From Orbicella franksi (lineage: Eukaryota): a DNA stretch of 64,000 nt. A model generated the notes under the pieces. That model was not told where the DNA came from. It searched no databases and saw nothing but the letters and a program-made list of their open reading frames with translations. The stretch covers positions 19,530,001-19,594,000 of the forward strand of contig OZ116699.1 in the NCBI GenBank assembly GCA_964199315.1, given 5' to 3'. A program made the translations under genes and the position numbers. Positions 1-64,000 of this stretch are shown here, one piece after another. Numbering within the stretch: the first letter of the stretch is position 1; the number at the start of each line of letters is the position of its first letter.

Positions 1-3000
1 TCTTTTGTTTTCAACAATTTAATGTGTCTTTCCATGCAGTTTATTCCTAACAAGAATCTGTGCCATTTAGAAACTTAGACCCAGAGACCATGTTTACTCT
101 TCATTGTTCAATCTGGCCAGTCGAACCAAAACTCCAGGATTAGTTCCAAAACTCTATGACGGTGAGTTGTTCAATTGACTTCGTCTAAACTTCGTACTGT
201 AATCCTCAGTATCAGAGGCATTATGTTCATGGAAAAATCGTAGCAAATGTAAGCAAGATAGCTGTGTAAATAACTTCAAGAGTTTCTGAAAATGTTGCTG
301 TGAGATAAAATGCTAAACAAGCTCAAGAGGAGTGGCTTGTCTCACGGCCCTCTTTAGCTTAATGGGCTTGTATCTCGAGGGTGATATTATCGCAGAACAT
401 TTTGTGTCAAAGGCTATTTCCAGTGGGGAGGACGGCTGTCCAGGGAAAGGGGGGAGTTTCTAGTACCGGCATTTCATGGTATGTCTTTGTTCTTGTCTCC
501 TGACCAGACATGCGCATGAATCAAGTAACATTAACAAGGAATGTAGCCACAGCTCTTTTCAGAGCCCTTAGTGTAACTGAGAAACCTGAGGTAAGTTGGT
601 TCTTGGTGTGACAAACATAAACCCTGATATAGTTTTACGTCGATCCTATAGGCTCATTTTCAATTTACAACCGTTGCGATCATTTCCTTCTTGTTTGAGG
701 AAACCATCAATATGAAGGCATGATTGATCATCGCAATTATATGATACAATCATGCAATCATGTCTTCATATCTTTCTCCGCAGTTCAAATATATGACCTT
801 ACTATATTCACTTGTAAAACCATCTTTGTTCAACATGTGCTCCGATCAGTCCAAAAATCATACTCGCCTACTACACTTGTAAAAAAAAAAGAACCACCGA
901 TAGCTTAAGCGACTTAAATATTGGAGAGCACGCTTGCGTAATGGTTTGCGCATTCAACTCATTTTCAAGCGGTCGAGTTCGAGTGCTACCTCGCATCAGC
1001 GTGCAGGGTTCTTGTCAAGAAGTTGCACGCTCCAGTGCCTCTCCGCCGAGGAGTATAACTGTTTTCTATAGGGGAATCAGAGATTTAGCTTCTGATCAAG
1101 CTACAAAAATTTCAGTTCTGACTATGAAAGAACACAGCACGATTGATTGTCTTAAGGATTTTGAGCCCGATGTATTGAAAACTTTTTGTGCGTTGCGGGT
1201 TTTATCATTCAAAATTTTACAAAGAATGTTTGAGCTCGTTAACACCTTTTCCAGCCAGAAATTTTGCAGTCTTTGGAACCAATTTCTCGTTGAATATTAC
1301 ACCCAAAGAGTGTTACTTGTTACCGGAAATTCCTCGAGACAAAAGTGGCTATCGCGTCAGTTCTCCTTGCCCTGCATGGCAAAGCTATATTTTCATGTTG
1401 TAAAATCATCAAACTGCCATAAAAATTGACATTTAGTGAAAAAGCTTCTGCAAAGAACCTATTCAGCCTTTTGTTTTAACTGCATTTTCACACCATTTTA
1501 GGACCTCAAGGTTCACCTGGATATCATGGTTGACGTCTTGTACTGGATGAAACTCTTCAACTTGCAGTGAGTTAAATCGCCGCGCCATAGCTGTTATCGT
1601 TTCCCTCGTCTACATGTCTCATTGTCATTATATAATCCCGTGCTTTTGCTTGTTCAGTATTGTGGTGTTAAACCTGGAGTTCGTGTCTCAATTTATTGGC
1701 GCTGTTATTGTTGTTTTTCTAATGGCCTTCGTGGACGTTTTTTTTTGTTTGTTACGGCGTGGTCGCCAGCTTGAAAGCAGGGATCAAATGTGGCGTGAAA
1801 AGTGACAAGTAGAAACCTGACAACTGGCGTTATGGACTGCTTAAGCGTTCTGATTCCTTCAGAAAGCCTTGAAATCTGAATCAGAATCCAAAGCTGACCG
1901 GCATACCAAAGTTCATAGCAATAGTTTGCTTTAAATACTATTTCTTTCCTGACACCATGGCATAATGTAAACATCTTCGAGTGGAGAAGGGAGGGTGGTA
2001 TCTCTTTTGAACTGGGAAATGGTATCGTGCCATAATAATTGTAGTCCTTGCTATCGCTCTGACTTGAAGTCGTTTCAACTTGCTAATGGGGCGCTTGATC
2101 TTTTGATTTCTCTTTTAGACCTTCACCTTTTGTGATCACTCGTGCCATTACCATGTACTGTTTAAACGGCAAACTGCTGGAAGCCTGGTAGGTGTGGTGA
2201 ACTTTTTACAAGGACTATAGAAAATAGTTATTTCTCCGTGTTTTTGTGGAGTTGTAAACACACTTGGGAAAGATGGGGAGAACTTGAAAAAGCTGTGGAA
2301 ACACTTGTTCCACTCGAGTCTCTAAAACTGGACAGAAACTTCTATTCCTTTAATAATCACCGAGTACCTGAAATAGGCAAGTTTGTCTGGTATACGAATG
2401 GTGGCTGTTTCATTGGCCCAGTGGTCATTGATTCAGACAAAGATATTTATCTCACTGTGGTACATTTACAGACCTTTTCTAAGCCTGATGGCTATGGCTC
2501 AGGTTTAGACATATCTATCCCTTGACATAATTATTTTGCTCCTTGAAATGACACTTACCTGCCCCCTGCCCCACATTTTTTTGGCCTTAACAAGACTGCC
2601 TGTTTCCTGATTTCTTAAGGGATAAATGTCCGCTGTCAAAGTACCCAAGACTACATTCTCAATCTCATGTTCTAAAATAAAGAAAATCACAACCGTGAAG
2701 ATGGATATATTTTGACGATTTTACTTCTCCGTTTACTCCTTCGTTTTTGCATAGTTAATAGAGGGGACTGGTTATGAAGCCCGGCAAGCATCAAAGGAGC
2801 AAACAAGATGACAAGATTGATGTTGGAGGGTCCACGACCATGCACAGTCTATTGTTTTTCGCTCATACATGAATTACATAACCACAACGTTTCTATTGGT
2901 TAGTTCCTCAGTCAGAAGTTAACAGCTATTGTATTTTGTGCACTGCCAAGGCCGAAAAAGTGAACTAAAACATACAACAAAGAACTTTGTCGGGCTTCAT

Positions 3001-3045
3001 AGCCATCCTCCTCTATTCACTACGGTTTTTGCTTTCATTGGGAAG

Positions 3046-3187
3046 ATATATCAAACACTCAAGACAGTGTTTCATCGGCTATCCAAAAACTTCGAGTTTC
3101 GTCAAAAATACTCCGCTGCGCGTCGTATTTTCAACTATATTCGCGGTGTTTGGATATCCCGATGAAACAGTCTCTCATGTTTTATAT
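3046..3187. mobile_element. Short fold-back (MITE-like) element
   Basis: Arms ATATATCAAACACTCAAGACAGTGTTTCATCGGCTATCCAAA and TTTGGATATCCCGATGAAACAGTCTCTCATGTTTTATATA are imperfect reverse complements. Confidence 0.65.
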
Positions 3188-4085
3188 AATACCTCAAGCT
3201 GACAACTGAACAGTAAGGAACGCTGCCACCTCCTTCGCAGGGTCCTAGAGGGGATCCTGGAAACGGAGTTGGGAAGGCTTAGACGCCATGACTCGTGACG
3301 TCATTCCGGAAGACGATTAGTAGAGAGAATTGATGTTTCAATCTTAGGACTAAGGGTGATTGGATGTTGTTCTTTCAGGAGAATGTTGGATATGTTCGAG
3401 AAAAACAGATATGTACCAAGGTAAGCGTGAATTTTTCTTGGCGATATCTTGTATCTTTCATTTGTTTATGGTCGCCTTAGCAGCTCAAAGAAGATTGTGA
3501 GAAGATTCAGTGACCTTCCCCACCCTCTCCAGCCATTGTTTCACAGCCTTTCTCTCTCTTCCGGTTTCCTGGATTCACTTGAACGATAAATCTGGAAGGA
3601 AACACTACCTCTGATTGGCTGTCCTGTTGGTTTACGCGAGAAGGAGCCCATAAAATGCGTGCTATAATTGGTCGAAACACGGGAAATGTGAACGCGGTTA
3701 TAGCTTTTCAACTTAGCAGTTTGTATGTACGGTATTTTTCTATGTGAGTGACCCAACGCCAAGACGCTATTATTCACCAAGGTTCTGCATTCCTTCAGAG
3801 CGTTCCAAGTTGATTTGACTGAAAATGGAAATAACCATTTCTTTTTTACTTTGTTTCTAGCTATTCTGCTCTCCTTAGCTTAATGACGCTTGCAGCGGAA
3901 CAATTGGACCAGTTCAAAGTAGTTGTGAGTTTCATTCTGACGCAACATGTTTTGCGCATTTTGAAGGTCTCCAGTACATGTAACAAAATAAATGTTATGA
4001 TTCAAATCCAGATCCAAATCAGTTTTGGTTTTGTGTGGATGTGACCACCGTACCGCTCTTTTTTTTTTAAGAAAACGTGCTCTTT

Positions 4086-4310
4086 TAGAACGGTTACTTC
4101 AGTTATTGAGCGTCGTAAAACCAAAACCAATGTTAGCGCTGTAGCCAGTCACAAAGGCCATAGGCAATGCAGTGAACCAATCAAAACTTAAATACATGTA
4201 GCTGAAGTGAAGCGCGGGAAAACATGTGAAAAAGTGGCTCGAATTTTTTAGCTAGTCGTGCAGTAATGCAAACCCAATTACTCTTCGACGCTCAAAGGAA
4301 TACCGCTCTA
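4086..4310. mobile_element. MITE-like element with imperfect terminal inverted repeats
   Basis: The start TAGAACGGT...TTGAGCGTCG and the end CGACGCTCAA...ACCGCTCTA are imperfect reverse complements. Confidence 0.5.
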
Positions 4311-4930
4311 AAATGAATTTCTTTAAACGTTCATCAGTGTTCGCTTTCTTTAGAGGAGTTCGTTAATAGATTTACATCTTATCGTAGACGTAAAAGTACA
4401 TTCAAAAGTTCGGCTTGAAGTTGTTTGTCTGTTTCTTTGTTTGTTTGTTTGTTTCAGGTTTGTTTTTATCTCGGTTGATCAGTTCTGTTATTATTAGCAC
4501 AGTTCTATTGGTTTCTCCACAGAGGTGTTTTGAAATGCTCAGCGAGTTTGGATATAGCTTCAGCGTACACAGGCGAAGACACTTTTACCAGAAAGCCAAC
4601 ATTCCTCGATCAGAAGCGTAGGTGCTATTTTATCATGGTATCAAACTCATAACAACCGAGCGGTCAATACCAACCGATAGGACCAACTGGATAGGCAGGA
4701 AAAAGAACACTACCTAACTGGAATTACATCATTCACAATTGATAAAACTGTCTTGTCTAATGCCTTTAGTTGTCGAGGATAAAATAACAATGTTTTGTGT
4801 AAAAAACGTTTGACCTCTTAGAACGGTCAGTTGTCAACGAACTATACAAACAAGCAAGTGTAAAAGTAGTTTTGCTATTTGATATGCTATTCTTTGCGAA
4901 ACACATCATTGAAATAACAGAACAAAATAT

Positions 4931-4971
4931 ATGTATGTATGCATGTATGTAAATGTATGTATGTATGTATG
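4931..4971. repeat. (ATGT)n microsatellite
   Basis: Direct tetranucleotide repeat with a few interruptions. Confidence 0.9.
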
Positions 4972-5129
4972 AATCCTATTCTTACTTATCAGGAAACGTT
5001 TAGACGAACTTTTCCAAGACATTGGTGCCCTCGGTAAGAAGTGAGTCTTTTACTTTAAGCCGCTTGTCTATTTATGGAAGCTCTTCGTATAGTCACGAGC
5101 CATGGAGGGCAAACCCATCCTACGTTTTC

Positions 5130-5264
5130 NNNNNNNNNNNNNNNNNNNNNNNNNNNNNNNNNNNNNNNNNNNNNNNNNNNNNNNNNNNNNNNNNNNNNNN
5201 NNNNNNNNNNNNNNNNNNNNNNNNNNNNNNNNNNNNNNNNNNNNNNNNNNNNNNNNNNNNNNNN
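5130..5264. other. Assembly gap (135 N)
   Basis: Run of N. Confidence 1.
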
Positions 5265-5530
5265 ATTAATTGATTGATTGTTTGATTGTTTGATTAATTG
5301 ATTGATTGACTGACGGACGGACGGACTGGCAGACTGACTGACTGGCTGGCTGGTTGGCTGGCTGACGGTCGGAGGAACGGATGGACTGACTGACGGACTG
5401 ATGGACTGATGGATTGACGGACTGACTGACTGACTGAAGGACGGACGGACGGACTGTCTGACTGACTGACTAATTGATTGTTTGCTCGCTCAATCAATCG
5501 ATCGATCGCTCGATCGACTGATTGATTTGC
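5265..5530. repeat. Compound tetranucleotide microsatellite (GATT/GACT/GACG/GGCT)
   Basis: Degenerate 4-mer array adjoining the gap; explains the low-complexity SVRPS/SQSV ORF at 5294-5497. Confidence 0.9.
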
Positions 5531-6763
5531 TTGCCGTCAATTTCAAGTCTCTTTGTTTCGTCATCTTTATGCTAGACTCTCGACGCAGGATGTACGATAA
5601 AGGTGTGTACCAAGACGTGGTGGAACCCAAGGCGAGGTACGAATTAGCGTTGGATCTCTAGATCGATTTGTATTTTATTTTAGTTCCGTTTATTTGAGAT
5701 TTAAGGTAATTAAAAAACAATCAAAGAAAGGAAATGTTGGTGTGGAAAAGAAAAAGCCCTGCTCTCCAAATACGTTATTATTCCTAACCAACACTTATGA
5801 AAGTTGAATGAAAATATAAGGATCGATCGGTCACTTGGCTGTTGTTCTTGTTTTACGGTATTACTATAATGATTGATGATTGATCAGGTGATAAAACTGC
5901 CGTCTGCCACACGTTTTCAGTTCATTTCATTTGTCGTTTCCTAATTTTGTCGATATGTAAAGGTGCTCGGCTTACACTAGGCTTTTTTTTCTTGGAACCG
6001 GTCTCGCTATTTTGCTGCGACAGACATTTGATAAATTCCCCGGAAGTGAATATATCTGGCAACACAGAATCAAGTTTTACTTGTTGTGAAATTTGTTCAT
6101 TTAGAGGCTGTTACAGTGGGTAATGTTTTCTGCAACTTGCTTACTGGAGCAGCACCTTCACCCCCGTCTTTTTTTCACATAACCACTGAACATACAGCAC
6201 GTTATATCTTTGTTTTAATTCTTTTCAATAGTGACTTTCCTTGGGACTCTACGGAAAAGTCATGAAGAGAATCTGAAATGCTTGGAGCCCTAAAGAATCG
6301 CAAGAAACAAAGCATGGGAGGCTCAGAATACACGTTAACTTCACTGTTCAAGTAGTTTTGAGGGAAATATTTGCAGAACTTGGTTACAGATGTGCCGTCG
6401 CTTCCGCTTTAGAGCGCTTTTCTTATTGCCCTTGTAAAACTTGAACCAAATTTAGTTATTCGTGAAGAATATTTAGTTATTCATTAAGTATATTGCTCAC
6501 AGCTCAAAGAAATAACGAGATATCAGCAGCCAAAGTCACAGTGCAAGAAAGGAAACATTTGTTTCGTACTGGAGTAGAAAAAGCTGAGAATATGCAAACG
6601 TGTACATATGATCTGCTACTTCTCGGGGAGTGTCGAACAAACGTTGTCACTACTTTGCAGTATTCTGCTCATAGAGTTGACTATATGTAATTCGGATGCA
6701 AGGTTAACTAATAAAAATGTTTCCCGTTTTGATTTGTATCTTCTTGATTGATTAGACCACGTT

Positions 6764-6931
6764 GTACAATAGACCAATTTCGATATATTAAAATTCAGCC
6801 TGAAACAATAGACGTCAGGACGAGGCTCTGAGGAATAAATACAGAGTTTGTGGGCTTTATTCCCCAGAGCCTCGTGCTGAGGTATATTGTTTCAGGCTGA
6901 ATTTTAATATATCGAAATTGGTCTATTGTAC
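6764..6931. mobile_element. Near-perfect fold-back MITE (AT|AG...CT|AT termini)
   Basis: Perfect 47-bp inverted arms (6764-6810 vs 6885-6931), further near-perfect inner pairing and a short loop. A related decayed copy lies at ~21993-22150. Confidence 0.85.
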
Positions 6932-7334
6932 GAACATCACGGGAAAATCTCCCTAAGACAGACTACTTCAACTTACTGGAAAGGCAGAGTAAGAAAAATG
7001 CATCCCTTCATGAGCCTGCTTGTGACGACAGGGGTTCTTTACCAGCCAGAGAAATAATAGGAATCGCAGTCAGTACATTCTGTAGAAAACATTAACCCGT
7101 CACACCTTTTAAAAGTTCCACTCCGTTCCAAAGTTAGTGTCATCCTCTTTGCGGGAGCTTCGTTGATCAATGCATGACTTGCACGTATATCTAATAGGTT
7201 TGGAGGGTAATAAAAACCGGCTTTCTGCCCGACAAACAAATCTGGAGGTTAGGGCTGACAATACTTAGTCACCCGCCAGAAAGGAGAACAAGCTACGCAT
7301 TCAGGAGTTATAGTTTTCTATAGCAGAAGGGTAA

Positions 7335-7408
7335 GATGTCTTAGCCCAAGAACACAACACAATTACCCCTGGAGTCCAGCGCCCTAACATGAGGTCACCG
7401 CGCCCCCC
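7335..7408 (-). mobile_element. 5' fragment of tRNA-derived SINE
   Basis: Resembles the head region of the SINE at 41449-41720 (AACACAAC...GAGTCCAGC...GAGGTCACC) with an internal deletion. Confidence 0.5.
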
Positions 7409-8336
7409 AAGTTATTGCAGTCGATGGGAAGTATTTGTTTACACAAGAAAGTTGTCAATTGCTGGTCATTAGCAAGATACCCTCCTTAACCTGTGTTTTC
7501 CTTCCTGGGGGGGTTGGCTACTCCCTTATATGGGCTATATAGGTATGTGCGGCCCCAGAGGGTATGGTTTTTAACCCTTTTGGGTAGAAATAGGGTATCG
7601 ATATTGGTCATTTTGTTCTCAAATTGAGTATGGTTTTTGCACTCTAGTTTTGAATTGGGTATGTTTTTTTAGAAGCTATCTTACCTTATAAAAGCATATA
7701 AACATTTCCTTTAACATTGGTCTGAAAGGGAACTAATGCTTCATACATCGCAAACAAAGAATTAACTTTCCCGCTTTCTGCATACATCCCGACTGCTTTT
7801 TAAGATTATCCAAAATTTTCAGACTCCATGTAGAGGTTTCCTCTAGTGCGTATTCGGACATGCCGACAATCGCACTTGGGGCACAAGATCCCCACACAAT
7901 CACACTTTGTGCAATTATATGGCATTACTTTCCCCTTTTCACCAGTGTAGTTGTGTGGTTTATTTATGTACTTGGAAGTATTGCTGTAGTCCCTGAATGG
8001 GATGTGAATAAACACAAGCTTTAATTAATCCTCCCACCCCTACAACACAACCGCCTTCTCCTAGAATATCATTTTGTCAGATTACACCGACATCCTCCTG
8101 TACCAATTCATGTACATTAAATTTGGGAGAGACACTGTGAACGTAATTTCGTGCCCAAGATCTTGCTCAAGAACCTATAAACTACAGAAACACCGTTCTA
8201 CCCATGTGTCGTAAAACCACGTGACAAGTTAAATTTATTTTCATTTCTTAATTAATTTACTAGTCAAATATATCCACTAACTATAAGGCTAAACGTAAAT
8301 TGAAAAGAAACAAGGATTTGTTATTTGTTTGTTGTT

Positions 8337-8394
8337 CAACTTTGTTCCCAGGGCTTTTCCCTAAGAAATTCGAAAAAGCCCTGGGAACGAGGTT
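8337..8394. repeat. Short palindromic element
   Basis: AACTTTGTTCCCAGGGCTTTT ... AAAAGCCCTGGGAACGAGGTT inverted arms around a short spacer. Confidence 0.65.
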
Positions 8395-9021
8395 AGTAGT
8401 TGGCCTCTCCACAACGGACACTCTGAGGTGGCATAAACTGGGGTGGCAGCAGTAGGGAGGTTTCGATGACAGTTCAATGTATGAAGGAGCATACGGCCGA
8501 ACGAAATATCCCGGTCGTTGAGTATGGTGTAGAGGCAGCCCTCAGTAGAGCTTCGACCGTAATTTCTTTGACGTTGACGCCCTAAAGAACCTGCAAACCC
8601 GTTCGGATTAGGTACAGTGTCAGAGGGAACACTGGAATCGATCATCATGTATGGGATGTAGGACTCGAAAAAAGTCGTTAATTCCAGTTTTCCATACGGA
8701 GAAGTAGCTCTCAAATTTTGCTTGTGCTGGGCAAGTCTTAATTTGATGCTAAGATCCCTTGCCCATTGGGTAAGTGAGAATGAAAAGTTACTTGCACGGC
8801 AAGAAAATCTACTTGTCCTGGACGACGACACTTTTGGCGAGTCCTGGGATGGTGACATCGATATTCAGCCCATTATGGCTCCTTGTTTTGTTTCGGTGGT
8901 AGCCTTGTGACACGTCCTTTTGGAGCGTCCACTCTAGTCATGACCAAGAATCAGTTTCCAAGACCGAGTCACTTTTCTATATTTTAATAAGTGTTTTAAG
9001 CCGGCCTAGCGTGAGTAATTT

Positions 9022-12000
9022 TTAAAAATGTTCCGACATCATGAGTACCACTAATGAGGACCATCCAGTGAATGGATGCGATCCTTTGCCGTGTCCAGCA
9101 TCGTCATCATACTGTTCCCAAATGAACCCTGACCTCTGATACTCGCTAAAGATGTTCTTGATTAAATTTTGCCGTAGATCTGTGTAAATCGCTTGAGCTG
9201 TGCTTTGGTAAGGCCCCGGAGCACTGGCGTAGTGGTTCAGCGCTCTGACAGCCAGGAAGTTAATGTTGATCCACACGGCCCCTCTCCAGTAAGGAGCGTC
9301 GTGTTCTGTGTTATACTTCTTGTAGATCGGATCACTCTTGGCCAAAGACCGCAAACCGAACTCGCTCCATAGCTTTTCGCGGTCTTTTAAATCCTTGAGG
9401 ACTTTTTCGAGTTTCGGCGAGGCGGGATCCAGGATCTGCAGCAGGAATGGAAACAAGCTGACGTAACCGACCGCGTTGACGTACTTGAGAGAAGGGCCCT
9501 GCTTAGAGGTTACAATGCGAACCGTCTTCTTTGGTGCGCCCGGTTGAGCTGGCTGGACTACTCGCTGAACAAGCTTCACAAACTTGGTATGATTCCCATA
9601 ATCGCTGTACGATTCTGCCTTGGAAGACCAATGATACTTGTCCAGGAGTGCGTTGTCTGACAAATAGAGATTGGTGGATCTGTACAAGACAGCATCCGAC
9701 GTTTGATCCACTGCTTCAGCAATGTCGGCCATCAGCCCAGCAGCGAATGCCATCCAGCATCGCAGATCAACATGCCTCTCATCATCTGACGGGTGTGACG
9801 CCCGGGGGTAGTCATCCAGTCCGGAAGTCAGCGTCTTAGGGTTCAGCTCTGTGTCAGTCTTCGCATCCCTTCCGTGCCATCTGTACGTTGACGGCAGGTT
9901 TCCTAGTTGTGTGGTGTTAAACCAGTTGAACCAAGCCTTCAGTCGAGGAAAGATCTTTCGTAGATACCCTTCATCCAAGACGCCTTTATCCACCATCGAC
10001 TTGATTGGAAGGATCAAAGTTGGCGGGTTAGCGTTTTCGTTGTGTTGCACAACAAAATCCGCAGGTACTTTCGTCCGAGCTTCATCGCCAAGAATCTGTT
10101 CTCTTGGAATCCAACCCTCAATGTTGATCAAATCCAACCAATGACCAATGATATCCTTGCTGATATTAGTGTCCCACTGGCTGATGAGTAGTTGATGGAA
10201 GCCTTCATCCCAGAGGAACCCACGTGGAAAGAACGGTCGCGAAGGAACCGCAGTGTACAACGCGCTATCCCAGTAATCTGTTGGTTCCTTGAAGTAACGA
10301 GAAACTACTCTCGAGCTGCCATAGAAATAGCCAATACCTCCAACCATGTTACTAAGCGCTGCCTGCGCGAACTGGACCTCGTCATTGCTAAACCCTTTCG
10401 CCTTCAACGTAAACCTCTCTTCAAACTTTCTTTCAAACTCAGAGCTGTATTTGTCTCTAAGATTCAAGAACGACGGCCCCAACAGCCTTTCTCCTCTGGT
10501 TATAAAACTTCCAGACTCGAATGCGACCTCCACGTCAAATGGAAGCTCCAGGGTCCATTGCTGGACAAAGAAGTTTACTGGTAACTCTCGCCCCTCCTGG
10601 TCACGCTGCGTCACGTGGCCAGCCAAGGCAAGCAGCTGCACGTTTTTGTTACCCTTGAGTTTTGCCATGCGCATGTTCTGCATGACGATATCCTTGACAG
10701 AGTGCACGTGCGGTGTGTGAGCAGCCAGGAAAGAGGAAAACACGACTTTGGGAGGTCGCGGGAAGTGTAGCGCGAATGAACCAAGCTCTGGCGAGTTCCC
10801 TTGCAGTGCAGTGAGCGTGTTCTTTTGAATGACGGGCTGCAGTTGAGAGTCTCCTTCATGAGTAGCATAAAACAGCAAGGATACCACTTGCTTGGGGTTG
10901 CCCTGCAAAATAGATACCACGTCAAACAATAGGGAAGATACATGTATCCGTAATCAATCATTGTTTTCTAACAACTGAACAAAATATTTCTCTGTTTTAC
11001 CAGCCTATGGCTTCCTATGAACAGCGAAAAACTACGTTTCCATACAGGTACATGACGTAATTTCATACCCATCCTTGAATGGCGTAGACTCAGCTGGCTA
11101 TTGCTACATGTACATAACTTGACAAAGTATCAAGTGAAACTGATGTTGTTACTCATAATAAAACTTTTTTTCTACAAACATAGTTTCCCGCTTTTGACTT
11201 AAGCAGTGTCTGCTCTCTATTCGAGCCAAGAATGTGATTGAGATTCATATTATAAAACCATGGTCTTCACTTCTGTCCAAAACTGCACCTGGTAACGAAA
11301 TTGGCAGATTTGACGAGCTTTCTTCAAACTGAATGAATGCTCAAGGATTTGATGATTTTGGCAAATCTTTGTCAAATTTGTCTTAAGTAAAATCAGCTTG
11401 GCAAAATTGACAGTTTTGGCGACTTTTCACCAATCAGAATTGTGCAAAATAATTATCTCATTAGAGATGGTCTCAACATGCTGATGGATTTGGCGATTTT
11501 GGCGACTTTTTGCCAGGCAGACTATGCAAATTATCCCATCAGATACAGTCCTAACATGTTAATGAATTTGAATTGAATTTGATTTGAATTTTGTCAGTAT
11601 AAAAATTATGTTTCCCTGGTTATCAATGGATGTTGCCCGAGCCCAGTGCAAAAAGGAGAGAAGTATGAATTCCCCTCCTTGTAAAAGCCCCAAGTGAAAC
11701 AGAAAGCAATGCACATTTCTCTGGGACCATTTGAATGAAAGCCTACAACCTGTACTTTCATACACATGTACATGGTGCTTTATTTTTCAAGATTTTACAA
11801 AATGACATTTAATTTGGAGTTTCTTTCAAGATTGAACTTGGACAACCTTTCAGAGATTGATATGAAGTTAGACCACCAACCATTTCCTTTCCAGAGATCC
11901 TTGCGGTCCAGTCTCCTCCGTGATCTCCACCCAATTTCTTTACAAAATCTGTTGTCAATACAAAATCCTTGTCAACTATCTCTTGTGAGCCAAAATTAGT

Positions 12001-13721
12001 ACCATCATGTTTAAGCCAGCCATATTTACGAAGCCCATCAGATTGTTCACAGGTGTGGCGAATGGCTAGTTGACCATTAGGTGCATATTGAGGGAACCAC
12101 ATGAGACCTGTCATGAGGGACTTAGGGCTCCTTGTTCTGCAAGGACAAAGCAACAGTGCAAGCTATGTTAGTACAATCAAATCTCTGATGATTGACACCC
12201 ATCATAAGCAGGCATCTCTACAAAGTGCACTCTTTGTTGTTGTCACAGACTTGTGGTCACTCATGATAACTGTACTGTTTAACCCAACGTAAGCAATGAC
12301 CTCCCATAAGGTGCCACTGGTTGTGTTTCCATGGATGCCTACTCAGAGATAATTGATTATTGGAAAATTGAACCCACTAGTCATTCCAAGAATATGGCTA
12401 ATAGGTTTAATGTTCAGAAAAATCAATTTAATGTTGATTTTAGAAATGACTAGCGAGTTCAATATTCAAATAATCAATTCATTATTGCATTCTTGAAAAA
12501 CCAAGTGGGTTCAATATTCAAACAATCAATTCACTAATGTAATCTTGAGGGGTACGCTTCACTTGGTTTGACTGTAAAAGGTTCACCAACACACTCCTCA
12601 GAGAAACTCCCCTGTATTGGTTTAAGGTTGTGTCCTACTGTTCAGGCTGTGGGGGTTTCAAGTCATTTTGTCAATATAATAGAGATCTCCACCACTGGCA
12701 AGAAAACGTCTTTCCAAAAAAGGTCATCACCATTGTTAGCCTTGCTATCAAGGATGATTATGCTCATGGGTTAGGCTCAAAAATTATTTTAAAAGTTATG
12801 TTTGTTATTACTAAGTTGCAAATACAAACTCCTGGCTGATTGCTGTATACAGTAGCTACCTGCTTTATATCATCAATAGATAATTACGTAAAAGTGCCCT
12901 AAAATCTAGACGACTTTCTGTAAAATTTTGCTTACAACAATAAGTTGTGAAATCATGGTAATAGGGAAATACTATTGGACATCTTATGTCTTACGACTCT
13001 CATGCGAAGTCATTGCTCAATTTCCCTGCAAGATCCCTGGTCAATCTCCTCTGTCTAGATTTATAAATATCTGCACAATTTTAGTTTTGAACCGTGAGGT
13101 AAAATCTGCATTGACAGTAGTTCCAAATAAACCCGCATTAAATTTGTATTTGACACTGGATTTACTGATCCCTAAAACACCTGCAACACTATAGGTAGAG
13201 TTGTTATTGATCAAAACTGCAACTGTCAATTAAGACACTGAAGATGGATGGGGAAGAGCAGTAACACAGTACAGTAATCTATTATTCTTTATTTCTGGGA
13301 AGTACTGTAAGTTAAAACTTATATCCCCCTTTATTTACTCAAGAAAATAAACTTTATGCCTGTAAAGATCTGTAGCTTTCAGGAACGTTTATTAAAATAA
13401 GTTGAAACTGACCGAGTTAGTTTAACCTTACCTTAGACCAAAATACAAATTTGAACGATAAGTCCCCCAGAATCGGCTCATATCCATTTCAGTCTTGTTT
13501 ATAACTAACGGTGCATTAAGTGGCGTGTAAAGACGTGCAGATAATCTGTAATTCCAGAGTTTATATGCTCCGAGTAAACACAATGGAACTCCAAGCACAG
13601 CTGCCACCATCAGAAATGGTTTGAAAGAAGATTCCTTTCCTCGACGGCGAGGGAATTTAGTTCTATCTCCGTGATCTTTTGAAGAATCCAAACTATGTTT
13701 CCCTCTCCTTTGTCGGGCCAT
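9022..13721 (-). CDS. MOGS: Mannosyl-oligosaccharide glucosidase (ER glucosidase I, GH63)
   Basis: Exons complement(13432-13721, 11881-12136, 9022-10902), GT-AG with consistent phases, 808 aa. Arg-rich N-terminus plus TM anchor (MARQRRGK...), RFWGTYRSNLYFGLRTRSP, PRGFLWDEGFH, and catalytic-region motifs SGLDDYPR and IWEQY, ending FTGWSSLVVLMMSEHF. Confidence 0.97.
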
Positions 13722-15986
13722 CTTCGAAACTATATATGAACAAAGAAATAAAAGGAGTTTTAGAACGATACGAAAGTTGCTAACGATCATCCGCCATATT
13801 GCCACGATGTGACCGCGTAAAGGATGTCAGCTGGAGAGAACTGGGCACCAACATTAAGAGTTGTTGCGATGACTCGCGCGTTTTACACGCGCGCACTCTC
13901 GCGGGAACTATTTCAGGCTCATTTGTGATGGACTCTCAAAGAAAATCATTTTTCCAAACGTCAAGAAACACAGTCTTATTAATGGCCCGATTTATACTGG
14001 AGACGAAGTTTACGTAGACTTACAAGTCTGGCAATCATCGTACCTAATATAATACCCCCCGACCACGCGAGACACAAAACGGTTACGCTTTGATTAGAAG
14101 TAGCCCTTATCACGATTTGGTTGAAAGCCGTCTCCACAAACTTTCACGCGGTTTAAAAGTACGCGCCACCGCGCGCAAAAGAGACAAATGTATGGAAAAT
14201 TAAAAACGCGACTGGGTTCTTTCTAGCACAGCTACATCCCTCAAATTTGGTGCAATGCTTTGTTTAGTATCTTGCCGGACTTTCCTATTCATAAATAAAA
14301 TTGTTCAGAGTTCGAAGAAAATTATTTTCTATCGGATTCCTAGCCTGTGTACATCCATTCCTTCAAAAAAAATAGGGGAGAGGAACTTTTGTGTCTCTCT
14401 GCCCGATTTCTTTTGAGGGCAGAGGGCGGATGTACACAGGCTATCGGATTCCCATACAAACACTGTAATATCTGACGCGTGTTGCCTACCTGTCAGGATG
14501 ACTTCCAAAACCGTGATAAGATATAGTCTGTTCGTTGGAATTCCATTTAAATACAAGATGGTATAGCAATCCCTATGGTAACCCGATTTAGACCGAGTAT
14601 TTTGAAAACCACAATACTCCAAAGAAATTTATATGCCACTTTTATTATCTACTCCCCCATACATTTACACAGATCATTCAGCTAATTCTTGAACAAATAC
14701 TTTATAGGCATTAGGACCCGACCCAGGCTATTTTTTTATAAATAAAAAAAACCAACAGGATTAATTGGATCAATTTTTAAAATTTATAGCAAGTCAAGAG
14801 TGAAGTGTCATTACTCAAGTTTTCTATGCAGGGGGGGGAGGGGGGGTACAGAAAAGGTGTCCACCATAAAACAAGGTACTCTTTGATGGCGCTTCCATCT
14901 GAGTGGTTATCCCTTTTACCCTCAGGAGGGGTGTCCCCTCTAAGAGGGGTATCCAAATTAAGGCATAATTAAGTAACTGAGTGAAATGCAGGCTCCATTG
15001 GAGGGAGTTACCATATATTACTAGTTCAAGATCAGAAGCTGAGGATAGTTGCAAGAAGAATTTTGCTCTCTTTCAATCTTTACATTTCACATCTCTTCAA
15101 AGTCTGCAAGTAATTTTAGTTACTCCCGTCGTTGGCTGCAGAGGCTTTACCAGCACAGTTTTCGGTTCCAGTCAATTAGTGATGTGATGGAAATATTCCC
15201 TGTCTACCTAGACAGGTCCAAACCACACTTATTAGCTAAGATGTTAGAACTTGATTTTGTCCTAGAAAAGTTGTAAAGTGCTACATGCTATTATTTCCAT
15301 GAGTACTTGCTCATTCCCTTCAAATATCATGTAACCCATTCAACGCAAATAATTAAAAGTATTGCTGACTCGGGCTGGACAATAATATTTCAGAAAGCAT
15401 TGTAACTTTACAATGTAACCACAGCATCTGAACGATTTCCATCTCTCTTATATATGCAACAAGCCTCAATCTTGTACAAAATGCCAAACATTCTACTAAA
15501 AATTCCATATCCCTTCTAATCCAAAGTTTATGTAACACCAGCAATATTTTAGAAAGCTCAATGACACAAAATAAGACCCTCACATATATATCCACTCTAT
15601 GTATTTCTCCAATGAGTGAGTCTCCATATCAACAGCTAAGACCCAATATCAACATTAAAATTCTCCTTACTGTCTCTAGTATGTTCTCTGTAGTTTAAAT
15701 TGGAAGAGCTTAACTTTTAAAAGCCAAAGTCCTGAGATTGACCAACCTGCCCATCTCAGGACCTGTTTGACTGAATATGTTAAAAAAGTAAAGAGGATTT
15801 ACAGTTCTTTTCAATGCTGCATGGGGATAGCAAGGTCAATTTGTTAACGCCAACAATTGGCTTGACGGTCATAATGATATTTCAAGTCTTACTACGACAT
15901 GAGAGCCCATATGTACAATAACAAGATGTTTGACTTTATCTAGCTGATCTATATAATTTAAACAATTGAGAACAGTCTATGATAAG

Positions 15987-25592
<9,606 letters not shown>

Positions 25593-25791
25593 AGTTTTTG
25601 ATCGAAGGATTATTTACACCATTAGACTGGACAAAATCATGAACTTGTGTTCAAAATGGAAAATGGCGGACAGGCCTTTTCTCCACGTGATCAATTCTAA
25701 CCAATCACAAGGAAAAATTGAGCCCAAGAAAACAACCCACATTTGACCAGCGCTCACCCAAATGAATATTGCGCAAGAAAATATGTCAAAG
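25593..25791. promoter_or_regulatory. Compact bidirectional promoter ACTR1/PLPP4-5
   Basis: Divergent start codons ~200 bp apart; contains CCACGTGA (E-box), CCAAT and YY1-like AAAATGGCGG/AAGATGGCGGC motifs. TSS not determined. Confidence 0.6.
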
Positions 25792-28700
25792 ATGGCGGCC
25801 AAATTAAGACAAGGATCTTGTCATTTATTGGCCGAAATTGGAGCAAGAATGATTCTTTTCTCCATATTTATGTAAGTATTTATTTTCCTGTTAGATTTCG
25901 TTTCATGTATAGTATAATTTTCCACGAAACATGGTTTTCTCTAACTGGATATGTTGAATTACATGTAAGTCTGGGTGAAACTTGATATTGGCGACGTGTA
26001 AGAAAGTTGTTCAAAGGCACGGTTGTTTGAAAGGTTTGTTCTTTAGGTTTGGCCATCTTTTTGGTCATCGTTTTGTCTGCACGGTCATCTACAGACGTTT
26101 TGGTAATCCCAGGATAAAAATGTCTTTTATGAAAATCATGCCGCATAAATATATTACTTGAGGTTATTATTGTATAAACTACTCACTCACAGTCAGTTTA
26201 AGCTTATTGATCGATTCTGAATTCTATTTCACCAAAACTAACTTTGATTATGTTCACCTGACTATGATGCAAAGTACCAGTATATATAAATCATGCCAGC
26301 TTGTGTTCTATAAGTTCTGCTTTTTTCCATACTTACACTGCTTTGTCAATGACCTTTCCTTTATGTAAGCTTACATCACGTGTGTGCTTTGTCAGGTTAT
26401 AAGATTTTCATTTTTAATTTATTTTGTTTTATTGCATTTGCGTTAAAAAAGATAAGATTATGCATGGTGCGCACGTCATGAGTTTCAGCACAAGTAATAT
26501 TTCAAGAAAATAGTCAACTTGCTCCTGGTTCATTTTTGAGGTATAGAAGCACTTGTGAATTTTTAGGATCACTCAAGAATTGTAAGAAGAACCTAGCTGC
26601 ACCAGCTGTTGTGTCTTCTTTATGATCAGTACATCTATATAACTCTACAATGTACTTGAGCACATTTTAATGTGCTCAATTATCTATATCTGTATCAAGT
26701 ATCTATATACATAGAAATCATTGTGATCAGATATCACATTTTAAAGTGCTCAATTTATGCCAAACACAGTTCAAGGTGTACACAGTGCTGCAAATAACAG
26801 TTGGTCATTGGACATTGCCCAACCAAATTTGCGAAGTTGTCTAACTAATTTGACATTGTGATCAGATATCAGGTCTAAGCGCTTGACTATACTCTCAAAT
26901 TAAAATGCCTCTGTTGTTGGATTCAAAGTAAAATAAAATTTAATATTATTATATTCTAAAAAATAACTATCCCTGTAGGTATGGGTGAAGATGGGGTATA
27001 GATGAAGATGGGAATATGTGTTTGAACCCTGTCCTGCCACCTTCTCTGGAAATTCCAGTATCAGTGACCTTCCTTGGGGTGGGTATGATCTTTCCTAGAG
27101 CTGTACTGCCTGTTTAAGATTGTGTATATTTTTCTGTTCCTTCTTCAGGGCTTTGGAATATACTCCAGCATTTATACGTGTCATTCATGATGAAGAGATG
27201 TGGTTATACAAGAATCCCAAATCCCAGGACACAATCTCAACAGAATTGTTATTTGTAAGTGTCATCTGGACTAGAATCAAAGATACATGGTTGGCTGCCT
27301 TATTAGAGACTTGCTTTTTACCTACATTATTTTCTACCCTTTTTCCACTCATTCTACACTAGAAGAGGCAATATACATAGTCTGGGTTACTTTTTCACAA
27401 ATTACGTCGATACATTTTTTTTGTCACACTTATTTATTATTCTGAAGTGTTCCATTGGCTGAGAGTTCACTGTTGGAAGAGCAATCAGTTTCCATTATGT
27501 AAGATGCAGGTGTATTGAAATAACAGTGTCATAGAGTTTCTAAGTTTAATTAAAAAGGTTAAGGAGTTAGGTTAACCCTTTTAGGCACAATTTCTGAAGG
27601 TACAACTATTTCTCCTCAGGAAATGTTTCTTGGCACTTGAAGACACTGAGATGATGTTTGTTCTCCAAAGATGGAAACCATAACACCATTATGTTTAAAT
27701 GTCTTAGAGGTTAATTAAGTAAATAAATAGAATCCAGCTTATAACTTCTGTCATCTTCTATTTTGTTTGCAGGTAATTGCGGCAGTTATTCCTGTTACTA
27801 TAATAATTATTCTGGCAGTATTGAGAAAAGACAAGACTGATGGCATACAAGCCCTGTTTGGTAAATTTAAATAATACATTGTTGTGTACATAATTTACAG
27901 TTACTTTACCTCCCGTAATCAGAATCTTTTGACTTTGGTTTATTATTTTACAGCTTTGACATTAATTCTTGGATTAAATGGAGTTGTGACAAACATAGTA
28001 AAAGTTCTTGTTGGCAGGTGAGAAGTGTGGTTTTCCGTCGGCTGAGGAACGAAAGAAGCAGAAAACGTTTTTCTTGCACACGGCTGGGAGTCTGGGTACA
28101 GGTGTGCGGGGGGTTTCAGGTCATGTGGCTTGTGCAAGGTTTCAGTTTTTGTTTTACCATCCGCCATTGCCTGACATGCCCCACCCACCCACCCATGAAG
28201 TACTTGTAGAATGTGTTAAGTTGAGGTGAAATTATTCTCTAGCCACTTTTTGTGTCATTGTAAGACAATTATGTTCTTATGTTAATAAAGGTCAGGCTGT
28301 GTGGTTCAGCTTGGCATGGCTCCCAGTGGTGTGTGAGAAAAACAAAATATTGCACTGCTGCAACACTAAGTATCTGTGTAATGAATATGTACTGCTCATG
28401 TTTTTTCAGAGTTTTGTTTTTTTGACAAATGATGGAAATGATGAATAGTGCCTTATATTAATTTTGGTTAAATAGGCTCTTTGCATCCTGTCCATGTCAG
28501 GTTCAAAAAAAGCAGTATTTTATACTCAAAATTGTGGAATATGGCTTGAGTTGATGACAAATTTCATCCTGGTTAATTCTGCAGGCCTCGTCCAGATTAC
28601 TTCTGGCGCTGTTATCCCAATGGAGTTATTCCTGCAAGTGTACAGTGTGATGGTGACCCTGATGAAATAATAGAGGGTAGAAAGAGCTTTCCCAGTGGTC

Positions 28701-30692
28701 ATGCTTCATGTAAGTCAATCAAAGAGGTTTATTGTTTACCTACTGAAATGAACAACAGAGAGGTAATCATAATGGAGAATTCATGTTTGTGTGGAATTTC
28801 CACTTAAAATTATAGTTAATCAAGTTATAACTTACCCTTCAGTAGAGCAATGTTCTGCCACTTATCAAGGCCAAACGGTATTTTAACACCTTAGATGAAG
28901 ATATCATTTGCTCCATCTCTGGATGTTCATTTTAAATCTAAACTTAAATCTTGTATTCTTATAACTAATTAGACCATCATACCATCCATATAAGTGTAGA
29001 GTTTTATACTTCAGTAGGCAGCAATGAATCAATCCATTAACAAATTAATCAATGGATATAGAGTACTTGAGTAAAGAAGATAAAGCCTGATTTTTTGTTC
29101 ATTTTGTTACATGCAGTTTCCTTCAGTGGCCTGGGTTTTTTGTCACTTTATCTTGCGGGAAAGTTACACTGCTTCCAAGCACAGGGAAGAGGACAAGGAT
29201 GGAAACTGTGTGTTGCTTTGACACCTCTTATAACTGCTTCAGCAATAACACTCACAAGATACTCAGATTATCGTCATCACTGGCAAGGTACTGTAAACTA
29301 GAATCAATAAATGTTCTCTTTAAGTTTTGTTTGTTGGTTGTTGTTGCGCCCAGTGACAAGCCTTGTAAACTTACTTCTTTCTTGGATGCCCCCCCCCCCC
29401 CCCCAAGAAAAAAAAAAAAGAGGCAGAGACAATAAAGATTTCACTTGAAAAAAGTTGATAATGATAATGCATTTCAACAACAATCATCTGTCATTCTCTG
29501 AATGGTTCAGGCCTTGATTTTGAATTTTCTTGTAAGGTGCTCTGTACAGCTAAGCCAATGGTATGAAGTTTTTGGGAGTTGAGACTGACAGCAAGATAAG
29601 AGAAGTCTGTTTTCTGAGGCTAACCAGTAATAAGCTAAGTACATGTACCCTCACAGGAGAGGTTTCCACCAACAGTAGATATGATGACATTAAGGGTAGT
29701 GTGACTGTAATGTTAATAGACGGATTCACGCTCTTGGTTGCATCATGGGTAATCAGGGCAAGATTGTAAAGAAACAAAGTGGCAAAAGATACGTTTTTCC
29801 TCATATTTCCGCTCCGAGCTTCATTTTCATGAAGAAACTTTTACTGTAAATAGAGAAACCCCTTTTCTACGTTTACTATCGTTTTTGTGTCGACTGAGCT
29901 AGGCATTAGCCTACTTATCAGAGTAACGGAGATGTTATTTTTGGGGCTTGAGTGGCTAAGACTTGATCAAATTCTTTGGTTTTAACCGTAAAAATATTCC
30001 TACGTCCACAACAATCACTTCATCGGCTCAAAAACACTGGTAAACCTAGAAAAGGGGTTTCTCCATCTACCGTATTTGTTTTGTCCCCAAATATGAAAAC
30101 AGAACGGAAATATAAAGAAAAACTTTGCTTCTTTGTAAATTTGCCCTGGTTACCCATGATGCAACTAAGAGCGTGAACCCGTCTATTTCAGATACTCATT
30201 TTTCCAGTTTTAGCTCATATTTGTTTTGCTTTATAATCTGATTTCCTTTTATATTGTTCCTTTTCTAGACATAACGGTTGGCTCAATACAAGGTGAGTTG
30301 CATGTAACTTTACAGTGGCCCAGGGAAATGAATTAGTGGAAAATATTTTTCTCTCACACCACTAGGGCCTGGGAATAGGTCCTCTGACCTTAGACAGGCA
30401 GCTTGGCGTGACTACTAGTGGTGTGTGAGAATAACGATTCTGTCTGTTGAAAATCAAATTAAATTATGAATCATTCTTGATGACAAAAATGTTGCTTTGT
30501 TTGTTTATTGCAGGCCTGTTTTTTGCCTATCTTTGTTACAGACAGTACTATCCGGCACTCAACAGACCACACTGTCATATGCCATACTGCACAGTCACAC
30601 CAACCAAATTTATTGATGAACACGATCACATGTTACCAATGACCGCCAAGGAAATCAAGTCAATACACCCGGTGGTAGCGAAATCACTTTGA
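25792..30692 (+). CDS. PLPP4/5: Phospholipid phosphatase, PLPP4/PLPP5 (PPAPDC1) type, PAP2 family
   Basis: Exons 25792-25871, 27149-27254, 27773-27860, 27954-28017, 28585-28709, 29117-29287, 30269-30292, 30514-30692 = 837 nt, 278 aa. PAP2 motifs [19 protein letters not shown] and [12 protein letters not shown] are present. In-frame upstream ATGs exist at 25762 and 25783. Confidence 0.93.
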
Positions 30693-32771
30693 CGACAACT
30701 GATCTGTCAGAAAAAGGTCTTATACATACAAGAAAATTAGACTACCTTACTGTTATTTTTTCAAAAACAGGACCGGTAAGATGTGTAGAGACGGAGTAAG
30801 GGACCAGTTTGGTCACGTTATTTACGATTCTTCGATTCTTCGTGCCTCTCTCCGAGAGCGCACGAGTTGCGTGAAAGCAAGGATGCAAGACGGAGCACGA
30901 AAAAGTGAAAGAGGAAAGTCCGGGAAAAAGAGGAAAACGCCGAAAAGCAATGTTACAGTTTTCTTTCCTTGCTCGCTCTCTTTTGTCTCTATTTCTGTCT
31001 TGTTTTTGGTTTTTACTGTCTCATTCCCAAACGTTCTCGCGCTTTCAGATGAGAAGCGGCCATCCCTCAGTCTCTTCCTTTTTTTGTGGCAGATCCAAGA
31101 AGGCCACAATCATCTCGGGAAAACGGTCTTGATACTGATAAAACCAAATTCTTCCTTGTGGTGCATCAAAGACTGCGAAGGACCATTTTGAATTTGATCG
31201 AATTCTGTAAAAATATTTGTTAGGCAGAAAGTACTGCGATTTGTTTTCTACTGCCGACAAACGTACCAAGAATTTGTCACCAGAATCAATTGTTAAGATG
31301 CCTTAAAGAAAATTAAAACTAATATATTTATTTAATAATGTATTTTAAATACGTCTCAATGATAATATATACCTGGTATTGTATTACCCCGTTAACAATA
31401 AACAGATTTTGTCGCAGAAGCAGTTTTTTTCGTCAGTTTATACTCTCTATGCCCCCAACCTCCCGTCTTCGCTTCGAAAAAATAGTGGGCCTCAAAGGGT
31501 CAGCGTTAATTTGGAATAGCTCGTGGATCGTACCGAAAACAAAAAGATGTATTGGACACAGGGACGTAGCCAAGAGCCGCTGGTAGAGAGCTTATCACTG
31601 GCCGAGATTTATTTTGAAGATGCACAGGCCAGAAAAGCCAGCTGAGCTTGAAAATGAGCTTCATTCCTGGCACAATACTTTTATTACAATTACGCATTTG
31701 AATGATATTAGAAAACATATTTGATCGCAAGATCAGGAAACCACAGTGTACGCTCAGTTGTTGTACAAACTCACCAGTGAGACGCAGACTTTCTCGTGTC
31801 ATGGTACGGCGGTATTAATAAGGCGCATGGAGTGTACGGGCTGTGTGTTGACTACGAGCTGAGGCCCTATTTTCGCTTACATTTTTTGTCCCGAGTACTA
31901 TGAAGAAATAATAAGGTGAGCGGAATGAGTCGAGCGCGACTAGGGCCGGGGGACTACTGCATTGCACATGACTGCCATCTGCCATTTTCTTTCCGCCCAA
32001 TAGCGTAATAAGTTCACAGACTAAGAATAAAAATGGTCAGAAAAGTTACGCGACAATGTTTTAACGTTAACAAGTACTCCAATACCTCGGTATACCAAAT
32101 AATTGATTTACTACAGACTGAAGTTACTTCTTAAGGATTACTTTTAAATTGATATAATTTAACATATATTTAAGCTCTAAGTTCTTGCATTCAGTTTTTT
32201 TATGTTGAAATAAATATCAAAAAGTGTTTGGAGACGTCATCATAATCTAAACCCTTAACAAAACCGATGTCATGAACCAAATTAGTTTATATAACTTGAT
32301 GAAAACCCAACTAACAAAAAGATACGGTGACGATATTCAACTCTCGTTTGGTCTAACTGCATGTTTGAATTCGTCTTTTCTGCACGACTTAGAGGCTAAC
32401 TGTAACTACGTTCCCTCCGAGAAATACGGAATCTGACGACCGAGGCTGTCTTACAGAAAGATTATAAATGGACCCAGAACGGCCCTAACTTAGCAGTTTG
32501 TAAATTCGTTAGTTTGTAAATTTGTTAGTTAATCTCTGAATGATCAACACCGACTGCAACGATTAGTAAAATAATTACCGGATCTAAATTCGATCAGTTA
32601 CGAGAAGCGTCTTAACAGAGGTTTACTGCGACTGGAAAAAATGGTGAACAACATTAGGAAACAAAATGTCCTGTATGACCCCTACATGGGGTTACTAAAG
32701 AATATGAACTAGAAGGCTCCATTCTAATTTATGAAAAGCCAAAAGCCTTCCGATTTACTACATCTTTTTAT

Positions 32772-35700
32772 TCACTCGTCACTCTGGATAGACTGGATAC
32801 ACTCTTCATATCCCTGCCAGGTGGGACTGTTCCAGCGAACAGGACTTTGGAGATTGACACCAGTCGGAAATCTTGCGGTGGGTATCACGGACAATAGCCT
32901 AACGTTGGGTAGCCAAGGCAACTGATAGGGAGGACTGGTGGCCACGAAAGGCGCGAACTGTGCCAGTGGGCCACCAATCACAGAGCTTGCACCTGGATAG
33001 TTGAAAAAGTTGTTCCACAACACTTGAGGCGATAGGTTAGTGTCAACGCTGCAATCAGAAATAAACGTGTCGGAATGTTACTGCTAAAATCATGTAGCTT
33101 GTTGGCAAATAACGTGTGACACGAAATTTTTGCGGGTTCTAATTTTTGCCATGTTTACGGTTTTTTTCCACGACCTGAACAAAATGTTCCCGCAACCGTT
33201 TTCTCCGCTGGCAAAATTATGCATACAAAAATCACATGTAGAATCTTTTTCGTGACATTTAGTTAAAACTTTTCTTTCTACAGAGGCAACACAATGAAAT
33301 TAGAATCAAAACGTTTAGAAATAAAACGATAAAATTGCCCTCGGTAAACTACAGGTGTGATAATGCATCAACTGGTACTATAGTTATTGCTGATCCATTA
33401 CAGGAGCAACCAGTCACTAGGACAAGATGTAATTGTAATACTGAGTGATACCCGTTTACCGTGTTTTACATCTTTACATGTTCTTTCACTTATGATATCG
33501 ACTGCATGTAGTCAGATAAAAAAATAAAGTTTCCATTCCAATTAAACGCGACTTCCTGAAAATCGTCAAGATTAATGCCCAGCAAGAAAAGCCAGCCTTA
33601 AACAAGCGTAAAAATAAGTCCCCGAGAAATAAAAAAAAAATCACCCATCCGCAAAATTCCCGCGAAAACATAGTGCAACGGGGTAGTTTAAGGCGTTTCC
33701 TCTGAAGAGGCGGATAACATTATGTCTACCAATCAGATACGCTAAATTCACGCAAGGACGCGCGCCATTGAAGAATCTTAGGGCGATCCTCTTGTCGCAA
33801 AGTGGCCGACAATTGGAAATTTAAGTGAAAAACGAAGACTGTTTCTTTTGAGCATAGAACAAAGAAATAATCTTTCCCTTTTTTAACGTGCTTTATCGCT
33901 TTCTTTGGATTGTCTGGTTTTGTTTGTTCGACTTCCATTATTTTAAAATTTGTTCCAACTTTTATCTCCTCACTCGTAACCGATTTGTGAACTGTGACTT
34001 TTGATAACGTAAAACGTTAACAGTACCACACTTCTTTAATACCTTAGAGGTTGTTCCAGCTGGGTTCCACTCAAAGATAAAACTAAACTCTCCTCTAATT
34101 GGTTCACTGAGGACGTAGCGTCTTCCGTCGGTTTCCATCGTCGTCGGTTTTGCCGGAGAGTCTTCGGGCATTCACCTGGCGTGTCGTTCCGGAGACGTCT
34201 TCGGGCATTGGCAAACCAATTCTTAAGCTACAGCAACAATAAAAAAGGTTGTAGATTTTCGAATTATATTGCCATCAACTGGCACTCTGAAAGTGGTGGC
34301 GATCGCCTACCAGAGTTGCTCGTTTAAATTAGCTGATCACATACACAACAGGGTCTGATTGTAGTGTTTTCACTGGGAAAATTCTAGCATGGTGTGCAGT
34401 GATAGCTTACGGGAGGTGATCGGACTACACATACCCAGGAGCTGACACACCGTAACTGAGAAAAGACTGCTGGAACTTCTCGACTCGTTGGAAATAAAAA
34501 CTCTGTGTTTGTTCCGTGTCACTAAAGGCGGGAAAATCCACGTAACACCCGAAAAAAACAAATGAAAGGTCTTGCTATGAGGATACTGGTATCAGCAAGA
34601 TGGAAACAAAAATAGTAGGGGACGTCACCACGACGGTCCATCATACCCTTGGGGCGAGCTCGGTATACTCAATTTGCATTGGTAATTAATACCCTGGGGA
34701 TTAAGCAAATGACAGTATAAAGGAATTTACTCGTGTTCCACTACATCACTCTACTCGAGGCCGCAAAATTGAAGCAGTTGGTGACCTACCCTCCCACCCA
34801 ACGAGAAGTCGGGCTTGATCTAGCTGTCCACTTCTATTTTCGCCTGGTCTTGGGCTTGTCCCAGACCAGATCAATTCCCCATAACTTATTACCATGTCAT
34901 GAATAATAATACCCAGAGTAGAATATTACACTATTCTTTCCCACTTAACTTTTCTGAAAGAGAAGATTACCTGACCCAAAGTAAGTCCGTGTTGCTCTGC
35001 CAACATCAATCTCTCTGTTGCATTTGGGTATGGATTGTCAATGTGCTCCTTAAACCACGCCTGTAATGCATTGCAGGTTTCCTTGGGGATTCCTCTCTTT
35101 TTGCGAATACCGGAAGGGCAAATGCTTCGCGGTGGCATAAATCTACAAAGAATTAACCCGTCACACTTGTTCAAGGAAATTTGCTTAGTGACGGAAATTT
35201 CCAGATCTAGCATAACCTAAGGTACGGGTCGTGAAAGAGATAAGTCTTTGAATCGACCCAGTCTCGTTGAAGGGTACCCGCGCGCCGCGCGCGGGGAGAG
35301 ATACCAGCATGACTTGTTCCCATATCTCTCGCGAAATACTAAAGAGACTAGGGACGAGTCCGGGCTGCGAACGCTGACAGAAAGATCTGAAGAGCGTTTT
35401 CCATCTCTGTTCTATAAACGCCCCTAAAAAAAAGAGTTTGCTGCTTGTATCATTGGTCAAGAAAGTATAACAATCAGAGTATTAGTATGTGTGTTTATAT
35501 AAGTTTTGGCCGATCGGAATTTGCGTTGTTGTATAAAATGTAAATGTGGGAGGAAAAGGCGTAAAATTCTTTCTAATGTAAACATTTTTTCAGTTGTTTG
35601 TTTACCGTTTTTGACACTTTATCATTGTCATCTTGGTCTGTGACCTGACCTTATGCCGTCTCTGCGTGTCGCGGACGAGACTTTTTTCGTTGTCCATACC

Positions 35701-37108
35701 ACCGGGTCAATCTCGAGGGACTAGATTTATTTTTACTTCTAGGTCAAAAGAAAGACAATTCAAACATAAGATCTTATCAACCAGTTGTGTAATCAGGATG
35801 TGTGTGAAATCCACAATTGTTGAAGAAGTCTTGAAGACGGTATACCGGCAAAGTCAGAGAGGATGTACGTGTCCGGCGATATCAAACAAGTCAGCATACT
35901 CTGCCTAAACGTGCTGCTTTTTTGTCGCCAAGCGCAATCAAAAGTTATTTATATGGTTGATAATTTGTTGCAAAAAGACCTCGAATTCATAGCCGATTTG
36001 GCTATTTACCGATTTTTATAAACTTTGAATTGATGTAATTAGTACAAATCCAAAGTGCCGAAGGATCTGTCAGTTTCGTCCGTGTTTTTCTCCACCATAT
36101 CAACTAGTCATATCGCTTAATTTTTGGAAAATGTTTCTGCAAAAATAGTCATGCTGAAAGTCTTGCCTCAGAAATAGAACAGTTTGTGTGTGAGTCCTTC
36201 CCCAGAGAAAAAACCCAACTGCGACGAATTTCATCGAAAAATGTACAAGCAATCTGATACTTAAACTCAAAAAATATGTTACTCTTCACTTTGGAGATGT
36301 AACATGCACCAAACAACTCTTGCTGTATGACTCTAAACGCTTAGCGACGATGAATGAATAAAGCAGACTCAATAAAACTCTAATGAAACGGACAAGGCGT
36401 GTGAGCGATTAAAACTTACAAAAAATGCCTGAACCACTTTTGCCTTATTTCTACAGTGAACGAGAAAGAATTTTACGGGCCAAGAACGTTCTGATTTAGG
36501 GAAATAACAGCGTCAATAGAAGAGTTGATCGCATTTTTACTGACACTCAATTACATCAAGATTTTACCCATGATAAGTGCGGTTACTATTTGAGAACAGT
36601 ACGTAACCAAATATTTTCCAACAGACCTTTGTCTCAGGCGATGCCGCTGCACTGGAGTCCTAGCTTTAGCTTCATAAACATGAGCCTGATCCCACATCAC
36701 AATAAGATCTTCACCGTTAGAGAATTTGCCTTCCTACATGACGAATTAAATTTTTAGAAATGAGCAATTTCCAGAGAAACGAACATCTTCGGGCGATAAT
36801 TGAAACATGCATACCAGAAACCTGTATTTCAGTGAAATGGGAACTACATGTGAAACGTTAATCAATCATGGTTTTACCTCTATAAGTTTGTAAACCGTTT
36901 GCACGTCTCTATTGTGCCAGGCAAGCGCAATTTTTGCGCGAGTAATCTCTTCATTATCCTGGTATGCTCGAGTGTGAGGGAGACGAACAAGTAGACTCTC
37001 GACTTCAGCGAATTTGTTGCAACGAATAAGACTGGTCACCCGCGTGCTAACAGCTGTAACATTGTCCAGAATGGATAAAAGTCGCTCCCGATTCCGGGCA
37101 CGCTTCAT
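32772..37108 (-). CDS. Homeobox protein with N-terminal SIX-type domain and TALE-type homeodomain (ANHX-like)
   Basis: Exons (minus) 36878-37108, 36627-36733, 34971-35142, 34043-34227, 32772-33048; phases consistent; about 323 aa. SIX-domain-like LVRLP...NEEITRAKIALAWH...VYKLIE...MWDQAH...TPVQRHRLRQRF. Homeodomain KKRGIPKETCNALQAWFKEHIDNPYPNATERLMLAEQHGLTLGQLKNWFANARRRLR. Exon structure after the homeodomain is less certain. Confidence 0.85.
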
Positions 37109-37323
37109 GATTTGAAAGCAGCTGTTTCGTAGATTTAGTAAATATTGACTACTTTGCTGACACGATAGGTATTGGCGCCAGCCGGTCTACCATTTTGTGC
37201 AATAAGCCTAAAGTTGGGCCGTGAGAATGACGACTTTCTATTGGCTGACTTGTAAAACCCAGTTTGCATGGTGTCCATCATACCGTTGATTCATTTCTGC
37301 CCAGGGGCTACTCGCCTAATTTT

Positions 37324-37487
37324 GGGTGCGTTCCTTTGGGGTGATCTGGTCAGGATCATTCGTATCATGCATCAAAGGAGCAGAGGGTTCCGCGACCAGA
37401 GTGGATTCGTCGGTTCTTTTGATAAACCATGATCAGAATGATCTTGGTTTTCTGATCCTGATCCAGAGCACCCCAAAGGAACGCACC
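37324..37487. mobile_element. Fold-back MITE-like element upstream of the homeobox gene
   Basis: GGTGCGTTCCTTTGGGGTGATCTGG ... CCAGAGCACCCCAAAGGAACGCACC inverted arms with imperfect inner symmetry. Confidence 0.7.
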
Positions 37488-37886
37488 TTTCGTCTTCGTC
37501 TGGCCATGCATAAACGATTTTGTCTTCTTTTGAAGGCAAAAATACCTTTTCTACCCGGCGTTGTGAGAATTTGCTTCTGGGTTGCTCGTTTAAGTGAGTT
37601 TTGTTCCCGCAAAATTTTCTTTTTGACATTTCCCCAAACCGAGAACCCTCCCTCTCTCCTCCGCCACCATGACTTTTCTAATGGCTCAACCCTAAAAAGT
37701 AGTTTGCTCCCTACAACATGCCCCCTCCTTCAGGCCAGAATGCGCACATTATATCCATTTTGAGACGAAGATGTTGAAAATCTATCGATATTGTCCTGAC
37801 ATTCCCCATCAACTGAGAATTCCCTTTGCCCGAGTCTCTGCCTGGCGGACAGAGGTTTTCGTGTCTCAGTGACTCCAACAAGCCTC

Positions 37887-37983
37887 GAGGGAGGGAGGGA
37901 GGGGGGAGGTAGGTAGGTAGGGAGGGAGGGAGGGAGGGAGGGAGGGAGGGAGGGAGGGAGGGAGGGAGGGAGGGAGGGAGGGA
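37887..37983. repeat. (GGGA)n microsatellite
   Basis: Long GGGA array with a few GGTA units; source of the spurious PPSL ORFs. Confidence 0.95.
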
Positions 37984-38566
37984 AGCGTAAAGTAAGAAAA
38001 GTCAAACACAAAAGCGAAACCAATCTTTACAGGCGTTGTGGCATGGGACACATGCAAACATTAACGCGGCCATGATACAGCTAGCTAGCAGCGGCAAACT
38101 AGGAATTTCAAACATTCTATAATTGATGTTACTTTGATGAAAACGTACGCCACTACCTTATGGCCAAAACCACTACACTTCTGTAATCACATGACACCGG
38201 TCACGTGTTGTTCGTCTTTACACGAAGTTTTCTATACAAGCAAACAGCATTGATGATCAGCATTTGATTATATTTATTTATTTATGATAGAGAGAAATAC
38301 AACCACTGGCAATTTTTGAGCCATTATAAATATAACTGTGATTAGTATCTTCCTAGGAAATAAATTACAATGCTGACGACTGAAGAAAACTACACGAGTG
38401 CCACACCCAGCAATTTCCTGAAATAATTTCGATAATTACATAGCTCGACTTTTCTTGCAACTTGCAACGAAAAACTTGCAGGTTTCAAGCAAACAAACGT
38501 TTGTTGTGTTGCAAGCGGCAAGAAAAAAAATGCTTCGCGTAACATGTCCTTAACACACTGTCTCTG

Positions 38567-41500
38567 TTAAGCTTTCTTCTTGCTCGTCCTTAATGATAAA
38601 GAGGCGCCGGTAAAGAGTCTTGCTAAACCGAATATAGGGAGCAAGAAGATAATGAACGCCATCATAATCACATAATGACTTATGCTTGTTCCGATATCGA
38701 GCCAGCTGCCGCTATCTTGTACCAGATAAAAGAAGTGCAGCCCCATTAGATCCGTCATGACAAGCACTATCAACACAAGGCTTTGAACTGGTATCGATAA
38801 AACCACGTGTATAGCGTCGAACGCGCACGCTACAATCACAAAGGGAATAAGGACTTTACAGAGTAGCAGACTGCCCATGACAAATGGCGAAAATACTGTT
38901 AAAAAACAGTAAACGGAGGCAGGGTCAAAACTGTTAATGCTTGCAATGTTACCCGTTCCAAAGAACGCCACAACAATGAAGAAGACAAAGAAATAAGCGC
39001 AGCGAAGGTCTTCCAAAGTGAGCTTTCTAATGAGCTGTGTATCGATGCCTTTAGTTAGAACCTTCCATGCCGGTTGGTGGGTCTTTGTGGCATCATCACT
39101 GCTTAGTTGTGTTTCTAATAATGTGTTAAGAGTTTTGCCAGAAAGTTTATGTTCGGACAGCAGCCACGCCCCCATCAGCAGCGAGAGGACTAACAGAAAC
39201 AAGCCTTCGTAAGCAGTGCTCATCAATAGATATACTGAGGAAAACGCGATGGCGATGCTTGACAATCTGATGGTCAAATTGCTGGAGTTGATCAGGGGAA
39301 GCAAAAACGACGAGAGGAAAATCGTCCAACTTCCAAGTTGGTTCAGCACTGGAAGACCAAGTTTTCGCTGCAGACTTGACGCTGTGCTGTTAACAATGTA
39401 AACCGCAAAGCCTATAAGAAGCGCTTGAGATAGAAGTATTTGAAAAGATTTGGTTATTTCCGTCTTGAGTAGCTGTGAAATGTTACTGGCATAAACCAAC
39501 AGAGAGGCAAAAGCGGCCAAAGTTAAAACTCCTGCCAGGGTTACTAAGAAGTAGTTGGCCTCGCGTCCGACCACAGGAAGAACAGGAAACACAGAGAGAG
39601 CAAAGCTAAGGATCGTCCAACACATCATTGACCACCTACAGTTGGAGTACAGCGGGGTGGCAAATGGCCACAACGCAAGGCACACAAGACCAACGGAGAG
39701 AATCTCTCGCCTGAAGAAGCTCATCACTAGAATCTCTAACGAAAACGTACCAAACAAGACTGTAAACAACACTCTACGTCGCAACTGTTTTACACGGATA
39801 TAATCCAATGCAGCATAAATCACGTGCAGTCGCTTTCCAATGCGGTTCCAAAACACCAACGGCATCAAACAGTAACTATAATACATCCACGGCGCCTTCT
39901 GAATCAACAACAAAAGAATGACAAGAAGAGCGAAGACACAAGATGTGCTGTCTACTAATGAGATTTTTATCAACGGATGGCAGTCTTCCTTGTTGAGTTT
40001 GGACGCCTCCTTCATGACGTCGCTATGCTCGTCGATAATCTGAAGCACAATGCAAAATATCCATCCCAAAAAGCCAAGAGTGACCACTACATTCAAAAAC
40101 ACTCTGTCGTAGTTCTGGTAGTAATTGAGTCCTTGCAACGCAAGCTTTATGAGATCTCTGCTGAGCGTAACAGCTTCATTGTACTTCCTGGCTCGCATGA
40201 ACTCTTTTATGTCTCGAATCATTCCCGTTTTCTTTGCACCTATAAAAGAAAAAAAATCGGACAAATTGTTTTAAAGTGAAGCCTTTCTCCTCCTTCAAGG
40301 GGACATGGAAAGGACAACTCTATTAAGGCGACACTTCACATTGTCCCTGGGGCATCCGCTTATGGAGGTGACAATGTATTTATGACTATTGTAAGTAGCT
40401 CATTACAATCTTTCTGGAGAAAGAGGAAGGGTCTATAGGAAGAGAGTCAAACACACTTGCTTTTTTCTCTCCCCAGCCTCCGCAGGCTCTACATTTTTCT
40501 CTCCCCAATCTTCCTACACTTTATCTTGAAAGCATGCTGGTAAGAGAATATTAAAAAGCCTCTCCCCTGTGTATCTACTACCATATGGACAAATATTGGG
40601 AGCACTTCCTTGTGCTTCTCTCTGTAAAGGTAAGAGCTTTCCCATAGTGTTCCTAAAACTCGCAAATATAAACTAGAGTGCAAGCATTCAAGTACCTGCT
40701 AACAAAGTAAAAGGCCAAAACCACAGAGATGTTTCTTTTCTGAACAATTCTTTGACATTGTACTGAGCAAGAATTTGTTGTGAATTCATAAAGAGGTTTT
40801 CTGCAATGTACTGTTCAGTGTTGTTCAGATATTCCACTGGTAAAATGCCTACAGAGTTCAGAGGGAATGGTACACCTAAGGAACAAACAAGTTATGTTAG
40901 TTAGAAAGATCAGAGTGTTAACATAAAGAAATAGAAAGTCAACTTAAAAACTTATTTTAAACTTATCATGCCTGGGCTTTGCGTGGTGGGGGGAGGGGAA
41001 GTGACCCACCCTTTAGTAAAGCTCTTGCATTGAAAATTATATTGTACAGAAAATATCCTAAAATATTTATTTTAGCAGCTGTCACATGTCAATTACTATG
41101 ACATCATATTGCCCAAAATGATGTCTCACATTTGCTACCTTAAAACATGATTGTCATGGAAACTCAATTCATGCAAGAAAAAATTGACATGCTTAAATCT
41201 TCCCCAATGACTTTTAGGAAAATGAAGTTTCATTTTTACTGCTTGAATACATTATATTACAAAGTTTGAAATCAGTGCAATTTCTATCACACCCTAGCAG
41301 TAGGCAGAGTAGGGTTAAAAAGCAAATTAAACAATTTAGGGTAAAACCTTGTGCTGTTATCCTGCCTATCTCAGCCTAGTTGTATAGCTTTAAATCGCTT
41401 GCCTTTTCATTTTTTCCCTATTTTCCACAAAAGGTAATGCTCACGTCAGGCCAAGTGGTCCATAAAATTAGAGCTTATCCCAGTTTCTGTAACATTAAGT

Positions 41501-44500
41501 CACTAAGAGTATTTCTATTCCCCACTGGATAAGATGCCAGAGTCTATTGCAGGGTTAACCCTCAGCATGAAAATGTCCAGTACCCATTTATACACTTGGA
41601 TAGAGAGAGGCACTGTGAGAGTAAAATTAATCACCCAAAAACACAACCCCAGCCAGGGCTCAAACCTAGACTGCTCAATCCAGAGTCCAGCATGTGAACC
41701 ATTAGGCCACCAAACCTCCCATGCTTTCTTCTAACCCCATAGAAAAAACTCCGGATAAGAAGGACACTTCCTATGATCTAAACTGTAATATAATATTATG
41801 CTATTTTCTGGCTCACACAAACCCACCAATCAAGGAAGTCATCAGTGGTGCAATGTCAGCTTGATTGACATCTGTTCTTCTTAGCCAAGCAAGGTTCCAT
41901 TCTCTTGTTTCATCTGGAATATCAGCACCATGAATGGGTATCATGGGTCCACGTATACCAGCTCCCCAAGCTACTAATGGCGTTAGAGTCTCATGAGCAT
42001 GCCCTGCACCATGTGACCCCCAGTTGGTCATACCATGATCAGCTGTCATTACATATGCTGTTTGACCATCATGGTCATAAAATTCTTCAAGTAATTCCTC
42101 CATTTCTTTTATTCCCTCATCAACCACAGCAATATTCCTGACATATTCTTGTGATGTAGGTCTGTGGGCATGACCATTGGTGTCAATTCCTGGTTAATGA
42201 AAAAGGAAATACAGCTCACTTTTATTTTCAGAGCTATGTCATCCCATTTTAAGTGGACCTCACTTAAGGTGGCCGAACACAGTTTTCAAGAGCCTATGCC
42301 CAATTCACCATTACTTTTAAGCTATTTATGCTTTGGCGCCCGTTTTTTGCAAGCGTCAAGGTTAACCACAGAAGGGTTTATTATCGCATTTTGGCTAAGG
42401 TGTGTGCTGTTGCCATGGCAACGGGGCTGGTTAAAAACAAGGCTTAAAAAATGGTTTTTGTTTATTTAAAAAAAATTCAGTCGTTAGATTTTTTTCATCA
42501 TTTGCCCACTACGAATTGACATTAAATCCCTTCTGTCAACACTGTTCTAATAAAATTCTGACATAGGCGATTTTCGTAATTCGCCGTTAACCGTTTTCAC
42601 TGCATGTTCTGTATTATTAAAAATTCCCTATGTCAAAATTCAAATTTTTTGCGATAAATCATTCACGTGGTTTCTGAACTATTGTTTTGCCAAATTTCTT
42701 GAAATTCTAACGACTGGATCGTTAGAAATCAGCATGTTTCTGCAAAAGCAATCGGTCTCAATTTTTCGAGCAACTGCGCATGCGCTGCATTTAACTGGGT
42801 TCTTTCGGTAACAAAGAAAAAGCTGAGAATTGCTGGGTTTTTTACGTCATTACCTTTTCTAACGTATCTTTGTAATAAAAGACTAAAGCCATCAATATAC
42901 TGCGTTCAATAATAGAGAAAAATAGCGCAGATAGTGCGGGTGCTGAGTAAATAAAATGATCGCTCTGTTGACGGCATGTTTGTTTTTGCAATCCTTGTGC
43001 GCACGCTGAATTGCATCAGCAAAAGCGCGCGCGAAAACTGTGTTCGGCCACCTTAATCACTGGTTTTAAAACCAAATTCCACTTTTAAATAACCATGTCC
43101 AAGTTATAGAAAACATAAGAAATACTTATTACAACAGAAAGCAAAACAAGAATATAGAGTGAGTTTGATTACAACTGAACATAAGTGCAATCTGCAAGGT
43201 GACTGAAATTTTTATCAAAACATGTTTTGCATTTAAAGCATATTATATAAATTATGCTCACAGATTACTTAAACAGTTACCATTGCTGTAATCATTGCTG
43301 CTGTTTCGTTAGTCATTATTGTGATGGCCAACGTGTGAACAAAATTAAGTAGGTGCACAAGATGTCACCAAAATGGGTGTGACCCTGTCCCTTGGATCAA
43401 CTGGCATGTTGAATGATCAACTTGATTCAGTTCTTATAAATATCCCTTTGCATTAAGTATCATATGTCTGGATTTATGAAAATCGACATAAATGAACATT
43501 TAAACCCTTTTTAAGTGCTTTTTTCTTCCTTGTTCCCAAAACCTTTCTCTAAAAATAGGCCATATACATATGAGAACCTTGAGAACCCTGATAAAGCCAC
43601 CAACAAACAAATGACAACAAAACACAGTAAGCTACTGCTATCAAAAGTTGAACCGGACATATTCAATGGTCAACAATGACACCTCCAAATACATGTAACA
43701 TTTGTTTTGAAAAACAAAATGAAAAACAAAATAAATGCTCTCCTTAAAATGAATTGAATTGTCAATGAAGATGCTTTCTGGATTTTGACCTGTTGCACAA
43801 CCCAGTGTTAAGGAACGATATCATACCTAAAAGATGAAGAAAAAACACAATTTGCCCTTCATGAAGCATTCTCTTCAAAGTCTTATTTTTCCTTGCAGAA
43901 CCTAAGAATCCTCTGACTTCATTAAATACCCAAGTGTCAAGTTTAGAGGCATCTTCATTTCCAAAGTCTTCTTCCACATTCTTATACATAGAGGTAAAGA
44001 CATGGCTCCCGCTGGCTCCTTTGGCAAACATTGGCAGGATATCAGGGCTTCCCCATGCCCATGTGTAACGGCTTTCATTGAAGGTAGAGTCAAACTCTAC
44101 TGGGTTTTCTTTCCAACCTGGAAAGAGGAGACAATGTACTTGAAATGAGTTCAAAAAAACAAGGAACACAGTTTAAGTCAGAATAATTTGTCAGAACATA
44201 AGAACTATTTCTCGTTTAAAATAAAAATCACAACAAAATATTGCTGTAATATATGTATCTAACAGTCTGCTCAAGTTTATATCTTTGAAGTTCACAAATG
44301 TTAGAAGGGGAAGGAAAGAAGTTTATCCATGGAAACTCATAATCAAAGATTTTTTTCAACAGACAAAATGGACCATTAAGCGGGTAGGTTTATTAATTTA
44401 TGTTTGACTGTCAGTACTCTTTTTCCTTTGAATTATTCTTACATCACATTCCAGTTCAAACATTCCTGCCCTTTTTATAACAGCATTTTTAGGCTTCTTT

Positions 44501-45715
44501 CAAAAAGGTTGATGATCAACTCCCTCACCTTATGTTGGTCACTCTTTTCATAGGTGATATCAAAAATATTAATTTCTGGTGACATTAGAACCCACTATTG
44601 AATGCTTGATGTCAAATCTGGGTGCTTCAATATTTAGTTCTGAGCAACTTTTTTTTTTTTTTTTTAACTGCCCAGAAATACAGGCAACCACAAAAATAAC
44701 AAGTTACTTTGATTATAGGCCCAAGACAAGTCATTGCAATCTTTTACCTTTAGCCTAACACAAATTAATGACTTTTCCTGTTGACACTTCATGTGAACTC
44801 TCTTCTGGATTTGTGATTTTATTGTAAAACATCTCATTGTTTTGATAAAATTGTGGACTCCTGAAAATAATTTTCACAGGTTGAAACCCACGGGTTTGTT
44901 AACTCTGCCTGAGCTTGACATTCTCAATACATTTGCTATTTTGCAAGTAACTTTTTTGTTATTTTTAAATTACAGTCTGTGAGCCACTCTTCCTTTAAGC
45001 ATTTGCATTTTAGATGTAATTTGTTATTTTCACGCAAGCTGGCTATCTTTTATTTTCATTGCTCTTTTATTTCACGTCACACGCATACATTTGTTAGTTC
45101 GTAAAATGAAAACTTTGTTCAATTTGTTATTTTAGTCACGTTAGCTAGCACGAAACCTTGTTATTTTCGTTATTTTTTGCGATTGATGTACAAATCATTT
45201 CTGGACATGATTGTCATTTTCGAGTTCTGGATGCTTCGTTTTCGTGTTCTGGGTACATCATGCCTAGGTCTTCCTTTTCGATTGCTTCGTTTTCGATACA
45301 ATGCCCAGCCCTACACTAGAGCCAATATGGATAGTTCGTTTTATAGCTTCCTTAACAAACCTTTCGCCACAGCGCTAACATCCTCATAAAATCCAGCGAT
45401 AAGAGCAACATGTCCAGGCCGAGATTCTGTAGGAACTCGTGTGTGTGACACGCCCCAGCTGCCTTTTTTCTCGATCAAACTTCTGAGATACGGCGCGCGA
45501 GTTTTTCCGTGTTGATCAAGTTCATAGAATTTGTCCGCTCTCAACCCGTCAGCAACAAACAGAACCAGCCTTTTTGCTGGAGGTTTGAGAGTTGATTTAT
45601 AAGGCGTCATACCATGAACAAGAGGAGAAGTAAAATAAATATCGAAAATAGAGGCTAGATAGATAATATGAACTAATATTCCAAGCACTAACAAAGACAA
45701 CTTCGCGGCCGCCAT
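38567..45715 (-). CDS. PIGN: GPI ethanolamine phosphate transferase 1
   Basis: Exons complement(45361-45715, 43827-44117, 41827-42189, 40696-40875, 38567-40239) = 2862 nt, 953 aa. Motifs [49 protein letters not shown]; multi-TM C-terminal half; terminal KKKA dilysine ER-retrieval signal. Confidence 0.96.
41449..41720 (-). mobile_element. tRNA-derived SINE in PIGN intron
   Basis: On the minus strand the head carries an A-box (TGGCCTAATGG) and a degenerate B-box (GGTTTGAGCCC), followed by a body typical of cnidarian SINEs (recognition from memory). Confidence 0.7.
42268..43052. mobile_element. Non-autonomous DNA transposon, Kolobok-like (TTAA TSD, GG...CC ends)
   Basis: Perfect 20-bp TIR GGTGGCCGAACACAGTTTTC; TTAA at 42264-42267 and 43053-43056; no transposase ORF. 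Confidence 0.85.
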
Positions 45716-46152
45716 ATTGAATTACAAGTGCAGCGGCTGGTCAAACAAGTTCTAACAGGAGGCTCAGAAGAATCCCGAGAGAGATTGGGTCGAGGAGGAA
45801 TTTCGCGAAATCAAGAACCGCCAAGAACCGCGTGGATTATGTCGGCTCCTAAAACGAGATCATTCTACAAAAATCTAGGAGTATCTAGAGTTGTGTAAAA
45901 TCGACAAAATGTTCAAGAATACGAATTTTAGAATATTCTAGATATTTCTTACCCAAAATAAAAGCATTTTCATTGGCACATTCCGATGAGAATGAAGTCA
46001 GCACTTTTCTATTTTTGGAAACGTGATGTGAGGTACTTTTAAAACTGGGGTATATATACAGGCCAGTTTCACGACGCAGGCAAATTTTGCCGAAACTAAA
46101 AGTTTACTGAGCAAGAAGAAATACGAGAGGATTTTCTCAGAAGCTACCGAAG
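45716..46152. promoter_or_regulatory. Shared PIGN/HSP70 divergent promoter with heat-shock elements and TATA box
   Basis: Inverted nGAAn arrays gTTCaaGAAt (45911-45920) and aGAAtaTTCtaGAta (45930-45944); TATATATA at 46051-46058, about 100 bp before the HSP70 ATG. Confidence 0.7.
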
Positions 46153-48054
46153 ATGTCAGTCAAGACAGCTCCAGCGATCGGAATCGATCTTGGAACGACA
46201 TATTCCTGTGTTGGAGTCTTTCAACATGGTAAAGTTGAAATCATCGCCAACGATCAAGGTAACAGAACAACTCCTAGCTATGTTGCTTTTTCTGAAACGG
46301 AACGTTTGATCGGCGACGCAGCCAAGAACCAAGCAACATTGAATCCAAGCAACACTGTCTTTGACGCCAAGAGACTAATCGGAAGGAAGTTTGACGACCC
46401 TGATGTTCAAGCGGACAGAAGTAATTGGCCTTTCCAAGTCATCAACGAGGCCGGGAAACCTAAAATCCGAGTAGAGACCAAGGAGGGGTGGAAAATTTTT
46501 ACTCCAGAAGAAATCAGCTCCATGGTTCTGACGAAAATGAAAGAGATAGCTGAAGCTTACTTGGGCGAGACAGTGACGGATGCAGTCATCACAGTGCCAG
46601 CATATTTCAACGATTCACAGCGACAGGCCACTAAAGACGCTGGACTAATAGCGGGGCTGAATGTCAAGAGAATCATCAATGAACCCACGGCTGCCGCTGT
46701 CGCGTACGGATTGGAAAAGAACCTCAGCGGGGAAAAGAACGTCCTGATTTTCGACCTCGGTGGAGGAACGTTTGACGTCTCTGTACTGACAATAGACGAA
46801 GGATCGTTCTTTGAGGTACAGTCCACAGCTGGCAACACACATCTCGGTGGAGAAGATTTCGACAATCGCGTTGTGGATCACTTCGTGGAAGAATTCAAGC
46901 GCAAGTTCAAGAAAGATCTCAAGGACAACCCAAGAGCCTTACGCCGCCTGAAAACCGCTTGTGAACGAGCCAAGAGAACCCTGTCGTCCAGTACTCAGGC
47001 CAATATCGAGATCGACTCACTGTCCGATGGTATTGATTTCTACTCCAGGATTACCCGTGCAAAATTTGAGGAACTCTGTCTGGATCTCTTCCGTTCATGT
47101 CTGGAACCAGTGAAACAGGCACTCACTGATTCACAGCTTGACAAATCCAAGATCCACGAGGTGGTTCTGGTTGGAGGTTCTACAAGAATCCCAAAGGTAC
47201 AGCAACTCCTTGAAGAATTCTTCAGTGACAAACAGTTGAGCAAGTCGATCAACCCAGACGAGGCGGTGGCATATGGTGCCGCAATCCAGGCCGCAATTTT
47301 ATCCGGTGACCGGAGTTCAGAAATCAAGGACGTCTTGTTGCTGGATGTTGCACCGCTAAGTCTCGGAATTGAAACCGCTGGTGGAGTGATGACCAACCTA
47401 ATTGAACGCAATGCCCGAATTCCAACCAACGCTTCAAAAGAGTTCTCAACCTACTCAGATAACCAAACAGCCGTCTCCATTCAGGTGTTTGAAGGAGAAC
47501 GAGTCTTGACCAAATACAACAATCAGCTGGGACGATTTGATCTGTCGGGAATCCCCCCTGCACCGCGCGGCGTGCCGAAGATCGAAGTCTCTTTCGATGT
47601 CGACACCAACGGGATCTTAAACGTGTCCGCCAAGGACCAGAGCACTGGAAAGAGCAACAATATCACCATCACCAACGACAAGGGAAGGCTGTCCAAAGCA
47701 GACATTGACCGCATGGTAGCTGATGCTAGGAAATACAAGGAAGAAGACGAGAGGCAACGAGAAACGATCGCCGCAAGAAACAGCTTGGAGAACTACGCCT
47801 TCAGCGTCAAACACGCAGTGGAAGATTCAAGCGCTGAGAGCAAGCTATGCTCCGCTGAGATAGACACGGCGAAGAGTAAGGCCATAGAGGTCATTGACTG
47901 GTTAGACAGGAATTCTCTGGCAGAGAAAGAAGAATATCAGGAAAAGGAGCAAGATATGCAAAGGGTATGTTCATCAATCATGTCCAAGTTACACGGACAG
48001 CAGCAGCAGAGGGAGAGCTCTTGGAATAGACACAGCACTGAAGAAATTGATTGA
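46153..48054 (+). CDS. HSP70: Heat shock protein 70, cytosolic, intronless inducible type
   Basis: Single 633-aa ORF with [20 protein letters not shown] and [12 protein letters not shown] signatures; extra Ser in IDEGSFFEV as in inducible invertebrate HSP70s; ends STEEID. Confidence 0.97.
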
Positions 48055-48342
48055 TGCAAAAATTTGACTTTGACTAGCTTTTGAATCACAACTATGAGTA
48101 ACTAAGACAAAAAATAGTTTATATCTGAATTCTTTAAGGAAAATATTGACTCTGGATGAAGAGCACAGTCAACTTTGAAAATTTTTCCAGTAAAAATGTC
48201 AGCGACAATGTAAAATGAGAATCTTGTATCACATTTTGTAACTTTCATTGGATTTGCATAAATTTTCATCTGCAGTTAAAGTTCAGTCGTTTAAACCTGC
48301 ATATGTCAAGACTCCTAGAAGTGTAGGAGTGTTAAAGATTAA

Positions 48343-48795
48343 GGTCATTCCACTGAAATAGAACCTGCCCTGAGACTTTTGTGAAACTTTGCCTATTGAT
48401 TGTTTATATTACAGGAACTTAAATTTTGAATTAAAAATGAGGGGTCCCCATGTTCGTTCAGGAGCAACAGCACCTTGTTTATACCCATATAAATCCTTAT
48501 AATAGCACCATGATTGTAGTCACGATTGCTTGCTAAATTCACGTTTCCGACGATTGTTTCTTGTTCTACACTGAGAATTGGTCCATATTTATTTTACACA
48601 GAGAAATTTATTATTCAATTCAAAACAACAGAAAAAAATGATAGGTCACCATACTCGTTTGCGAGAAAATGACGATTTACCTCTACGGCGAGGTCCAGCT
48701 GTGAAGAAAAAGCCGCCATTTTTTGATGTGCGCGCGCTAATCACGCGTGAAATCATGCGCAGTAGGAATGCGCAATGCAGTACTGGAGAATGACC
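48343..48795. mobile_element. Kolobok-like non-autonomous element, copy 1
   Basis: TTAA|GGTCATTC ... GAATGACC|TTAA; collinear with the copy at 50404-50845. Confidence 0.75.
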
Positions 48796-49602
48796 TTAAA
48801 TAGCTTTTTCATACCTAAATTCTTGTCCTTTTTTCTCCAGACCTACGTTATCGTTCTTTGGGCAAACAATTCTCTCCTGCACCATTTCTGAATAGCTTGT
48901 ATGTTTATCGGAAATCCAGTCTTCTGTGCACCCCTCAAATGAAAAAAAGAAACATTTATAGTGTATTTAAAATGTCTACAGAATCAATCATTTTTATTGT
49001 CCAAAAATGAAGACAATCGAAAAAACAAAGAAAGCAAAAAGGCAACGCGGGAAAATAATTAACCATTGATAAAATGGAACGAAAATTTAACTTCATTTCG
49101 ATTTGATATTTTCGCAAAAGCATGTTTTCGTCATAGATGTTTTCGTTTCACTCCGTGGAGTCATTTGGATATATTTACCAGACACGCAAGGGCAGTCCGT
49201 TATTTTCTAAAGCTTCTATTTTCGTTACATTTCGTATTCACGGCCGCCCTTCCCACAAACGCTTTATTGAGTCAGTAGACTGTTCCTCAACAACCACAGT
49301 AACCCGTTAACAGGCCAATTTCTCGCGTTGAATTTACCCTCTCTCTGTGGGTCACCCACCAAGAGTATAGTGTGTGAAAAATTGGCTCAATCGGTTCTTG
49401 AAGTCAATCAGTGTTTACTAGCGTCCAGTAACCACTAATATTTCCTGAGTTTCCTGCGCTATAGAAGGACTCGTGTCTTTGTTGACCTAGACCTTCCTTC
49501 TCTTAATAAGTTTATCAATACATCAAGCAAAGCAAATAACTTCATAACAATGTGACGTGGTTAAGTTTAATTTCCTTTTGATGAAAGCCAATACTAGGCC
49601 AT

Positions 49603-49772
49603 AGGCCATATTCGTAATCTCGGTATTAGACTGGAACTAGCTTGCAATGGAGGCTCATGCGGGGAAATATCTTTAAAAACAGATCAAAGGCATTTGCATT
49701 TGAAAAGACTAACCGCTTAAGTCTCAGTTGCAAGCTAGTTCCAGTCTAATATCAAGAATACGAAAATGGTCT
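49603..49772. mobile_element. Fold-back MITE (AT|AG...CT|AT termini)
   Basis: Arms AGGCCATATTCGTAATCTCGGTATTAGACTGGAACTAGCTTGCAA and TTGCAAGCTAGTTCCAGTCTAATATCAAGAATACGAAAATGGTCT are imperfect reverse complements; AT on both flanks. Confidence 0.75.
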
Positions 49773-50403
49773 ATTTACAGACGTTTGAAGGTTTCAGTTA
49801 GTTTGATTCAAACTTGTACCGATCATTACATGTTGCATGCCTTTCTAGTTACAACGACATCAAAAAGACCCCCCCCCCAAAAAAAAACAAAAACAAAAAC
49901 AAAAACAAAAACAAAAGACATCTAAATGTCAAAACGCAATAACATTCTGAAATAATTCAGAAACTCTGGAACTAATGGCCGGCCGACTATTTCAAAGAAT
50001 TATCGCCACTGGAATTTTTGCGTTTCCTCAAACGTAACCTTTCGAAGGGCAAATAACAAAATCTAACTCTCAATTGACTTCTGTTTCAAATACCCCTTAC
50101 GACATAATTACATAAATAATACAAACATTCGGGTTTTTGATTAAATTGTCCTAACCTTCTATCAACTAGCTTTTTAACAGAGATAATTACTTGGTCACTT
50201 GGGTGCTGTACACCCAAAGATTACCGCCTTTTTTTTTGAAAATCTTGGAAGTGCAAATTGGGCCGAGTTTCGATGACAAAATTTTCGAGACATTATCCCG
50301 TATTTAACGTTCAGAGACCAACCGTAGAAGAGAAAGCAAGAATGAGTGACCAAGCAAAGGAACAGAAACCAAACTATAATGAATTTCTCTCTGCTTGTTT
50401 TAA

Positions 50404-50845
50404 GGTCATTCCACTGAAATAGAACCTGCACGGAGATTTTTGTGAAACTTTGCCTATTGATTGTTTATATTATAGGAACTTAAATTTTGAAATAAAAATG
50501 AGGGGTCCCCATGTTCGTTTAGGAGCAACAGCACCTTGTTTATACCCATATAAATCCTTATAATAGCACCATGATTGTAGTCACGATTGCTTGCTAAATT
50601 CACGTTTCCGACGATTGCTTTTTGTTCTACACTGAGAATTGGTCCATATTTATTTTACACAGAGAAATTTATTACTCAATTCAAAACAAGAGAAAAAATG
50701 ATAGGTCACCATATTCGTTGGACGATTTACCTCTACGGCGAGGTCCAGCTGTAAAGAAAAAGCTGCCATTTTTTAATGCGCGCGCGCTAATCACGCATGA
50801 AATTATGCGCAGTAGGGATGCGCAATGCAATATTGGGGAATAACC
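50404..50845. mobile_element. Kolobok-like non-autonomous element, copy 2
   Basis: TTAA|GGTCATTC ... GAATAACC|TTAA; same orientation as, and closely similar to, 48343-48795. Confidence 0.75.
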
Positions 50846-51398
50846 TTAAATTTATCGAGCCCCGACTACCACTCAATTCTACATGATACACAAGTATCTT
50901 CAAATTTAGGTCGGCATAACCTTAAATTGCTAAATTAAATATTTTATAATTTTTTGTAAAAGAGTAATTTTATAAAAAAAATTCTCTCCGTGCAAGTCGT
51001 GAACGGCGGTAATAGATTCGTAACGCACGAGCACCGACTCGATATTTTAAACTTTTTCTAAAATTTTCTGCCTATGTTTTTTCTTCCATAATACAGCAGA
51101 GATCATCACATACACTGTACAAAGTACTGCGTTTCCGCAGAACAATAATATGTTACATTAACATAGACCTAACGTTTTACAACAACAACTGGACATAATT
51201 ACATTAATGCAACAAATAATTAAACTTACTGCAGTATTCAAAAATGAAACAACCCACTACACGACAACATAGGAAGATATCGCACAATTTTGTTCTGTAA
51301 TAAGGCACTTGCCTAAACTTAAAAGGCTGTTCCTTCACGATTTAACTTGTATACAAGAAACACAAAGTAGGTCAGTGTTTAACTGAAGGAACATTTGC

Positions 51399-54300
51399 TT
51401 AAAATGTTCTGCCGAAGATGACAGTGTCCGGAGGCGCTGGTTCCTTGAGTGGAATATTATAGAATCCTAATTTGGTGTAGAAGTCCAGAGCGTTGTTGTT
51501 TGTGGTCGCAATCTCACAGTGCACCCCTGTGCAATCTTCAGCCTTCAGCGCCGACAGAACACAGGCTAACAGGCGCTTGCCAAGACCAAGGTTCTGTCAG
51601 GAGGGAACAAAAGATGGTGAGAAAAAAAATAAATTAAAAAAAAAAAAAAACTGCCAAACAACAACTGGGGGAATACACATCAACATCAGATTAAGCACTT
51701 CTGATAAATTGTAGTGTCTCTATGTGGGTGATTGGCTCTTTAGTTTCCAAATGTTTTCTTTAATCTTCAGACTCTCAAAAGATTCATTGTGATGAGCATA
51801 CTTTATCTAGGCTGTGTACATTTGCCCACTCCCCTCAAGAAAGATTGGAAACAGACTTCCATTGAGAATGAACAGACTCCATGTGATGGATAAGAGAAGA
51901 TAAGGTGCAGTTGGCAGACAAGGTGCAAAGGAAAATCTGTAAACAGATTATCCATATCAATTATAATTCGATTACCATAACACAAGGCTTCCATGATTTT
52001 TTTCTTATTACTAGCAATAAAGGAACCTAAAACCCTGGGGTTTTCTTGAGAGGCAGCTACAACATACCTGTGCACGAGGAAGAAGGTATAACTGTACGTG
52101 GGTGCTGAACTTTAAAGCCAAGTCTTCAGGAAGAAATATCTTTGGACTGTGAAAACTATTGGCCAGTTGTTCTGCATATGTCCACTCTAATGAATTTCCG
52201 TGTGGCTTTTGGTATTTCTTGCAAACCTAAGAAAACAATCTGAGGTATCAAGACACACTTTCTGGCAAGTCTGTGGAGCTAAGAAAGAATATGTATGTAG
52301 ACAACTACTGTTAAGTAGCAGGAAAATATATTTGTACATACCTCAGGAAGCCAGTGTTTCTTAAACTGCTCATAAAAGTGTTTTGAATCAGGAGCCGCCA
52401 CTGCATAGCCACAGATACCATCTCCATCCTCCACCACGAACACATGTTCAGGACAGATCCTCAGGTATGGACCAACAAACCTACACAATGTATTCATAAA
52501 TTTATTTATAACCATAGAAAACCAGCCACACAGTCACTGCTCCCCCAAAAGGGTAAACTGTGAATGCTACAAGTGACATTTTCGATACAGCTTCTTTGAG
52601 AAAGGTTCTTCAACAAAAATGCAAAAGGATACAAGACATGTCCTGCATCTGAGATAGTCCACTATGCTGGTATAGACTATATTGAGGATTTTGTGGCACC
52701 TTCGGCTGCCCGACAGGCCAACGTGACAAGGCTGATTGATATTACGGGAAGAGCTTAGTTTATAATTGCTTGGTTGGGGTTCACAGTGTTTCAGCAAGGA
52801 AGGAGAAAGCATGAATACACATATCCACACTGTCTCCATCTATCATACTGAAGCACCTTGAACTTCAATCAATAAATCAACAGTGAACCACATTACCCAT
52901 GAGAACTTTCAATACTGCTATTTACACAGTTACTCTTCTGTTGTACAGCCTTTCTCAACTTAGCTCTGATTAACCGAGCAGGAGGTCTGTATGCAAGAAT
53001 ATTGACCGAGGTTGTGAGTACAGACCAAATGCAGTGAGGTCTGTACACACGACCAAGGTCAAGATTCTCCCATACAGACCGACTAAGCTCGGTCAATAAG
53101 ATTTTTATTATATAGCAAACAAGAACAATTTTTTTTTTTTAACACTTGTAGAAAAAACTTGTCTGTGGCTCATGATTTATGGCAGTATAATACATAATTC
53201 TGGCTTCTTTACCTGTATTATTTTGTTAAAAGAAGTTTATCATGACATTTTTAATTATTAGTGTAAGAAAAATTATTACAGAAGTGTAGTTTTTTTTTAG
53301 GAAATTCAGTTACTAAAGTGCAGCTGCCAAAACAGGTCACCCACCTATCTCCTGCCATGTTGAATTGTTTGTCAGGAAATAAATCATGCCCATCTTCCCA
53401 ATCATCACACGTTGCAACACAAATTTCATACAAGGATTTCTGCCAAAGAAAACAGGCATGAATGACTTGCAATTCATGTGCTTTGTCAGGTCTGTCATTA
53501 AAGGCTGTAACCCATAACACCTGTTATGGCTGAGTACGGTTGATTTTCCCTTGATGCCACGAGTTAACGCCCAAGTCGCTAGTAGAGGGAAGGTGCCTAC
53601 GAAGCCCAGGGTCTGCAACCGCAGTCACATCCCCGAGGCGCTAGAACACCTGACTGGCCTGCCCAACCCGCAACCAAGTCACAAGCCCCCCACACCAGGC
53701 CCCCTACAGGCACCCATCACACTCAAGCCAGATGGCTCAGCGGAAAAAAAAATGCTGAAAAGAGGGGGGGATAGGGAGGGAATGCCAAGAACCGCTAAAC
53801 TACTATAATTCAATCTATAACGCCACGCTAACAGAGCAACGAACACACTGCAAGTATATGGGACAACAACGCACTTACTAACCAAGAATACCGCTGGACA
53901 ATGTCAGCCCCAGGGCTCTCACGACCACATGACTGCTGCAAACACTACAGAACACTTAACAAATGCTAACAGACGGCCAAGACACTATCAAACGCCTACA
54001 AAAAACGCTACTGACCAGACTAGCTCCTGGTCATAAACCATGTAAAATTTCATTGAACTATATCAAACGCTACAGAATGCACCAAACACTAAACAAACGC
54101 TAACAGACAACCAAGACACTAACAACCGCCTACAAAAACGTTACTGACCAGACTAGCTCCTAGTCATTAACTATGTCAAATTTCATTTAACTATATCAAA
54201 ATTGTTTGTTGTCGATATAATTCGCCCACAAAGCAACAAGTTTGGTTGTGGAGAACAAGGTTACAGGTGACTCAAAACTTAATGACAGCCTTGCTTTGTT

Positions 54301-57300
54301 TTTCAAGTGAACAAACCATCTTTGCACAATCTTGCCCTAAGAACTGTAAGACACCACTGTGTGCACATTATGGCGCGTTAAAAAGAAGTGCAGTGTTCAT
54401 AAGAAGTTATACATCCTGTAAACGTACTTTCTTGCTAATTAATGACATTAATCACACCAGCTAGCTGATTATTACAGTCACATTTTAAGTTACAATGCAA
54501 TATATAGTGATTGGTTAACAATGCTGTCACAGCACCACATTGCTTATGAGCAAAAGTATTCAAAGATATACTAAAGTTTAAAGAATCTATACCTCATCTT
54601 CTGTCTGGTATGGTCTGATTGTGTAGATACGCGTAGTGGGAATTTCAGGGGCTCTCACGTTGAACACTTCATGTCCTCCATCAATAGGTAACAGTCTCTG
54701 CAAACACAATACATACTAACATTGAGAACACTAGTTCAAATCAGTCTATTCTTCTGTATGACCTTTATCATCTGCAAGAATGTTTGCAATGTATCTTGCT
54801 ACCAGCCTTGTTAATACATAAAGTATGGGGTAAAATGGAAAATGTCAAGCCCACTATTGAACTTGTTTCAGCCTAGTAGAAGAAATCTCTGGGATAGTTT
54901 GTCTTTCTGAATGCCACCATTATTGCAACCTAGGGACTAAATGCAGTATCCCTGGAATACATGTAGCCAACCGTGAAACATACCTGCAGCTCTCCACATA
55001 AACCTCCTCTAAACACCCAAGGTTCAGGATCTTCTGGGTAAAAGCTTTGCCCTTTTTGCTTCCTCCTCTTGTTCTTTGTGCTCAGCCAATTTACAAATGT
55101 GTCGAGCAACTGCAAGACTTCCTTTACATCCCAGACATATGGATAGAGGTCATACAGTAGTGCTCTATTGGATGTTTCTGTTAGTCTCACAAACATCTCT
55201 CCTACTGACCGACAGATTTTGTGGAACTTCTCAGCTCTGTCATTCCATTCTGTTATCTGGAATGTGGCAAATTGAAACCCATGATAAGTGCCTTTGCTAG
55301 CATATAACAACAGTACAGTCAAACCTCTACAGTAAGGACACCAAAGGGACAAAGCTGAGTTTCAGTATTATAGAGGTGTTTATATTAGAGAGGTTGAGAT
55401 TGAAATAATGAATTCTGGTTTCTCTGGGACCGAGTGAACTGTCTGTAATATAGAGGCAATCTATACAAGAGACTTTGAACAGGTCAAGTAACAGCTCAGA
55501 TTAGCGTATATATTTGTAATCAAATGTAAATATTCCAGACATGATGTCATCATTGCTGTTATAGACTCATCCCACACAATTAACACCTTCCATTTTCATA
55601 AGTCCTTGAAAAAGTATCAAGAAACTGTGCAATAGTGTATTACATCATCCAAGTTTCTTAAATACAACATCAATATATCGGCAGATTGCCAATGAGATGA
55701 CAGGTGACATAACAGATAAAATGATCAACTCAAAGAGTGTTGCTGTGCAGAATACACATGTACCATTAAATTATTATACAGTACCATCCTTATTACCAGG
55801 TTTGGAATAAATGGGTTTATGACCATACCTTAGATTTCTGCTCTTGTTCAGTAAGCTCCATGAAGTCTTGTGAATCTTCCTTAATTGCATTGAACTTGAG
55901 CCATTTGAAATCAGTTATGATCTGTTTGGCTTTCTGCCCATGATTGTATGGTAGGTAGAATAAATCTACCAGCAACAGAAGGTCCTCGACACTCAGTGGC
56001 GTCAAAGCAGGTTTCTCCTTTAGTTCACTTATTTCCATTGGCATTTCCTGCTCTTTCTTTTCAGTGTCTTCATCTTTCTTTTCTGACATGGAACAAAAAC
56101 AGTACGTTACTGATCACCAATCAAAACATAGGCATGCAAGGCGTGCAAGAGTTATTTTTTTGTGTGAAGTGTTGGAGATAGGAGCATTCATGGAGCTGTT
56201 TACAGACATGATTTGGTTAATTTAACATGTTTTTGGTTGCGATGTACAGCAAGAAAGAAACTGGGAATTTATGATGTACATGTGATGTTACATCAGTCAT
56301 GGTAAGATAGCTAAATAGTGAGCCATAAAATGTTTGACTAAACAAACTACAGTAATCTGACACGTCTCCAGATTAATGTAGATAATACCATCTTATTTTT
56401 TAACAGATAATTTGATTCGTTCTTTGATACAACCCCCACTGTGATTGGTGTGACACGCACACATGCGTAACTCCCTCACTCACTGATCACATAGCTCTTC
56501 CAACCCCCAAGAAGAATTTTTGCTCAAAATTAATCAAGTTAATTAAGAGACCTTTTCATATTTTATATGAGTGGTAAGTTTACCCTTTCTACACAACACA
56601 ACACTACTTCACCAAAAATAGAAAGAAAGAGAAAAAACCTCTCTGATATGTTCAAAGTCTGATTTAATTGAATTGCACTTTAAATTGGTGCCACACAGTC
56701 TTCAAAGAACATTTGAGCAATTTTCATGCTTTTTACCCTTAAAAATATCGGACTGAAATGAATGTCATCAAATAAAACTATTAAAGTGCTACTGCAGAGA
56801 CGTAAAAACCGTCCAGAAATGAAAGCTTCTCTTTTGTTTAATATCCTGGAAAGAATAGCCGATAACTTGTCAGCTCTAATTGAATTTACTCCCATATAAA
56901 AAACAAAAGTGTTAAGTTACCATTTGTACCTAAAGATAGCAAACTTCTCGAGGGAAAGAGTGGTGACAATTCATCAGCTCTAATTGAATTTACTCCCTAA
57001 TGAAAAACAAGTGCCAAATTACCCTTTGTAACTAAAAAATAAAAATATCTCGTTATATTTGCATGCAACAAGAACAAAACAATCGTTACCTGCACTTACT
57101 ATTGTAAACGTTAGAACTGTTTCAAATCTAAATAGTCTTGTCTCCTCTAAAACATGTCCTAAGAACTAGAAGCGACGATTCGTGACCTCTAATTGAATTT
57201 ACTCCTTGTGAAAAACAAAAGTATCAAGTTACCTTTGTAACTAAAAATGAGAATATCTCATTCCATTTGCATACTACTAACTCACGAACTGTTTCAAACC

Positions 57301-60300
57301 TCCAGGCTCATCTCGTTCATAACTAAAATCCTCAGCCTAACCCACAGAAAATGTTGAAGTAAACCCAATATATGAATACTTCCTCCTCTTTTATAGAAGA
57401 ATAAATATGGCCGTTGTGAACTTTATTGGGATCAAATCTTCTCACATATCATTTACCTTTAAAACAAGAAATTTGACTGGCTGTTTATAGTAGATCCAAT
57501 CTGATTGGTGTGACATACATTCATCTCTCACTCACTCACTCACTCATCCATTGGCCTGTCCATAACATACCTGACGCGACGACTAAGGGGTATTTTTTTT
57601 TTTACAAAAAAATAACTCAAAAATTGGATCCCCTCTTTCATAGAGTGATTTTCACAAAACTGTCGCAACACCAACACCAGAACAACCACATCTTACCATG
57701 TGCAACAAATGCAATAAACCACTCAAATGCACAAAGCTACCATTTTTTCACAAAAAAAAAAAACAGTGCATCTGTGCCAATTGATTGGTTAGAGCATCTT
57801 GTGCAAGTTCACGGAGAGGGGATAGAACTCAACAAAGCAAGCCTGGAACAAGTAAAAAGGGGTGAATATTCTTTTGGTTATTTAAGTATCCTCACTGTGT
57901 GCTCCCTTCCCCTGGTCGGGGTCACTTTGTTAGCCCGGCATTCCACTCCGACTTTGAATGCGTCCATGGCAGGTCCCAGCAGCATCATCACTCAGTCCGG
58001 ATGGCTAGCTTTCTTCAATTCAGAGCTTTGTAGTGTGTACTATAGAGATGAATTTGGCTTCGAATTTAACTGAAAGGGAGTGCTTAACCCTGTACTATGA
58101 TTCTGTAGAGGAATTGGGGCGGCTGGCATGCTTTCAATGTTTTTTTTTTTTTTTTTTTCATTTCAAGCGGCAGTGAGTCCAGAATTGAGTGTCTAGCCTT
58201 TACTCTATCTTAGGACAGGAAAACTAAAAAGCGATAACTCGCTTAAAAGGCTTCGGATTGAACTGAGAAGCGAAATAACAATAGAAAAGAGAACAAGGCA
58301 TTGAGGTAAATCATTTTGATTGCAAAAATATCAAAATTTTGGCTAAAATGTAGATTACAGTTTTTCCCCATACAAACCTTTATAAATTCAAACCGTTGTA
58401 ATGAAACAGCTCCATATGCTGCAAGGCGAGAGTCACATTTAGTGTACTCAAACTCGGTCGTTATGTAATTATTATCATAGTAGATGTCAGCCATAGTATG
58501 TCACTGAACATTCGCATAAAGATTGTAATAATAACTCCTTGTATCGTGAGCTTGGGCCGCTCGTGTTTGAGATAGTTTTTGGACGAGAAAGTGACCTACA
58601 TCTTTAAGCCATTTGGTTTTTTCAATTTTCTTTTTCGCCTTTCCTTTTTCTCCTTTTCTTATCTTTTTGCTGCAGTGATAGACCTTCTACTGGGCTTGCT
58701 TCCAGTTCAAAAAGTCCTGAAAGACAGGCAATTCCTACTACTGAGTAGCCAAGTGTAGTTGAAGGAAATTTTGCTCTGAGTTTTTCTGTGCATTTTTGAG
58801 CATATTTCAGACCCCACTGACCCCATCACTCTGATCTCAGCATCATTGCCTGATTTCAAGCCGAAAAGGACTAGGTACGAGTCTACAAATTATGGGTTTA
58901 GCAGCTATTGATCCGCATAGTCATAAAGTGCATGCCAAGCTTCACAAAATCCCCAAGTTTGGTGCAAATAGACTTAATAGTAAGAAAGATACAACCATTT
59001 GAAAACATCAAAATTCACCAAAAATGTATGGCCATTCGGACGCTGTGTCCCGATGACCAAATATTTCTATGTAATTTTGGCGTTTTTAAATGGCTGTATC
59101 TCAGTCAAAACTAGCCTGATTAACACTAAACTTGGGGATTTTGTGAATCTCGATGTGCACTTTCTAACTATGTGGATGAATAGTTGCTAATCCCATAATT
59201 TATAGACTTGTACCTAGTCCTTTTCAGCTTGAAATCAGGCAATTGGAAAGATATTTTGCTCCAGCAGAACTAGATAATGCCAATTTTGGTGAAAGCTGAT
59301 GACGTCGGGAGTAGAACAAAGGGCAACATTCATCATGGCCAGTCACGGCCAGCACGGGTGTCAATAAGTTAAAAGGGGGTAAAAGAAATCCATGGAACCA
59401 GCTCAAGACTTCTAAAGTGAAGAAAATCTTTCAGCTTTCAGCTCATACATGAGTATGTAGCTATGAATAATATTTGTAATTTCTAGCTCTTACCTGAAGC
59501 CGAAGAAGTGCTAAGCTTTTTCCTACTGTTTTCCTTTGCCACCTTTATTGGTGAAGGAGTCACTACAGGTGAGCACACAGTGGTAGTAACATTTGTATGT
59601 GAAGTTGGACATGTCCCAATAGGTGCTTGCACAGAAATTGGCATAGCCTCAGGTGTCATACTGTAGGCACCACTTTTGGCATAGGTTCTGGATGTAGCAT
59701 GTTTTACTTTAGAAAATTCTTCCAGCCAAGCAGATACAGCTTCTCGCAGAGCATTCTGTGGGTTGTAACTGGTACGTACAGTAGCGCTCCTAGATTCACT
59801 CAATGAGGTAGCACTTTCTGTCTCCATTTCACCTTCTACCTTCACACTTTCACTATCTGTTTCACTAGAACTGATTTCTTGAGAAACTCCTTGATCAGCA
59901 TCTTTCTCACAATTGCCATCTCTATCACTCTCAGTACTGGCAAGCAAATCTTCTTCCATAGGTTCACTCGAACTACTTGATTTCTCAGCCTTTAAATCAA
60001 TACTCATCGGTTCTTCAGCAGTGAGCAGGGAGGAATCTCTTAGCCATGAAGATAGAGTGTGGACAGCAATGAAGTTACTCTCAAACTCACAGTTAGGATT
60101 GGTCAGTACACCATTTAGCAAGGGGAAAAGTTCAACTGGCCTCCCGTCGTACGGACCCAAAAAGACACGTCTCTGATCATAGTCATTGGCATGAATATTG
60201 TCCCAGATGACAGGTTTCCTTTTAAGCACTGTTGTAAGAGCCTCAATAGTTTGTGTGGTAATCACTTTGGAAACCACTTTTGGACCTAAAATGAGTGAAG

Positions 60301-64000: not shown

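Follow-up and report, generated by a model that had tools for sequence, protein, structure and literature searches.

The window analysed here is a stretch of 64,000 nucleotides from Orbicella franksi, and its minus strand carries a homeobox gene in which a SIX-type domain is followed by an atypical homeodomain. Five exons between 37108 and 32772 are joined by canonical GT-AG introns (Table 1), and the five ORF segments splice into an open CDS of 972 nt for a protein of 323 aa plus the stop. The spliced protein reads ...TPVQRHRLRQRFMPPRSICPSG-IRKKRGIPKETCNALQAWFKEHIDNPYP...LKNWFANARRRLR. All sequence features named in an earlier note on this DNA were found on the minus strand where that note had placed them.

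Table 1. Exons of the gene and extent of its homeodomain, in window positions
Feature	Positions	Strand	Length	Residues	Content	Donor
Exon 1	37108-36878	-	231 nt	1-77	start codon, divergent N-terminal helix, first half of SIX domain (...LPHTRAYQDNEEITRAKIALAWHNRDVQTVYKLIE)	gt, phase 0
Exon 2	36733-36627	-	107 nt	78-113 (partial)	second half of SIX domain (EGKFSNGEDLIVMWDQAHVYEAKARTPVQRHRLRQR)	phase 2, splits Arg codon
Exon 3	35142-34971	-	172 nt	113-170	in order: SIX-type linker FMPPRSICPSG, N-terminal arm, helix 1, 7-residue W...PYP loop, helix 2	phase 0, homeodomain position 44/45
Exon 4	34227-34043	-	185 nt	171-232 (partial)	homeodomain helix 3 (LKNWFANARRRLRND), basic/acidic tail	
Exon 5	33048-32772	-	277 nt with stop codon	232-323	C-terminal motif PQV.WN..(F)NYPG.S.V(I)G...QFA...PYQLPWLPNV, common to robust corals (aligned with P0003, P0014, P0015, P0016)	
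Homeodomain	about 35111 (exon 3) to about 34180 (exon 4)	-	63 residues			

Conservation and splicing of the gene

Is this string of reading frames a working gene? At the orthologous locus of a related coral, the five exons, all eight splice sites, the reading frame and the stop codon are kept; the CDS is 92% identical between the two loci, the introns 78-80%. The dN/dS between the two corals is 0.23 overall, 0.045 in the homeodomain and 0.27 in exon 5. Orthologues are present in at least seven coral species, and annotated proteins from five further corals are colinear with the model, without an indel where exons join. An exon 1 query finds orthologous ORFs in other corals; in a phmmer search of the whole library it matched coral relatives only, and no SIX or ANHX protein was significant. 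The contig of a more distant exon 1 ORF (P0012) spans just 1.3 kb and contributes no homeodomain. A second paralogue, with the same introns, is carried by contig C10. The gene is real, conserved and under selection.

A transcript-like contig from a pocilloporid coral represents the spliced form with an uninterrupted CDS, and on the intron-bearing Stylophora locus it falls into five abutting blocks. In O. franksi itself RNA-seq support for the five-exon junctions is absent: four RNA runs gave no junction-spanning read or contig from 32300 to 37500, their coverage at the gene is low and is spread over both introns and exons, and among the raw reads of a poly(A) run none matched it. This lends no support to the gene model, nor is the model refuted by it. 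RNA depth shows one spike at 37346-37500, which is a dispersed repeat, and a second at 34806-34858. Neither Rfam nor a tRNA scan gave a match in the window.

The SIX domain, the linker and the homeodomain

The Pfam cut-offs are 27.4 bits for SIX1_SD and 24 bits for Homeobox_KN. Exon 1 alone gives a partial match to SIX1_SD below the cut-off (E=1.1e-4, 23.1 bits, profile positions 10-65 of 113). The orthologues P0003 and P0011 score 53.5 and 49.9 bits on SIX1_SD and 51 and 48 bits on Homeobox_KN, and both profiles are passed by full-length orthologues from six other coral species. An HMM built from the four canonical SIX domains encoded in this genome matches the spliced window protein at 37 bits over residues 36-120. 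The SIX domain proposed in the earlier note is confirmed in this way, by Pfam in the two orthologues and by the own-genome HMM in the window protein. Its first helices are without sequence match (positions 1-10 of the SIX1_SD profile, 1-37 of the own-genome HMM), and exon 1 found no SIX1 match in a phmmer search of PDB sequences, so that the N-terminal similarity is visible to profiles only. In SIX1, EYA binding involves V17 in helix alpha-1 of the domain (PMC7063838). The proposal of an EYA-type cofactor surface on the window protein is not supported, since the one to two helices that contact EYA in SIX1 are those without sequence match.

An AlphaFold2 model of residues 1-200 of P0003 (pLDDT 81.6) has SIX1 (4egc) as its best match in the PDB, while its homeodomain alone best matches TALE homeodomains. 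Between the SIX domain and the homeodomain, directly adjoining both, lies the linker R-x-R-Q-R-F-x-P-P-x-S-I-C-P-S-G. SIX1_SD is the only Pfam domain found upstream of the homeodomain, with no MEIS, PBC, IRO or like domain.

The homeodomain has 63 residues. Its W-FKEHIDN-PYP spacing of 7 residues and the helix 3 sequence WFANARRRL, with A50 and R53-R55, are both read in the spliced protein as first described, and the arm RKKRGIPK resembles KKRGIFPK of coral MEIS, in agreement with the MEIS/TGIF-like arm proposed before. Exon 3 matches Homeobox_KN above the cut-off (E=2e-8, profile positions 1-29), and exon 4 covers profile positions 31-40. Through the loop, exon 3 aligns ungapped with the homeodomains of PKNOX1, TGIF1, MEIS1/2 and PBX1/Exd, and it matched no SIX structure at E<=1. 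Passing Homeobox_KN was dropped as a test for TALE because canonical SIX genes pass it too; they match the profile only from position 6-8, the window gene from position 1. Of these matches, only the point at which the profile match begins and the gap-free alignment through the loop tell TALE from SIX.

Against class profiles the homeodomain scores 72 bits for TALE, 45.5 for SIX and 33.6 for other classes, and SIX homeodomains score as intermediate toward TALE. A maximum-likelihood tree of homeodomains (58 columns, loop columns excluded) places the family with IRX, MEIS and TGIF at a support of 91/89, and SIX, TALE and the ANHX-like family form one group against other classes at 99/97. On the same 58 columns, an AU test does not reject a clade of SIX and ANHX-like homeodomains (p-AU 0.125). 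Thus the phylogeny sides with TALE in its best tree and leaves a SIX placement compatible with the data. The loop has 7 residues in the window gene, 6 in the C10 paralogue, and 5 in Montipora and Porites, so "TALE" is no fixed trait within the family; the three-residue TALE loop of the earlier note holds for the window gene and fails as a family character. From the profile scores and the tree, the homeodomain sequence is more TALE-like than SIX-like.

Relatives in Haliotis and the probable link to ANHX

How old is the family? Proteins of the abalone Haliotis also have SIX1_SD and a homeodomain with a 7-residue loop and WFANARRRL, and the linker motif is common to the coral and Haliotis genes. 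Two introns are identical between corals and Haliotis, one after L-I/L-E (phase 0) and one that splits the Arg codon in RQR|F (phase 2). Stylophora has both the exon 1 and the exon 2 introns at the positions and phases of the window gene, and the C10 paralogue has the identical phase-2 intron. The common architecture, linker motif and two same-phase introns indicate that the family is older than bilaterians. The phase-0 intron at homeodomain position 44/45 is found in the coral family genes and in coral PBX, and neither in Haliotis nor in canonical SIX genes; being absent in Haliotis, it may be a coral gain. A word-indexed homologue search with Haliotis added returned only further Haliotis proteins and no vertebrate ANHX.

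ANHX was originally reported from placental mammals only and put in the class 'Other' (Zhong & Holland 2011), and it was later placed among the SIX class genes (Paps & Holland 2018). A relationship of ANHX with SIX is therefore not new. In the chordate 'Anomalous homeobox' cluster of the Atlas, SIX1_SD is found in 96% of members and Homeobox_KN in 99%. Three independent Atlas queries all had this ANHX cluster as their nearest, one by structure and two by language-model features (0.95 and 0.93), with Atlas scores to be read as leads and not as alignments. The human ANHX homeodomain, taken from additional file 1 of Zhong & Holland 2011, scores 45.5 bits on the profile of the coral and mollusc (ANHX-like) proteins, above TALE (40.2) and SIX (35.8). 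In tree and profiles human ANHX was compared by this homeodomain only, which has 60-61 residues against 63 and differs in loop and helix-2 spacing. In Foldseek against Swiss-Prot, human ANHX (E 1e-7, 23% identity) comes behind SIX1-6 (E ~2e-9, 28% identity). In the maximum-likelihood tree human ANHX is a long branch not joined to the family, and a joint clade is not rejected (p-AU 0.226). The link of the coral gene to ANHX is probable. The membership proposed in the earlier note thus keeps the nearest cluster and the best family-profile score on its side, and falls short of orthology, as Foldseek ranks SIX1-6 higher and the tree does not join the two.

Origin of the family and comparison with SIX, TALE and ANHX

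The explanation we prefer, with a probability of about 0.6, is that the gene is a functional gene for a sequence-specific transcription factor of an old ANHX-like family apart from the canonical SIX genes, with a common origin with ANHX and by descent rather than by fusion. The protein combines a SIX domain recognisable from about the second or third helix, a SIX-type linker, and an atypical homeodomain with the loop length of TALE, a basic MEIS/TGIF-like arm and an IRX-like recognition helix. The family, separate from canonical Six1/2, Six3/6 and Six4/5, would have arisen before the cnidarian-bilaterian split, most likely from the same origin as mammalian ANHX. The combination is best accounted for by an ancestor that had a SIX domain with a long-loop homeodomain, whose loop was later shortened several times (7 -> 6 -> 5). 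The DNA target is predicted to be an IRX/MEIS-like core containing ACA and not the MEF3 site of SIX, and the conserved part of the SIX domain together with the linker may aid DNA binding and partner docking. Expression may be restricted, possibly to the germ line or the embryo as for human ANHX, which is a germ-cell factor, and this would explain why spliced reads are missing from colony RNA.

Could the gene instead be a divergent paralogue of the SINE class that is not especially related to either ANHX or TALE? An early SIX duplicate would then have drifted in its homeodomain and converged on TALE, gaining 1-3 loop residues and replacing K50 by A, and mammalian ANHX would be a separate, later and fast-evolving SIX derivative. 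The clearly SIX-like domain and linker, the Foldseek ranking of SIX1-6 over ANHX, the unrejected clade of SIX and family homeodomains, the labile loop length, and the intermediate score of SIX homeodomains, which also match Homeobox_KN, are all in line with such a history. However, the TALE likeness exceeds the loop, since it includes the arm and a helix 3 identical to that of IRX; the profile gap of TALE over SIX is 26 bits, and the tree built without loop columns still puts the family with TALE. ANHX as the nearest Atlas cluster in all three queries, and A50 with a lengthened loop in human ANHX as well, also speak against it, and we consider this origin unlikely.

A true chimera, in which an IRX- or MEIS-like TALE homeobox was shuffled behind a SIX domain in the cnidarian-bilaterian ancestor, would fit a homeodomain that scores and groups with TALE, and the 44/45 intron shared with coral PBX and missing in canonical SIX would fit it too. 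But the linker F-x-P-P-R-S-I-C-P-S-G, which corresponds to F-P-L-P-R-T-I-W-D-G in SIX, is encoded together with helices 1-2 in a single exon, so that the junction coincides with no present intron, and the 44/45 intron may be of coral origin only. Moreover, a common origin with SIX homeodomains is compatible with the AU test, and the single group of SIX, TALE and the family allows plain descent. Exon shuffling at a present intron was dropped as a candidate, since exon 3 encodes both the linker of SIX type and the beginning of the TALE-like homeodomain. Of the SIX-TALE "fusion/chimera" put forward in the earlier note, what remains is a SIX domain combined with a 63-residue A50 homeodomain; the fusion itself seems improbable, and a recent fusion of two genes in particular is a disfavoured and poorer explanation than descent. 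Last, that there is no working gene here, only a decaying pseudogene or a chance ORF string joined by gene predictors, could appeal to the missing spliced reads and to contigs of the RNA runs that span introns and exons alike, but it is hardly credible and was dropped in view of the intact ORF, the splice sites conserved amid diverged introns, the low dN/dS, the pocilloporid spliced contig and the coral orthologues.

Is there a deeper reading? SINE and TALE are two of the homeobox classes, which are taken to have been distinct from early in animal evolution. It is a tentative thought that SINE is an offshoot of TALE: the ancestor of all genes with a SIX domain would have had a long-loop (63-residue), non-K50 homeodomain, kept by the ANHX-like family in corals, molluscs and probably mammals, while canonical SIX lost three loop residues and gained K50. 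If so, the loop shortening within the family would be the same process in progress, and ANHX would be among the oldest animal homeobox families and no mammalian oddity. Apart from this, corals and molluscs have a constrained family in which a SIX domain goes with a TALE-like homeodomain of TALE length and with conserved introns of its own, which likely makes the ANHX type older than the split between cnidarians and bilaterians and offers a natural intermediate for the question of how SINE and TALE homeodomains are related. The factor is predicted to join SIX-type partner surfaces to a non-SIX DNA specificity. The family genes are currently annotated in public as 'SIX1/3/6-like', a label that hides the family from homeobox surveys classifying by homeodomain alone.

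How does the gene compare with the known systems? The SINE class has a SIX domain and a 60-residue K50 homeodomain, and TALE a 63-residue homeodomain. This genome has four canonical SIX genes, clustered on contig C15. A single open frame encodes both their SIX domain and their homeodomain, and they have WFKN (K50), a 60-residue homeodomain and a 4-residue loop. Canonical SIX (Six1/2, Six3/6, Six4/5) and the window gene agree in the fold of the SIX domain and, beginning at about helix 3, in its sequence. They also have in common the PYP motif, TGLT..QV.NWF.N.R, and the linker Y/H-R-x-R-x-R/K-F-P-x-P-R-S/T-I, in which the equivalent of SIX1 R110 is present. The window gene differs in its 63-residue homeodomain with a loop of 7 instead of 4 residues, in A50, found in all family members, against K50, in a basic N-terminal arm where SIX has ETSYCFKEKSR, in a Cys where SIX1 has W122, in first SIX domain helices of no detectable similarity, and in three introns within SIX domain and homeodomain against none in the coral canonical genes. 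The likeness to TALE lies in the three-residue loop extension, ungapped to PKNOX1, TGIF1, MEIS and PBX, in helix 3, identical to that of coral IRX, and in the MEIS-like arm; the differences are the SIX domain upstream in place of a domain of MEIS/PBC/IRO type and a loop that varies among 7, 6 and 5 residues in the ANHX-like family. With ANHX (human LOC647589, UniProt E9PGG2) the gene shares SIX1_SD and, immediately after it, an atypical homeodomain that Pfam reads as Homeobox_KN, Ala50 (WFAN) and RRR in helix 3 (NWFAN.RRR.R), a helix 1-helix 2 loop longer than in SIX, and colinear ranges, ANHX residues 20-204 corresponding to 17-200 of the coral orthologue. The human homeodomain is shorter than the 63 residues of the coral one and has NTNPS in place of PYP, and identity is only about 40% in the homeodomain and about 23% overall.

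Gene model, constraint and transcripts

Six-frame translation of window 32700-37200 gives five open segments on the minus strand, and joining them at canonical splice sites yields a single 972-nt reading frame with a 323-aa product (table below). All introns are gt...ag with a pyrimidine-rich tract before the ag. Every string quoted in the earlier note was found in this product: the SIX-like strings LP...NEEITRAKIALAWH...VYKLIE and W.QAH, together with TPVQRHRLRQRF, the linker MPPRSICPSG and the arm IRKKRGIPK, the loop W-FKEHIDN-PYP with 7 residues from W to PYP, and LKNWFANARRRLR.

Exons of the window gene, features around them, and comparison loci on other contigs (C10, C15) of the same coral genome
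Feature	Location	Strand	Remark
Exon 1	window 37108-36878	minus	231 nt
Exon 2	window 36733-36627	minus	107 nt
Exon 3	window 35142-34971	minus	172 nt
Exon 4	window 34227-34043	minus	185 nt
Exon 5	window 33048-32772	minus	277 nt including the stop codon
Palindromic dispersed repeat, MITE-like	window 37318-37490	matches both strands	about 170 bp
Low-complexity ORFs of PSLPPSLP repeats	window 37730-38057	minus	beside the upstream repeat
RNA contigs at the 3' end	window 32300-33708		two poly(A) RNA runs, depth about 18, unbroken
RNA contigs in intron 3	window 34806-34858		one poly(A) RNA run, 168-490x, loose ends
Canonical SIX gene cluster (L001-L004, L011-L014)	C15 7306023-7422999		four genes within about 117 kb
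Second ANHX-like gene (L005, L007, L027)	C10 about 14,299,771-14,302,552	minus	

Is this a real gene? Orthologues were sought by whole-library phmmer with exon 1 as the query and by word-indexed searches. Full-length annotated orthologues were found in Desmophyllum pertusum (P0003), Oculina patagonica (P0014), Stylophora pistillata (P0016), and Montipora foliosa and M. capricornis (P0011, P0019); that of Porites evermanni (P0017) is partial. The alignment to all of these is colinear with zero indels at the four exon junctions, and protein identity to the window model is 71% in Oculina and 68% in Desmophyllum. A genomic contig from a more closely related coral (L032) can be aligned over the entire gene, with five exons of equal lengths except for a 6-nt in-frame difference in exon 5; no splice dinucleotide is altered, the stop codon is kept, and identity is 92.3% in the CDS and 78-80% in the introns. 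The dN/dS ratio (Nei-Gojobori) is 0.23 for the whole gene, 0.045 for the homeodomain, 0.34 for the SIX domain and 0.27 for the C-terminal part. Judged from these alignments, the window gene is a real gene, and it encodes a SIX domain-linker-homeodomain protein under constraint. Another annotated Desmophyllum pertusum protein (P0020, 603 aa) has an Exportin-T-like N-terminal part followed by an ANHX-like one. The latter starts at exon 2 and shares 88% identity with P0003, which points to either a recent second copy or a merged gene model.

The Orbicella franksi RNA runs showed no spliced reads and no reported joint at the window gene, and none of the raw reads sampled from a poly(A) run fell on it; the junction support for the five exons called for in the earlier note was absent from these runs of colony RNA. 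The gene model gains no support from this, but it is not refuted either, since rare forms are lost from contigs and the available RNA was all from colonies. Contigs from the RNA runs have low depth at the gene and cover introns and exons alike. In a pocilloporid relative, a Logan contig (L008, 1867 nt) carries an uninterrupted 307-aa CDS, and on the intron-containing Stylophora locus it falls into five blocks, abutting in the contig and separated by introns in the genome. Therefore a spliced mRNA joining the SIX-domain exons to the homeodomain exons exists in the family, and the proposed joining is borne out in this relative.

Several features of the RNA coverage may be noted. The contigs at the 3' end reach from the 3' UTR through exon 5 and 140-660 nt into intron 4, and depth declines going 5' along the gene; unspliced RNA, 3'-biased RNA or genomic DNA carry-over could each explain this coverage. 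A depth spike (128-243x), with reads ending loosely at 37318 and 37349, is accounted for by the dispersed repeat. This repeat is located some 210 bp upstream of the start codon, and a first-look search gave at least 576 candidate copies of it in the genome. The depth within intron 3 is probably another repeat, or a piece of abundant RNA made elsewhere in the genome.

SIX domain and homeodomain

Exon 1 alone gives a partial match to Pfam SIX1_SD, below the cut-off (E 1.1e-4, 23.1 bits, profile positions 10-65 of 113), and exon 3 alone matches Homeobox_KN above the cut-off (E 2e-8, 34.4 bits), with the profile tail in exon 4. Full-length orthologues pass both cut-offs, scoring 53.5 and 49.9 bits on SIX1_SD (cut-off 27.4) and 51 and 48 bits on Homeobox_KN (cut-off 24). 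An HMM built from the SIX domains of the four canonical SIX genes of this genome matches residues 36-120 of the spliced window protein with 37 bits. The AlphaFold2 model of P0003 residues 1-200 (pLDDT 81.6) consists of a bundle of helices and, after it, a three-helix homeodomain. Among PDB entries it comes closest to SIX1 of the SIX1-EYA2 crystal (4egc); for the homeodomain part alone the best matches are PKNOX1, Exd/PBX, MEIS1 and TGIF1. The first one to two helices of the SIX domain were unmatched in the window gene by every sequence method used. EYA binding by SIX1 needs SIX-domain helix 1 and is abolished by V17E (cited in PMC7063838). This helix has no detectable similarity in the window gene; EYA binding is therefore left unclaimed, and the EYA-type cofactor surface once proposed finds no support.

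Each of the canonical SIX genes on C15 has its SIX domain and homeodomain in a single uninterrupted frame, with a 60-residue homeodomain, a W-4-PYP loop and WFKN (K50). The usual SIX set is Six1/2, Six3/6 and Six4/5, and the four genes are one above it. The genome also has IRX, TGIF, MEIS, PKNOX and PBX genes. With these coral TALE genes the window homeodomain shares the 7-residue loop; its basic arm RKKRGIPK resembles KKRGIFPK of MEIS, and its helix 3 is identical to that of IRX at WFANARRRL. The Homeobox_KN match starts at profile position 1-2 in the window gene and the TALE genes, and at 6-8 in the SIX genes. Note that a Homeobox_KN match alone was rejected as a TALE test, since SIX genes also pass and only the match start discriminates.

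Is the homeodomain then TALE or SIX? Its pairwise identities to IRX (46%), Haliotis (41%), MEIS (40%), human ANHX (40%) and SIX (39%) are not decisive on TALE versus SIX descent. Profiles give a clearer picture: on one built from the five coral TALE homeodomains the window homeodomain reaches 72 bits, on that of the four SIX homeodomains 45.5, and on that of nine other homeodomains 33.6; in reverse, the family profile gives TALE homeodomains 64-79 bits, SIX 45-56 and others 24-36. A maximum-likelihood tree of a small sample, 30 homeodomains from this genome and relatives over 58 columns with the loop columns left out, sets SIX, TALE, the family and human ANHX apart from ANTP-, LIM- and PRD-type homeodomains (99/97) and groups the family with IRX, MEIS, PKNOX and TGIF (91/89). 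By scores and tree, the window homeodomain is TALE-like in sequence, and to this extent the earlier claim stands; TALE descent does not follow, as AU tests rejected neither a family+SIX clade (p 0.125) nor a family+human-ANHX clade (p 0.226). Nor is the TALE loop fixed in the family. Robust corals and Haliotis have 7 residues there, the C10 paralogue has 6, and Montipora and Porites have 5. Since 7 is the length in Haliotis and most corals, deletion is the simplest reading of the shorter loops.

Age and origin of the family

In the molluscs Haliotis rubra, H. asinina and H. cracherodii, a profile search found proteins with SIX1_SD and Homeobox_KN. That of H. rubra combines the linker RYRIRQRFLPPEHICPNG with a 7-residue loop, W-LLDHPTD-PYP, and with WFANARRRLR. 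At its locus, an intron after ...LLE (phase 0) has the position and phase of coral intron 1, and another, which splits the Arg codon ahead of FLPP as AG|A (phase 2), has those of coral intron 2. Both are also in Stylophora and the C10 paralogue, and absent from the canonical SIX genes of the coral genome. These shared introns uphold the pre-bilaterian age of the family. The third coral intron (homeodomain 44/45, phase 0) is not in Haliotis and coincides with a coral PBX intron, a coincidence of little weight. The C10 paralogue is more divergent: it keeps the three intron positions of the window gene, with a GC donor at the homeodomain intron, and has the linker FLPPENICPNG, a 6-residue W...PYP loop, WFANTRRRMR and a stop codon shortly after the homeodomain. 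In the AlphaFold cluster library, A0A6P8JBE0 ('six1-like', 34% identity) and A0A7E6F7B6 (31%) are likely further members.

How did a SIX domain come to precede a TALE-like homeodomain? The earlier note saw a fusion. However, exon 3 holds the SIX-like linker F-x-P-P-R-S-I-C-P-S-G, whose counterpart in canonical SIX is F-P-L-P-R-T-I-W-D-G, together with the basic arm and homeodomain helices 1-2, which tells against a chimera. The favoured reading is that the family descends from an ancestor bearing a SIX domain and a long-loop homeodomain; that canonical SIX genes later lost three loop residues of this ancestor is judged less likely than not. Less probably, an ancient recombination within the exon may have brought the SIX part and the TALE part together. 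Recent exon shuffling is rejected, because no present intron splits the two parts and the linker and the start of the TALE-like homeodomain lie on one exon.

Predicted DNA binding and probable relation to ANHX

In homeodomain helix 3, positions 47, 50, 51 and 53-55 touch bases; the combination of A50 with R53-R55 is characteristic of IRX/MKX and near that of MEIS/TGIF. A SIX-type DNA site is TCAGGTTTC. Because the window homeodomain follows the IRX/MKX pattern, its target would be expected to have an ACA-containing core instead of the K50-dependent SIX site. The linker R-x-R-x-R...P-P...I-C-P-x-G is invariant in corals and Haliotis. Its counterpart in SIX1 is a segment for which contact with the minor groove has been proposed; R110 of SIX1 has an equivalent residue in the window gene, and W122 is replaced by Cys.

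Human ANHX (LOC647589) was named in 2016 and placed under the 'SIX class' together with SIX1 and SIX6 by Paps & Holland (2018); in the literature searched we found no description of non-mammalian ANHX-like genes or of a gene that pairs a SIX domain with a TALE loop. By structure, the Desmophyllum protein best matches a chordate 'Anomalous homeobox' cluster (TM 0.51), with SIX1_SD and Homeobox_KN in nearly every member. Language-model matches of the N-terminal half are topped by an 'ANHX protein' cluster for Montipora (0.95) and Oculina (0.93), with all SIX clusters lower. Scored against profiles, the human ANHX homeodomain does best on the coral/mollusc one (45.5 bits), ahead of TALE (40.2) and SIX (35.8). 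In Foldseek, human ANHX came 21st, after SIX1-6 (identity 23% versus 28%). We put the probability that the coral family and ANHX are orthologues or sister families at roughly 0.6. Of the initial interpretation, the architecture, the TALE-like nature of the homeodomain and an origin before bilaterians hold, while the fusion, the fixed TALE loop and the EYA surface are not supported. The published human ANHX homeodomain contains NWFANYRRRQR, has 61 residues without PYP, and has a helix 1-to-loop spacing that exceeds SIX. Human ANHX is a germ-cell factor that increases the yield of oogonia-like cells (PMC11850904), and one speculation is that restricted expression comparable to it would account for the silence of the window gene in colony RNA.

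Follow-up and report, generated by a model that had tools for sequence, protein, structure and literature searches.

The O-GlcNAcase (OGA) of stony corals appears to end in an ancestral GNAT domain that probably binds CoA or acetyl-CoA (AcCoA), a reading to which we assign a probability of about 0.55 on the basis of its cofactor-site residues and a modelled fold. The tail domain of OGA was reportedly first described as a histone acetyltransferase (“NCOAT”, a disputed claim) and was later demoted to a “pseudo-HAT”, and its function and origin have been an open question for twenty years. A 2025 study using SPR found that seven of seven eukaryotic OGA tail (pHAT) domains, with no cnidarian among them, do not bind AcCoA (Galan Bartual et al., 2025, PMC12494797). 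Stony corals are a candidate natural counter-example to the generalisation that acetyl-CoA binding is lacking in eukaryotic OGA tails, since their domain retains each of the cofactor-site features whose absence was invoked to explain non-binding in human OGA. We found no literature on coral or cnidarian OGA in connection with acetyl-CoA.

The window is the whole 64,000-nucleotide stretch of Orbicella franksi contig OZ116699.1 that was analysed, and positions are counted within it. On the minus strand, 51399-52226 reads as the final two exons, at the 3′ end, of the OGA gene. Judged by its sequence, this gene is a metazoan OGA (MGEA5) with GH84-stalk-GNAT architecture, and hydrolase activity is predicted. 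The GH84 domain (NAGidase, PF07555) lies on the same gene, where the exon at 59494-60285 scores 63.7 bits and upstream exons align to Pocillopora OGA. The rest of the 5′ exons are found 6.4-8.9 kb past the end of the window; they include the start codon and, in an exon 6.4-6.6 kb past the end, the catalytic Asp-Asp motif (F-A-L-L-F-D-D-I-D). The spliced model is open from start codon through stop and carries the stalk helices and then the C-terminal GNAT-like domain in one frame. A genome search for a second OGA copy or paralogue found none, the matches being exons of this locus alone. The features are listed below with their counterparts in human OGA and in two stand-alone AcCoA-binding GNATs from bacteria, OgpAT (Oceanicola granulosus, PDB 3ZJ0) and SsAT (Streptomyces sviceus, PDB 4BMH).

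51200-51398 at least, minus strand: 3′ untranslated region, with RNA contigs and raw reads unbroken over 51200-51597
51399-51593, minus strand: terminal coding exon of OGA, with 64 codons followed by the stop (51399-51401), starting NLGLGKR and containing P-loop residues 2-6, helix α5, strand β5, the motif B Asn, the F-Y pair and the C-terminus
51498-51500, minus strand: motif B Asn codon AAC, equivalent to OgpAT Asn175 and SsAT Asn227; Asp884 in human (PMC3814719, PMC3919268)
51579-51593, minus strand: N-L-G-L-G codons AAC CTT GGT CTT GGC, P-loop positions 2-6, aligned with OgpAT Gly144-Gly148 and human Asp853-Ala857
52068-52070, minus strand: Gln codon CAG, P-loop position 1 and last codon before the intron, equivalent to OgpAT Gln143 and human Thr852
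52068-52226, minus strand: penultimate exon, 53 codons, ending with strand β4 and L-L-P-R-A-Q, then a GT donor
52086-52088 and 52092-52094, minus strand: Tyr codon and Gln codon, in the columns of OgpAT Asp137 and His135, respectively
52342-52480, minus strand: GNAT-domain exon, F-V-G-P-Y to H-W-L-P-E, with RNA joints and matches to PDB 6R45 and 3ZJ0
53345-53439, minus strand: GNAT-domain exon, RNA-supported, with Thr codon ACG at 53410-53412 equivalent to OgpAT Thr25 and human Met735
54593-54697, minus strand: exon for the stalk end and GNAT start, R-L-L-P-I-D to T-E-D-E, RNA-supported
54984-55256, minus strand: stalk-domain exon, boundaries set by the best-fitting spliced alignment to Pocillopora OGA
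55829-56082, minus strand: exon for the linker and stalk start
59494-60285, minus strand: large exon for the C-terminal half of GH84 and an acidic serine-rich disordered linker, Pfam NAGidase 63.7 bits
62877-62988, minus strand: GH84 exon, E-Y-C-G-T to I-M-W-T-G, 5′ boundary approximate

RNA data show that the coral GNAT (“pHAT”) domain is expressed and that its splicing is correct. The P-loop is divided between the last two exons, which the original prediction had joined in phase 0, and both the sequence and the RNA bear this out. An AG acceptor precedes the exon 51402-51593, both sides of the 52068/51593 junction are in phase 0, and the exact joint is seen in RNA-seq, which skips 474 bases between 51593 and 52068 with CT..AC ends on the plus strand. 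In run X23 the joint is carried by 20 raw reads, which begin at 18 different positions, and RNA contigs from runs X1 and X5 carry it too, so that three runs from three different studies support it, and the three upstream junctions of the GNAT domain are present in the same runs. The same exon join occurs in the Montipora, Pocillopora and Stylophora orthologues, whether annotated or transcript-derived.

Two elements of the GNAT cofactor site are present in the coral. One is the P-loop of motif A ([Q/R]-x-x-G-x-[G/A]), where the helix that follows β4 begins, and the other, on the helix after β5, is the counterpart (51498-51500) of the Asn that contacts the pantetheine in OgpAT and SsAT. The coral loop Q-N-L-G-L-G aligns with the OgpAT P-loop Gln143-Gly148 (Q-G-R-G-V-G) at equal length and without a gap, and the lead-in L-L-P-R-A-Q is identical in the two proteins. 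The Asn has the state of OgpAT Asn175 (Asp884 in human), and the Thr that of OgpAT Thr25 (Met735 in human). In alignment, the coral domain keeps all of the cofactor features of OgpAT and SsAT, namely Q-x-x-G-x-G at the N-terminus of α5, the Asn, and the Thr as opposed to a clashing Met in vertebrates, and its P-loop fits the consensus at full length, which on sequence grounds puts it outside the degenerate pHAT class, whose members lack the consensus and have Asp-Pro or a deletion in the loop. The original prediction had recognised both motif A and an intact motif B Asn here, as the OgpAT alignment confirms, and had held that human OGA lost the loop while bacterial homologues keep it. The human domain does read T-D-P-S-V-A with Asp884, in a region that had been quoted correctly, and the bacterial proteins retain both loop and Asn. 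These residues matter for binding in the bacterial proteins: OgpAT has a Kd for AcCoA of ∼8 μM, and changing its G-R-G to the human D-P-S kills binding (PMC3814719), while SsAT binds AcCoA at 20 μM with Asn227 as the sole side-chain contact (PMC3919268). In a cofactor-bound coral domain, the backbone amides of the P-loop would hold the pyrophosphate, and strand β4 would pair with the pantetheine.

The last exon alone matches Pfam Acetyltransf_1 (PF00583) with 29.7 bits (E 8e-7) against a cut-off of 20.7 bits, and by this score the GNAT match is not due to chance. Among tail domains, the corals reach ∼40 bits, Nematostella 23.8 and Holothuria 24.8, and the same search gave no hit for the vertebrate, snail and Actinia domains; on these scores, coral domains are the only ones that clearly pass the Pfam GNAT model. 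Modelling used the Pocillopora orthologue, 90% identical, in place of the window’s own spliced protein, and the ligand-free AF2 model of its domain has a pLDDT of 93. Its best PDB match is the OgpAT-AcCoA complex 3ZJ0 (TM 0.87/0.91, rmsd 2.0 Å), ahead of the Trichoplax pHAT structure 6R45. The coral domain may share the GNAT fold with its splayed β4 and β5.

The motif block is constant across Scleractinia, including the deepest living split, and is under purifying selection. Between-genus comparisons of the coral OGA domain give dN/dS values of 0.03-0.06 at dS of at least 1, where synonymous sites are saturated. Within the domain, dN is 0.018-0.036 in the 50-codon motif block vs. 0.06-0.105 in the rest, and the Gly and Leu codons of the loop differ synonymously between genera. 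The loop reads Q-D-L-G-L-G in Montipora, Pocillopora and Stylophora, and Asn at position 2 is found only in the window’s species.

Outside the corals the motif is rare. The pattern [QR]xxGx[GA] fits 24 of the 135 tail-domain sequences in our set, and these 24 comprise the scleractinian sequences, two environmental eukaryotic proteins from JGI, P0237 and P0238 (the latter with its cluster mate P0271), and one bacterial protein. A metagenome search for eukaryotic relatives returned four loci, three near-identical to the coral sequence and one more distant, and contributed nothing further. The loop is degenerate in sea anemones, one hydrozoan, Trichoplax and every bilaterian sampled, and the sea-anemone loops, Q-D-H-F-L-M or R-D-H-F-L-A, have lost both glycines. 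Among the OGA C-termini sampled, the motif is not widespread in invertebrates, and the invertebrates shown not to bind AcCoA lack it wherever the loop can be read. In the tree, the coral domain falls together with the sea-anemone domains inside an anthozoan clade, and it therefore did not come from bacteria. Treating the motif as one present/absent trait, a count of state changes requires at least three, which alone fits either retention or regain. We infer that the distribution is better explained by retention of an ancestral state than by re-invention: bacteria and a pre-metazoan eukaryotic OGA fragment have a canonical loop, Scleractinia have kept it intact throughout, and in each other lineage it has decayed differently. 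The coral state would thus be inherited from the ancestral OGA.

Whether the domain also transfers acetyl groups is a separate matter. All four scleractinian sequences have Gln where OgpAT has His135, its proposed general base, and Tyr or His at the equivalent of Asp137. Acetyl transfer is doubtful because of the His135 to Gln change, which lowers the claim for an active acetyltransferase and leaves that for cofactor binding. The original prediction of an ancestral bifunctional O-GlcNAcase consequently stands in part: retention of an ancestral state agrees with the distribution, while the acetyltransferase half is in doubt. With Gln in place of the proposed catalytic His of OgpAT, the coral domain would more likely serve the OGA dimer as a regulatory module that binds a ligand than act as an efficient acetyltransferase. 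That O-GlcNAc removal is coupled to acetyl-CoA sensing in coral OGA, as also proposed, is speculation.

The most serious competitor to cofactor binding, possible but clearly the weaker of the two readings, is that the coral domain is a pseudo-acetyltransferase that does not bind AcCoA. Its loop would then merely look like a cofactor site and be conserved for folding, for dimerisation or for contact with a protein or peptide, for example as a histone-tail reader. Such cofactor-free roles have been described for the human and Trichoplax pHAT domains, namely dimerisation, a peptide-binding cleft and allosteric regulation (PMC12494797), and the human domain has been reported to bind methylated H3K36. 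In most corals, position 2 of the P-loop is Asp, as in human OGA (Asp853), a residue that Rao et al. regarded as unfavourable (PMC3814719); this counts against our preferred reading, as do the altered His135 and Asp137 equivalents. The seven non-binding eukaryotic domains also favour a pseudo-acetyltransferase, but the P-loop consensus is absent in those SPR-tested species whose loop is readable (human, Danio and Trichoplax), so that these negatives say little about corals. Extra residues in helix α5 have been blamed for non-binding as well (PMC12494797); corals and human have these in common, and OgpAT, an AcCoA binder, also aligns there without a gap. Moreover, fold and dimer persist in domains without the glycines, and folding therefore cannot explain why Q-x-x-G-x-G, Asn and Thr occur together only in corals and under stronger constraint.

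At the other extreme, a truly bifunctional coral OGA, whose C-terminal domain acetylates a protein or a small-molecule amine, seems unlikely. The cofactor-site features are intact, Tyr is found where SsAT has its proposed general acid, Tyr234, and Glu where human OGA has Glu879, and the acceptor cleft of pHAT domains is described as partly conserved (PMC12494797). Set against these are the Gln in place of the proposed general base in all corals, insertions that narrow the acceptor site, and the bacterial relatives themselves, since neither activity nor an acceptor has been shown for OgpAT or SsAT (PMC3814719, PMC3919268). That the motif is an artefact of wrong splicing, a pseudogene, a recent bacterial insertion or a contaminant is very improbable, and nothing was found in favour of it: the exact RNA joints from three runs and three studies rule out a splice artefact, nesting within Anthozoa and grouping with anemone OGAs rule out bacterial origin or contamination, and the frame is intact from start to stop, with the same structure in three coral genera and strong purifying selection.

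If the preferred reading of a cofactor-binding tail is correct, two nutrient-sensing modifications, O-GlcNAc and acetyl-CoA/acetylation, would be joined in one protein, and this link would sit in animals fed by symbiont-derived carbon. The coral result would also date the loss of binding and hint at the role of the ancestral enzyme. Should the domain prove bifunctional, corals would be the only animal lineage with genuine “NCOAT” activity, which was first claimed for human OGA, and O-GlcNAc removal would be tied to acetyl-CoA availability and protein acetylation.

Among known systems, the human pseudo-HAT (residues ∼700-916; Rao et al., 2013, PMC3814719) is the orthologous domain in the same multi-domain place, after GH84, linker and stalk. 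The two align end to end (human residues 691-915, E 4e-44) and share the β3-β4 insertion, the α5 length and the F-Y-x-K-L-G motif, whereas human T-D-P-S-V-A, Asp884 and Met735 stand in place of coral Q-N-L-G-L-G, Asn and Thr. The human domain has no Pfam GNAT hit where corals score ∼40 bits, and it has been shown not to bind AcCoA, while coral binding is a prediction. The Trichoplax adhaerens OGA pHAT (PDB 6R45; Galan Bartual et al., 2025, PMC12494797) is the non-bilaterian orthologue; it has the fold of the coral model (TM 0.83-0.86) and forms a homodimeric tail of OGA. Its loop, S-V-P-E-K-V, has a one-residue deletion and no glycine, motif B is degenerate, AcCoA non-binding has been shown, and a search with the last coral exon did not detect the domain at E≤10. 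The closest named non-coral relatives are the sea-anemone OGAs (Nematostella, Actinia, Actinostola and Exaiptasia), with 56-61% domain identity; they share L-P-R-A-[QR], the Asn and the Thr with corals, but against the Pfam GNAT model they reach 23.8 bits or give no hit, vs. ∼40 in corals. OgpAT and SsAT are stand-alone proteins encoded beside a GH84 gene, whereas the coral domain is fused to GH84, and they differ from it in overall identity (∼30%) and in OgpAT His135/Asp137, replaced by Gln and Tyr or His in corals. Common to the coral and these bacterial proteins are the P-loop consensus and length, L-L-P-R-A-Q, Asn175/Asn227, Thr25 and the F-Y pair.

In the window, the 3′ two-thirds of an O-GlcNAcase (OGA) gene are encoded on the minus strand. 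The large exon 59494-60285 (-) matches the Pfam NAGidase/GH84 family with 63.7 bits, and the exons 3′ of it, which align to vertebrate and coral OGAs, encode the stalk and then the GNAT-like domain at the C-terminus (the tail domain). The 5′ exons, 6.4-8.9 kb past the window end, hold the start codon and the catalytic motif F-D-D-I-D; the first four exons are at positions 6428-8853 of that flanking DNA (L011), where the tblastn match of exon 1 crosses an unaligned stretch of ∼44 codons with one stop, most likely an extra intron. The five tail-domain exons, placed from the DNA with GT/AG borders, join into a single open frame of 230 codons, and no second copy of this domain was found in the genome.

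54593-54697, minus strand, tail-domain exon 1 of 5
53345-53439, minus strand, tail-domain exon 2 of 5
52342-52480, minus strand, tail-domain exon 3 of 5
52068-52226, minus strand, tail-domain exon 4 of 5
51402-51593, minus strand, tail-domain exon 5 of 5
51399-51401, minus strand, OGA stop codon

The original prediction of a phase 0 junction at 52068/51593, giving L-L-P-R-A-Q followed by N-L-G-L-G-K-R, was borne out when public RNA runs were aligned over window positions 51200-54800. The joint leaves out 474 bases bounded by CT..AC (plus strand) and is spanned exactly by 20 raw reads with 18 start positions in run X23, as well as by RNA contigs from runs X1 and X5. RNA support is comparable for the three upstream joints of the tail domain, coverage of the 3′ UTR is unbroken, and the identical join occurs in RefSeq or transcript-derived orthologues from Montipora, Pocillopora and Stylophora. 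Within the last intron, contigs and reads seem to be cut at a long T/A run (51619-51658). Two other introns carry a repeat (52894-53135 and 53499-54345) with a related copy near 63359-63738, including near-identical short ORFs on opposite strands, 53828-53941(-) and 63359-63472(+); its RNA contig depth reaches thousands, compared to about 40-130 on OGA exons, and the repeat is probably a mobile element, abundant and transcribed.

The junction creates the six-residue loop Q-N-L-G-L-G, which is Q-D-L-G-L-G in the other three genera. In the structure of the bacterial acetyltransferase OgpAT with acetyl-CoA, the corresponding P-loop (Gln143-Gly-Arg-Gly-Val-Gly148) holds the pyrophosphate, while Asn175 touches the pantetheine and Thr25 lines the site (Rao et al., PMC3814719). 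The bacterial SsAT has the same loop, a Kd of 20 uM, and Asn227 as its sole side-chain contact (He et al., PMC3919268). Human OGA instead has Thr852-Asp-Pro-Ser-Val-Ala857, Asp884 and Met735 and does not bind acetyl-CoA, and changing G-R-G to D-P-S in OgpAT abolished binding (PMC3814719). Direct HMMER alignment of the coral domain to OgpAT is gap-free from strand beta4, across the loop and past the F-Y motif: L-L-P-R-A-Q is identical, followed by G-R-G-V-G in OgpAT and D/N-L-G-L-G in coral. The Asn seven residues ahead of the F-Y tyrosine is kept, and Thr occupies the Thr25 position. The original structural reading, a canonical GNAT motif of the acetyl-CoA-binding type, was right. The Pocillopora domain, which shares 90% identity with that of the window, was modelled by AlphaFold2 from a 40-row alignment (mean pLDDT 93); the model has as its top PDB match OgpAT-AcCoA (3ZJ0; TM 0.87/0.91, rmsd 2.0 Å), followed by the Trichoplax pHAT domain (6R45; rmsd 2.9-3.0 Å) and SsAT (4BMH).

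When the window was compared with transcript DNA of Montipora-like and pocilloporid runs, synonymous sites proved saturated (dS ∼1 to >3), and dN/dS was 0.03-0.06. In the 50-codon stretch that begins with L-L-P-R-A-Q and ends with K-L-G-F, dN is 0.018-0.036, compared to 0.06-0.105 in the rest of the domain. The Leu and Gly codons of the loop show synonymous differences from genus to genus, and across the 40 residues from loop to Asn the three coral lineages show a single amino-acid difference, at loop position 2 (Asn in the window species, Asp in the others).

Among 135 tail-domain sequences compared, 24 fit [QR]xxGx[GA]; besides the scleractinian sequences, these comprise two environmental proteins from eukaryotes and a bacterial one. 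In the named-OGA alignment, sea anemones have Q-D-H-F-L-M or R-D-H-F-L-A, the hydrozoan Hydractinia has E-V-S-L-T-A, and Trichoplax has S-V-P-E-K-V with a deletion. Loops resembling x-D-[PSQ]-S-V-[APS] occur in molluscs, arthropods, chordates, a brachiopod and a nemertean; echinoderm loops are partly kept (Q-D-V-G-V-T, E-D-K-G-V-A). Against a Pfam Acetyltransf_1 cut-off of 20.7 bits, the Pocillopora/Stylophora and Montipora domains score 40 bits, the window's last OGA exon alone 29.7, the anthozoan transcript P0209 36, Holothuria 24.8 and Nematostella 23.8, with no match for the OGA tails of Actinia, one snail and one vertebrate. Six short RefSeq proteins (P0234, P0272-P0276; 116-188 aa) from Acropora muricata, A. 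cervicornis and A. digitifera, named “putative acetyltransferase OgpAT”, resemble the OGA tail domain and end just past the P-loop, which reads Q-D-L-G-L-G or Q-D-L-R-L-G. Possible explanations are a duplicate that has been truncated, use of another 3′ end, or an OGA gene split in annotation.

The coral loop could have been retained or re-invented. Treated as one binary trait, the motif requires at least three changes on our maximum-likelihood tail-domain tree, a count that leaves their direction undecided. The window protein groups with Pocilloporidae (100/97) and Montipora (100/99), inside an anthozoan clade (91/95) with anemones, P0209 and P0237. An environmental OGA fragment with stalk and GNAT domain, P0238, is placed outside all animals, between them and the bacterial protein, and is fully canonical, with loop Q-G-R-G-M-G and equivalents of His135 and Asn175; its source is an environmental eukaryotic locus (L002, JGI 3300047102), and P0271 is its cluster mate. 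Two anthozoan-like sequences have near-canonical loops, Q-G-R-E-L-G and R-I-S-G-L-G. These (P0209, from L001, Logan SRR19329411; P0237, from L003, JGI 3300018935) group together beside corals and anemones; a single base change would turn the Glu codon of the former loop, GAG, into a Gly codon, and the protein with the latter is without the Asn. The consensus positions that survive differ from one degenerate lineage to the next: anthozoans and a sea cucumber have kept the Q, echinoderms Gly4 and many lineages Ala6. We read this as repeated independent decay. We infer a canonical ancestor whose loop decayed repeatedly, with Scleractinia the undecayed lineage; retention of the ancestral state in stony corals, as proposed at the outset, is the better-supported reading.

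Tail domains from human, mouse, chicken, zebrafish, fly, worm and Trichoplax, with no cnidarian among them, have been tested by SPR, leading to the conclusion that acetyl-CoA binding is impossible for eukaryotic pHAT domains (Galan Bartual et al., 2025, PMC12494797). Full-text literature searches found no paper on the cofactor site of coral or cnidarian OGA. The “extra alpha5 residues” relative to tGCN5 invoked by Galan Bartual et al. are no bar to binding in OgpAT, since alpha5 is equally long in coral, human OGA and OgpAT. Most corals share at loop position 2 the Asp blamed in human OGA, but the human Asp, unlike the coral one, is next to Pro and lacks the glycines. Cofactor binding by the coral tail is plausible, with a probability of roughly 0.55. 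Acetyltransferase activity is unlikely: every coral has Gln in place of His135, the general base proposed for OgpAT (Rao et al., PMC3814719), and Tyr or His in place of Asp137, making efficient acetyl transfer doubtful, and no acceptor substrate is known, bacterial homologues included. The coral protein is a known enzyme in a variant form, an animal OGA with a tail that, judged by sequence, is no pseudo-domain, and it lets the long-standing question of this domain be tested directly.
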